Notes under the pieces: model-generated
What the model saw: the letters and a program-made list of their open reading frames with translations, nothing else
What the model was told of the DNA's origin: nothing
Databases searched by the model: none
Translations under genes and position numbers: made by a program
Shown: piece by piece, positions 1 through 64,000 of the stretch
Layout of the letters: every line of letters starts with the position of its first letter
Position numbering within the stretch: the stretch's first letter is position 1
NCBI GenBank assembly: GCA_025201805.1
Contig: MU619245.1
Coordinates: 319,160-383,159 of the forward strand
Source: Parasitella parasitica NRRL 2501
Taxonomy: Eukaryota; Fungi; Mucoromycota
Length of the DNA: 64,000 nt
Direction: 5' to 3'

Positions 1-4
1 TATG

Positions 5-36
<32 letters not shown>
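1..36. repeat. (TATG)/(TA)n microsatellite
   Basis: tatgtatgta followed by a TA dinucleotide run, then a purine-rich tract. Confidence 0.9.
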
Positions 37-41
<5 letters not shown>

Positions 42-224
42 AGAAGAGAAGAGAAGAAAGAAAGGAAAGGAAAGAGAGGGAACTTTTTCTTGCACTGTTA
101 AAGGAGGAAGGTGGGTATTTGTACGCCCAAAACCAACCTTTTGAATCCAAACAGGAGATAATATTTTCATTTGATTGTGGGTCACACGCACTTTTTTCCC
201 TTACAAACTTGTATTATTAGGACA

Positions 225-1042
225 ATGCCACTTTCTATCAACACAAAGGGCACTGCGGCTGTAATTGTATCAGAAGAAATCCAGCATAAAAGGTCAGTGA
301 TTATTTTCAAGGCGTCAATTTCTCTAAAAGTAATCTGCAGATTTATCACTGTTTGGAACCGCACAACACAGTTTGATGATGGTCGCGTAATCCAATGGGA
401 CGTAGTAGGCCATAGTACTCCTGAACCGACTTTTTGCGTAGTTTTCGCATTTGATACAAAAGCAGTAAGCTATTATTTTCTACCGCTGTATCGCTGCCGA
501 TCCTAACAATGAAAAGAGAACAACCACCCTCCTCAAAGAATACGCACAAGGCACAAACGAAATTGTAAGGCACCATTGTTTTTGATTATGCAAAATATTA
601 AACTTTAATTATATTTAGAAATACACCTGTGTCGCAGGTTCATATGATAGAAGCAAACATGCAAGGTGAGTTCTTTAAATCTGTTATTTGGTGATATCAT
701 TAACTTTGCATTCGAAGCATCGACCAGGCTGCCCAACACGAACTCTCTGAGGAAGCCCATTTAGCTGGCGGTCGCTGGATCAACCTGCTGCCTTCTGATT
801 ACTCGTCGGACGGGATCAGTGAGTTAAAATGGGGCAAAAACAAGTTTGTTCCTTTTCTTTGTTTAGACCCTCACCAAGATGAAAGTCCCATGGCAAGAGA
901 TGCAGAGGAATGCATGGACGTGGTGCATAATATTACCGTTGACCAAGTTAAAAAATTTATTACGAGAGCAGAGATGATGCTTCCCTCTGTCCAGACAGTC
1001 TGGATGGCGCTAGAATATCTGAAAGACAACAATTATATTTAA
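225..1042 (+). CDS. Nudix-fold hydrolase (5 exons)
   Basis: Spliced across four GT-AG introns: MPLSINTKG...RFITVWNRTTQFDDGRVIQWDVVGH...TTLLKEYAQGTNEI/KYTCVAGSYDRSKHAS/IDQAAQHELSEEAHLAGG...LEYLKDNNYI*. Nudix-like box G-x-...-ELSEE. The ORF track shows only a fragment (171..506). Confidence 0.8.
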
Positions 1043-2363
1043 AGAATGTCTGAGGGTTTGGTCAGCTTGACTAGCTTGATCAAACGGTCATTGTCCTGTA
1101 TTTTTTACAATAAAGCATCAATGCTACTGAATCCTCGTAGGTATGCCCATTGTTTCTTACCTTTTTCAATTGATTCAGCTCCTTTTGGAGGGCGAACAAG
1201 GATTTGTTATTTTCAGGTTTCTTTGTTAGGTTGTCCATGTAAGCATCCAAATCTTCTTCTGCCCCAGCCGCTTCATTGTCTTTCTTTGCCTGCGCTTCTT
1301 TCTTCTCTGCAATCTCTTTTTCAATCTTGGCAATATCGATTTTGGCTTGTTTCTGCTTCCTCACCAGATCTCCGTGTGTTTCTGCTTTCTCGGCCTTTTT
1401 CTTTTTTCTTGCTAGATGCACACATGCGGCAAAGATCAATACCTGAATCCAAACACCCACAATGAGCCTACTTACATGTCTTGTCATATAATTCTTCGTC
1501 ACTGTCATCGTCGTACATGATCTTCAAATCTTCTCTGCGTCTTTTGGCATCTTCGAAAGCCATTTTTTCTGCCTCTACGCTCAGAAGACCCGCGTCTCCA
1601 GATTTATCTAGACTGGCTTCAATATCTTGCACAGTGTTTTCTCCTCCATTATACTCGTCTTCATCATCGTCTTCCACAGCATCCTCCTGAAAGCCCCATG
1701 ATATACCTTGGGATTCTACATCTTCTGTCTGATTTTGCTCCAAGTCCCCTCTCGCTTTAGCAAGGCGTTGCTTGAGTGCTATTTGACGTCTCTCTTCCGC
1801 CTCTGCTTCAGGATCATATGGCTTTTCAGAGTCAAATATACATAATCGCGTACTTTCTCCAAATCGAATTTGATCTCCAGGATTTAACTTGACATAATCT
1901 CTTTTAGGAACTGCCTTCTTGTTGACTCTTGTGCCATGCGCACTATCCAAATCATATAAATATGCGTTACCATCGTGGTCGAATTGTATAATGGCTTGGT
2001 AGCGAGAAACCGACTAATAGCCGTGAACAAAGTTAGTATTTTTTTTTGGCATAGATGGCAGCACGAAAGGAAACTTACAGGATGCTCCATTGGCATATCA
2101 CAAATAGGTAGCCTTCCGATGGTAACAAATTCTTTTTTGAGCCCTTGTATTGTGTCTATGCTAGCCCCGTTTTTCAAAACTTCCAATCGATAAGCATATA
2201 TCGGTTGCGCACTCCATGAAGGTTTTTCGTAATTTAAAGATGGTGGTTGTGGCAGTTTCTGCAGATGTTCTTTTGGTAAAGCTGGAGCTGGCTCGGGCGC
2301 TTCTGATTTCGTCTCCTTCTGTCTAGGAAGTGCAGGGACTGCAAACTCTTTAGAATCATCCAT
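1039..2363 (-). CDS. Kanadaptin (SLC4A1AP)-like FHA-domain protein
   Basis: FHA motifs IGRLPICD..MEHP, DSAHGTRVN, GDQIRFGESTR; SWGFQEDA motif; C-terminal DLDAYM...LQKELNQLKK, intron 1160-1096, then DNDRLIKLVKLTKPSDIL*. Confidence 0.85.
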
Positions 2364-3299
2364 TTTGTCTTTGGTGGAAAGAAATAGGATGGAATACCGT
2401 AATATGTATCTGGCATTTGGCTGTACCCTACCCCAAACAACAAAATACCAGTCAAAAGACCCGCTGTGCAAGTATTTCATTTCTTCGAATTTGGAGAGTA
2501 AAACAAAGCAACATGGCTTTTTTTTTTTGCGAAATTTTCTAGCATTCACTTAATTAGCCTGTAGGACATTGATATCATATTAATAGAGAATTAAAATACG
2601 CTTCTCTTCGTGTATTTAATTGTTATTTTTACTGTCAAGAATATAAAGTTATTGCTGCCTTTCGTAAAAACGTATTATAAGCAAAAATCAAAAATTTGGG
2701 TAATAAATGCCACATTTAACGGCTTAGACGTATGCATCGGTTGCAAGCCAAGCATTTCTGTTGATTTTTGCTTATACTGGCTTATTGCTGTCAAGCGTCG
2801 AGTTTTAACTGATTAAGAGTTTTGAGTTTAATGCATTAGAAAGAAGCTACGAATGAAAAGAAATCGTTTTGGCCAGGTCTGCGGCTCCAAAACTAATTGA
2901 AGACAGGAGAAATGAGCCCTCCAACTTGACGCATTTGTATGAATTTAACAGTATTCTGTGTCCAAAATGGACCACCAGGTTGGTTTTAATCAATGGCGCA
3001 GTTCCATTGTTTAGTCGAAATTGAAGTTTACGTGTGGTGTAACGACCAGCTTCAGACGCGGATATCCCTTTATAAAATAAAGAATACAGTGTATACTAGC
3101 GTATATAAAACGCTCTAACGTGTTGCATCCATATTATCATAGCTCTTTAGATTTAAAACATAGAAATGTTGTGCACCATGCCCAAGTACTTTTGCTATAC
3201 AACATGCTGAGGTCGATCAAATGTGCCACCAAGTCGGTCGCGCTTATAATATCATCATCATGAGAAAATTCAGCATTATTTTCACGTTTCCACTAAAAT

Positions 3300-4462
3300 A
3301 TGATATTACAAACGTTCAAGTGGGTAGGGTTGGCCATATTTACTTCCTACTTGGTTTCCAGTAGCAGGCGTCAGACTACATTGGGTTCATTGGCTGATAA
3401 TCCCTCTGGAATCTTCACACCAGACTTTTATCCAAATGGTACAGATCTAGAGTTGCCTCAAGGGACAATGAGATATTGGAAGTTTGGCAATGAAGATGGA
3501 AACCGCGTCGTGCTGATACACGGCATTTCAACCGGCTCTGCTATTTACGACAAGCTAGCTCGAGATTTGGTAAATACCTAGTAGACGTAATTAGGCGTGA
3601 GCTAACCCAAAACAAAGGCTGACAATGGGCATCATGTTCTTGTATATGATCTTTGGGGCCGTGGTTATGCACAAGCGCCTGCAGCATGTTATGATGAAGC
3701 TCTTTATACGTCGCAGCTGGCTATGCTTTTGCAGAAAGTTGGATGGAAAAAAACAGACGTAGTTGGTACCTCTTTAGGTGAGAATGACATGTACGTATAT
3801 ATTTGCGAAGGCTGACACTGTTTAGGTGGTGGTATTGCAACATCTTTCACCGCTTTCTATCCCGAAATGGTGAATAAACTAGTGCTCTTGGCCCCTGCAG
3901 GGCTGTTCGATGCAAAAGAGATGCCTTTGATGTCAAAAGTTGTCAATCTTCCTTTTGTGCATAATTTCATCGTCAATCAGCCGTATGTGCGCCCGTTGAT
4001 ATTAACTGCCATACAGAGATTTGCTAAATCAGCACGCTTGGTCCAATCTGGTTTAGATGTCGATACTGAGGCTACTATCTCAAAGATCACAGAGATTGCG
4101 ACATATCAGTTTTTGAATCATCCAGGCTTTTTGAGAGCTTTTTTGGGGACAGTTGTTGATTTTCCATTTACAACTTTAAAGAAAAGATATGAAAAAATTG
4201 GGAAGTTAAAAGATAAGCCTGTTTTATTGATTTGGGGTGATAAAGACACGGTAGGTAGTTGGTTAATATATAAACCTGAAGCAGCCTAACAAATACATTT
4301 ATATATATATATGAATAGATAGTTCCTTTCTACCACAGTGAGGAAGCAACAAAACTAGTCCCTCAAGCCAAATTGGTGGTTTTTAAGGATCAAGGACATG
4401 ATGTTCTCATCACAAAGTGGAAGTTAGTTGATGAAGAGATTGAGACTTTTTTGATGGTGTAA
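3300..4462 (+). CDS. Alpha/beta-hydrolase fold protein with N-terminal hydrophobic segment
   Basis: LIHGIS oxyanion motif, YDLWGRG, nucleophile elbow GTSLG/G split by an intron, IWGDKDT, DQGHD; stop TAA at 4460-4462. Confidence 0.85.
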
Positions 4463-6208
4463 TGCACTGAAAATTCGAGTAATCACCAGCCTCAAAAAAG
4501 TATTACATGGGAGTTCATGAACAGAATTCAATAAACTGCGAGCATAGATTATTTGTATAAACCTAAATGCTGGCTGTTACTTTTTTTCAATTTTCATTTA
4601 GAGTGTTACACATTCCAGAACAGTAGAGTGATGTTTGACGGCAGTTAAGCAACATCTCCAGATCAAGAAATGATCGTCATTTTGACATTTCAGTTCAGCT
4701 CAGGGGTAATGTTCCCTAAATCCACATTTAAACCAAAGAGAAAAGATATAGAGCACATGCACCATAAAAGAAATTACGTTGCAGCACGTATTTAAAATAT
4801 ACTACTATATTTCTCAAAAATAAATACATTGAACATCTATTGAAGGTTAGTGAAATTATTACATAATTTCATTTTGAGAAACGAAGGTTTACTATAACAG
4901 AAAGAAAAGTTTGGAATATTGGCATTTATTGCTGAATGGTTGAACCTGCAAAGCGACCTAATCGTACCACGTTTCGTTCAAACTAAATTTCTGTAAGTAG
5001 GCTTTTCATATTGAAAAGCAGCAGATTCCGACACCACGGTCTACCATAATCATGCGACTAATGGAAAGAAGCTCAACACAGCTAGCAAAAACAGACATCT
5101 CAAACAAGGACCACTTTTTCATCTTCTTCTCTAGTGCAAACAGTGATTTGGCTTTTACTATTGCCTTTGCCGTTGGCACAATAATTCAAGGTTGGAGACT
5201 TTGAATAAACAGTTATATGCAAGCTCGTTACCAAATTTTGTAATCGTTTAACCTTTAAAATACATTCAGTGAATGCTCCAAAAACAACTTGGTGGTACGT
5301 TTAAAGTATGCAGCCATCTCTTTTGCTTGCTATTTAAATCTTTGCCGCTTCAGTGTCATAAAAAGAGCCAAAAGGTTCATAGCGACATTACTTTTTGCCC
5401 GTTGTCAGCTGTCTATCACTAAGTTTTATGAGTTTTCTAATCTTGAATAGCCTTGAAAATAATGTGTTTGGTTGCTACCTTATCTTTAGCTTTATGAATA
5501 CCAAGAAATGCTTGTTTTTCTCTTCTCTGCAAAAACTGATATTCGTTTAAAAGTTGGCAGCATTTACTAATAAAACGGGATAAGTTCTGCTTTAGAGAAG
5601 ACTCGAGATTTGTGCTTTATGAACTTTGGTGCCCAATGTTATATTTGAGACTTTCACAAGTGCATCAACCTAGGTCTCTACATGAGAGTTACCTCGAGGT
5701 TTTTCAAGCCAGTTTATTCTACTTTTCCACACTCTATTGACCAATGGCTATTTTAAGATTGCATGTGCTAATTGCCTAAATTGACATTGACCCAAACATT
5801 GCGTAATGATGCCTAACTGTATAATCATACAAATGTTATACACGACAGAAACAAATTGTTGCGTGAAATCAAGATAGACAGCATGTAATGGTACGGCACA
5901 TAAATTATATCAAGCTTTGTACATCGGCTGGCTCGTTTAGACGTCAGACGAATGCAAGGTTACAGCAGCGACTTGTGCATGTCTTGCGCGACAGATATGA
6001 ATGAAAACTTACTTGCTTGCTCACTTACTTTACCCTCAATGAATGATAAAAACTTGATGTTTGTTGAAGGCTGCTGGATGAACACAGAGTTTTAGTAAAA
6101 GGGAGATTAAATTCCTTCATTGACGAACCAATTTTTTTTTCTTTTCTTTTTCATTTGTACAGCATCGTGTTGATGCAAATAGGCAATTAAAGATTAAAAT
6201 TGCATAAA

Positions 6209-7511
6209 ATGGACAATAATACAGTTGACATCCACGAGGACTCTGGAAGATATCTTCAAGAGTATATCCAAAGTATAGAAGCAATCTGACCATTGACATG
6301 ACCCTTGAATCAAACCCATTATTTTACTCTCCTAGGCCTAGAAAATCTCCCGAGCGAAATACAGTATCATTGGGCAGAAATACGGAATAGATATGACCAA
6401 GCTAAGGGTAAGGGTACAGAGTGCAGGCTGCAGATTGCAATAATATCTGTACTAATACAGTAATACAGCTCCAGAGAGACGGATTAAGGCTGGCCAACAT
6501 GATCTCGCAAAAATACATAGACAGTGGTTTACGCAGGAATTGGAGAAGAGAGAGAAACTGTTGAAGCACCAGCCAGTCATCATACAAAGAATACACAACG
6601 ACTATAATAAACTAGAGGGTTTAGCTAACGAAAGAGTCTCGTTAGCAGAAGAGGCACTCAAATTAGTACGTAGCAATTGACTATCCATTCCTCCCTAAAT
6701 CCAAACAACATTTTGTTAGGTTGACCGACACTTGCTGCGTCTTCAAAGAGATATCGACAAACACGACCAAGAGCATCCCGAGTACGTCCCAGAACCATCA
6801 CTTCCAACGCGTAGCTACACAATACCTCATGGCAGAAAAAGTAAGTGTTCTTGCTTGTTTAGGACTGCGAACAAACATTCTAACGGCAACTCGAATAGGT
6901 ACCTTGACAGACGCGGATGACATCCAGCCTGAAGACTACGAAGCTGTGGATAACGAAGACGGCGAGGAAGACGAGGGAGAGGATTCGGATCACAACGATG
7001 ACTTAGATGAAAAAGAAGAAGAGGTGGAGGATGAAGAAGAGGAAGAGGCGGAGGGGGAATTGGAAGAGGAGGAACAACACATACCGGTGACCGAAGAAAA
7101 GGTCGAGTCTAAACCAACAACTGCCGTGCAGATACCACCTGTCAAAGTGGACCCTGATATTCAAGCTATCATAATAGCAAATAGAAACCAAAAGCAAAAG
7201 AAAAAAGAAGCCCGAGAATCAAATAAAGACGAGCCTCTGTATTGTTTCTGTCAGCAAGTATCGTATGGAGAAATGGTTGCATGTGATGGCGAGGTAGTAT
7301 CGTAGCACTGGACTTGTTTGGTTTTATTGACATTTGTCATCGTTAGAACTGTCCCTATGAATGGTTCCATATGGATTGCGTTGGCCTTGATGAGCCACCA
7401 AAGGGCGCTTGGTATTGTTCAGATTGCACAGTTGAAATGCGCAAACGCAAATCACTCAGCTTACCGCTGAGTAAAAAGATGAAGCGAAAAAAGGAATCCT
7501 ATCATGCTTAA
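6209..7511 (+). CDS. ING-family (Yng2/Pho23-like) PHD finger protein
   Basis: N-terminal ING domain [24 protein letters not shown]...[11 protein letters not shown]; acidic linker; [51 protein letters not shown]. Confidence 0.92.
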
Positions 7512-7662
7512 TAGAGGGCCCAGCAACCCTTACACAACCTGTATAAAAAACCAACTCTCTAGTTAACCTTTCATTATTGTACATATCAAATAACTTTTTA
7601 ATAAATAATCACTTGGATCAATATAGAAAAAAAGAACCTCATATTTACGTGTAAGTTATATA

Positions 7663-7663
<1 letters not shown>

Positions 7664-7713
<50 letters not shown>
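7664..7713. repeat. Poly(A) tract, 50 nt, between convergent 3' ends
   Basis: Uninterrupted A run. Confidence 0.9.
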
Positions 7714-7715
<2 letters not shown>

Positions 7716-7765
7716 TGGAGTACAAAGCGAGAAATTAACAAAAAAAAGAGAGGAAACAACACAGA

Positions 7766-9453
7766 TTATTTAGCTTCACCTTCTACAATTACATTAGAAG
7801 CAGCACCACCTTGTAAAGTACCACCAGCGATTAATTTGGCATTGCCGACAACAGCCAAAATCTCATTCAAATTCTCCTTCCAAGCGCTCAAGCTTGAGCT
7901 CAGCTGTTTCCACTGCTCTTTTCCAAAAACACGGTAGATGCTGCGATGAACAAGAACAGTTCTGTTGAGTTGGTTGAGCTTGGCTTCGACAAGTCCGGCA
8001 CGAATAACATCAATCACCCACATCTCAACTTCGTCCTCGGGGATCTGAAGATTGTTGGCAATTTCAGCATATGTCAATTCACGAGAAAGATTCTCGGATC
8101 CAAGGGAGGCCAAAGATAACAAACGCATTTTGTGGATATTTTTGTCGGCATCCTTGATCAAACTAGTATGAGCAGTAGAGAATGTTTGGTATGTAGACAA
8201 AGTGCCGTTCAAAAAGACGTCTAGTAATTCGAATTCCTCGGTGCCCTTGAGTTTTTGAATAGAAGCGTATTGCAAGAGATCTTCAAAGGCGTAATAGTTC
8301 TCCATGGATATAGCACGCAGAACAACATCCTTGGCAAGAGTGACAGATTCGGCATCATTATCGTCGAGAATGGCTAATTTCTTCAGAGAGAAATCCAGGG
8401 CCAATTTTCTAAAATTCCAAACCACATCAATTACACGTCTTTGCGTACAAGCCGATTCACTTACTCTTCTCCAGACTTGAGCAAAGTTTGGCTCAAATAA
8501 TCGTACAAGCTGCGTTGGATTTGTTGATCAATACCCCATTGCTTGGTCCAGGTGTCGATATATTCTAATTGAGGATAAAGGGAATCGAGTTCATCAGCTT
8601 GGGCCGTGGCATCAACCAATCCAACAAAAGCATTGTAACGGAGAGGTGAGTTACCGGGTAGAGCGTTGTACAAGTTGAGTAAACTATAGAAACGTGTCAA
8701 TATTCCTCAAGCTGATCTCGGTCAATGTCCTGATTTTACATCTTTTGCTTCAAGCTAGTCTTGTTGCTTTCAGTCTTGGTCAAAGTATCGACTAACGATT
8801 GAACGGCAGAGGAAATAACAGATTGTGGAGCACTCAAGACAACGACGATGAGCAAGTTGAAAGCACCTTCAACCTCTATTTGTTGTAGTTGTTGTTGATA
8901 ATGATATCAAGTACAGGCGCATACAATGGTTAGTTAACAGAATTAGCACAATATACATTTCAAACTCTACCTCTGTCATTCTCGATCAATAAGATGGAAG
9001 CGTCCTTGGCGAGTTCAGCATAAACAGTGTCTTTCTTGTCAGATTTGTATAGAGCCTCTATTTTTTGAACATAAGGAGCGTCGGAATCGCCCTCTTCGCC
9101 TCTCAATTTAGAGATATAAAGAGCTAAATCGGTAACCTATTTAATACAGCTCATTAGTCATCTGTCAATTTTTAATGCATTTTTGCTGATTGTATTGTGT
9201 TTAGCTAAAGAATAATTTCAAAAAAAAAAAAGAGTTGATTGGTGTATTGTGTTGATGTGTCCTGTCGTTTAATAGCAATATTGAATTTGTCATGAGCAAT
9301 GTGTAAAGTAAAAGATTATGTAACTTGTGTTTTTGGTGTAATTCAACCCTTTTTTTTTCTTTGCTTCTTCAACCAACAAAATTCGCAAACTACGCGTGGA
9401 TACTTTACTTGGTTATCAGCACCACTCTGTACAAAGATATTGCTAGCGGACAT
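7766..9453 (-). CDS. eIF3m: Eukaryotic translation initiation factor 3 subunit M (PCI domain)
   Basis: Start MSASNIFVQSGADNQ; PCI C-terminus KMRLLSLASL...EVEMWVIDVIRAGLVEAKLNQ...RVFGKEQWKQL. Confidence 0.92.
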
Positions 9454-9980
9454 GATGTGCAGTAGTATCTATGATGATTTGAAAGAGAAAAAAGAGGAAA
9501 AAAATCTTGAAAGCAAAAAGACCGGGCTTTGGCTTTTTTTTCTGTAGTGGCTTATCAGGATTACACTAAGCTGAATGATGGTCATTTAACAACGCTTTTG
9601 CCTATCCTCTTTACTGATATAATATCACATCAAAGGATTTTGTACAAAAAACATGAGCATATAAACACACTGGAGGTTTAATAAGAAAATACTTGTTCAG
9701 ATTATTGTGGATAATCATTAAATTTTAAGATTTTATCATACGTAGGTGATCCTTAACACTTTTTTTTTCAAGTTCAACACATTGTAGAGACTACTACTGT
9801 ACAACAGCCAGCATCTGCAAGAAGACTTGAATGATATAACTCAAAAATGACAGACATGTATACTTGTAATGGTCATCCCAAGTAAAATACAATTCCGGAA
9901 TACCAAGTGTGTATATCAATCGCAGCGAAACATTTCTTATTTTGATGCTTCTCTTTGAACGAAACTTCATGTAATCAGAG

Positions 9981-10095
9981 TCGATTGGTACTAGTTGAGT
10001 CCGACTACTTTTTTGGTATACCCGACTAATTACTTATTAAATCCGACTAATTATTTATCAAACTCGACTAATTGCTTGTTAGTTCGACTAATTTT
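9981..10095. repeat. Degenerate tandem repeat, 20-21 bp period, ~6 copies, core YCGACTAATT
   Basis: Cores start at 9981, 10001, 10022, 10043, 10064, 10084. Confidence 0.8.
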
Positions 10096-11261
10096 ACAAC
10101 TAATCGCTCTTTAAATGTGGACAATTTATATGACTTGGTTGCTCATCAATGCGAATAATTAACAAACAAGCAAAGTACAATTCAAACCGTAAACACGGGG
10201 TGCCAAACAGTAAAAAGCAGGATATGATCTAATAACTGTTGCAAAAGCAATCCTTCAGATTAACGAATCAACATAACCATACATTTTTTCGCTAAAATGT
10301 AGCAACACATGCGTCTTTGTAAAACCAAATAGTAGAGTAGCACAGTGTATATATAGAGACTATGTCATTCGATCTCACTATGCTTGACAAATGGCGTCGT
10401 CCTACTTATTTCAGGAAGTGCCTCTAAATAAGATGTTGCTTTGGGATCTTTGCCTTGCTATGGTGAAACACTAGCAGATCAACGCAATAAATGGCTAATG
10501 AACTGAATTTAGCAATTGTTTCTTTTAGATCTTTGCTTTGCTACAGTAAAAATCAAAAAGTTTATTGTGACAACTACGATACATTATATTAGGCCTCACG
10601 AGCCAGGGGGGGGGGGAGAAGTATTCTCATGCCCTCGATCCTCTTATTACCTATTAGTGCTCTAGCAGCTTGCTCTGTGGTTTACTCTAATGATTCCAAC
10701 AATACTCTGTGTGTTCTCTGCCTTTCCCTCCAATTTAGAACATAATAAAGTAATCGTCCTCAGGACATTTTATTTTCGAAAGACCATGAATTGTTGCAAT
10801 ATGATGAAACAATTGAAAGCATAAAGCGTGTAGAAAGCTAAACCAACTAGTTGTACGTTTTGTTGAGTTTTTTCGTATTGAAGATCATTCTTATAATATA
10901 CCGGCAATGTTCTCAATTCAAAGGTGCAACTATCGCTTATCATCTGTCATCAACGAAAACAATGTTTTTGTATCAAACAAGGATAAAAACAGTTGTATGT
11001 TGTCGAGGGGCAGAAGGAATTGTTTGTTTTACTCTGATTATGTGCATTTTGTGTTTATATTGCCTCCAAAAAAAATGGTGCTGTTTCTAAAAATACATGC
11101 AACAAGTGTTTACAACTCACATGAATGCTATATCCTCTGTTGTGCAATGTAACTGATTGCGCCCCTTAACCCCCATCATCTTTCTCTCACATTCTCATCC
11201 ACTTGATATTGTAACAAGCCTCTGCACCTACGGTTCTATACGTCGAAGCAATATCTTATTT

Positions 11262-12974
11262 TTATTTTGAACCAGTTGATGCTTTTGCATGTCCAACACT
11301 GCCATTACTGATGATACCGTGCTGATGCTGATGATAATGCGGATAAACAACGCCAAACTTCCTTTGAAATTTGGTTATCTCTCGACTCATGCGTTCGAGG
11401 ATTTCTACAGACGATTCTTCTTGCTTTTGTTGCTGATGTTGTTGAAAGTCTTTAAAAGGTATAGGCGTAGATGGGCTGCTACTTGCACTTGTCGCTGTAG
11501 TCGCATAATCGTCTAGTAGAGGGACCGTGGAAGCGCTGCTGAGAGAGGAAGAAGTAGAGCAAGTAGACAACGATCTAGGCCGATTGAAGCTTGTTGCAGC
11601 GTCAGCAGACGATTGTTGCAGCTGTTGCGAATGGTCGTCAAAAAGCAGAAGGGCATCGCTATTATTTTTAAGAGTCATTGTTGGTGGTGGTAGTCTTTTC
11701 AATTCTTCGGATTGCATTTTAGCTATACATTCCATTATTTGTTTGGCCCGTTTATTCATATCGGAAAAGGTCATTTTTGAATTTGGATACTTGATTTTTG
11801 CAGGCGGCGAGCTTTCTCTAGTAGGTCTTCCATCTGCAAAATTCCAATACGGTGCAATTGAAGAAGTGCAGGCTGTGCCGATTGTTGGAGATCCAAAATC
11901 ATCCAAAATTTGCTGCTGTGGGGTGGCGCTGCTGCTGTTTCTGTTATTGGCTTTAGATCTTGTAGACTTCTTCTCATTCTTTGTCGCTGTTGTGGCTGTT
12001 GTGGTTGGGCAGGGGGAAGAAGGAGAAGAAGGTGCTTTTTTAATAAGTTCAGGTATCAGTCTAGTCTGTTCAGTTGCATCGGCCGATATTTTTGTACGTC
12101 GGGACCGGGTTGAACGCTCTTCAATCATACAAGATTCCTCGATTGTATTCATAACTGGAGATGCCTGTTCCATTTTTGCTTCTATTAGAGGTGTCTTCGG
12201 CGAATTAGAGCCTGTCTTGTCTGCTGCTGGCATCGCCTTCTTGCGGCGTTTTGTAGGACGTTTTGTCGATGTGGACGTTGCTCTATCTTCTTTATCGGAG
12301 CTGGATGAAGACGGAGATGTATTGTTAGCAGTAGATGTTGATACCAGACCAGCATTGTACAAACGTTTTGAACTATACCGATATGGGGGAATAAAATGAA
12401 TATCCCTAAATGTTTCTTGTCTTTTGTTTTCACTTACCGTCCGGAAGAAGTTTTGATAATTTGATGGTTTTCGGGTTGACATTGATCACAATAATAATGA
12501 TCAGGTAGTTTATCTTGATTCAATCCAATGCATTCGCAATGCTGCCAAACTTCACATTTGTCACATTGAACCATCAAACCCGAGTTATCTAAGCAAGAAA
12601 AAAAAAATATGACTCAATATATGCATCATAGTGTGGGTACTAATTGTGTATGTGTATGTGTGTGGGTGTGTGGGTGTGTGTGTACAATTGTGCAAGTGTA
12701 TTTTAAAGCGTGTGTAAGTGTGTGATCCCGAGTAAACAGAGATAAACATAAATAGACAAAAGGAATAGCTACTTACGTCCTTGCCCACATATACATCTTG
12801 TAACAGAGTCAGCGTCAGAGCTTCTTTCATCAGAAGAGTCTTCTACCACTACTCTGCTAGACTTTGGTTTCTTGGGTGTGTTGGATTTGCGAGCTCTGCG
12901 TGGGGGTGCTTTATAAATCGGTTGTGAGCTACTATTTCTGACACAGCAAATAGTCGCTTGATTTACTTACTCAT
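11262..12974 (-). CDS. Cti6-like PHD finger protein (Rpd3L HDAC-associated)
   Basis: Spliced [34 protein letters not shown]...[11 protein letters not shown]; conserved block [25 protein letters not shown]; C-terminal [16 protein letters not shown]; 4-nt first coding exon ATGA. Confidence 0.8.
12646..12683. repeat. Imperfect (TG)n microsatellite in intron 2 of the Cti6-like gene
   Basis: tgtgtatgtgtatgtgtgtgggtgtgtgggtgtgtgtg. Confidence 0.8.
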
Positions 12975-14076
12975 TGAAGGGTATTTGTAGTTTACAAAAA
13001 GGTTATTTATATAGGCAAAGAGTTTAGCTAGGCTTATCTTTTTTAAGTGTGGGGAAGAGGGTATAGAAACAATAATAAAAAAACAAGAGATGGTACGAAA
13101 ATTACAATAATCTTTTCAACATAAAGTACAATAAATTAATAAAAGAGGAATGCAATTTATTAAATACGATTCTCTTTACAATGAATTTGACGAGGGAAGA
13201 GAAGGAAAAGAAGAAAGCTATAAAAGAAAATTAGTAACGGTTTTTTTTTCTTCTGATGGGCCAAAACTGGCCTTCAATCAAAAAAGATTGGTTGTAGCAT
13301 TATGTTTATAATTGGTTGTATTCTTCAAGAGGCTTAATTAAAGCTCTTTCTCTTGCATTGACAAATGGAACAATGATTAGCCTCTTTTCTACTTTGATGG
13401 GTTTCTAAAAATATTCATACTTGAATGCTGCTTGTAACGTTGCAATATAGAAGACGAAATGAATGTGATGATGGAGAGATGCTATATCTTTGACACCCGA
13501 AGTCCGGATTCAAGTGGCATCTATTTATGACGAGGCTATCAATCTGGATTTTATGCAATTTATAATGGAACGAAACCGCTATCGTTTCGACATTTTTATA
13601 AGAAATCAAACATGTAATTGCAAATGTCTTGTTTTGCCCAAACCTAACCTAGACACCAATTGCTATTCAATTAAATGCCAACTCTGTGGTTCGCTACTCA
13701 AATATAAACATTCACTTGTTACTTTTGGGTGATAAAATTACCAGCCCTTCTTTCAGATACGTCCATAGTTTATTCAAAGCATTGATGCTCCTATAAACAG
13801 CCATCACACTAACGATAAGATGTAAGGTGATATATCGAAGTTTCAAGACTGAAAACTTATACTGTAATTGTAAATAGTAATGTATAAAAAATAGCTATAA
13901 TTTTATATGATAAAGTGAATTTTTGGTATCTATATAATAATGATATATATGTATAAAGGTGATTGTAATAAAAGCTTTCTAAGTTTTCTAAGTTTTCTGT
14001 TTTTGTTTTTTTGGGTAGTTTTTTGTTAGGTATACATAAGACATATTTGAAGTTGGTATATAATGTTTGTTTGCAT

Positions 14077-15736
14077 TCAGAATTCCCATTTGTTTAAATT
14101 TTCGTCCATGAAAAGCTCGACCATACTTTTGACTCTCGCGCCAACAGGGCCCCTGGGCTTCATTTCTTTGATACGCAAAGTAAGCTCTTGCTGAGACATT
14201 TTGGAAAAAGAAGGTCTTTTGGGTTTAAGATCTTGTGTTCCAGCTGTAGCAGAGGAAGGTGCAGATGTTTGGATGATTGTTTCAAAACGAAGTCTTAGTT
14301 GATCTACTTCGGGAGTTTCAGGTCTAGGTAATGAGGCAAATGAATTAGGGGAAAAGGAGGATCTGCCACTATTGCACAGCAAGGGTAACGATGTGGGTGT
14401 GGTTGTTGTTGTGTGTGATGCTGCAAGGACGGTATCCTTTTTACTAGTTGCTGCTGCAACTTCTGCATCATGTTCATCTGTAGCTGCACTAGAACAAGTG
14501 GATGGGTAGGATATGATTTGTTGTTCCTGGATCAGGTTATCACATGTAGCTTCCTGAGCTACGATAACATTTTCTGTTGGTATTATTGCTGCTCCTATAT
14601 CAAGAGATGAAGACAAGACTTCCTGCTCCTTGTCTTGAATATCTGCTTCGATTTTATCTTGCTTGGCAGTATCGGTCTTTTGAGAAGCAACTACAACAGG
14701 TCGTTTTTCTGTTAACCGACTTGGCTTTCTGGTCCGCCCAGTCAATACAGAAACAGGTGGCGTATTTTTAATTACACCTCCTTTGGATGTTGTGCTTAAC
14801 AACTTTTTAGAGGATGTTGCTGTAATTGATACTAGACTACCTCTTCTTTCGCTTGTTGATTTCATGCTATTATTCATTCTTTTAGTTGGTGTTACAGTAG
14901 AATTCTTTACTTTAGCTGCAGTTGTCGTTGTTGCTGCTGATGTAGGACGAGCCTACATGTATAAATTAAATGAGATTTAGGAGTTGATTAGTAACCTCGT
15001 TTTTTTTTTTTTTTTTCAAGTATGCCAACTTACAGCTTTTGCGCTTGAATTTGGGATCTTGCTGGTAGTGATGGTAGTAGGCTTCCTTGCTGTGGGAGTG
15101 GTAGAAACAGGGCGTGCTGTAGTTGATCTTTGTTGTTGTACTGTACCAGTACGCAAAGGCTTTCGTTCTGAAACGTTTACTGATTTGGCCTTTTGTTGTT
15201 GTTTCTTTACTTTGATGGGAATACTTGAGCTACTGCCGTTGCTAGTAGCGCTGCTAACGCTGCTTACGGTTGTAGCAGACGCATTTTTTTTAACAGATAA
15301 ATCCTTCAAAACCAAGTTTTTGAACCAGTCTACTTGATGTTGAGCAGTTTCCGATGTGCTTGCATATATGAATGTACTACGCCTAGAAATGCTTTTAAGT
15401 TTGTATCCCATGTACATAATCAGAAAATTAAATCTTACCTTTTTGAAAGAGATGCAGTGCTTGTGATTTGGAACCAATCTTTAATTGCATTTGAGCCTTC
15501 TAAAATAAATCCATAGACGGGCAGTCTAATATTTTGTATTAGTATATAGATGCCATCATGACAATATTACTCATAATTTACGTTCTGCTGATGGTCTTGT
15601 TTAGGGTTTTAAGTGATGTATCTGCAGTCAAGTCAAATTGCTTTTCGTACACCAGTCTCATCTTGGATGCTGCAATTTTGTTCAAGATATCATCCTTGAT
15701 GGCCAAAGAAATGATACCCAACGTTTGCTGTGTCAT
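14077..15736 (-). CDS. Degenerate NDK (nucleoside diphosphate kinase)-like domain fused to a long S/T/K/R-rich tail
   Basis: Spliced N-terminus MTQQTLGII...DDILNKIAASKMRLVYEKQFDLT...PVYGFILEGSNAIKDW...FIYASTSETAQHQVDWF follows NDK motif order; ORFs 15016-15477 and 14077-14877 supply the tail ending VGARVKSMVELFMDENLNKWEF. Confidence 0.7.
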
Positions 15737-17249
15737 ACTTACGGGCTAAATCAGAGTGTTAAAAAAAGGAGAGAAAAACAAGAAGAAAGAATTCTTTAGT
15801 GTTTGGTATGCATTTCGAGATATTTATATTATCAAACACATGTTGCAATAATGAAACTTACATTCTTATAATCAAATATATTTATGTTGTCACAAAGAAA
15901 AAATGAGAAGGATAAGAGAAAAAGAGGAGAATAATCAAGGAGGATTGGGGCTACTAGTTTTATTTGCGTATCACATCATTTATTAATTGTGATGGAACAG
16001 GTGAATTCTACTGTCAATAAAGGTAATTCAGGTGTTCGCTGGAGTTTGAATTGCACTGCACACTTTAATGCATCCCTCCCACATGGAACGGGTAATAAAT
16101 GTGCACAGATCTCAGCTACATGTCATTTGCAATAGTGTTTCATAGGCTATCTAAAGGGGATAAGATGTACCTATTTGGAAAAACCAGATATATATTGGCC
16201 AACAAATATATATGTACATAATGCGAAAGGAACTGGTAAATCTCGACAGATTTGTAAGAACATGTATGTAGTGTTGAGGCTATAAATGACCACGTCATAT
16301 ACATATATGCTCTTCCTCGAGACAAAAGTCATTAGTAGCATTTGCCTTTACCGGTATATTTATAGATTGTATGTTTATACAAATAAATGCCGTTGTTACT
16401 TGAACACTGACTTGTGATACAAAGAAATATTGACAAGCTTGATTTAGAAGTAAAACGTGGATTACTATGTTTACATTTTGTTTTCTAAATGTTCACGAAT
16501 AAAACCATGCCGATGTGGCTTTCATCGGCAAGACAAGAAAATATTCAACTACTGTTGTTTATATAGTGGCCTGGATATACTCCTTCAATGTAATAAATGA
16601 AAGCGTACACTAGCTTTTGGATGGTTCCAATAATGACATTTCTTCACTCACGAGCCACCTTTTACGTAGTCCTATAAGCTAACCATTGTATCCCCACCTG
16701 GCTAAAGTGAATATGATTATCACTAGCAATGCACTGTTAGATTTGGGCAAGATTAGCTTTCATTAGTCGAGTGTCTTGTATTAAAAGCTTTATGATGTTG
16801 ATAATTTTGTTTTCAATAAAATCAAGTCAGTCATTTATGAATCATCAAAGACTTCCAAAGAGGATGAGTAAACTACCTTATGAGTTCTTGGCATAGCTCA
16901 TCATATTTTTATGTTGCCCAACATAATAGTAAATTCTTAAGCAACGCAATGTTTTTGTTTTTGTACAATTGAGCAAGAAGGCAATAAAACTTAATTTTGT
17001 ACTCGTCCTTCAGTCATACAAGCAAATATGTAAAATAATAATAGAATCAGAATCCAAACTTGTTACATATTTCAGTCTACAGATGAAACTTGATTTATCC
17101 ATCATAGTTTCTCATTCGGATGTTGAAACAACGAGGTAAATAATACATAAACCTTTTGGATCCAGAAAGACCCCTTCATATTCCTCTTTTCTTTTTTTTT
17201 CGAATTCGTCATAGTTAACATAGCAACTAAAAAAAAAATTTTTTTTGAC

Positions 17250-18498
17250 ATGTCCATAGTAAACTCGACCTTTACATTTTTGCAGCAAAAAGGGAACGAT
17301 TTGCCTGATTTATCTTGGTCCAATGTTGCTGTTGCATCTTTGTTCGTACTTATCAATGGTAAATACAAGGAATAATTACATCGCTATTGATTTTATTCGA
17401 TTGCTAACTGCTTTTTTAGGCATAATATCTCTGTCTTTGGGATTAAAGCTAGAAAAATCACTATTAACAAGCTCAATACGTTGTATTGTTCAATTGACTA
17501 TCATGGTTGGTATTTGTTGGTACACAATAAAGGAGAGAAAATCATTTAACAACAAACAAACCCTAGGGAAAAATTTTAGAAAGCATATTCAAGGCAAAGA
17601 ATCCGATGTTGGTCATGCTAATGACATGTAAATATTTGACATTCAATGATATCACTATGCAATAATACTAAAACAAAACTCGTTAGTTGCATTGATTTTC
17701 CTAAGCTCATGCGAAACAGTTTATAATAAATCAGATTGGTCCTTTAGCAAAATGGTAAGCCCTAAAAATGATAGATTAAGTTATACAGCAGTTAATAGAT
17801 TTTCCTAGTTCCCATCCGTAATTTTATCAACAGCCTTTTCTACCATTTTCATTGGCATTTTGGGAACTCGATATGCCATGAATCAACAACAATTTTGGCT
17901 ACCCGAATTATTCATCCCCACAATTGGTTTATTGTTGGGCATCACAGCAGGAGCGATGGCAGTAGGCTTATCGACTTGTTTAACCAAAGTTGGTCAACAA
18001 GCCGATCAGATCGAGACTTATTTGAGCTTTGGAGCAAGCCGATGGGAAGCTGGTAGAGCAGTTGCTATTGAAGCAATTAGATTGGCCATGTTACCAAGCA
18101 TCAACTCCATGTCTGTGATTGGTCTTATTACTATTCCTGGTGCGATGACAGGGCAAATCTTGGGTGGTGCTCCAATTATGAATGCGGTGAGATATCAACA
18201 AATTATTACGTTCATGGTTTCTGCTACTACTAGCTTAGGTGTGCTATCTGTTGTTTTTGTAAGTTTTCAATGCCGTTCATTGCTGATTTTTCTCTAACTT
18301 TTCAAATCGCAGTTTTGCATCCATCATCTAATCGACACAAAGCATCGTCTGAGAGCAGAAAGAGTGCACAAGTACAAGGCCAATGTGTTCAGAGACATCA
18401 AGTTCCTTTTTGTGAGTGCCTGGAGAAAATTGTTCTGTAGAAAAGATCAAAAAAATAGATTAGAACCAAATGAAAACACACCTTTATTTAACCACTGA
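17250..18498 (+). CDS. UPF0014 family membrane protein (FetB/YbbM/STAR2-like permease)
   Basis: LGLKLEKSLLTSSIRCIVQLTIM; IETYLSFGASRWEA...AIRLAMLPSINSMSVIGLITIPGAMTGQILGGAPIMNAVRYQ; C-terminal ENTPL motif. Confidence 0.9.
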
Positions 18499-20135
18499 AT
18501 CAGCTGTCAATTACTATAAAAAGCACAGGCTCGAAATAGATATACAACCGCTTCTTTAACACATTCCCCTTTTTTCATTTATTTTCTTGCCTCTTTTTCT
18601 TGTACAAACATTTTTATTTTATTTTTCTTGTTAGTGTGTGATGTATTTTATATAAAAGAAAAACCAACATTTCATCTTCCTTATCCTCCTCATTCATTCA
18701 TCAGAAAAAATTATAAAAAAAATCATATAACTCAAAAATAAAAAAAGTAAGTGATTAAATACCCAATTTTTTTATCATATCATAGCATAACAACAGCACT
18801 GCAGAAATATAAGATATGCCAATTTATAAACCACCTTCTTTAATACGACAAAATGCTTTTATATTAGAAGACGACCAAACCGAAACACCCTTGGATTCGG
18901 TAAGGACAAATACAGTATGAATTTTTCCGTTTTTATGAACATAAAGCAGGTGTGCCGTATTTGTTATGAAATAGGCGCAGATGATAACCCATTGTTTCAA
19001 CCATGTCAATGTCACTCGGCAACATATCCTACCTTGTAAGCTACTTGTCAGCATTTATCATGTATGTGGACAAGAAAAAAGCTAATTTCTACAAGATACA
19101 GATATGCACATTCAAAGTGCTTCAGTCGTTGGCTCAGCGAGCACGGATATCCGCAACAATGTACGAAATGCAAATCAGTTTATGCAAAAGCACCCAGTAC
19201 AGTCATTCTGAGTAAATGTCCAGCCCAGATGGCATTTCATTAACATTACTCACACACTCTGCTAGAAAATCGTCGTAAATATGTAATATCGCTCATCATG
19301 TCATTCATTGTATTATACTCCATTTATCACCTTATTTCTTCTTGCTCCACCTTTGAAGAAATACCAGATACAAAATTATACGCTGATTTTGGTGCAGATA
19401 CCTATAATAATGTGCCCGAGATCTTGTATGCTCCTGTAAAGTGGTAATCAATACTTGCATCATATATTCGCTTTAACAATTTGTTCTATCCAATATAGCG
19501 CATAAGCAAATCCTGTATAAAATCAAGTATTCAAATACATTGCGTCTCTATTACAATGATTTCTATTTTGCTATTTCTTTTCTGTTAGTAATTTGTTTTT
19601 CCTAATACAAAAATACCCTTAAATTGCACGATCATTAACTAGCATTTACATAGCCATCATTTTATTTCTTCACTAGCATTTCTTTTAATAAATCTCCAAT
19701 GTCAATATACGCTTCAAGGACCCGAACACCCATGATTGTTTCGCAAGGATTATAGTGATACAAACAATTTGATTTCACAGCATGCCCTCTATTTTCTCGG
19801 ATGCATACAAGCTCATGATTCCCTTTGTGTAAGTTATCAAGGGCATTCTATACCTTAATCTGCAACAGGAATATTTGTCAAAGCACAAATAAGTCAAATA
19901 CACTATTATATGTGCGCATCTGTAATCATTATTTGGTTGTCGTACGATCTGTGATTGTAATGTTACTCATCACAAATCATTGATTGACCGAAATCCAATG
20001 ACGATACAACGTTTGTCCGGGTAAGACTCGATCTTTAAATGTATTTCACCATCTTCGCTTCTTTTTCCTTTTTGTTTAGCTTTTTGTACTTCTTTTTCTT
20101 TTATCTTTTTTTTTTCATACAAGAACATATACACA

Positions 20136-21056
20136 ATGCCATATCCTCCTTATGAGTCATATTTATCCAATCTTGACTCACTTGTTTTCGATTCACCGAG
20201 CAATGTTGCTCAATCAGAAGAAGATGTTGCCGATGAGTTAGATTTATGGGTAAGCAAAAAAAACAAAAAAAAATTGATACCCTGTATTAATAATCAACCT
20301 TGATTTTAGAGTAACGCACAATTTACATTTGATGTCAAGCCTGGTGTTGGCATTTTTGATGAAGAAAAGAACAAGTCTACCCCCAAGAATACTGCAAGTA
20401 GCCCTACTAACACGTCTGATGCTCAATTTGAATCTGTTTCTGGCCTAGACCCTGTTACCTATGATGCTCTTGTAAACTATCTTGATTACGAATTACCTAG
20501 ACAACAACAACAACAAGACTCTCTCGCTACTCCCAAAACGGCCAAGAGTCCCTCTGTTACTACTGCAACTGCAACTGTTGCCGTCAAGAAGCAACGTATT
20601 CAACCGCGTCCATTGGCTCCTGCTCTACCTGTTTTGGCTCCTCATGTTGCACCTATTGCTCGCCAAGTATTAATGCCTAAACCCCCTATTACTAACGTCA
20701 ATGCCAACCTCTTGTCATCTTTATTGGCTACTGCAACTTCATCATCTACCGTCCCTGCTGCTGCTGATGCTGTTATTCCATCTACTAAGAAAACGACTCC
20801 TGCCAAGAGAACAATAACAGAAGTCGAGCAAAACTCTGATGAACCTACGCTTCCTGATGAAGATAAGCGCCGTCGTAATACAGCTGCAAGTGCTCGTTTC
20901 CGTGTAAAGAAGAAGATTCGTGAACAAGCCATGGAACAATCTGTGCGCGAAATGACTGAAAAATCCGACAAGCTTCAAGATCGTGTACATAATCTTGAAA
21001 CAGAGATTAAATACCTTCGTAGCTTATTACTTGAGAAAGCGGCTTACGGTCAATAA
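20136..21056 (+). CDS. bZIP transcription factor, MetR/Cys-3/Zip1 sulfur-regulator type
   Basis: N-terminal DELDLW/SNAQFTFD across one intron; basic region EDKRRRNTAASARFRVKKK followed by a leucine zipper. Confidence 0.85.
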
Positions 21057-21097
21057 GTATCCAAACAAACCAAACAAACAAGCAAACCAAACCAAAA

Positions 21098-21364
21098 ATT
21101 CAACATTTTATAAATATTCAACATAACACACTTTTATATATTCAACATACAACCCCCCCCCCCCTTATCTCTACATATTCAACATAACCACTCTTTCCTT
21201 CGCCAAATTCAACATTATATCATTTCTTCTTTTTTTTTTTNNNNNNNNNNGTATCATATTTCAACATTAACTTTGTACTTGTAATTCAACATTGCCATAT
21301 ATTTTCTCAACAAAAGCTTTCCACTATTACTCTTTATAATAAATAAATCCCCCTAATTCAACAT
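21098..21364 (+). promoter_or_regulatory. Array of 8 TTCAACAT motifs in the bZIP 3' UTR (putative cis-element)
   Basis: ATTCAACAT at 21098, 21116, 21140, 21177, 21207, 21284, 21356; TTTCAACAT at 21259; spacers unrelated. The function is inferred. Confidence 0.6.
21241..21250. other. Assembly gap (N x10)
   Basis: Ten n characters following a poly(T). Confidence 1.
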
Positions 21365-22116
21365 TATTAAGACTGATAGGCGTTTTTAACTTTGTTTTTA
21401 CTTTGAATTTAAGATTTTGAAGGAATGAAAGCAAGCAACTATGGTAAAAATCACTAAGCAGGCGTTTTATTTGAAAAACATTTTGCTTAAAACTATCTGG
21501 ATGTCAGCTTTGCCAAGTTTTAGAAACACTATCTATAATTCTTATCCTTAACATATACGATATCGAATTATTGCTTAGATTCTGGACGACAAGGCTAACA
21601 TCTGACGAACCTTGTGGCTCTACTCCAATGCAAGATATCAAGTAGATTCAATCACATTCAGTCTTTCATTGAACTACTGCTTTCAGCAAAAATTTGATCT
21701 GTAGGTGCGTTCGGTTGTGTAAACGACAGACAACTTATCAATCTCATTCCAGTTCATGTTAATATGTGGCTAGACGCTCTTGATTCTTTCTTTTACGCAA
21801 GCTTGTGTAATGAAGCCCACGTTCAGTTGAGAGTTGTTTGCTGATAAATTACAGAAAATAAAAAGTAATAAAGATAGTAATTTAACCATGATAGACTTTT
21901 ATGAGCAAACTTTCGTTTGAAACTTACTACCTTTCAAAAATCATAGCTTGTTGTTGGTTGTTCGAAGATCAGTTAGCAGACAATTGCAAAAGGGATATGA
22001 ATATATTAATAGACACTTTTGCTTCTTTGAGACTTCAAATATGATATATAAGAATATAAATTATGCTATCTTTGCGTATTTTTCCAACATTTTATTTCTT
22101 AATAAAAGTTTTCATA

Positions 22117-22490
22117 ATAGAAACAATACCTTTACGCAAAATGGAATGGAAGAATATAGAAGAAATGCAGACGAGACCAGCAAAGAAGTTTGTTGGTGGG
22201 ATAAATGGATTTGATTCAGGTACTTTGTGAAGGATAACGTAGTTTTTGCACCCAAAATCGCTGCTTTTTGTTGATTACTCTGGATAGAGATATCACCCTT
22301 TCACCAAATTGTATGGAGGGATAGAGGCAACGTAGACGTGTACAGCAAAGAAGTTTAGTGGGATATGAATTTCATTCAGGTATGTTTGGAGGATAACGTG
22401 ATAATTTGCGCCCAAAATCATTGCTTTTTGCTGATATTACTATGGATAGACACGCCATTCTTATTCGAAACGGTATGGAAGAACAAAGGG
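22117..22490. repeat. Degenerate ~165-bp tandem duplication (~2.3 copies)
   Basis: cagcaaagaagttt..gtgggata..attcaggta..ggataacgt..cccaaaatc..tgctttttg..attact..ggataga..gtatgga starts at 22178 and again at 22343. Confidence 0.8.
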
Positions 22491-23030
22491 TCACTGTTCT
22501 CGTTATTATAAATATCTTTTGTATAAAAAGTATCATCCAGCATAAAAGTTTAAATGTTCCACTGAAAAGCTGTTCATTTAAAGAGATTTACAGCTCGTTT
22601 AATCACGTGATGAACTGTTAAAAAGGCACACTTTAAGACGTGAATTATAGTGAAGGAGGGTAAAATCAATGCAATAATACACTTACTTTAGGTGATTACC
22701 TAGAAGCATAAATGTGAACTCATCAGGGACATGCAAAGCAGTGTCTCACGATCCTCTATATGGATGATTTTACGAATTTTTCAGGTTTTTTATTATTATT
22801 ATTATCATCTGTCAAGTTTTAGCATTTTACTTCGAGAAAGTTACATTCAGGCGTTGAATAAAGAAAACACTTGTAATTTCTGCCTTACATGTTTTTGAAG
22901 TTTGTCCCACGTTACGCTATGAAAACAACATATTCTTATCAAATCAAATTTAATTGCATGCCAATATGATGTATTTCCAAAAGCTAAATGTATAACTTGT
23001 TTTTGTTAAATCTCATAATAATGGCTTAAT

Positions 23031-24746
23031 TTATAAAGTTTCCATTGGAGTATCTTTCAGACCCTACAGCAGCGATAAAAATTAGTATGACAACTCTCAA
23101 CAATTAATTACTTCGTTCGACATACATAATTCACATAATCAGGAGTTTCACAAGCTTCGTATTCCTCAATAAGCTCTTGAACGACCCGACGAGAATCATC
23201 AAACTCTTCTAAATCATCGGCAAACGCAGCATGCTTCCTATACTGCTCCAGGAATGCGTTTCTCTTCCTTAGTTTGTCATATTGATCACAAGTGCGTCTA
23301 AACAATGAAGCGATGCTTGTATGATTTGCCAACATCAATCCACTCACACGGTGAGGTGTCTGGACATAGGGCGACTTTTTGGAAAGTGCGACTTGAATGC
23401 TAGCTGGTCCCCAAGGTATAAATGATGCTAATCTTCTCTCGCGAATACGCAACAAGGATTTATGTACATCAGTTGGATCTGCTTCTCCTTGAATAATGTC
23501 TAATACCGAAATGTAACAACTACGCTTTGAAGGCATCGTGCTGACCATTCGGTTTTTGGGCTGTAATAATCGTCTCATCACATCTAATACAGTTGTTTTG
23601 CGAATCGATTTAGCCTATGTGAAAAGATGAATAAACCCATGTGCCTTGCTATATCAATGAATAGTACGTGCCTTTTCGACCTGCTCACTTGAGAATGGTG
23701 TATAAGCAGTTGTCAAGAAATGGCATCTTGGTGTAGGGATTAAGGAAGCAACGATACTGACAAGATCGTTATTCATATAGCCTGGGTATCTCAGTGTTGA
23801 TGTACTAGCTGACATGACCGTAGACACCAACTGATTTGTTTGTTCGAATGTAGGTTGCTGGATATGCAAACGGTCTATAGCAATGCGTGATAATGCTGCA
23901 TTATCAAGAACAACAACACTATCGGCATTGTTTGTGAGTCTTTTTAAGGCGAGCATGCTGTTGTAAGGTTGAACCACTGTGTCAGATACTTCAATCGAGT
24001 CAGGGAAAACTGAATATGTTTGAATCAGCTTCTTTGGATAGCGATCATTGAGCCTCTCTAATAAGAAGGAACCTAAACCAGACCCAGTGCCACCAGCAAT
24101 GGAATGTAGTAGCATGAAGCCCTGTTCCATGCTTAGTCTTTATTTATTAGAATGTTCCGTGCTCCAGCTTACCTCTAAAGAATCACTATTATCAGCCTCT
24201 CTATCTACCATATCCATAATATCTTCAGACATCTTTTCAGCTTGTGTGTATCCATTAGGCCAAATGTTTCCTGCTCCCCCTCCATCCTTTGATGTGAATA
24301 TGTTCTCTGGGTTATACAAGTTAGCAAATGCAGATGCTTTGATGTTATCAATAACCTATGTTAAGGATGTTTGATGAGACTACTGCTAGCGAATAGAATG
24401 CAATATGTGGCACATACTCTTGGTTCAAGATCTAGAAGTAATGCACGAGGGATATAATGCTCATCATCTGCCTAATTCGATCAATCATTAGTTAGTTTAC
24501 ATTAAACGGAGGACGTCATAATAGATACCTGATAAAAAAATACATCTTTTCTGTCGCCACCTTCTGTAGCAAATTCTTCTAAAGTACCATCATTGCTGAT
24601 GCCATGCTCTGAACAAATCTGTCTCCAAAACTCACTTCCGACTATCAAGCGCAGGATCAGTAAAATGACATGGTTCTGTAATCAGGGTATCTCTTACTCT
24701 GATTTCCACATTGTCCAGCTTGCAAGGTAATTATTTCGCGTGGCAT
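23031..24746 (-). CDS. TUB4: Gamma-tubulin
   Basis: [57 protein letters not shown]; last exon [10 protein letters not shown]. Confidence 0.97.
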
Positions 24747-24978
24747 ATTCAAATAAACGATAACGGGTTTAAAAAGCAGAAATGTTTAATTTTTTTAATA
24801 GGAAACCTTGATGTTGTATGTGACGCGCCAGACTATGTGGTATACTGACACAATGACACAATGACGGTACAGCATTCGGTCATAAGAGCTTCTTTTATTA
24901 TTTAGTTTTGATATATTACAGAAGGATGAATGCCTTAATTCCTTAAAGCATATTAGAAATCTAGAAAAATTTACAGTC

Positions 24979-26027
24979 TTAATTATTGCTCTTTTCAGTC
25001 AAATTGTTTTGATAATCATGTAAACGAAGCAAGTTGCGTTCTAACATAGCAACGGTAACCTTGCCAACAGAAGGAACAAAGATAGAAGCCTTGGTCTTGA
25101 TATCATCCTCGAAATTAGCGCATGACGAAAAGTTAATGGCAATAACACCATCTTTCAATAAAGAAGTAGGCATCTTGTATTTAGGTGTAGGGACACCAGT
25201 GATTACAACATCACATAAAGGTATAACTTTTTCAAATGGTACATCGATATCTTCCACTTTATGGTGAGCTAATTTGATGCCGGTACCACGAGTAAAGACT
25301 TGGATGCCATTGACGTCAACAGAATACACCGTGGCACCATCATTAGCAAGCATAGCGGCTAAAGGACGACCAACAATCTCACTGCGATTGATGACAGCAA
25401 TGGAACGGCCATATAAACGATCACCATAGGTTATGACGGGATTATAAACACCGATAAACTCAAGGATCTACAATTTGACAAAGGTCAACTGCAAGATCAA
25501 TCACATACACAACCAAAAACCAACCTTAACACATGCCAGGGGAGTACAAGGGATGATGCACTTCATAGTTTCAGTATCATCCATGAAACGAATATTATGA
25601 TAGACATTGTGCACAAACTTGTGGCAGAGACCTTCGACATCCTTGAGTTCACTAACGCAGCTTTGGAGATACAAATCTTGCTTTCCACCGAAAACGGGAT
25701 AGTAGACCATGATACCATTAACAGACTTGTCTTCGTTAGCTTCGGTAATCTTTCCTTCCAGCTCCAGCTTGGCAATCTTACGCAGTTCAAAATCAACGCC
25801 AGTTTCAGCACATGTCTTTGCAGTCCAGTCAGCATATTTTATAGCAGCAGGATCATCATTAGCGAGGAAGCCAACCAATTTAGGTCTAATGTTGCGTTCC
25901 TTGATGTCTTCCTTGATTTGCGTTCTGCCATTGGAAAATCAGCCGTGATATTCGGGTGTGCTCTACTCCAATAAACTTACCTAAAAGAAGCAGAAACCTT
26001 TGAAGCGAGGATAGTCTTACAAGGCAT
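24979..26027 (-). CDS. MTD1: NAD-dependent methylenetetrahydrofolate dehydrogenase
   Basis: MPCKTILASKV..., LVGFLANDDPAA.KYA.WT, NGIMVYYPVF, KDVEGL, PCTPLA, NRSEIVGRPLAAMLANDGA, GKVTVAMLERNLLRL. Confidence 0.93.
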
Positions 26028-26223
26028 GTTGGAGATATTGTTTGGAAGAAAGGTATGTCTACAGTAAAAAAATTCGGAGATGCTCTTAAATCTGGGGATT
26101 TTTAGCCATGAAAAGCAGTCTAATTATGCCCATCAAAGATATGAGTCTTTTCCTTTATTGACATGAACATGAGCAAGGAGCCCAAGATCTCCGCTAGCAA
26201 AACAAATACTGATATAATAATCT

Positions 26224-27970
26224 TTACTCGTCTGCATCGAGATGAACAACAGGAATAATGTCTTGCCGTGAGGCGTTGACTAGATTAACCAGCTCTAGTC
26301 TTTGATTCAATCGTTTCTGACGTCGTTCAAATCCTCTTTCATACAATTCTAAACCAGACTCAGTCTGTGGGATTACTTTGGGTATGATAACAGGAGTGTT
26401 TTCGCTGTCAACTGCTGTAATTGTAAAGAACCCATCATTTGTGAATTTAGTTTCTCCTGTCAACAGATTTTCTATTGTAACTGAAATATGAATCAACTGC
26501 CGGCAGTGAAATCTACATTTGAAATACCTGCTTCCACACTGACGTAGACTTCCATTGACGAATTGAAAGACCTCGAGACTAAAGATCGAATAGTAACGAC
26601 ATCGCCTACACCAGAACTTGCTATGAAATTTAGACTATCGATGCTATATATAAAGGTATAAGTTGGGATGCGTACACGCAGTGTTTTGAAGAGTGAGTCA
26701 AATGATTTTTTTTTTTTTTACTGATGATGGTATGACTCACTCATACTCCGCTACATACTTACCTGGCTGTTAACAAATAAGCTTTGGCCAATCTATTAGC
26801 ACTTGCTATAGCACAAGTTTCCATCCAAGCCATAATTTGACCACCAAAGGTAATTTTTAAGGTATTGGCGTGCTGAGGCATTACCAGTTCTACGACTTCT
26901 GCAAAAGTGTAATCCATAGGTCGCTCCTTGATCCGCTGCAACATTTTGGGGTCTTGTGAGAATCTTCTGCCTCTTTTTCTGGCCTTCAGCAGCATATCTT
27001 GCTCTTCTAGCTCTGACGCTTCCACGGAAACTGGCGATGTCTGCCCGGAAGAGGGAAAGTACCCTGGATGTCGCTTTATTGGGGCATCTGCATCCGCTTT
27101 TTCTCGTAATCCTTGCGACCATTCTCGCATCAAATCTCGGATTCTGCTGTGATTAGGTTTTTTTTGGCTGAATCTGGCTTGCCTGCGTGTTTCTGCCATC
27201 TCGAATCGCTTGATCTCCATAGGTAATAGGGGGATTAATTCAGGCACTGCGATAGTTTGAAAATCAGAGAAAATCCGGCCCAAATGAGTCTTTGCTTCAG
27301 GGCGCGGAGACAGTGCTACAAACGTCAGATAGGCATGGGCTACAAAAAAACGCTCGTGTGAAAGAGGTGATTCAGCTTCCACTTTGACACCCACTTCCAT
27401 TGAAGTTTTCCAAGATTTGTTGACAGATGCTTGAATTGTAACCTGTTATCTGGATGTAAATACATGGGATTGCGATTGAGATAGCTCATGAATACATACA
27501 ATGTCCCCAACTTTGACTGGATGCAAGAATGCCACATCATCGACAGATCTAGTTACCTAATGAGCATCTGGTCAATATTCTGTTAGCTATTGACTCTCTC
27601 TTTTTTTTTTACCGAGGGCGAAACAGCATGCTTTTTTGCTGATATTCCTGCAGCAATATCGATCCAGCTCAAAATTGTGCCAGCATATGCGAAACCCTAC
27701 ATGAAAAAGCTATTGGGTAAATCCAGCTTTCCCTTGTTTCACATCCAAGTACCATCTTACCATCATATTGCATTGTGCTGGAGAGATGATTTCAGTCATA
27801 GTAACACGGCTTACGTGCGCTGGCTTCTTATCTACACGGACATTACCTGCCTCAGTGTAAGGATCAGGAAGCAATCGCTGAAATACTGGCTGCGTAACAA
27901 ACATGACGCTTCTTATCCACATGGAGCGGATTGACTCGTATGCAGAGTCATATAATGAAGATGTAGGCAT
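26224..27970 (-). CDS. Acyl-CoA thioesterase with two hotdog domains
   Basis: GTILSWIDIAAGISAKKHA, TRSVDDV, SVNKSWKTSMEVGVKVEAE; second domain ELVMPQHANTLKITFGGQIMAWME, VSRSFNSSMEVYVSVEA. Confidence 0.9.
26691..26742. repeat. Perfect 10-bp inverted repeat (GAGTGAGTCA / TGACTCACTC) inside an intron
   Basis: Arms at 26691-26700 and 26733-26742; each contains a TGAGTCA AP-1/Gcn4-type heptamer. Confidence 0.8.
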
Positions 27971-28092
27971 ACCAATGAAAAGTTGTAAAGTATAAAAAAA
28001 AAATGGAAAACACGAAGCCTTTTATGCACGCCATTTGAAATTTCATGGCGCTAATAACTCCTATTTACTTGACATGTGCATCAAAAGGTAAA

Positions 28093-29202
28093 CTATATGC
28101 TGACCCATTGCGATTTTGTTAAATAAAACGGCACATTATCCTGCTGTTCGTTGAAATACGTGAAATAAAGAAACACAAATTGTGCGCAAACTCGACCGAG
28201 AATACCGATCAAGATGATCAGCAATGTCTGGAAATAGGGTATGCTTAGATAAACTGTGGTAGAAGATATCCAAAATTAGCCAAATTTACACAAACATAAT
28301 CGATGTCCTATACCTGATAATGCCTCTGTATTTGAAGCCAAAACAATTATGCTAACAAGCCAAGAGTACTCCAACTGCTTGTAATCCCAAATTACCATCA
28401 AAATCAAGAGCATCTTTCCAAAACTTGAAATAATGAGCGCCATGGAAACATAATTGTGTCTAGAACATGCATCAATTAAATTCATTCTTTTCAAAATAAA
28501 CATGATATTATCTTACCTAATCCTCTTGATTTGATTCCTATGGTATAATCGAATCGCAAAATTGATACAGCAATGAAAAACAATAAACTCTGTAGATCAA
28601 ATTAGTATTTTAAATGTATTTTAATCTGCAAATCATGGTACCAAATATACAAAGCGTCAAAATATACAGGTATTGGTAGTAAAGCGGTTGCTCTATGAAT
28701 TTTGCATCGTAATCCGTGTAATGTCGCTCGAGTCTGAACCATTTAATATCTGATACTTGTTTAGTCAGTGGTTTATAACGATGGTTCAGTATATACACAT
28801 ACAGACTTCAAATAGAATGAGAAGTATGCCGAATCGAAATACATGAGGCTACATACTTTGTTGGTTATTTGTAGGCAATAATGACTGTTTTGAAGAACAA
28901 GAGTCTTACCTCAACGCCATCTTGCTCGGTGATCCGATTAAACAGCAAATGTCGATATACTTGGGGTTTGTGTAGAAGCATGTCGATGAATATAATGATA
29001 AGATCGTGTTCTATGTATTTATCAGCAAAGTTGTTACATTGATCCTATATTTTTACGATATTAATGAATACGCAGATACACAAATGTTTTTTTTAACCAT
29101 AGCAAGTCTTCTCCTTACGCATGTTGTAAGACGTATGTTATCTTTGCTGTATTGAGTATATAAGTTGACAACGGATGCACCGCATTCAACACAGGTACTC
29201 AT
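28093..29202 (-). CDS. ARV1: Arv1 (sterol/GPI homeostasis ER protein)
   Basis: MSTCVECGASV..LYTQYSKDNIRLTTC/DQCNNFADKYIEHDLIIIFIDMLLHKPQVYRHLLFN; ALIISSFGKMLLILMVIWDY. Confidence 0.92.
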
Positions 29203-30447
29203 CACCAGTCAATTATAATGTAAAAATGCGTAAAAAAAAAGCACTATTAGTCCTTCTTGGTACAACTTGGTTTAAAAATCATCGTTGCTCGAAAGATCGG
29301 CCAACTATCGACACCGGAAATTTCCATAAAAGGTATCTGCCTACAGACACTGTCTTCAATTTTTCAAAGAAAACAGGGCATGTCTCAAATCTAATGTAAA
29401 AAATGCAGCTTTTTGATATGGTATATCTTGGTCGAATACATTCCACTTAACTTTAATTCTGATATAAAACTACATTTTAGATATTTCTCGCGCTTTAATT
29501 GATTAGGGAGTTAGTAATTAACAAGTTTGCTTAAATAAACAGTTACTATACGGTCATATCTGCTTTAGAGATTAGTAAACATTCAGAGCGAGATAGAAAG
29601 TATAGCACATTCCTATCGGCATCTTGAAAGAGATTAATATTAGGAACTGCCTCAATAAATAGAATGGATGAAAGTGTGATATTATAAGTTTTAATTTGTT
29701 AAATAAACACATGTTAATAAATAACCCTCGCGCTTAGATGAAAGAGTTGTTAGATGTACATATTGTGGAAAAGAGGGTCGTGGAAGAAGAACTCACGATG
29801 ATTGCCTTATGAATTCAAGAAATATGATCAACCCGCGTATGTTTTACGTTACCCTAAATGTAGTGTATTAATAAAAAATGTTACGAAATGCGGCCTTAGA
29901 TCGATCAGGAACGGTCGCCATGACAGCTGAATTGAAATATTACGGTAACCATGGTTATTCTATGAATACATGATTACGTCCATTTTTTTTTCTTTGTAGA
30001 GTAACCAGTGAGATTTAACCTTGATTTCCATCGGGATGACAACCAAGTGGTAACTATGGAATTCTATGGATACAACAAATACAGTTGAAAACAGTGAAAT
30101 TTTATTTATTTTGGAGACTGGAAGCCTTGCAGAACAAGATGGAGCCCACGTAAACGAAGGTCAAGTTTTACCATAGAGTAACGAAGGTGCAAAAATCACC
30201 AGAGTGGGCGGGGTGACCTGCTCGTACTGCTTGATTATTTAATAGAGATATTGAATAAAATAGTATCAAGGATCCGAAACCCGTCCTCCTTTATCTAAAG
30301 AAAAGTATATAATACCCATTGTATCTCTCAGAAAAGGTTGTTAGGGCATGTAAAAGAATCGACTAGTTTTTCATTCCTTCGACTTTTACTAGAGCAAAAT
30401 TTTGCTGAAGAACTTATTCGAAATACAACTTTTTGCTGCTAAGTCAT

Positions 30448-30781
30448 TGTATGCAAAGATCTCCATCTCCCACGTTTTATCCAAGATCATTCCCGCTATA
30501 TCGTTGTCATCTCTACCACCTTGTGGCAAATGTGGAACTTGTACTGGCTTCACGGCCGACAAAATCCGGCACCACTCTCCTCCGCCTCCATCATCCACTT
30601 TCTCACTCGGACAATTTGTCACATTGACAAACTGCTTCCTTCACATACATAGTCATATATTAGATAGTTTTTTCCGTTGTTCGAGGTCCACCACTCCGCG
30701 ATGTGTCCCTCCATAAATAATATTTGAATAAAATAAAATATTTAACTACAAAAAAAAAAAAAAAAAAAAATGTATGCAAAG
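30448..30781 (+). mobile_element. 5'-truncated non-LTR retrotransposon (LINE) 3' end with poly(A) and 11-bp TSD
   Basis: TGTATGCAAAG at 30448-30458 and 30771-30781 flanks an insert ending in AATAAA signals and A21 (30750-30770); open frame ...YIVVISTTLWQMWNLYWLHG...IDKLLPSHT* resembles a LINE ORF2 C-terminus. Confidence 0.85.
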
Positions 30782-32008
30782 TTGGCCATACCAAACACTA
30801 ACTTTTCGATTGTCATGAATAAAATATTTTTAGAATCTATGAATGACATTCCAGAAAAATCAGACTTATATTTGTTGATTTATTGCAAACAATTGCATGT
30901 GTGCCAATGGCTCCACCGGCTCGTATCCACAAGCCGTCTGTGTATTTTTGTTTCAAGAGTCGTATAACGTCAATATTGAGTTGAATGCATAATTGTTTAA
31001 AATTCAACGTACATTTACTTTTTGCCAGGTATTCAAGACATAAAAATGCATAAAATTGTCAAATAATAAAGATCAACGTGCATAGATTCAACGGGTTTTC
31101 AAATTTTAGTATTGCACTGTTTTAGTTTATTTAGTTTATGCCTTATTTCATCATTCATCATCCACCATATTTCTACTACAATATCTTATATTTCCACTTG
31201 TTTTATAAAAATTAAAAGGCCCTTTAAAGCCTTAAGCAAGCATAGTATGTAGCAGGCGCAATGCAAGTGGTTGACCCTTAATCTTCTCTTCATCATACTA
31301 GTCAGCATGATGCTCATGCGAAGGGCACTAATATATTGATCATAACAGGCTATTTTGTGGTACGATCTAGAGCCAATATTACCTAATTATCGGGTGGGCA
31401 CACGATATGTTTTCTAAATTTTGAGTATCAGACAGCAACGTAATGTGTCTATATGCTATACACAATAGTAATCTATATAGCATTATTTGAAAATAGACGT
31501 CTCATCTACACTGCCTTCAAATCAACTTTCAAGATTATAAAAAACAGACTGCTACTTTGATCATTGAATAGATGTTCTATTTCAAGAAACGGGACATTCT
31601 TCATCCGAAAATAGATGTAGTATATTTTGGTGCAACCCAAGATAGCAGATACAATCTATTTTTTTAGTGGAGCTCACGCATTTAAGGTTATTTAGGACCA
31701 ATACAGTAAAAATAAATAATAAATGGGGTTTATTTTCGTTTTAAGACCATCCATTAAAGACGATAATATTAAAAGAAAGTATAGTTTCATATTACTATTG
31801 ATGGGAGGTAATAATAAAACATTGTAGAGAAAGTATAAAGAAAGTGGATAAAAAATACAAAGTATAAACTTTTTTTTGGAAAGCATACAAAGGAGGACAA
31901 AAAATGACTAATATACAAATCATCAATTAAGTGAAAAGAGAGGGAGAGTATAAAGATAATGAAGAAAGTGAAAAGGGGAATCGTCTTTAAGAAATAAATA
32001 TTTAAAAA

Positions 32009-33590
32009 TTAATTGGTAACTTCAACATGATCGTGATCGAAATGCTTGTTCTTTTCAATAGAATCGCTGTTTTGGCTTGAAGTGCCATCGGTAGCAACGT
32101 TCTCGGCGTCAGAAACCTTCTCTTTGTGGTCATCAAGATCTCTGCCAGTAGTTTCGGGCATGCAGAACACCATGAACAGGAAACCCAAGAAATTGATAAC
32201 AACAAAGACAATGAAACTGTAAGTACCAAGACCTTCGCTCATCTTGGGCCAGATTGTATTGATGACAAAGTTGAAGAGCCAGTTAGAAGAGTTACCAAGA
32301 GCAGATCCAGAAGCAAGTGCATGCATAGGCAAAAGTTCAGGAGCAATCATCCAAGGAATGACACCACAACCCATACTGTAAGAGCCAGTAAAGACAATGG
32401 CAGCAGCAATAGCTAGGCCACCAATACCTTGTTGACCATTGGGGCTTTTCAAAGATGAGCCGAGAACCATCAAAATGGAAGCGATACATGTACCACCGGT
32501 AGAGATCATCATGAAGCCCTTACGGCCAACCTTATGCATGAAAACGACGGCAATAAGAGTAGCTGCAATATTTACGGAGGCATCAGCAAGAGAGATGTTA
32601 GTGGCTAAAGTAGCATCGTTGAAAATAGTAGTAAAGAAACCAACAGAATAGACAGACATGGGACCGATACCACCGATTTGGTTGAAAGCTTGGACAACCA
32701 TGACAATGACAGTGTTCCAGGTAATGCTCTTGTCCTTGCAAGAAACAATATCCCAAATGGAGAATTGTTTTTGAGCAGATTCAATTTCACGTTGACGAGC
32801 GGCAAGCATAAGAGCAAACTCTTCTTCGACATCAGCGCCAGCACGGAGTTTTTGAAGAGTAGCGCAAGCTTCGTCGTATTTTTTAGCAGCGCAAAGACGG
32901 CGAGGACATTCGACAGTGAAGAAGTACATACAAACGAGTTGAATAGCGGCGATAAAAGTGGGGATAGCCCACAAAAAACGCCAAGCGGGAGCAAAAGCCA
33001 TGTAACGACCACAAACCTGAGTAAGCAGGATGCCGAGATTCAAGAACAGTTCAAAGAGTGAACCAAGAGCACCACGGGATTTCTTGGTAGAAATTTCTGA
33101 GACATAAATCGCAACTGAAGAACCACACATGCCAGAAGCAAAGCCGACCAAAGCACGACCGAAGGAATACATTGTCAAGTTGATAGCGCAGGCAGACAAA
33201 AGACCACCGAGCATCATCCAGCCACAAGAAATCATAATATTTTCACGACGACCAAACCAAACATTCATGTATTTACTGGCAACACTACCAAAGAAACCAC
33301 CAATGGCGAATGCACCGATAGTATAACCCCAAGTAGGGAAATCCATTGGCATACAGCCTGGAAGGACGCCGTCTTCGGTACCTGGAAGACAGCTGTAGGA
33401 TCCGTCATCATTGATAACACCCATGATTACTTTTTCAGGCATGTTGGGCACACCTAATCATTGCATGTGCGTGTTAATTATTTTGACAGCTTATGAATAT
33501 ATATATAAACATACTGATATGCCATCCGACATTGAATCCAGACAGAGCGGCGAGAATAGCGCAAGTTGTCATGTAAAATGGGAATCCCAT
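32009..33590 (-). CDS. MFS sugar porter (GLUT/hexose transporter-like)
   Basis: First exon MGFPFYMTTCAILAALSGFNVGWHI; motifs WFGRR, GRALVG, YVSEIS..RGALG, ECPRRL, VGRK, PWMIAPEL, PETTGR. Confidence 0.93.
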
Positions 33591-36500
33591 GTCTTGAGAT
33601 TTTACTTGATTCGACATTATTGAAGCGGTTGATTTGTTGTGTAGAGAAGGCGGTTTCTTTTTTTTTTAGTAGAATACAAGATTACTGCTGGCGAAAAAAA
33701 AGATAATAAAAAAAATTAGTAATTTGGTAGTTGATAAGAAGGATAAGAAGGGAATGAAATTGAGAAAAAGATCTGTCATTTATATAATCTTTTCAAATGA
33801 ATGGTTACACTTGCCTTGTATAGTAAGAGTCGATATACCCCACACATGCAATTTGATTCGTTACTAGGTAGCACTTGTAAACCGTTTATAGTTGATTTGA
33901 GATTCAACCTTATACCAAATACGACTTCACACTCAATGTGCTCCAACCATGTTGACGACATCTAGTGCACTGAAACTACGTAACCTTGCCAGCTCAGGGC
34001 CGGCGAGCGGCCTTAACGGGCCAAATATGCCCTTCTTCACGGGTACCCCCAAATTTTTCATCAAGCCTTGTTTTGGGCATACAAAGCTCGAAAGTTTTAG
34101 CCTCGTGTGAATTATACCGGTACTACTTCTTCCTAATTTTTTTATCGACACCTCTTAACAAGATTCCCATGAAATTCGTTTCACAGAAAAAATGATTACA
34201 TTATAATATGTTGAGACATGATTAAATAATTGACATTTTGCTGATGGAGCGTACTGTGTGTATCAATTACTTCTGCGAAATTAATGGTTTTACATGGCCC
34301 CCACATTCTACGCTACTAATTGATTTAAAACCCAATTGAGCATCAATATCATGAACCAGATATTCTATCTGTTCTGTTTTTTCTCATCGATATATCGCAA
34401 ATGGTCGCATTATTAATGTTGTATTTATTTTTTATTATTATTATTCCTTTTGAAAGAGCACCACGCATTTTTACATACCATTGCGCTAGCCATTGCAAAT
34501 GAAATAACATAAACTACTGACTGTAGGTTTCTCATTTAGTTTATGATCTAACTAATTCAGACAATATGACAATGGTTTCCGCAGGCATGGAAAAAAACCT
34601 GCTTGCTTGAAAGAATAACAAAACCGACATAAATGGCTTGAGAAATATACATCTACAACCGGATATGTGTCAAAAAGTTCGATACTAAAAGAGGAAACAT
34701 CAAGATACAATGGGTTGCCATGTTGATCTGCTACGAAGACCAAATATAGAATTATACTAGATGCAATTCCCTCGTACATTCACCCACAAAGCTTTATTTT
34801 GGAATTCACAGAGTATGATGATTATACGACATGTTTCCACCAACGACAAGTGAGTTCACATGCCCTTGTATCACTATAAATAAGGATTTAATAAACTTCT
34901 CATACCCACACTCAATAATATCATAGCTTCTAATTAACAATTGTACACGGTATTTGTGAAAATAACTACTATAAGGAAGATCATTCTCTACGGTAGCAAA
35001 GTATGGAACACATACACAACATGTGGCATGAAATATACTAACACTATAGCTATGTTTCTTGGAAGGTACAGAAAACGCCCACTTGAGGGTTTACAAATAT
35101 ACACATCTCGACGAAATTTTATGTAAAACAAGTTTAAAAACTGTGTAGAATACTGCACTTTAGTGTATATTATAAATGTATTCATGAGTGTGTACAACAT
35201 TATTTGCCATTGGATTGATACTTTTGTGAGTCATCCAATATCTCAAGCACGATGCCTCCATGGTGAAAAGAATCAATGTCTACATGGGCCATGGCTTAAA
35301 CAATTACTTATACATGTGTATGTGTACCTGAGAAATATGGAGGAATAGATAAGATAATACAAGCCATCTATTATTCACATACTATTTCTAGAAAGCCACG
35401 GCTTTCATGTCTTATATGGATTTATTACATTTAAAAGAATGTGGAAACAGCAAAATATATTATCCATCTCCAAGGTAATACACGCAATCGAAAAATGGAC
35501 ACGAATCAACCATAAATGGACAAGAATCCTATTCATAAAGAGTATTGATCTTTGCTTATTGAAAACACATAAACGGCCAATAGAAAATAAGAGCATGACA
35601 ATAAATTGGGATTACGTAAAACAAATCAATCAATTGTGTAGACAATTCAACACATGAATACACCGAATTTCTGGCTGATCCATCAAGTATTGTATATAAA
35701 AACGCGAAGAATGTTTCGAAACAAAGGAATTCCCATAATTCAAATGACAAATGGATAGGGCTTCTAAGTGCTCTTTCTGTCTATTAGTTCTCAACGAAAC
35801 AAACTGGTCTCCTTTGATTTATATCCTTGTCAAGTGATGAGGAAGAAAATCTCCCATATAATGCTCTGTCTGTGGAAACTAACTTATATGCTATAAATGC
35901 AACTTAATCTGACAGTAATAGTGATATGTCCAGCTGATTAGGCTCTATAATTTACTCACTAGCCAAGTGATTCTAGTAATTATACGACACATGCGTGTAT
36001 ATTTTATTTTTCTTCCCCATGAAACGATCGTGAGCTTTTATACTATCTATATACTCCTTGCTTGTATATTATGTCAACACCGTTTTCTGTTAACAGTGAA
36101 AATGTTTATATGCGCCCATAAAAACATCTGCAAGATTGTATAACCATCAACACAGCCACGCATCATCTGTAATAAAATAAGGTATTTCATTGAAAATTGA
36201 AAAGGTGTCGATTAAATTGGACTTACTAATTACTAAAAGGCCCTTTTGACTGTAGTGATCATCAAGCCAGTTACCAATCAAGAATTCTATTAATTCTCTA
36301 ATCATGCAAATACATTAATGCTGCAAATGAGTGAACATCAGTGAGTTTATCTAACCTTCTTTATATTTTATATATTTCTATGTAATAAATTTATACTCTT
36401 GACTCTCAATATCTAATCCTCAGACGTAAGATTAAATCCCACGGTTTTTATTTGATATCTGGTCGTAACTTCTATAAAGTTATTAGCAGAGTTCACAAAT

Positions 36501-37076
36501 TTTCATATAAAAACTGCATATAAACGCTGATAGGCTTCGATAAAGTGCAAAGTACGGATTAATTTACGTTTGACTGATACAGGAATGATCGTCCAAAGAA
36601 AACAGGTCTTTTTTGGTTTTATATTTTTTAGTGTGAGGCAACTTAGTGTCTAGAACCTTTTGCAGCTTTTAATGGTTGATAATATAGTGGCAAATTTTGC
36701 ATTTGATTAATGTAAAGAAGGAAATAAATTGTGTGGAGGATATATGTTGTATTAAACTGTTACCATTATACTTGAGATCGAAACAGCGAATCATAGATAA
36801 AAAGCTGGATTAAATGCATCATTGCTGCCGTCGTATTTACAAATTGGGAGGTAGTTTTTTATTAGTGTATTCTTCTTATTTATACAGAATGATAGAGATG
36901 TGTTAGCTATCAAAATATTATGAAAGTGACATGAAATATGAGGAGGGAAGGAGGCAGGGATGGGGATATCATTCAAGCAGCAAGATTATTCGTTTTATGT
37001 GTACGTTTACTACCTGGTAAAACAGAAGGGATTGTCACAAACAATAGCAATCAACCATACAACACAAGCTTAGAAA

Positions 37077-38578
37077 TCATTGCACAAATGGGCTCATAAA
37101 ATACAGTATCCAATGTGACGCCAAAGTAAGTACCAAAATAAGGACAGAGACGCCAATAGTGGATCTCCAGTAAGGAGCAGACTTGTTGGGTTGCCATTGT
37201 CGACGTCTATTATTCCAAACATCTTGAACATTATCCAACTTCTCTTTGGAATCAGGCGTCACCTTTACCATCAAATAAGCATGATCACTAACACTATAAT
37301 CACGATTGCCAATCCATTTCTGACGAACATCCATGCATCGAACCATAGTCCAGTCCAACTTGGCTTTGAACAAACCAAAATAATCTGGGTTATGTAAAGT
37401 GATCTCATCAGGGTCCCAAGGATCATAAAAACCTGGGTTACGAGCTCTTTTTAACGTCTCCAAATCAAATCCACTGACTATTTCAAACAACTTCAGAGAG
37501 CCAAGAAGCTTCCAAGCGAATCTGATGAGACGAATAGGAGCCATCGAGAATGGGAATCCTGCAGCTGCTAAACGCAGGTTATACTCATGCTGTGGATCAC
37601 GATATACAGCCATAACATGACGGTCGAACCAGTTACTCTCTGTATCCCCCAAAGACATCCATCGATATCGGTCGCAAGCATATTTGGGTGAAAGTCTAAC
37701 AATGGAGTGTGCCATGGTGTTCAAGTCGCCACCAATAATTTGGTGAGGATATTTCTCGGCAATGGAGGCCGCGTCCTGCAGAATATCAGCAAAATTGTGG
37801 ATACGATCTATGATACCAGCGAAAACCTTATATGCTAGTTAAAATATACAGATCATACTGAGTTGAAGATGCGATTTTACCTCTAAATGTACACTATAGC
37901 AGATAATAGGTGGCAATGGAGACGCATTTACGGTGCCTACTAAAGTGTAGCGCCTGTTTGATTGAAATGAAAATGTTGTCAATATGAAACATATGCGTTT
38001 ACTTTTGATCACATTTTATACATACTTTCCCTTTCTTGGCTCCTTGAATTTCCCTCCATCTTTTTCCCAATTGAAAGCATCCTTTCTATGCTCAAGCACT
38101 CTGAAATCAATATCATGTTTTGATAGAATAGCATTTCCATGCACGCCGCCGCCCTAGATAGAATAATTAAAACTTTACATCTTGCCATAAACATTTTATC
38201 TTACAGCATCTCTCAGCCTTCTTACAGGGCTGTCGATTTCCTCAAATTCACATACAAACCCACCCAAAAGCTTCAAAGATTTGCATAATTCTTGCATGTG
38301 GTCACGGTTGCCTGATCTTTGACAAAAGATATCTACTTCTTGAAGAATTATTACATCAGGGTCCAAATCTTGGATGGTTTTGATGATGGCTTCGGATTCT
38401 TGATCAACAAAAGCTATTAGGATTTATACAGGCAAATAAACGAAATAACAACGCTACCGTAGTTTCTTTCGATATTCCATTGCAGCACTTTTAAGGATTC
38501 ATTGACTGCTGGTTTTTCTAGAGATCTATAATCGTGAATAACAATGTCCCCGGGTGAAGGTAAGGAGTTTTCGACCAT
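37077..38578 (-). CDS. Endonuclease/exonuclease/phosphatase (EEP) family enzyme with C-terminal transmembrane helix
   Basis: LKVLQWNIERN, IILQEVD, HGNAILS, YSVHLE, IIGGDLNT, KLDW, SDHAY; hydrophobic tail IGVSVLILVLTLASHWILYF. Confidence 0.88.
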
Positions 38579-38811
38579 GTTGTATTCTTTCTATTAGAAT
38601 AAAAAAAAGGGGGGTGGGGGTTGAGGATCTGTTTCCAGATCTTTGTGAGATGATTGAAATGTGACTTATCCACAAGAAGAGAAAAGAGAGTTGTGAGCAG
38701 GTCGCTTATTCAATAAGTCATGCAACAGCAAAATCAACAACATATTTAAATTGGTGTAAATATTTCAGATCTAGCTTTTTCTTCTTCTCCTTATTCCATA
38801 AAAACCCAGAA

Positions 38812-40667
38812 ATGGCTACCATAGTAGGCTCATGGAAGCAACGGTACAGGCTATACAAAAAAGACCTAGAAAACGATAGCCATATTAAACAGATGTTTGT
38901 GGAGGACACCAATGAGCAAGATGAATCAGGAATTTATCGCCGATCATCTTTCATGGACGACGAAAAAAGTTCAACAGGAATGTCATCCGATGCAGAAGTG
39001 GATTCACCGCAAAACGAGGAGCCGGCAATGCCTCACAGAATACCACTCAGCCAAAGAAATATCAATAGAATCAAGCGAAATGCAGTTCAAAAGCTAACTC
39101 TCACAACCAAGTCTGCAATATCTATTTTATTGTCATTTCCTATTTTGTTCTTTTTTGTAACCATGGCAGTTTACACCACTGGAAAGCAGCATTTACTAGA
39201 TAAACGAATGAGAGCTCAAGACGTCGATGAGGTGGATATCCCTGATGAAATGCTGACGCAGGATGAGACCTATTATGCTGATCGATGGGGATATACAAGT
39301 GAAATGCATGAAGTTGTAACTCAAGATGGCTACATTCTTAAAATGTATAGAATTTTTAAAAAGAACTCGACACCCAAAGGTATGTACATATCAACCTCAG
39401 CATGACACACGATGATCGACGCTTGGCTTTTGGAAGGTAACTAACCATCGATAGGCAAACCTGTCTTAATTGGCCATGGGTTGTTTCAATGCTCTGGTGC
39501 TTTTGTATTGAATGAACAGCGCTCATTAGCATTTACATTGATTGAGAATGGGTACGATGTTTGGGTGGGGAATAACCGCAGCATTGCTGGACTGGACCAT
39601 ATTTCTTTGTCGTTCAAGGACCCAGAATACTGGAATTGGGGTTTGAAGGAGCTGGGTATCTACGATTTTGCTGCCATGCTGAATCATGTAAAGCTGTATT
39701 CAACCAGCAGCAAGGTATATTGTCATTGGCACATTTTTGATGTTCAAGCGACTGATGTAGTCGGTTTTTGTGTGTGTGTATGTACAGGTTGCCTATATTG
39801 GTCATTCTCAAGGAAATGCACAGGCATTTATTGCATTATCTCTATGCCCAGAAATTGCTGAAAACTTGAGCTGCTTTATAGCATTGGCTCCCGCTGTATT
39901 CTCGGGCAATCTAGTAAAGTAAAGTAGTGGTTGGTTAATATAGTGATCAGTTGCATGATGTCATGGTCTAACAAATCATAGCACATTTCCTCTGAATTGT
40001 TTGATCAACTTGAGTGATTGGTGCTATAACTTGATATTCGGTACGTATCAAATATGACAGACTGAGGTACACATATAAAGGAGAGTATACTTACATTCAA
40101 TATACAGGCAATGGCTCTTTCTTGCCTGTCATGTCGTTTGCACAAACTATTGTGGAGCCTAAAATATTCTGCTTTTTAGCATATAGTATGTTTTCATACC
40201 TGTTTAGTTGGTGGGATAGCCACTGGCTCCGCAGACGAAAGGCAAAGTACTTTCAGTTTACTCCACGCCCTGTAAGTTCTCGTTTGATTGCAGATTGGAT
40301 TGCAGGTTGGGGACGCAAGGGAGTGTGCTTATACATAGCAGATCAAAATACTGTCATGAATACAGAAAAGAAGCAAAAAGTGCCCTTGGTCATCTTTTAT
40401 GGCACTGCCGATTTTTTGGTAAATGGCGAACGGTTTGTACGTACATTTCCCGGCTATGAGATGCATGGTTTATCTCCTGAGCAGTTAGCTAAAGAGAGCT
40501 CCCCGGCCGCCACGGATTGTCAAAAGACATTGTTTCCCATGTTGGATTTGGTACATGTCGAGCGAGTGGACGGATACGAGCATATGGATACTATTTGGGG
40601 CCACGATAATCATAAAACAACATACCCCATTGTCTTGAAGAGTTTAGAAAATGTTGGATGGGATTAG
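38812..40667 (+). CDS. Acid lipase / steryl ester hydrolase (Tgl1/Yeh-like)
   Basis: HEVVTQDGYILKMYRI, HGLFQCSGAFV, GYDVWVGNNR, YIGHSQG nucleophile elbow, YEHMDTIW; N-terminal TM segment. Confidence 0.9.
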
Positions 40668-40823
40668 ATGGTTTTTGTGAATAAATATATTGATAGAATC
40701 AGCCTTTCCCTGGCGTACAATCTTAACAAGGGGATTTATTTTTCATTGTAAATTGAAGTGGGTGTGACAATATCAAAATACAGTGTGTGAGAGGGGAATA
40801 GATGCTGTTTATGCATTACGAAT

Positions 40824-41617
40824 TTACAAACGCGCCTTGTCCTGAGGTACATACCAAGCCATCTCGATTTCTTTTTGCTTAAAACCGCATTTTTCGTAAA
40901 AAGGGACATTCTAAGCACAACGACAATAGATTAATTACAGGTGCAGCCTTTTAAATTTTATATTCCGTACCTTTTCTGAGCAATCCAAGATGACTATAGA
41001 CAGAAAATTACTGTTAGTATATCTCTACTCCTTATTTGCCCCCCCCCCTTTCTTCTTTTGTGTTTAACGAACTATATACCTTTATAGCAACCACGTTGAG
41101 CACCGATGAACTTGAGAGCTTGAATGATGCGTAAGCCCAGCTTCTTTCCTTGTTGGTTGTTATTCACAGCAATGTCTTCTATATGCCCAACTAAACCGTT
41201 CTTGTGCACAAACTTTCTCTCGACGAAAATAGTGCCGACTGCAACAACTTGATCTTTAGCATCCTCAGTAATAGTGATAGTATGGTCTTTTTTAACGAAA
41301 AAAGCGCTTTAGCCTCCCTCTTGTGGGTGTTTTGATGTCTCCAGATACTTACATTCATGATTATGCTTTCTCAAATAATTGAACTGTTCTGCAAAGAATA
41401 AGAGCGTGAGGCAACAGCATACATAGTGTACTGAAAGATATCTACCTGTGAATTCTTGCTTGGTATGGCCACCAACCTCGGTTAAAACAGTTAAAACGTC
41501 CAGAAACCCACGTTCAAAGTCATTTGAGCGAAGCGCGCGAAGAGTGTATCCAACGGGCAAAAGTGATTGTACTTGAGGGCAGAGCAAGTTAGATTCGAAA
41601 AGAGAGATTTCAGACAT
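40824..41617 (-). CDS. GNA1: Glucosamine-6-phosphate N-acetyltransferase
   Basis: LPVGYTLRALRSNDFERGFLDVLTVLT, VERKFVHKNGLVGHIEDIAV...QGKKLG, GCYK/VILDCSEK/NVPFYEKCGF...QDKARL*. Confidence 0.93.
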
Positions 41618-42039
41618 GACTAAAAAGCAAAAGAAAGGCTAAAAAGCACTGCTACAAACAACAAACCTTTAATTTATAAACTGGAGATCATTTCTTCCGC
41701 GGATGTGTAATATGAGGATCCTTCTCTTATGGCCGCGGGAGAGTCTACTTGTAATATAATTATTGGCGGGTTGCACACAAAACTATAGCTTAATTGGCCT
41801 GCTATTAAAATTCTGTAGTACTAAAAGTCAAATCTTGGAATTGTACCAGCTGAAGACAACATTAAAGATTCGAAAGCCAAATTTATTAGAAATAACTGAT
41901 TGAAATGAAGCTTTACAACGTATTAAAAGATAAATTATAATAACCAAATTTATTTGTTTTGAGTGCAGGATAATTGTATTCAGTAAACGTGAAGGAGAGT
42001 ACACTTATATATTTACATGGCAAAGTACTCAACACGCCA

Positions 42040-43900
42040 GTTGACTGTATTTTGAGCTTTTGCCATTTACATCTGCACTAGAAATAGCCCAGCTTTCCAA
42101 CCCTTTGCATTTAATCGAAATAAGAAAACTGCTCGCACATCCAGTGCCATTCACAATAATTTGCTGGCATATAGAGGCGGTATCTTCAGCGTACTGGTAA
42201 GTTGTTGTTCATGAAGTGTCAGTAGTTAAAGTGGTTTTTTGACCTTTGCAATGGCTTAAATTATGAAACCTTAATTCCAAGAGGCCCACCTTCGTTGTTC
42301 GAAGGTCAATTTTTAGCTGGTTAGGGGATTCTGACATAATTGCATATCCATCAAGTATTAGCTTGTCGACTTTTTTTTTTAGCTTCAACGACATTTTAGG
42401 AAATGCACTATAACGAAGAAGAGAGTTCGTAAACTTCAACTCAAAGACACCTGCTTGGCTGAAAGCGTTTGTTTGTCGCACTTGTTCAGAGTCAAAGAAA
42501 ATCATTCTATTCAAGTGTATTGAAGACTCAGTCTTTGCATTGTTCATGGAGATGGTGCCTTCGAAGATGGTGCCTTCGAAGATGGCCCAGTTTCTGTTAT
42601 TACAAGCTGGAATCAAGTCAGAGATATGGCCATCTTTTGATGTTAAATGCTTGTAATTCTTTAATAAGACCTTGAATAGATGGGTGCTTTCATTACTGTT
42701 GAAATTTCATAGCAAATCATCAAAATATAAAGGATGCTGTACGTTTAAAACGGTTGCATGCACTCAAAAACACGTCTAAAATCTGCTACTAGCTTGAATA
42801 GCTGACTGTGACCAGATTGAAAGAGGCGAAAAGATGAATTAGTTTGCTTCATTTCAATAATGCAATCCTCCTTGATGTCCACTGGATGGTTTATACACAT
42901 GGTGAACTAAGCTGACCCAAATCTCGAAGATGTTCCACCTCGCTGTGCAATCTTGCTTAACAGGTTGGCACCACCTTTTATTTGATACAGCCATTCCATA
43001 GTATTGAACTCGTCAATGTTGATATTGTAATTCAGAAGAGGCATACAAAGACATATCATTTGGTTCCACCATTCAGCGCGTTCCTCTTGCGTTTGTAAGT
43101 GAGCAGGGTTTTTGAGTTTTATGACAAGCGTCAAAGTTTCTAATGCTTGTAATTTGTTTGCGAGATATCGAATTGAGGAATCGGACAGTCGAGGATTGAC
43201 AAGATCAAGTATCTTTATGCTGGAATTTGGGCTTATTTTCTCTGTGTTTTCAATCCTTGAGATATTACAATTTTTTAGTTCCAAAGAATGTGTCGTTTGA
43301 GGGCAGTCGGTTATAAGGCCATCTAGATTGGCGTTGAAAAAAACCTCGATGAAACAGCCCAAAAGTTGCAGCTGTTCTAGCTTCTTGAATTCTCTCAGAT
43401 GCTTTTTTAAAAAAAAAAATTATGGTCTTGGCTCGTACGACCTAAAAACGGTCTAATGTGAATTCTAAGCTTGGTCAATGTGTCTTTATACTTTAAAGCA
43501 AGCGCTGTATAAAGCTCTTTGTATCTAAAATCCCATTTATCTAAAGAGGGAAAAGGGTTGAGATACTTGTGTCGATTTTCTGCTGCAAGAAGACGAAGCA
43601 GAATATGTTTTGTTTTAAAATCACTCGATACTAGACAACTAAATCCTTCAATTTATGGGCAATGCTGCAAAATGTTATCAAGGTCTTGATCCATGCCCTG
43701 AGAAACTCTACTCTCCACAGGTTCCGTTGAGTAGAATGTAGGATTCACGCAAAGTTCAACCTTCCTGATGAGATTTCAAAGCTTCGATGTAGAGCTGCTG
43801 GCAGCTTTAATTGTATTGGCAAAACTAGCAATCCTATCAGACGGTAGGTACACATTTTTGTACACTTTGTATTGTGTTGATCTAAATCAACTCTTGCAAA
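42040..43900 (-). pseudogene. Degraded paralog of the adjacent F-box/LRR-like gene
   Basis: Collinear fragments ILQHCP*IEGF, LALKYKDTLTKL, DCPQTTHSLELKNC, EWWNQM, ILDVFLSACNRF match the 44738-46249 protein (ILECCPNIEIF, LSLKHKESLIKL, DCPQTTHLLQL, EWWDQL, HLDVFFDSNRY), with stops and frameshifts. Boundaries are approximate. Confidence 0.8.
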
Positions 43901-44737
43901 CAAACTGGCATTGGTAAAATGTATCTCGTGTTTCATTTTTTTTATAATGTGTTTTCAACTTGATCAAAGATAATTTTTAGAATTTTATTAGAGTGATTTG
44001 ATCTAGACATGATTATTGTATTTGCATAGCAAAAAAGAAAAAGAATATTAAGCAGGATCTTGTTGAGATAATGGGTGTTCTTTTTTATTCATAAATTAGT
44101 ACCTCTGCCTCTTGATTTAATAAGATTATACATTGTTTTGATGATATTGATGGTCTTATTGTGTATTTAATTAAAAAAAGTTCGAACTTAACAAAAGACA
44201 AATAATAATAAAATTTAAGCACAATGAACCAAAGCTGAAAAACGTTTGACTCTTTAGATTTACTTAAAGCTCATATTGGAACGATTGCTTATTATTTCAT
44301 GGATGTAATTATCTATGAAAAGTGTTCTTTTTTTTTTTTTTTTAGTAAAAAGGTGTATATTGAGCTTATAATGCTACTACACTAAAACTAAGTATCTATA
44401 TAACTTAAAAATAGAACTTGTGTAGGAACTATTTCTTCAAATTTAAATTTGTACCAGGAAAATACTTCAAGCCAAGCATAATAAGAATTCTAACAACGGC
44501 TACCACAAATTTTTAAAACCAACATGAAAAGCTTTCTTGTATCAAAGATTATTTTAGCAATAACTGTCATTTTTTAAAAATCAATAAAATTGTATTTGTG
44601 ATATTATATTTACTAAGCTTAGTTGGTTCATAAAATACTAAATATAAAAATAGTGGCATATTCATAATATATATGTAAAATGAGTGGAACATACGGTATA
44701 TACTACCAGTATTTGGTTACATGACATTAACGACTTG

Positions 44738-46249
44738 TTAATTGGGTCTTGGAAACATTTTTACACCTTGCACCGTCATATTTAGTAGCTCTTTGCAGCT
44801 AGAATAAGTATATTGGCTATTTTCATTTTCTGTTGTACCATCAAATTTACGATTACTGGCGTATTTGCATCCTTTTGTCTCTGGATACCTGTTGCTATCA
44901 AAGAATACGTCCAAGTGCTCTCTAGTCAAGTAGGAGCCTATCTTGTTATTCCCAAATATATCGAAAGGAGTCCGATGCAAACGTTCTACGTTTAGAATTG
45001 TAATGCTCTTGGGTGAATATTCTTTGAGGGTGTCAACAATTTTTTGAAAGTCTGCTTTGTCTATAAACTGATTAATAAACTTGGATTTGAATAAGCCCAA
45101 GTATGAGCCATTCTGCTTCAGTTCTATGATGTAGCTTCTCGATTGGCCAAAATCAATGATGAATTCAGTAAAGTCTGCTGATTTTTGGTTTGCAATTGTG
45201 TTCGTCAGATCGATACCGCATTTGATTAAGTGTAAATAGTTGTCAGAGCTGAAATCTTGAACGCTGATATTGTAATGGTCAAGGTTCTTACACATGCTTG
45301 TTAACTGGTCCCACCATTCATTACTCTGACATAGCGACTGGTAGCAGTCGCTAAGCCATACGGAGAGGACCAAATCTTTTAGTCCCTTCAATTTGGTCTC
45401 GAAATACTTGATTGAGCATACAGGAAGCTTGGGATCGACAAGCTCTAGTCTCTTTATGTGAAAGTTGGGGACCACTTTCTCTGGGTAGGCGTGATTACTT
45501 GAAAATCCACATTCGATAAGCTGCAACAAGTGTGTTGTTTGAGGGCAATCATCTAGCATCTGATCCATTTCACCAACAATAGAGCTGAATACCAAAGAAC
45601 CACGAATTTGCAATTGCTCTAACGACTTGAAATGCTTCAAGTTGGTCTTCAGAGCACAAAAATCATCGTCTTTGCTCGCATCATAAGATGAGTCATACGG
45701 AAAGAGCACAAGCTTGATGAGAGATTCTTTGTGCTTCAAACTGAGCAATCTATAGGTGAGCTTTTCCGCTGTGGTCCAATTGTCTAAAAAGCTAAACATC
45801 TTTAGATGCTTGAGCTCAGCTTTCGATTCAAGGAGGCAGTTCCAAGTGAAAAAGGTTTCAAACTCGATGAATAATGGACTAACAAATATTTCGATATTAG
45901 GGCAGCATTCAAGAATGACGCTAAGGTTCTGATTTGCATTGGGAGGAAATCGAGCGTTTCGTTGAGGAGCTTCTGGATAAAACATGACGTTTGTTACGAT
46001 ATCGGCCAACTTTTGTGATGCCTTCACCGTAGAAGCAAAGCTAGCAATGTCGTTAGGTGGCAAATTCGCATTTTTGAATAGTTTAAGCTGTACAGTTTCT
46101 GCTGATTTTGACCATTTTTTGTTGACCAAATGACATTGATAAAGCGTCTTTGCGTTTTGCATCCATCCCAGTTCGTCTTCAAAAAGTTGTTCAAAAATTC
46201 CTTGTAGAACTTTATCCGGAAGCTGACCCGGATGGCTGGATTCACACAT
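44738..46249 (-). CDS. Lineage-specific F-box/LRR-like protein (intronless; possibly C-terminally truncated)
   Basis: F-box-like LPDKVLQGIFEQL...LYQCHLVNKKWSKSA followed by LxxLxL repeats; ~500-codon ORF. Confidence 0.75.
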   Translation of the reverse strand: MCESSHPGQLPDKVLQGIFEQLFEDELGWMQNAKTLYQCHLVNKKWSKSAETVQLKLFKNANLPPNDIASFASTVKASQKLADIVTNVMFYPEAPQRNARFPPNANQNLSVILECCPNIEIFVSPLFIEFETFFTWNCLLESKAELKHLKMFSFLDNWTTAEKLTYRLLSLKHKESLIKLVLFPYDSSYDASKDDDFCALKTNLKHFKSLEQLQIRGSLVFSSIVGEMDQMLDDCPQTTHLLQLIECGFSSNHAYPEKVVPNFHIKRLELVDPKLPVCSIKYFETKLKGLKDLVLSVWLSDCYQSLCQSNEWWDQLTSMCKNLDHYNISVQDFSSDNYLHLIKCGIDLTNTIANQKSADFTEFIIDFGQSRSYIIELKQNGSYLGLFKSKFINQFIDKADFQKIVDTLKEYSPKSITILNVERLHRTPFDIFGNNKIGSYLTREHLDVFFDSNRYPETKGCKYASNRKFDGTTENENSQYTYSSCKELLNMTVQGVKMFPRPN

Positions 46250-48790
46250 GTTTGTTATTAAATTCAAAAGAAAAGTCGTTAAATTTAGTTTGATGTTTTC
46301 TTGTGTACGCATATATATATCTATATATATATATCTAGAATTTTGAGTCGTTTTAATAACTGATATGTAGAAGGAACAACTCGTTACTATTATAGATCAC
46401 AAGACAGAATGAAATCTTTAAACAATACACCAAAACTAGATATCCCACTACGTTGTCCTTGCTGGTAAGCGGCAGTTTTTTTTTTTTTTTTTTTTTTGAT
46501 GCAAATGTATATCACTAGGCGGATAGGGGAGAAAGCACCCTCAGTAGTGTTCTCCAGACCTACACGTTGTCCTAAAATTTCTTTTCACTCCTCATGCACC
46601 ATAAAATATCTTCACACTCTGTTGCCATCGATACATGAAAAGAGCTCACAAGAAATAATCCACATTAATTTAGGTGCTCTACGGCCATCTACACAAAGAT
46701 ATCAATGAATTTTTTAAATAAGATTGCATAGTCAAAGCGGTTATCGTAGATCCTGATGATAACAATGCAGTTCCCGCGCAATTGCCGAAATGTAGGGTTG
46801 TCAATCAAAAATATATGTCGCTAGAGATGATCCAATCAACAAGCCTTGTTATCATCGGGATGAACACATTATAATGACACATGTGCTCCACAGAGTGTCT
46901 CATTACATAGCGCTGGGTCATTTGTGCACATTGAACAACCTCTTTTAAGTAAAAGTAAAGACACAAAAAGACAAAAAACTGAACAGTAGAGGTTTTTTCG
47001 AGCAAAAGATTCTCACTTACCTGTTTTCAAGTCTTGGGATGTTTGCTAAACTCTCACGTTTCTCCAAAACTTATTAACAAAGAGGGATATTTTGTCTCAT
47101 TTGATCAACGACACACTGATTTGCAGCGAGCTCCTTAAAATCTCAAAGACCCGCCATTGGAAACAACGAAGAATGTTCACATCTTCGTTGAGCATCAAAG
47201 TGATACCAAATGTATAAAAACTTTTGTCATGTGGTAAGTATGTATAGTGGTGATCTATCAAACCAAAAAGATTCGTGCACAAGAGCAAAAAGTGCGGTGA
47301 CATTCATGTAACAGTTAGATTAGTACATCCAAACACGAAGGGAGGTTAAAGCCCCTGTACATTATGGACAATATCGTGAAAACATGTGTATCGTCAATGT
47401 CAAATTTAAATATAATCTTTTCCTCCTTCAGCGAAACGTGCAGCTAAATGCTATGGTTGCATTTATCACCACATTAAGGAGCGTATTGTCGGCCATACAG
47501 CGTGCTTTGACTGGTCACGACTATACCAGACAATTTCTTTTGTTTTGTAGACACTTTCTATAGCCATTTCAAAGAGTAAATTTTCAGATATAACGTAAAA
47601 AGAAAGGCTTTTCCCAAGATATCCATTATCAGAAAATGTTTTTTGTTGCTCACTCTTTATTTCCTAGCAATTCATCTGGCGTTTTTTAAGCTGTTTGTAA
47701 ACGTTTACGCGATTGAGTACTATTTTGTAAATGGAGTTACTATGAGCTTTGGTGAGGTAATCTGGAAAAATGTCAATTTGCTGCATTTGATGTGCATGTA
47801 AAGCAAGTGGCTTGACCTTTTCTTTAATGCGTTCATAATATGCAAACCAGTAAATTTTTGCCAAGATATTGTCACGCCTTGATGTAGAGGTAGACTCTAT
47901 ATGAATACTTTCAAAACAGTATAATTTGGCAAATACCAATATTTACGACATGCATAAAATGGCCAATATTTTGTCATAGGCTCACAGTCAGTTCCGACTA
48001 GGATAGAAATTTTAACTTAGTAGGTATGAGAGACGAGCACACTACACTTGACATCCCTTTAATCATCAAGTTGCTCTAGAACGGTGTCCAATGCATCCAG
48101 TGTAGTTGAAAGCTATATACGGTCTGCAAGTTTAAGCTTATCGATGATTACCCCCAAATATATTGATTATTGATGCAAGTACAAACTATACCATACATGA
48201 TCAGGATCTTTTGACCTAGGTGGATGTTAGATAAGATGAGCTCGACCCAAGCTAAAGTATGCCTGTGTCCGTGTCTTCCGGTTATTACATTGTTTGATGA
48301 TGTTATGCATAGTTTCCTCTATATTATTTTCTTTTGAAAATTCCATGTATACGCATGATACAATTATGACCACCCTCGTCGCAACGGTTGTAATAATCTT
48401 AATCCAAACAATCTATGCCCGTTTTTTTCAAATGCTAATACGATTTGTTGGATGCAATATTCTTTAAACGAAGGACTTCTTTTTCATTTTAAGAAAAGAG
48501 CGGCCATAATGATTTTCGAGGGTGTCATTGTATGGCTTCGCCTTTCTTGATCGACAAAAGCATGATCTTTTTCATAGAGACTTTGACAGTAAGCACTCGT
48601 TTGAAGTGTCTTTTTTTTACAAATCCAAGCGATCAAAAGTGTTGGCGTCTTTCATAACTCATATACATTTATTGGACAAGCAAATCAGCACAGCAACTGG
48701 CTTTGAATGCAATGTGTCGTTATCGCAAATCTATTTATCATGACGGCATTGTCCAGTTTGCAACTTCTTTTTCCATTAAACTACACAAGA

Positions 48791-50477
48791 ATGGCCCAAA
48801 AGGTACCATCGTAATCTATCAAAAAATGTAAATAGCAGCCTAATCCAAAAAAAAAAAAAAAAAAAAAAAAACTAGACGCTGCCCAGATTTGGCTCTGCAA
48901 ATGCCTCCGTTTACAAGTACATTTCGGGCAAATTATATCATCCACGCACTCATTATGAAGACCTTCAAGGGCTAAGCGTCAATAAAGGCGGTGAATGCGA
49001 TTTGATCCAAGTAAGTCTTTTTTCTTTTTATATGTTACAAATCTCTCCACGAGGCTGCATGTCTGACGGTTTTGACAGGCTAATACTAAATTCATCGCTG
49101 TACCTCTTTCTGGTCCTGGTGGTCGTGTTGGAATCATCAACGTCGAGCAGCCAGGTCGTCTTGATGTCCACATCCCATCTGTGCTCTGTAATTCTGAAGT
49201 AACCAGCTTCAAATTTGACCCGTTCAATGAAAACATCCTCGTTACCGGTAAGATAGAAATACGCGTGCGTACGCAAGAGTAGTTGTCTGACATGTGTGCA
49301 CGCCAGCCTCCATTGACAACAAGATCCGAATATGGGAGATCCCTGATAAAGGCATTCAGGTAGATATAGCAACACCTAAGAGTGTGTTTGGGTCTAGTAC
49401 GATGGACAAAATACGCTTGATTGAATTTCACCCTACAACTAAAGACGTTTTGTTGGCCGCTTCTGACGATTTGGGTCATCCAACTGTTCGCATTTGGGAT
49501 GTGCAAGCTCAAAAGGAAGAGGTCGTTTTGAAGGATCGACATATGGATGTTATTTTCAGCTGTGCATGGAGCCCAGATGGCACGCACATTGCTACCACGA
49601 CTAAGGAAAAGAAAATTCGGATTTTGGATGCTAGAGCTGGAGATGTCGTCGCTGAGGGACCTGCCCACGACAGCATCAGACCTTCTCGTTTGATCTGGCT
49701 GGACTCGGAGCTCTTGGCAAGTGTTGGTTTTGGCCGTGGATCATCTCGTGAGGTATTGTTGCTAAACAAAAACGACCTGTCAAAACCATTATCCAAAAAG
49801 ACGATTGATATTTCACCTGGAATCATGAGCGCTCATTACGATCCTGATTGCCAGATACTGTTTGTTGCTGGAAGAGGCGATAGAACCATTCACACCTACC
49901 ATCTAGAGGACACAACACTGACCGATATTTCTAAAATCGAAGGCACTACCTTACAACAAGGATTCGCCTTCTTGCCAAAGAAGACATGTAACGTCAAAGA
50001 GATTGAAATTGATAGATTTTATAGATTGACGCCCAACAAAATTGAGCCTTTTGGTATCCACGTACCCAAAGCCAGAGTGAGTATCGTCTGTGTCTTATTG
50101 TGCGGTTATTTCTCTAAAACGAGACATCATAGCCCGAGTATTTTCAAGATGATGTATTTGTACCCACGTTGGATTTAGATCATCCTGCCCAAGACGCAGT
50201 CAGTTGGTTCAAGGGAGAGAACAGGCAGCTAGAAAGAGTGTCGTTGCAGCCTGAGGATGTGGAACCTTTGTCTACAGCTCCTCCTCCAGCATCTCAAGCA
50301 CAATCAAAAGCTAAGTTTGAATTGGGGAAACAGGTTGTAAGTGAAGAGCAGCGAAAGAAAGAGCAAATGGAACGCATGTTTGCAACGGCAAAAAAGATTG
50401 AAGATGATCAAGATGAGCCTGTTGTACCTACAAATCCTGAAAATGAGGAAGTTGCTGAAGACGAATGGGATGATTAA
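48791..50477 (+). CDS. Coronin-7-like protein (C-terminal coronin module only)
   Basis: MAQK/TLPRFGSANASVYKYISGK...ANTKFIAVPLSGPGGRVG...PGRL, WD40 repeats, AGRGD, VPKAR/PEYFQDDVF, acidic end EEVAEDEWDD. Confidence 0.85.
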
Positions 50478-50557
50478 TAAATCTGACCCTTAAGCAGTTT
50501 ACAATGGCCATGAATACGATGTTGGCAACAATCGCTTTTTTATTGCTATAGGTCTAT

Positions 50558-53500
50558 TCAATTATATACAATGATAATATTTTTTTCAATCCATCCTTTT
50601 AACGTTGAGTGGTCGCTATTGGTAGTGTCTACGGAATAATCCGGCTGCAATTGCCCCGTTCTCAAATCGTGAGAATCGTCTTCATTGATGTTTAGACTCG
50701 AAAATGCAAGATGAGCGATTTTTCCAACTTCATCCCATAATTCATCACAAGTCATCGTATTGAGTGGACGAGAACTAAGGCAAACAGTGGCAGTATCAGC
50801 AAGTAGAACGTCAAAGTCATCATTAGCCATGCTATCATTGTCAATGTCATCAATAATGGATTGATCCACAATTCCTTCTACAGATAGATATTATAAAGCT
50901 TATTATCTCCCAAAAGTAGAAACAAATATACCATTAACAGCTGTGTTGCCAGAGTTGATTGATTCATCTAGATTTCCTAATACCTCAACATCTAATATAT
51001 ATGACGGGGCTTAATGGATAAATTCTCTCGAAAATTCATTAATAATAACCTTTTTCAGATAGTTGGGGAAAGAACTCAAACAAGTCTCTTTGAACTGATT
51101 CAGCTGGTTGTGGCTGTGGCTCAGGTTCAGGTTCTGATTGTGGTTCTGGTGTTTTGATTCTGATTGACTCTAATTTTCTTTCCTTTTGTGGTAAAATATT
51201 ATGATTTTCTGGGCTCGGTCTCTTGATACCGGCTCTGAATGTTGGGGCGTCATTGTCAATGAAACGCTTACAACATTTATGTCGACATCTACATTGTAGC
51301 TTTTATCAGTATCTCAACTGATTGACCATTTATCCAAGCTCTACCTATCTTTATTCTTGCAGAGGTGTTTGCAACTATAATACGCAGAGAATACATATAA
51401 AAAACTAATGAGTATAAATATGCAAAGCACCACTAAAATCACTTACGGCACTGAAGGTAACGATAGCTTCTTTTTTGACTTGTTCTTTTCGACTGATTCT
51501 TTTTCTTGCACCTTTTTAAACTCTGTAGACTCAAACGAAATACTAGGTCCAGCTTCTATATTGCTGATTTCTCTAAACAAATCATTGTACATATGAGAAT
51601 TCATATTACCATCCAATGCTTCAATTTCATCGACATCCATTTGTGTGTTCACACTTGTAGTCATAACAGGTGGTGCTGGTTTCGGGCTTGGCATTTTGAA
51701 AACCTCTTGCATTTCAACATCATCGTCTACTAACTCCAACGGGTCATTTTCTTGAACAGAATAACTTGATTTGGCTTGGAGTTCATTGCGATCAGGTGGT
51801 ACTTGAGGTTTAGATATGTTGGATGCGCCAGTTATTGAGATGAACTTTCGAGGATCGACTTTTGGTTTGAATTCTTTGTGGATATCAAGACCAACTATGT
51901 AAAATATGCAGAACAAGTTGCAGAACCACAATAAATAAGATTAACGTATACAAATATACACACATATCTACCATAGTCTCCACATTGTAAATGTGCATTG
52001 ATCGTACTGGTTGTAGATTCTATTTCTACTATGATGTCGAATTCGTATTTTTGATCAAGCAAATTAGACACTCTACCCAATGTAAATATAGGGTTAAATC
52101 AACCGGATGCATATTAATAAACTCACAAAGTACGACGGAAATCAACTAAGCGGTTGTCTGATGTTGCCATCCAGAATTGCACATAGCAGCATTTTCCTTT
52201 TATACTTCGCGCAATAACGTTTCTGTTTATCAGACTGATAACTAAATGTACTGAGATTTCAACATTGCCAGTTTCAGTGTTCGTTTCTGATTTACTTGGT
52301 TTCAACTGAACACAAAAAATGGACGGTTAATATTTATTTGTAGCGATTAAAATGAGCTTACCTGGTGGATATCAAGGCTCAAATGTGGTAATATGGAGAT
52401 TTCTTTACAGAGCTTGATTCCAAAGGGTGGGTTTCGGTGTAGCAACTATTTTTGTTTAGATCATTTCATTTACATTTTCAATGTAGGTACAAACTTGTTC
52501 AAATCTGCCAGGATCACAGTCTCTCAGCTGGTCAAAGTTGATTAGATTGGCTTGTGCAATAGTTTTAGCATACTGTGAGCCAATGCCTGGTAATTGTCGC
52601 GCGTTGTAGGGAGAGTTAGACCACATGTGCGCTTGTAAACACTGATACAATTCTAGTGCGTATTTCAATTTGGCAGCATTTTTCTCTTGAATACTACAGT
52701 CAATCAAACCTAAACCACAGCATTAATGCATTTGTGAAATAGAGGGCATTTGTTACCAGATACTAACATCTTGCTATGCGGCTTGAATGCTTCATGATGG
52801 CAGCTCCTTCAATTGCCAGTAACGTATTTCCGCCGTTACTGTTATTCATTGAAATGTCTCCTAGTATGCATTGAATCATCATGAAGACCTTATCCGATAT
52901 GCTAGCAATCCTTTCAATTGGAAAGCGGATGTTGTCGTGGTTACTGATTGAATTCAGAAACTGTTTATCTCCTTGATTGAATCGAATAGTATCCATTTCT
53001 TCATGCGACCTACTGATCAGCTCGAGAGTCTCCTTGATCGATGTTGGCGTTTTGCTTTCCATTAACTGGACCATAGTTGGGAATCGTATATAATATATAT
53101 CCATGGCATAACCATACTCTGTGGCCTTGAGAGTCAAATCAGCTGCTTTTTGAATAAGGTTATGACGCTCTAACAACTCCAAATTCTTGGAGCATATCTC
53201 TTGCAGTATAGTACTTGATGATATTGATTCGTGGTTTAATTTGTAGTGAACAGGGTTTTTGAGCAATCTAACATACAAAAACGTCGACTGCAACCACTTC
53301 AACGCAGTAACTTGGTTCGTAATTGTACCCAAGCAGATCTCTGAAGCTAGATGCTCAATTAAGTTTTCATGGAGCCGGCTTTCAAGATGAGTTGTTCCGG
53401 ATACCAACGACTTATAACGAAGCTCCATCCCCAAGGTTGTTAGAATTACTACACAACCTGATGTATCCAAGCCAGGTCGACCAGCTCTCCCCATCATTTG

Positions 53501-55781
53501 AAGTAGATCAATATCAGAGTATTCGTCTAAGCTTCCATTTTGATAACCTGCTAAAACGTAAATATAAGCGCTTGCTTTGGCGTTTTATATTGCTGTTTAT
53601 TATCCTGACCTTGAGTAGACTTGATAACAACTAAATGAGCTGGCAGGTTTACACCTACAGCCAATGTCGATGTTGTAGCTATTCATCTTGTTAAATACAC
53701 TGCTTCTATCAATGTTTTGCTGGGTATTCTTACCTATAACTCTTATATCCCTATTCATGAATTGATTTTCAACCTGAAAACGGTCGGAAGGATCCAACCC
53801 AGCTAATTTAAAAAACATTAAACTAAATATATCAAAAGAAAGCTTTGTATGTAAATTTGATACCATGATGAAAAGCTACTCCTCTTTTAATAAACTTGAG
53901 CAAATTCTTGTTCTTGAATCTAATGCTGGACTGCGCAGAAGGTCCACTGTTGCTGTATATACAGTTAAGTTGCATACAATCAAAAGCACATGTTATATCA
54001 ATGCTATACACTCACCTCAATGTCGATATACCCTTCTTGTCCATTAATTTTGCAATAGTGAAACAAGCTTGTTCTGCAGATTTACGAGTAGAACAAAACA
54101 CCAACACTGGTTTTCTGTCGCTATGCTTTTCGATCATATCCAACAACCTGTTTTTTTTAAAAAAAAAAGATATTTTTTTCTTGAGATCTTGTAAGTATTA
54201 CTATTTACTTACTTCCAATCCAGGTTGCGATCAAATAAAAACATATTTCCTTCTCGGTACGGGTATCCATACACAAATCTTTCGAGTTTGATGGGTCGAT
54301 ATTCCTCCGAAAATGCAATAGCTAGTTTATAGTTAGATACATGTTTTTAGGTTAGACTTGTACTTACGCTTTGCGTGTAACCAAGTCGCAATATCTTCTA
54401 GGTTGGGCACAGTGGCTGAAACAGCAATATAACGTAAATTGATGTCCATTGTCTGAAATTTAAGCAAAATGTGTCAAATCAATTTACCCCTGATTTATGC
54501 GAAAGTATGACAGTTACCTGCATTCTGCTTACGCAAGCCTCTAAGCATGCTCCACGCCTTTCATTTAGTATGTGAACTTCGTCAATCTGTGTGAAGTGTT
54601 TTAATAAAGGTAAGATAGTATGTTCAAATAAAGCAATTTCATACTAAAAACAAATTGATTAGTTTCATTAATTGCTTATGATCATTCCAGCGTCTTGTCA
54701 TGGAGTCCCACTTTTCAGGTGTAGTTATGCTATTATATGTATGAATACATACAAACTAAATTAGCTAAATATATATATTGTGAGTATGTGCGACATACAT
54801 AATTGTGGTTTTCCTGATAGCCGAGATAGAACTTCGTTGAGTATCTCCGGTAAATTCACCACCTATATAGTATATTTATGGATTGAGGTAAGTAAATGTC
54901 AGTAGAGACGGAAAATATACTATACACTCGATACCGAGAGGTTTGAATTTCAGCTGCCAATCCTTGGCTCTCTCACTGCACAAACTTTTTGTTGGAGCCA
55001 TGTAAATCACTTTGGAGTTACTACCGCTGTGAAGAAGTGTTCGGATAATAGCCAGCTCCATAAATACGGTTTTTCCAGACCCAGTAGGCGCTATACCTGG
55101 CGTTTAATAAATTTGAGTTATGTCTACTTGGTTCTGATGCTTACCTGAAAAGACCAGATTGTTGTCTTCATAGAATATCTATAAGTAAGAATGAGCTTAT
55201 CGTGGTATTACTATTCACCCTATATAAACTGTATGCAACAAACATCTGCTAGACATTTTGATTGGATAATATTGAATAGACCAAATTTGAATATGGAATC
55301 GAATGGTTTTGCTATAAACATGATGTCTGTTCAGCATGGTACAAATTTATAAACAAATACGCTGCGATAATTTATACGGATCTCACTAGTCGGCCTCAAT
55401 TCATTGATGCTGGTATTCATATGAGTGATAGATTGCTGATGGGCTACCACAGCTACTGAGTAATATTTGAAATTTGACATCATTATGTGTATTCATGGTT
55501 TTACCATCATTAACTGTGGTAGAAGAATTGAATGGCTTTAATTTAAGTTTATGTTAGCATCAATAAACAACACAATTGTCATATCATACCTTACTGACAG
55601 TTGTACCTGAAGATGATAATACGTGAGGCAATATCCCACCATGCTTTGCTTCTATACCGTCTAACAGTGCCTCTTCTCTTGCTAACCAATTTCCAATAGA
55701 GTTAAGCGAATCTTTTGATGTTTGATTAAGACAATCTGTAATAGACTGATAATTTTCCTGTTTGTAAAATGATCTCTGCAT
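50558..55781 (-). CDS. MER3: Meiotic DExH helicase Mer3/HFM1 with Sec63 domain (many exons)
   Basis: APTGSGKT, IYMAPTKSLCSE, TTPEKWDSMTRRW, IDEVH, AVSATVPN, VFCSTRKS, TSTLAVGVNLPAHLVVIKST, QMMGRAGRPG, LESRLHENLIEHLASEI, C-terminal CKHLCKNKDR/CRHKCCK zinc motif. Confidence 0.9.
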
Positions 55782-57398
55782 TGTTAAATTGATTAATGTT
55801 TAGCAGGTAGGGAAAGAGAGAGAAAAAAAGATAGTTTGCCAGATTAAGCAGCGTATTTATCAGTGAATCAAGTGATGTGATGCCAATAAAACTAATAATG
55901 TATTCCAAATTCTTTGGTGTATAACACATAGGTCTTTGATTTATAAAAGATAATAGTGACATGTACAAGCGACGTTCGATCTTCGAGTACTTTCGAATTA
56001 TGAGAGAAAGCCGGTGATTCCTACTGTACTCGGTATAACATTGATAGCACAATCCAAATGCCACTACAAGCCAATCTTCTTACTTCCTAAAAGCGCAGAA
56101 TTATATAAGAAAACATGTGCATTTGTTAGATGTCCAAGTATAAGGGGGGGGGGTTTAGAGATATTATCTCCTATATAGTCAAAGTATAAGATTTATTCAT
56201 ATAAAATGATATTAAATAAATTGCGGATAAGATGGGTATCCATAATAATGGATCCCATGAGTACCAGTTAATCCCTTCCGACTTGTAAGAATGAAAAATG
56301 TAATAAAAAAACATCTGAATTATCTCCTATATAACTGTATATCAAATGTCATGTCCTCTACTTTCGTTTCCTTTTGGGCACAACCAAGTACACTCGGTGA
56401 AGCGCTGGCTACTCATCTTGATTATGTTTTATTTTAGAATACTAAACCAGTGCATATAAAGCAGCTCAAGAAAAAACGCACGTTTGATATATGCCTGGGA
56501 TGAAATAACCTATTTTTTGAGTAAAGTATCTGCACATGCTTGAGTCATAGTTTTCTAGTGGCTCTTCTGCCTCTAATATTTGACCATCAGACTGGCTTTC
56601 GCGCGTCAAGCTTTCAATACCAGTTATACTTGGAAGGTCCCTCATTTGTGAGAAAATGATACGCTTTTTACCTTGAACTAAGCTGATTTGTGAGTTCATC
56701 CTAACAACGGCCTTGATCAACAGAGTTAATAGATAGCATAAATTGAATCTGATTTCTGTAATTGAGCTTCAAGTGATCAGAGTTATCGAAAGATGAATAG
56801 CTTTGTTACATGAAAGTATCTTGAAATAAAGTGGGTGGAGCCATACCAGAGCCAATGCCTAATCATCCTATCGGCAACTGGTATAGAATTATTACCAGTA
56901 GTCATTATCTGCTAGTTACCAGTTTAGCATTAGCAAGTATACACCAGGGCAGTGATGATGCTTCAATACAAAGGATACGACGTGTTTGTGGTCACTAGGC
57001 CTTCCGGTCGACAAAGGAGCTCTTAGGAATAGCCCTAAGGCTGCCTACAAGAACCCTTTTTGTGCTTCTTCTTTGAGTCCAAAGTTATGGCATGCTGCAG
57101 TAAATTTTCGGAGGTCCGGTTATCGAAGTTGTGGTTCGGGCAGATTTCTATGTATGCTATTTTAGTACAGAGCCAGGTTCAGGGATAAACACCAAATTAC
57201 TAACGATAGTTGTGGGACTAATTGTTGAAATGTAGCTTGAACATAAAGGAGCTATACCAAAATAAAGGAGGACGCCATGCGCCCTGCATCTCCTATAACG
57301 GATAATGCCTGTCTACATAATTCGCTTATATAACGTAGCTTACTTGCCTCATTGTCGATTTCTTCCTCTCTTTCCTTCCCTTACAGCAGTATATAATT

Positions 57399-58586
57399 AT
57401 GACAGCTATGGTCTCCATTTCAAGCATGCGGCGTGTACGTCTTCTACCAACCCTAGAAAAAACACCATCGATTCACTCAAAATGCTTTCTCAGTTGTACT
57501 CCTATTAATAATTTCATGTTGCCACCACCAACACACACAAGCGCCATAATGAAGGATAGCATGGAAAATTCCGTAAAGATAAAAGAGCGCCTGCTTAAAC
57601 CTTCATTAAGAAATATAGAGATTGCCTGCCCTGAAAGTATTGAAATAACTGCTGTTAATAAATCTGTCCATTTCAATGAACCTCTTGCCCAGGTAGTACA
57701 TTTCTACACGCCACCTCCTTTGGACGAATACGATGAATACGATGAAGAGGAAACCGAGGAGGAAGAAGAAGATATGCTAGAGGATGCATTTCTCAAATTG
57801 TACTCACTAAAAGGCTTGCAAGATGATTGTGGTTCAATTGACAATGTTCAGCCAGCAGTCGCCAACCAAGTTGCCATCAGCAAGCCCACCACTATCAGCA
57901 GCAATCATTTGTCGCTACCCAATTGGCCACTGCCTAATCATCCATGGAAGCGTTTTATATCACAAATAGTTAGCTTAGAGAGCATTGTTTGGGACAATAC
58001 CTTGCAAGTTGTACAGGGAAGAGTGCTGGTACATAATTTGGCATATGAAAAGAAGGTGACTATTCGATGCTCTTTTGATGACTGGAAATCTTGGATAGAT
58101 GTAGATGCGCACTACAAAAAACCTGCATTCAGTGGCGATGAATCAGCTGGTAGTAATAGCGCGTTCGACTGTTTTCTATTTAAAATTAATGTGGCGGATA
58201 ATAATCAATTCAGCTGTAGTATGGCGATACGCTATCAAGCGTTAGGTCAGGAGTTTTGGGATAACAACAACGGAAACAACTTTACTGTTCAATCAATGCC
58301 ACCCTCATCTAAAACTGGAAATACTTCATCACCCTTCGAAGCTGCAATGCAGCAGCCTGACAACAATGAAGAAGGATTGCCGATCATTCCAAGATTAAAC
58401 TTTACGGAGTGCAATAAGATTCATCAGGAGAAAGCAGCAGAAAAGAGTAATAGTGTTCATATTGTGTCACAATCAACGACAAGCAGACATCAGTTTGATA
58501 GATTCAAATATTCGAAATATGGAGCCAGTAAAATAGCAGTTCCTATAGCAGCAAAAAAGAGATCCAACACGGTAGCAAAAAGTTGA
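57399..58586 (+). CDS. CBM21 domain PP1 regulatory (glycogen-targeting) subunit
   Basis: KPSLR and RVxF-type KSVHF; CBM21 motifs GRVLVHNLAYEKKVTIRCSFDDW, FDCFLF, AIRY...EFWDNNNGNNF. Confidence 0.88.
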   Translation: MTAMVSISSMRRVRLLPTLEKTPSIHSKCFLSCTPINNFMLPPPTHTSAIMKDSMENSVKIKERLLKPSLRNIEIACPESIEITAVNKSVHFNEPLAQVVHFYTPPPLDEYDEYDEEETEEEEEDMLEDAFLKLYSLKGLQDDCGSIDNVQPAVANQVAISKPTTISSNHLSLPNWPLPNHPWKRFISQIVSLESIVWDNTLQVVQGRVLVHNLAYEKKVTIRCSFDDWKSWIDVDAHYKKPAFSGDESAGSNSAFDCFLFKINVADNNQFSCSMAIRYQALGQEFWDNNNGNNFTVQSMPPSSKTGNTSSPFEAAMQQPDNNEEGLPIIPRLNFTECNKIHQEKAAEKSNSVHIVSQSTTSRHQFDRFKYSKYGASKIAVPIAAKKRSNTVAKS

Positions 58587-59035
58587 TGATCAGATTGACA
58601 CCAAACCATATAAACAGAATGCCATGTACTACTATACAGTTACAGACGAAAGTATTGATTGTAGAGCAAAGATGCAATAAAGTGTAATGATTTTTAATTA
58701 AAAAGTTAAATACTCCTTGTTATTAGTTTTCCTATTCCAGGCTCCTATATGCACATTCAAGTTACATATATTACCAAGGGTTGAATCAAGGATGATGTTA
58801 CGAGCTCCTTTTAACATCGATCCTGTAAACTTGTTTAAACATCAAACGCCTTGGGGAAACAAGCTGCATCGACAGCTATTTACACGATTTTTAAATACTT
58901 ATGATTCAAGCTCTTTACACAAGAAAAAAAGATTTATTAAGATAAAATTATAATATACATAAGTTGAAATATACTTGTCGATTGAGAACAAATAAGAGAT
59001 TTCGAAAGTAATATAGTACAGAAATTCAAGAGGAA

Positions 59036-61660
59036 TTAGATTCTCTCTTGGGTATATGAAGCAGCACGAACAGCATCCTCCAGATCCCAGTGAAAGAATG
59101 GATAGCGATCAATAGGAAGACCACGGTCTAAACGAGGATAATACTCGACTTGGCCTTGACCATCGATATTGATTACATAGGACATGCGGCTGCTGTTGGA
59201 AATACTTGCTGGTTGTTGCTCGTGTTTATGGTGGGACTGGATGGATGGTACTTTTTCGATGGAGAGATCCGGTTCATTGTCCACTTTCTCATTCACAGAA
59301 AAATGATTATTAGCGGCTGTGTGTTCATTTGAAGACTCAGAGGAAAGAGAAGAGCCATTAACTTCTGCATCGTTATTGAGCTTGCCATCTTTGTTGTTAA
59401 CATCACATTGAGGACCATCACGGTAGACAGGAACAACGGGTAATAACTCGCCCGTACGAGGGCCACGACCTGCTTGACTTCCGAACCCGCTAGTTAAAAG
59501 AGCACTACGAATAGCAGGTGTTGCGAGTGCAGCGAAATGCCACTCAACTTCGTAGCCGGCGAAACGGTTGAGAGTAAGCTTGAGATCGAGCAAGGTTTGC
59601 ACACCAGTAGAATCTAAGTGATTAATAGCAGAGCAGTCTAGTACGATGGCTCGGAGCTTGGGCAACTCTAATTCATCGGCTGGATTCGCAGTTTCATCAG
59701 ACTCGGCAATAGATGAAGCATCCTTCTCACCATCCTTCTCACAAGTAGGGGCCTTCTTGGCTAGTGGACGACGATCGTTCCAAGCTCTCTCTCCCTTGGT
59801 TGTAGGAGCAGGCGCACCCGAGTTGAAATTATCTTGAATGTAATGCATAATCTTGTCTGATATATACCCGGCATTAGGATACGTCAGCGATTCGTCGAAA
59901 CGAAAGATTACGACACCAGCAGGCGGGTCTTCTACTAGATGGTGAAGCGATTGGTGATCTTGTTTAACATAAATGTAGTGGGTGTGCTCGTCTTGCTTTG
60001 TAGTTGTAGTTTCGCTTTCTTCTTCCTGGGTATCGAGAATGACAACGCCCTTTTCACTATGAGGATCTTTTGGGTTATAATAGTTGGTGGACGGCTGGAC
60101 AGGAATGCGACCCAAGACAGAATAACGAGGACGGGCAATACGGAGCAACAATGCAGCAATGGACAAGATGACAGAAACATAAATACCGTATTCAACAGAG
60201 GTAAAAAATGTAATCAAGACAGCAGCTACAAATGTAAAAAGCTCAAAGAGATTGACTCTGTAGAGCTGACGTATAAATTTGGGACCAGAAACAAGGTCTG
60301 CAACAGCATGGATGATGATAGCTGACAGAATGGCGTCTGGAATGTAATAGAATGCAGGTGTCAAGGCGTATAAACAAAGGAGTACAACGAGAGCCGAGAA
60401 TACACCGCTCATAGGAGTACGAGAGCCACTACGCGCAGTAATTGCAGTACGAGAAAATGAGCCGGTATTGGGATACGCGCCTTCAATGAATACAAGTTAG
60501 AATTATCGTTCATAGAACCAAGTGGATACCAGCTGAATATTTACCGAAGAAACTGCCAATGACATTAGCAGCACCAATAGCAATGATTTCTTGATCGGCG
60601 TCAATCTTGTAATTGTTGATACGACCGAACGACTTTGCAATAGCAACGTGTTCCAAAATTAGGATAATAACAACAGAGGGGAGCGTGCCAGCAACCTCAG
60701 ACAAAAGGTGAATGTCCACAGTAGGAACTCCCATAGCAGTAAACCCTGATGGCACAGTCTTCAATATACTGATTGGGCTTTTGTCTCTCCCGATGTTAAT
60801 CAAGAAAGCAATCAATGTACCAAAAATAACAAGAACGCCGTTGCGCATAATGTTGGCGAAAAAGAAAATCTTTTCATGCTTGGGGTATTTCTTGGTCAGA
60901 TAGCCTGTTCCCCATCTAACCGAGTAGAGCCAGACGAGGCCAATTATGCCAAATGCAGCATCTAACTTGGTCTCTGGCAAGTATTTGAAGAAGTTTCCAA
61001 AGATGAGATAAGCAGAGTCGTGTGTGTTGACAGAGGTCATGCCAAATAGTTTTGGCCATTGGCCTACGGAAATAGTGATACTGCTGCCTGTCATAAAGCC
61101 TGCAATGGCAGGCCCTGGAATAAAATCTACTAAAATACCAAGGCGAACTAGTCCGATGAACAAGGCAATGAAACCGCCAAACAATGACAAGACTACGGCA
61201 ACTTGAGGTGCAGTGTATTGGCCAGATGCTGTAACGTTTGTCACTGTTTGACCAACCAAGAGAGACATGACAGCTGTGGGGCCGATGCTGATATCCTTGG
61301 AAGTACCAAAAAGGCAGTATAAGCATAAGCCGACAAATGAAGAGTATAAACCGTATTGCTATGGACAGTATATATTTGATTAGCAATATTGCAAAGAAGT
61401 TCGATAAAAAAACTTACGGGACTGAGGTTGGCAATTTTAGCATACCCCATGCCTTGAGGTACAGCAACAATACCTACTGTGACTCCAGCAATTATATCTG
61501 ACAAGAGCCAAGTTAAATTGTATCGATGAATCCAATATATAATGGGTAGCAAATTTGAGAGGTAATACTTCAAGTATTTCGGTATGCCTTGAGAAAATTC
61601 TTTGAGCTCTTTTTTGTAGGAGATCTCCTCATAATCTAACACAATTGGACTATTAGGCAT
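59036..61660 (-). CDS. SUL1: SulP/SLC26 sulfate permease with STAS domain
   Basis: SDIIAGVTVGIVAVPQGMGYAKIANL, YGLYSSF, GTSKDISIGP, EHVAIAKSFG, YPNTGSFSRTA, STAS FRFDESLTYPN...LDCSAINHLDSTGVQTLLD, PFFHWDL. Confidence 0.95.
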
Positions 61661-63354
61661 TTCTCTCTCTCTCTCTCTCTATGGTGAATGTTGGATATGG
61701 TAATATTATACGAAAAAAATAAGAAAGAAGAGAAAGAGGGAGATAAAAAAAGGTTATATATACTATTTAAGCAGCATTTAAGCAAATCCTCGAATATACC
61801 TTGTGTTACTGATTTCAATGATGTTTCGCAACAAGACGTCAAAGCACGCAATCGTGAACCTTGATAATTGAGTGCCAAATAGCCAATCAACCTAATCCGG
61901 CTATGGTTTTGCAAGGTCGAGTCCCCCCACAAAATATATAAGGTGTATCGTATTAGCCAGCCATGGATATATATTATAATAATAAATATAAGCATTTCAT
62001 GAAACTGATGGTTCAATTCATTGTGTATTACATAAGCGTCATTGTTTGATAAACAAAAAAAAATCATGGGTTCATTCGATTCAAATCGTTCGCATTTAGA
62101 GTATTTTATAGTAAGCGAAATTTGAGACTTGAATTAAGTTTTTGTGTAAGCAATCCCTCTTCCACGCTACAAGTCCAATGACCTTAGTAAGGTTTTTTTG
62201 TTCTTGTAATATAATTATATTAATTTTGTTATATGGATTTATTCTTTCATGTACAGCACTGATATGTAATAAAAACAACTATCATCAACCAGATAACAAG
62301 TATTCAAGTACGCAATTTTAATGTCCAAGATCAATCAGATTTTAGTCTTTTAATAGATTTGAAACAAAAAGCAAAAAGCAAAAAAGGTTATTTTGCTCAC
62401 GCGTATTATTTATGCTGGATCTCTAGAATGACTTTGATGGTAGCACTTGAATCCAGAGGAAAATCTTGGTTTCAATCATATGGACAATGGTGACGCTCTT
62501 AAATAACTGCAGTACTATGAAGCGTTATCTATAGTTGTAACCAATTCAATTTGCTGGCTTATTGATGTAGATAAAATTCTGCTGTGGTAGATCAAACATA
62601 TTGGGTGCATGTCAGGTGTCATGGCAACGGATCCAGGGGCTGCATTTGTAAACCCACGCTGCAGTTTCCTCGTTGCTTTCGGAATCAGGTGGGGAAATTT
62701 TAGTATAAAAAAGCTCAATAAAAATAATGTTTCGTCAGCAACTTGCAAGTAATAATGAAATACAGTAAAACCTAATGTAGTATCTAAATATACAAACAGA
62801 AAACTTTTTGTTTTACGGTGTCTATAATATAGATACATTCAATACTATACATATTTCGATATTATACGCCTCAAGATACTTGTTAACACATAACTTTCAA
62901 ATCAATCTGCTCCAAAACCTTTCAAGATCCTAATGATCGTATGTGCTTATAGCTTGTTTAGATGGCACATGTTTCTACCTTAAAAGCTGAAAAAATAGCT
63001 AAAAAAAATCAAAACTTGTCAAAATTTAACCAGCAGTGCCTAAAACATGACTTCAGCTGCTATATACAGCATTTAATGTGGGATATTGAAGAAAGGGTAC
63101 AACTACATCATCGTACCTATTGTATACGCCTGCGCGTGTGTGTGAACATTCGTTTATGAAAGGCACATATGATATCAAGACAAACAGTTACAGATTTACC
63201 CTTTTTCAAATCTTTTTGTATTCTTTATTGGTATATGCAGGTAGAATGTAATAATGGGCAAAAGTTGCTTATAGAATATGTTTTACGAAAAAAACTAAAA
63301 AAATACTTGTTAGGAATTAAAAAATTACATGCATCAAAAAATAGGGCCTACATA

Positions 63355-63678
63355 TCAGTCATCTCGCCTATACGATGATTTTTCTGAATTGATGTCATTC
63401 AGATCCATTGTAGATGTCAAAATAGACGATGATACTCGTGGAGTCAAGATCCTTTCTATGGTTGGTGGTAGTAGCTGTGTAGTCATTGCAAATAGATCAG
63501 TATTTGACAACGAAATCGATTTCCCAGTAGGTGGTGATGGAATAGGGGCATCTACCAGTGCTGTAGATGCTTTGTTTTGTAACGTGGATGACGTGGAAGC
63601 TCCGGCACTGTAGCGGATTGATGTATGACTTTTTGGATCAAATAATAAGGCTGGCTCCATGAATGAAAGCCCATGCAT
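63355..63678 (-). CDS. Orphan S/T/P-rich ORF (107 aa), possibly a gene or transposon relic
   Basis: Open frame with coding-like composition; no recognisable domain. Confidence 0.2.
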   Translation of the reverse strand: MHGLSFMEPALLFDPKSHTSIRYSAGASTSSTLQNKASTALVDAPIPSPPTGKSISLSNTDLFAMTTQLLPPTIERILTPRVSSSILTSTMDLNDINSEKSSYRRDD

Positions 63679-64000
63679 GACGTGGCCTTGTCCATGATAT
63701 ACTGTAACGGTATATCAAGCTAAATTCCGAAAGAAGAAACAGATGATTTTTGGTTACTTTTTATAAACAATTTATAAGTGGGAATGTCACTTACCCAATA
63801 GTATTAAAAGGTCAAAGTCAAAGATGCAGCGCTCGATTAATATTGAGTTATCTCCACGTTTTATATTTCTTTACTAATCTTCAAAGAGTATTGCCTCCAT
63901 CGAAAGGCGAGCCCAGCATCTGTTTTCTGTACAAAAAAGATAGGGCTAAATTGTTGAATTGTTTGCGCTTGGCAGTGGTGGGGTTTGGGTCGAAGCAGGG

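Follow-up and report, generated by a model that had tools for sequence, protein, structure and literature searches.

The window, by which we mean the whole 64,000-nucleotide stretch of Parasitella parasitica NRRL 2501 DNA analyzed here, carries a bZIP transcription factor gene whose coding sequence is followed by an array of short repeated words. The features of this locus, all on the + strand apart from the unstranded gap, are as follows.

20136–20249, +: bZIP exon 1 (ATG to ...DELDLW), matching the start of database protein P0001
20250–20309, +: 60-nt GT..AG intron, skipped by an RNA contig of run X7
20310–21056, +: coding part of exon 2, with the bZIP_2 domain (PF07716, E 5e-13) and the stop codon TAA at 21054–21056
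21095–21109, +: predicted hairpin 1, UCAAC loop at 21100–21104 on a 5-bp A-U stem
21115–21125, +: predicted hairpin 2, UAU/AUA 3-bp stem
21139–21149, +: predicted hairpin 3, UAU/AUA 3-bp stem
21176–21186, +: predicted hairpin 4, UAU/AUA 3-bp stem; the P. parasitica RNA contig reaches 21185
21206–21216, +: predicted hairpin 5, AAU/AUU 3-bp stem
21241–21250: assembly gap at a long poly-T run, predicted from loose contig ends and ortholog read-through to hide no copy
21251–21258, +: PUF-like 9-mer (U)GUAUCAUA, conserved, just 5' of copy 6; its first U lies in the gap and is visible in reads
21257–21268, +: copy 6, with an imperfect stem (U-U second pair, or a UUCAAC hexaloop on 2 bp)
21274–21295, +: most conserved block, UGUA words plus predicted hairpin 7 (5-bp stem, 21281–21295); core invariant down to Phycomyces
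21302–21315, +: ninth, variant copy, predicted CUCAAC hexaloop on a UUUU/AAAA stem
21338–21347, +: overlapping AATAAA words, possible poly(A) signal
21354–21366, +: predicted hairpin 8, 4-bp stem, beyond the end of the P. parasitica RNA contig (21185)

The host gene was searched exon by exon, with database record P0001 used for the tree. Its bZIP_2 domain contains the basic region RRRNTAASARFR common to MetR/Cys-3-type proteins of Dikarya, and one homolog (P0032) is annotated as "Putative Regulatory protein cys-3". The Cys-3/MetR-like bZIP family is expanded in the Parasitella genome, with five more paralogs (G000 C6, C21, C52, C60, and C205; L099–L103), none of which carries the array. Because these five share the homology on which the label is based, we refer to the host bZIP as a putative sulfur regulator. 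Its protein has 0–1 cysteines in 11 orthologs and mostly 4–7 methionines, and this near-absence of cysteine is weakly consistent with the sulfur sparing expected of a sulfur regulator. About 175 nt 5' of the bZIP start (19960–19970), we detected the promoter word ATGTTACTCAT, which is kept in the second Parasitella strain and in Mucor circinelloides, occurs as TGTTACTCAT in Blakeslea, and was not found upstream of 14 sulfur-gene loci (five transsulfuration-family genes and nine sulfate-transporter loci); this word, which has no relation to the 3' array, is a candidate for (auto)regulatory DNA binding by a bZIP. ATGRYRYCAT-like, CYS-3-type words were not enriched upstream of these 14 loci relative to 19 controls, and any of the five paralogs could be the activator of the sulfur-assimilation genes. 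Elsewhere in the window, a 21-nt tandem repeat of 3.5 copies lies in non-coding-looking DNA (10022–10093), and the annotation of the second Parasitella strain (L006:8522–11498, against 23108–25900 of the window) presents the downstream genes for gamma-tubulin and tetrahydrofolate dehydrogenase as a single product of 760 aa, probably merged in annotation.

Eight exact copies of TTCAACAT, all on the + strand, start at 21099, 21117, 21141, 21178, 21208, 21260, 21285, and 21357; the preliminary description of this DNA had reported the same eight, giving for each the position of the letter before its true start. The array spans 21099–21364, beginning 42 nt past the stop codon, and an A precedes seven of the eight copies. 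Across 5000 dinucleotide shuffles of the stretch, TTCAACAT never exceeded two copies and no 8-mer exceeded four; in a scan of the 32.8-Mb genome, the bZIP array was the sole non-tandem cluster to reach three TTCAACAT copies, and Tandem Repeats Finder did not call it. The spacers, initially described as unrelated in sequence, include a ~55-nt core block that is conserved among orthologs, and the two to three letters on the left and right of each copy are complementary to each other.

The other three-copy TTCAACAT clusters in the genome turned out to be one AT-rich tandem element present twice, as a near-identical pair (G000 C5:252467 and C67:69612; L001, L005) with three TTCAACAT in ~38-nt tandem units, adjoining a CA microsatellite or gap. 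This element is probably a repeat or mobile-element end, and as a single duplicated tandem element with unpaired flanks, it was rejected as a further array. Two-copy matches elsewhere were also rejected, as they lie in introns, 5' of a start, or on the antisense strand of coding DNA, and looser three-copy matches, judged from the matched text, look like coding or tandem repeats. Among single WATTCAACATW sites outside the array, about 45 of the 93 listed genome-wide were self-paired by hand count, indicating no general bias.

The placement of the array in the 3' UTR was borne out by spliced RNA contigs, of a kind that cannot locate the mRNA 3' end: one from P. parasitica extends to 21185 and covers copies 1–4, and an intron-less Mucor contig (L014) carries seven exact copies plus variants up to 329 nt past the stop. 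The last copy lies directly after AATAAA in Parasitella, Mucor, and Rhizopus. An N-gap within the array had left room for additional copies, and we found none there in orthologs. DNA contigs from three runs read leftward from 21251 as ~25 T and then CT, the left side of the gap in the window ends in a T run, and the second Parasitella strain and Mucor run straight through this point as a U-rich stretch flanked by the same copies, unchanged in order. No single contig spans both sides; because the poly-T reads, the T run in the window, and the ortholog read-through agree, the two sides are very probably continuous with no hidden copy.

Orthologs were called by synteny (UPF0014/RINGv upstream, Pex-RING and Ytp1 downstream) together with a quick tree. 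This comparison of bZIP 3' UTRs across Mucorales, proposed in the preliminary description, revealed that the array is kept in five fungal families, with syntenic orthologs in Mucor, Rhizopus, Blakeslea, Backusella, and Pilobolus carrying 5–10 copies. Exact copies number eight each in the two Parasitella strains, M. circinelloides, and R. delemar, and five in Backusella and seven in Blakeslea, both of which have variants in addition. Counted as U[YCAAC]A sites past the stop, there are 8 and 9 in Parasitella, 10 in M. circinelloides, 9 in R. delemar, 7 in Backusella, 8 in Blakeslea, 5 in Pilobolus, and 2 each in Phycomyces and Absidia, with none past the stop in the orthologs of Radiomyces (syntenic), Circinella, and Umbelopsis; 80 distant metagenome homologs, mostly Dikarya-like, had no array and at most two scattered words. 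Spacers diverge in length and sequence among orthologs, but the core block can be aligned throughout the crown families; it contains two copies and two UGUA words, and its second copy is invariant down to Phycomyces. The array is real, present in mRNA, and conserved. Local changes were also seen: the second Parasitella strain has a slippage duplication in the array, and in Blakeslea trispora (L119:6940–7230), the array is rebuilt as ~5 tandem units of ~45 nt, each holding two hairpins, one with a UCCAAC hexaloop and one with a UCAAC loop, as well as a UGUA word.

Conservation in orthologs supports the earlier view of the repeat as a conserved word, though its arms co-vary around a YCAAC loop, and the unit is better described as a mini-hairpin. 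We hold, with more confidence than doubt, that each unit is a protein-clamped YCAAC pentaloop on a 3-bp stem rather than a linear 8-mer. The second and third pairs are formed at 84% and 81% of 64 sites, compared with 41% and 32% of 152 background sites, a comparison in which the closing U-A pair was used in site selection and the hairpin idea was post hoc for all species except Pilobolus; the fourth and fifth pairs are near background. Shuffling 3' arms among copies within species gave p values of 0.0006–0.03, 3-bp stems occur in 14 of 29 distinct contexts (5.9 expected), and an independent pair counter found 87.6% of cells paired against 67.7% when shuffled, with 0 of 500 shuffles reaching the observed value and 23 double changes against 9.7, although shuffle counts are not true probabilities because the copies are related by descent and duplication. 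Slid registers pair only 25–50%. Seven fully paired arm types were detected (AAU/AUU, UAU/AUA, UUU/AAA, CAU/AUG, AUU/AAU, GAU/AUU, and GUU/AAC), and no such hairpins were present in 40 other 3' flanks (11.8 kb). Pilobolus, fetched after the hairpin prediction had been written down, has at least 3 bp at five of five sites; GUU/AAC occurs there as a new arm type, and a CCAAC loop sits on a stem of 8 bp. About one in five sites breaks the stem; several of the seeming exceptions have loops lengthened to six or seven letters by additional pyrimidines on the 5' side, and copy 6, imperfect in the window, has a perfect stem elsewhere (GUU/AAC in Pilobolus, GAU/AUU in Rhizopus).

Folding calculations assign most isolated hairpins a positive energy (+1 to +4.5 kcal/mol, 37 °C), and within the UTR ensemble their mean pairing probability stays under 0.11, with loops 88% unpaired; compared with shuffles, the Rhizopus UTR folds no better (z +0.88) and the Mucor UTR modestly better (z −2.64). 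Stems this weak would not fold alone, so clamping by a protein is probable, and they probably exist only when protein-bound.

The strongest competitor to clamped hairpins is a set of linear single-stranded WAUUCAACAUW sites for a KH or SR-type protein, with the complementarity of the flanks a by-product of duplicating a few founding copies along with their flanks. SRSF3/7/RBP1-like SR proteins have UCAAC/UCAACA sites, the word is a hybrid of two motifs of the yeast protein Khd1, and the unpaired loops, the marginal energies of the stems, and the dominance of a few arm types (AAU/AUU and UAU/AUA) all fit such sites. They do not account for seven independent complementary arm types, for arm swaps at orthologous copies (AAU/AUU versus CAU/AUG at the last copy, GAU/AUU versus GUU/AAC at copy 6), for a second pair that is never A-A among the 64 sites, or for register-specific pairing that ends sharply past position 3, and we regard linear sites as unlikely.

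The array could also be a substrate for an RNA-modifying or RNA-cleaving enzyme that reports SAM or sulfur status. The tRNA T-loop has the form UUCRANN, which the unit resembles if read with a 7-nt UUCAACA loop, making Pus4, Trm2, and Trm6-61 candidates alongside an m6A or m5C writer. In T-loop substrates of Pus4/TRUB1 and Trm6-61, GUUCNANNC is closed by G-C and sits on a 5-bp stem, whereas the units here close with A-U or U-A, leave a 2-bp stem in the T-loop register with no G-C closing pair, and include CCAAC variants that drop the U55 equivalent. A parallel in architecture is the METTL16 system, in which six hairpins (hp1-6) in the MAT2A 3' UTR resemble the array in being several, conserved, and placed in the 3' UTR of a sulfur/SAM-pathway gene with the first near the stop (PMC10578476), and the host gene here is itself a putative sulfur regulator. 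However, the hairpins of MAT2A exceed these in size, bear UACAGAGAA, and undergo methylation (PMC10578476), whereas the array, set in the mRNA of a fungal transcription factor, has YCAAC loops of 5 nt and stems of 3 bp and shows no structured hairpin with the UACAGAGAA nonamer, no DRACH context, and no Rfam match. An enzyme substrate is thus improbable, more so than linear sites.

Still less probable is a cluster of DNA-binding sites, such as for bZIP autoregulation, or a terminator or chromatin element 3' of the gene, the first of which had been put forward as an alternative. In favor of such sites are the outer dyad symmetry of the word (WAT-N5-ATW), the binding of bZIP dimers to dyads, and a report that CYS-3 binds its own gene (PMC8550094). 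Against this, the word does not match the CYS-3 motifs ATGRYRYCAT, ATGGCGCCAT, or ATBRCGCCATC (PMC8550094), it is essentially absent from the promoters (1 match in 12), and dyad half-sites would not co-vary. YCAAC occurs 79 times sense and once antisense, an argument that is partly compositional and weaker than it looks because the UTR of array-bearing species is only 3–7% G. The near-copy in the sulfate permease 3' UTR, earlier taken as a hint of a regulon, lost its appeal: the site (58961–58973) is U[UCAAC]U without a stem, and no stemmed YCAAC was found in the 3' flanks, some of them short, of the 14 sulfur-gene loci.

Mucorales have active small-RNA pathways, and an invariant 8-mer core could serve as a seed match for an endogenous small RNA (AUGUUGAA...), as was suggested at the outset. 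We consider this highly improbable, since loop position 1 changes from U to C at orthologous copies and the flanks vary in ways that preserve self-pairing rather than a fixed sequence. A non-functional repeat expansion or assembly artefact, to which local slippage duplications (Parasitella strain 2, Blakeslea) and the N-gap might have pointed, is essentially refuted by conservation, as the array is kept in five families despite spacer divergence and is carried by independent assemblies and RNA contigs.

The predicted YCAAC mini-hairpins also differ from other known RNA elements. An Rfam covariance-model scan gave only a chance match (E 6.4), a tRNA scan was blank, and literature searches on the word, on Mucorales sulfur regulators, and on YCAAC loops turned up no account of the element. 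The transferrin-receptor IRE array and bacterial CsrB/RsmZ likewise use short hairpins with fixed loops for multivalent protein binding under nutrient control, but they have CAGUGN and GGA loops, longer stems, and known readers. The Mmi1 DSR array consists of repeated UNAAAC hexamers, whereas the core here is UUCAAC, with an invariant C rather than A at the third position. The Smaug/Vts1 SRE is similar in being a sequence-specific tetra- or pentaloop on a short stem of free sequence, read by loop and shape; it differs in having a CNGG(N) loop on at least 4 bp with a G-C preference (PMC3045596), compared with YCAAC on 3 bp of A-U in a UTR of 3–7% G. The one conserved UGUA-NN-AUA 9-mer beside copy 6 has the length of Puf4/5-like PUF elements (PMC4654594), but its part is an accessory one: UGUA words are frequent in the UTRs of these fungi and leave the array unexplained. 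The array is a previously undescribed hairpin motif within a known multi-hairpin architecture.

The preliminary description proposed multivalent sites for an RNA-binding protein or a small RNA, and of these, a protein is the best reading. Among known classes of reader, Khd1/Pbp2/hnRNP-K-like proteins with three KH domains fit best, a tentative assignment that we judge possible rather than probable. Khd1/Hek2 of yeast is a three-KH protein that stabilizes or represses mRNAs (PMC8783092); SELEX failed for it (PMC3045596), and its sites have been given as YCAACAA/YCAUCAU in a HyperTRIBE preprint (bioRxiv 10.1101/2023.03.17.532881) and as CAUCAUCA and (CNN)6 elsewhere (PMC5916902). UCAACAU is a hybrid of the two HyperTRIBE words, Khd1 sites are repeated and CA-rich with effects on mRNA stability and translation, and KH homologs are encoded here, with three PCBP/hnRNP-K-like genes (G000 C31, C95, and C50) as candidate readers by homology. 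Unlike the array, with its spaced hairpins in a single 3' UTR, the sites of Khd1 are spread over many mRNAs, mainly as CNN repeats within coding regions, and have not been reported to need a stem. As the array is unique to one mRNA and Khd1 is a broad binder, a dedicated reader or a feedback loop is suggested, and a dedicated novel protein fits this uniqueness better than a broad-spectrum Khd1. A stemmed AUU[CCAAC]AAU site lies ~800 nt past the stop of one PCBP-like KH gene (L161, on G000 C31); it may be chance, or fit autoregulation if in the mRNA. The PUF-like word together with a loop match also occurs at G000 C126:48731, C179:28726, and C209:460 (control 0).

We suggest that the G-poor, largely unstructured 3' UTR would act as a landing strip for 8–9 mini-hairpins spaced 15–45 nt apart, each with a YCAAC loop (sometimes with one or two additional 5' pyrimidines), U-A closure, and two more pairs that are almost free in sequence. 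An RNA-binding protein would read the loop bases and the shape of the stem, its binding stabilizing the marginal stem, and many copies would provide avidity or a graded or cooperative response. Together with the neighboring PUF-type site, where a PUF protein on the conserved UGUA-YY-AUA word perhaps acts against or with the array reader, the array may set the stability or translation of the transcription-factor mRNA. Protein binding, the identity of the reader, the output (decay, translation, or localization), and any link to sulfur status are inferred. In its most specific and more doubtful form, this model has a dedicated nutrient-sensing RNA-binding or RNA-modifying protein reading the YCAAC mini-hairpins and switching the stability or translation of the sulfur-regulator mRNA by sulfur or SAM status, an IRE- or MAT2A-like tier that would have arisen in Mucorales and been amplified from 1–2 to ~10 sites in the crown families.

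What is known of sulfur control in fungi concerns mainly transcription and protein degradation, and to our knowledge almost no cis-regulatory RNA elements have been described in Mucorales. Here, a covariation-supported RNA motif forms an array on one mRNA in the genome and is conserved in the tractable, medically relevant Mucor and Rhizopus. Should its reader sense sulfur, the array would give fungi an equivalent of the IRE and MAT2A systems; otherwise, it would still represent a new hairpin-recognition code with unusually short stems.
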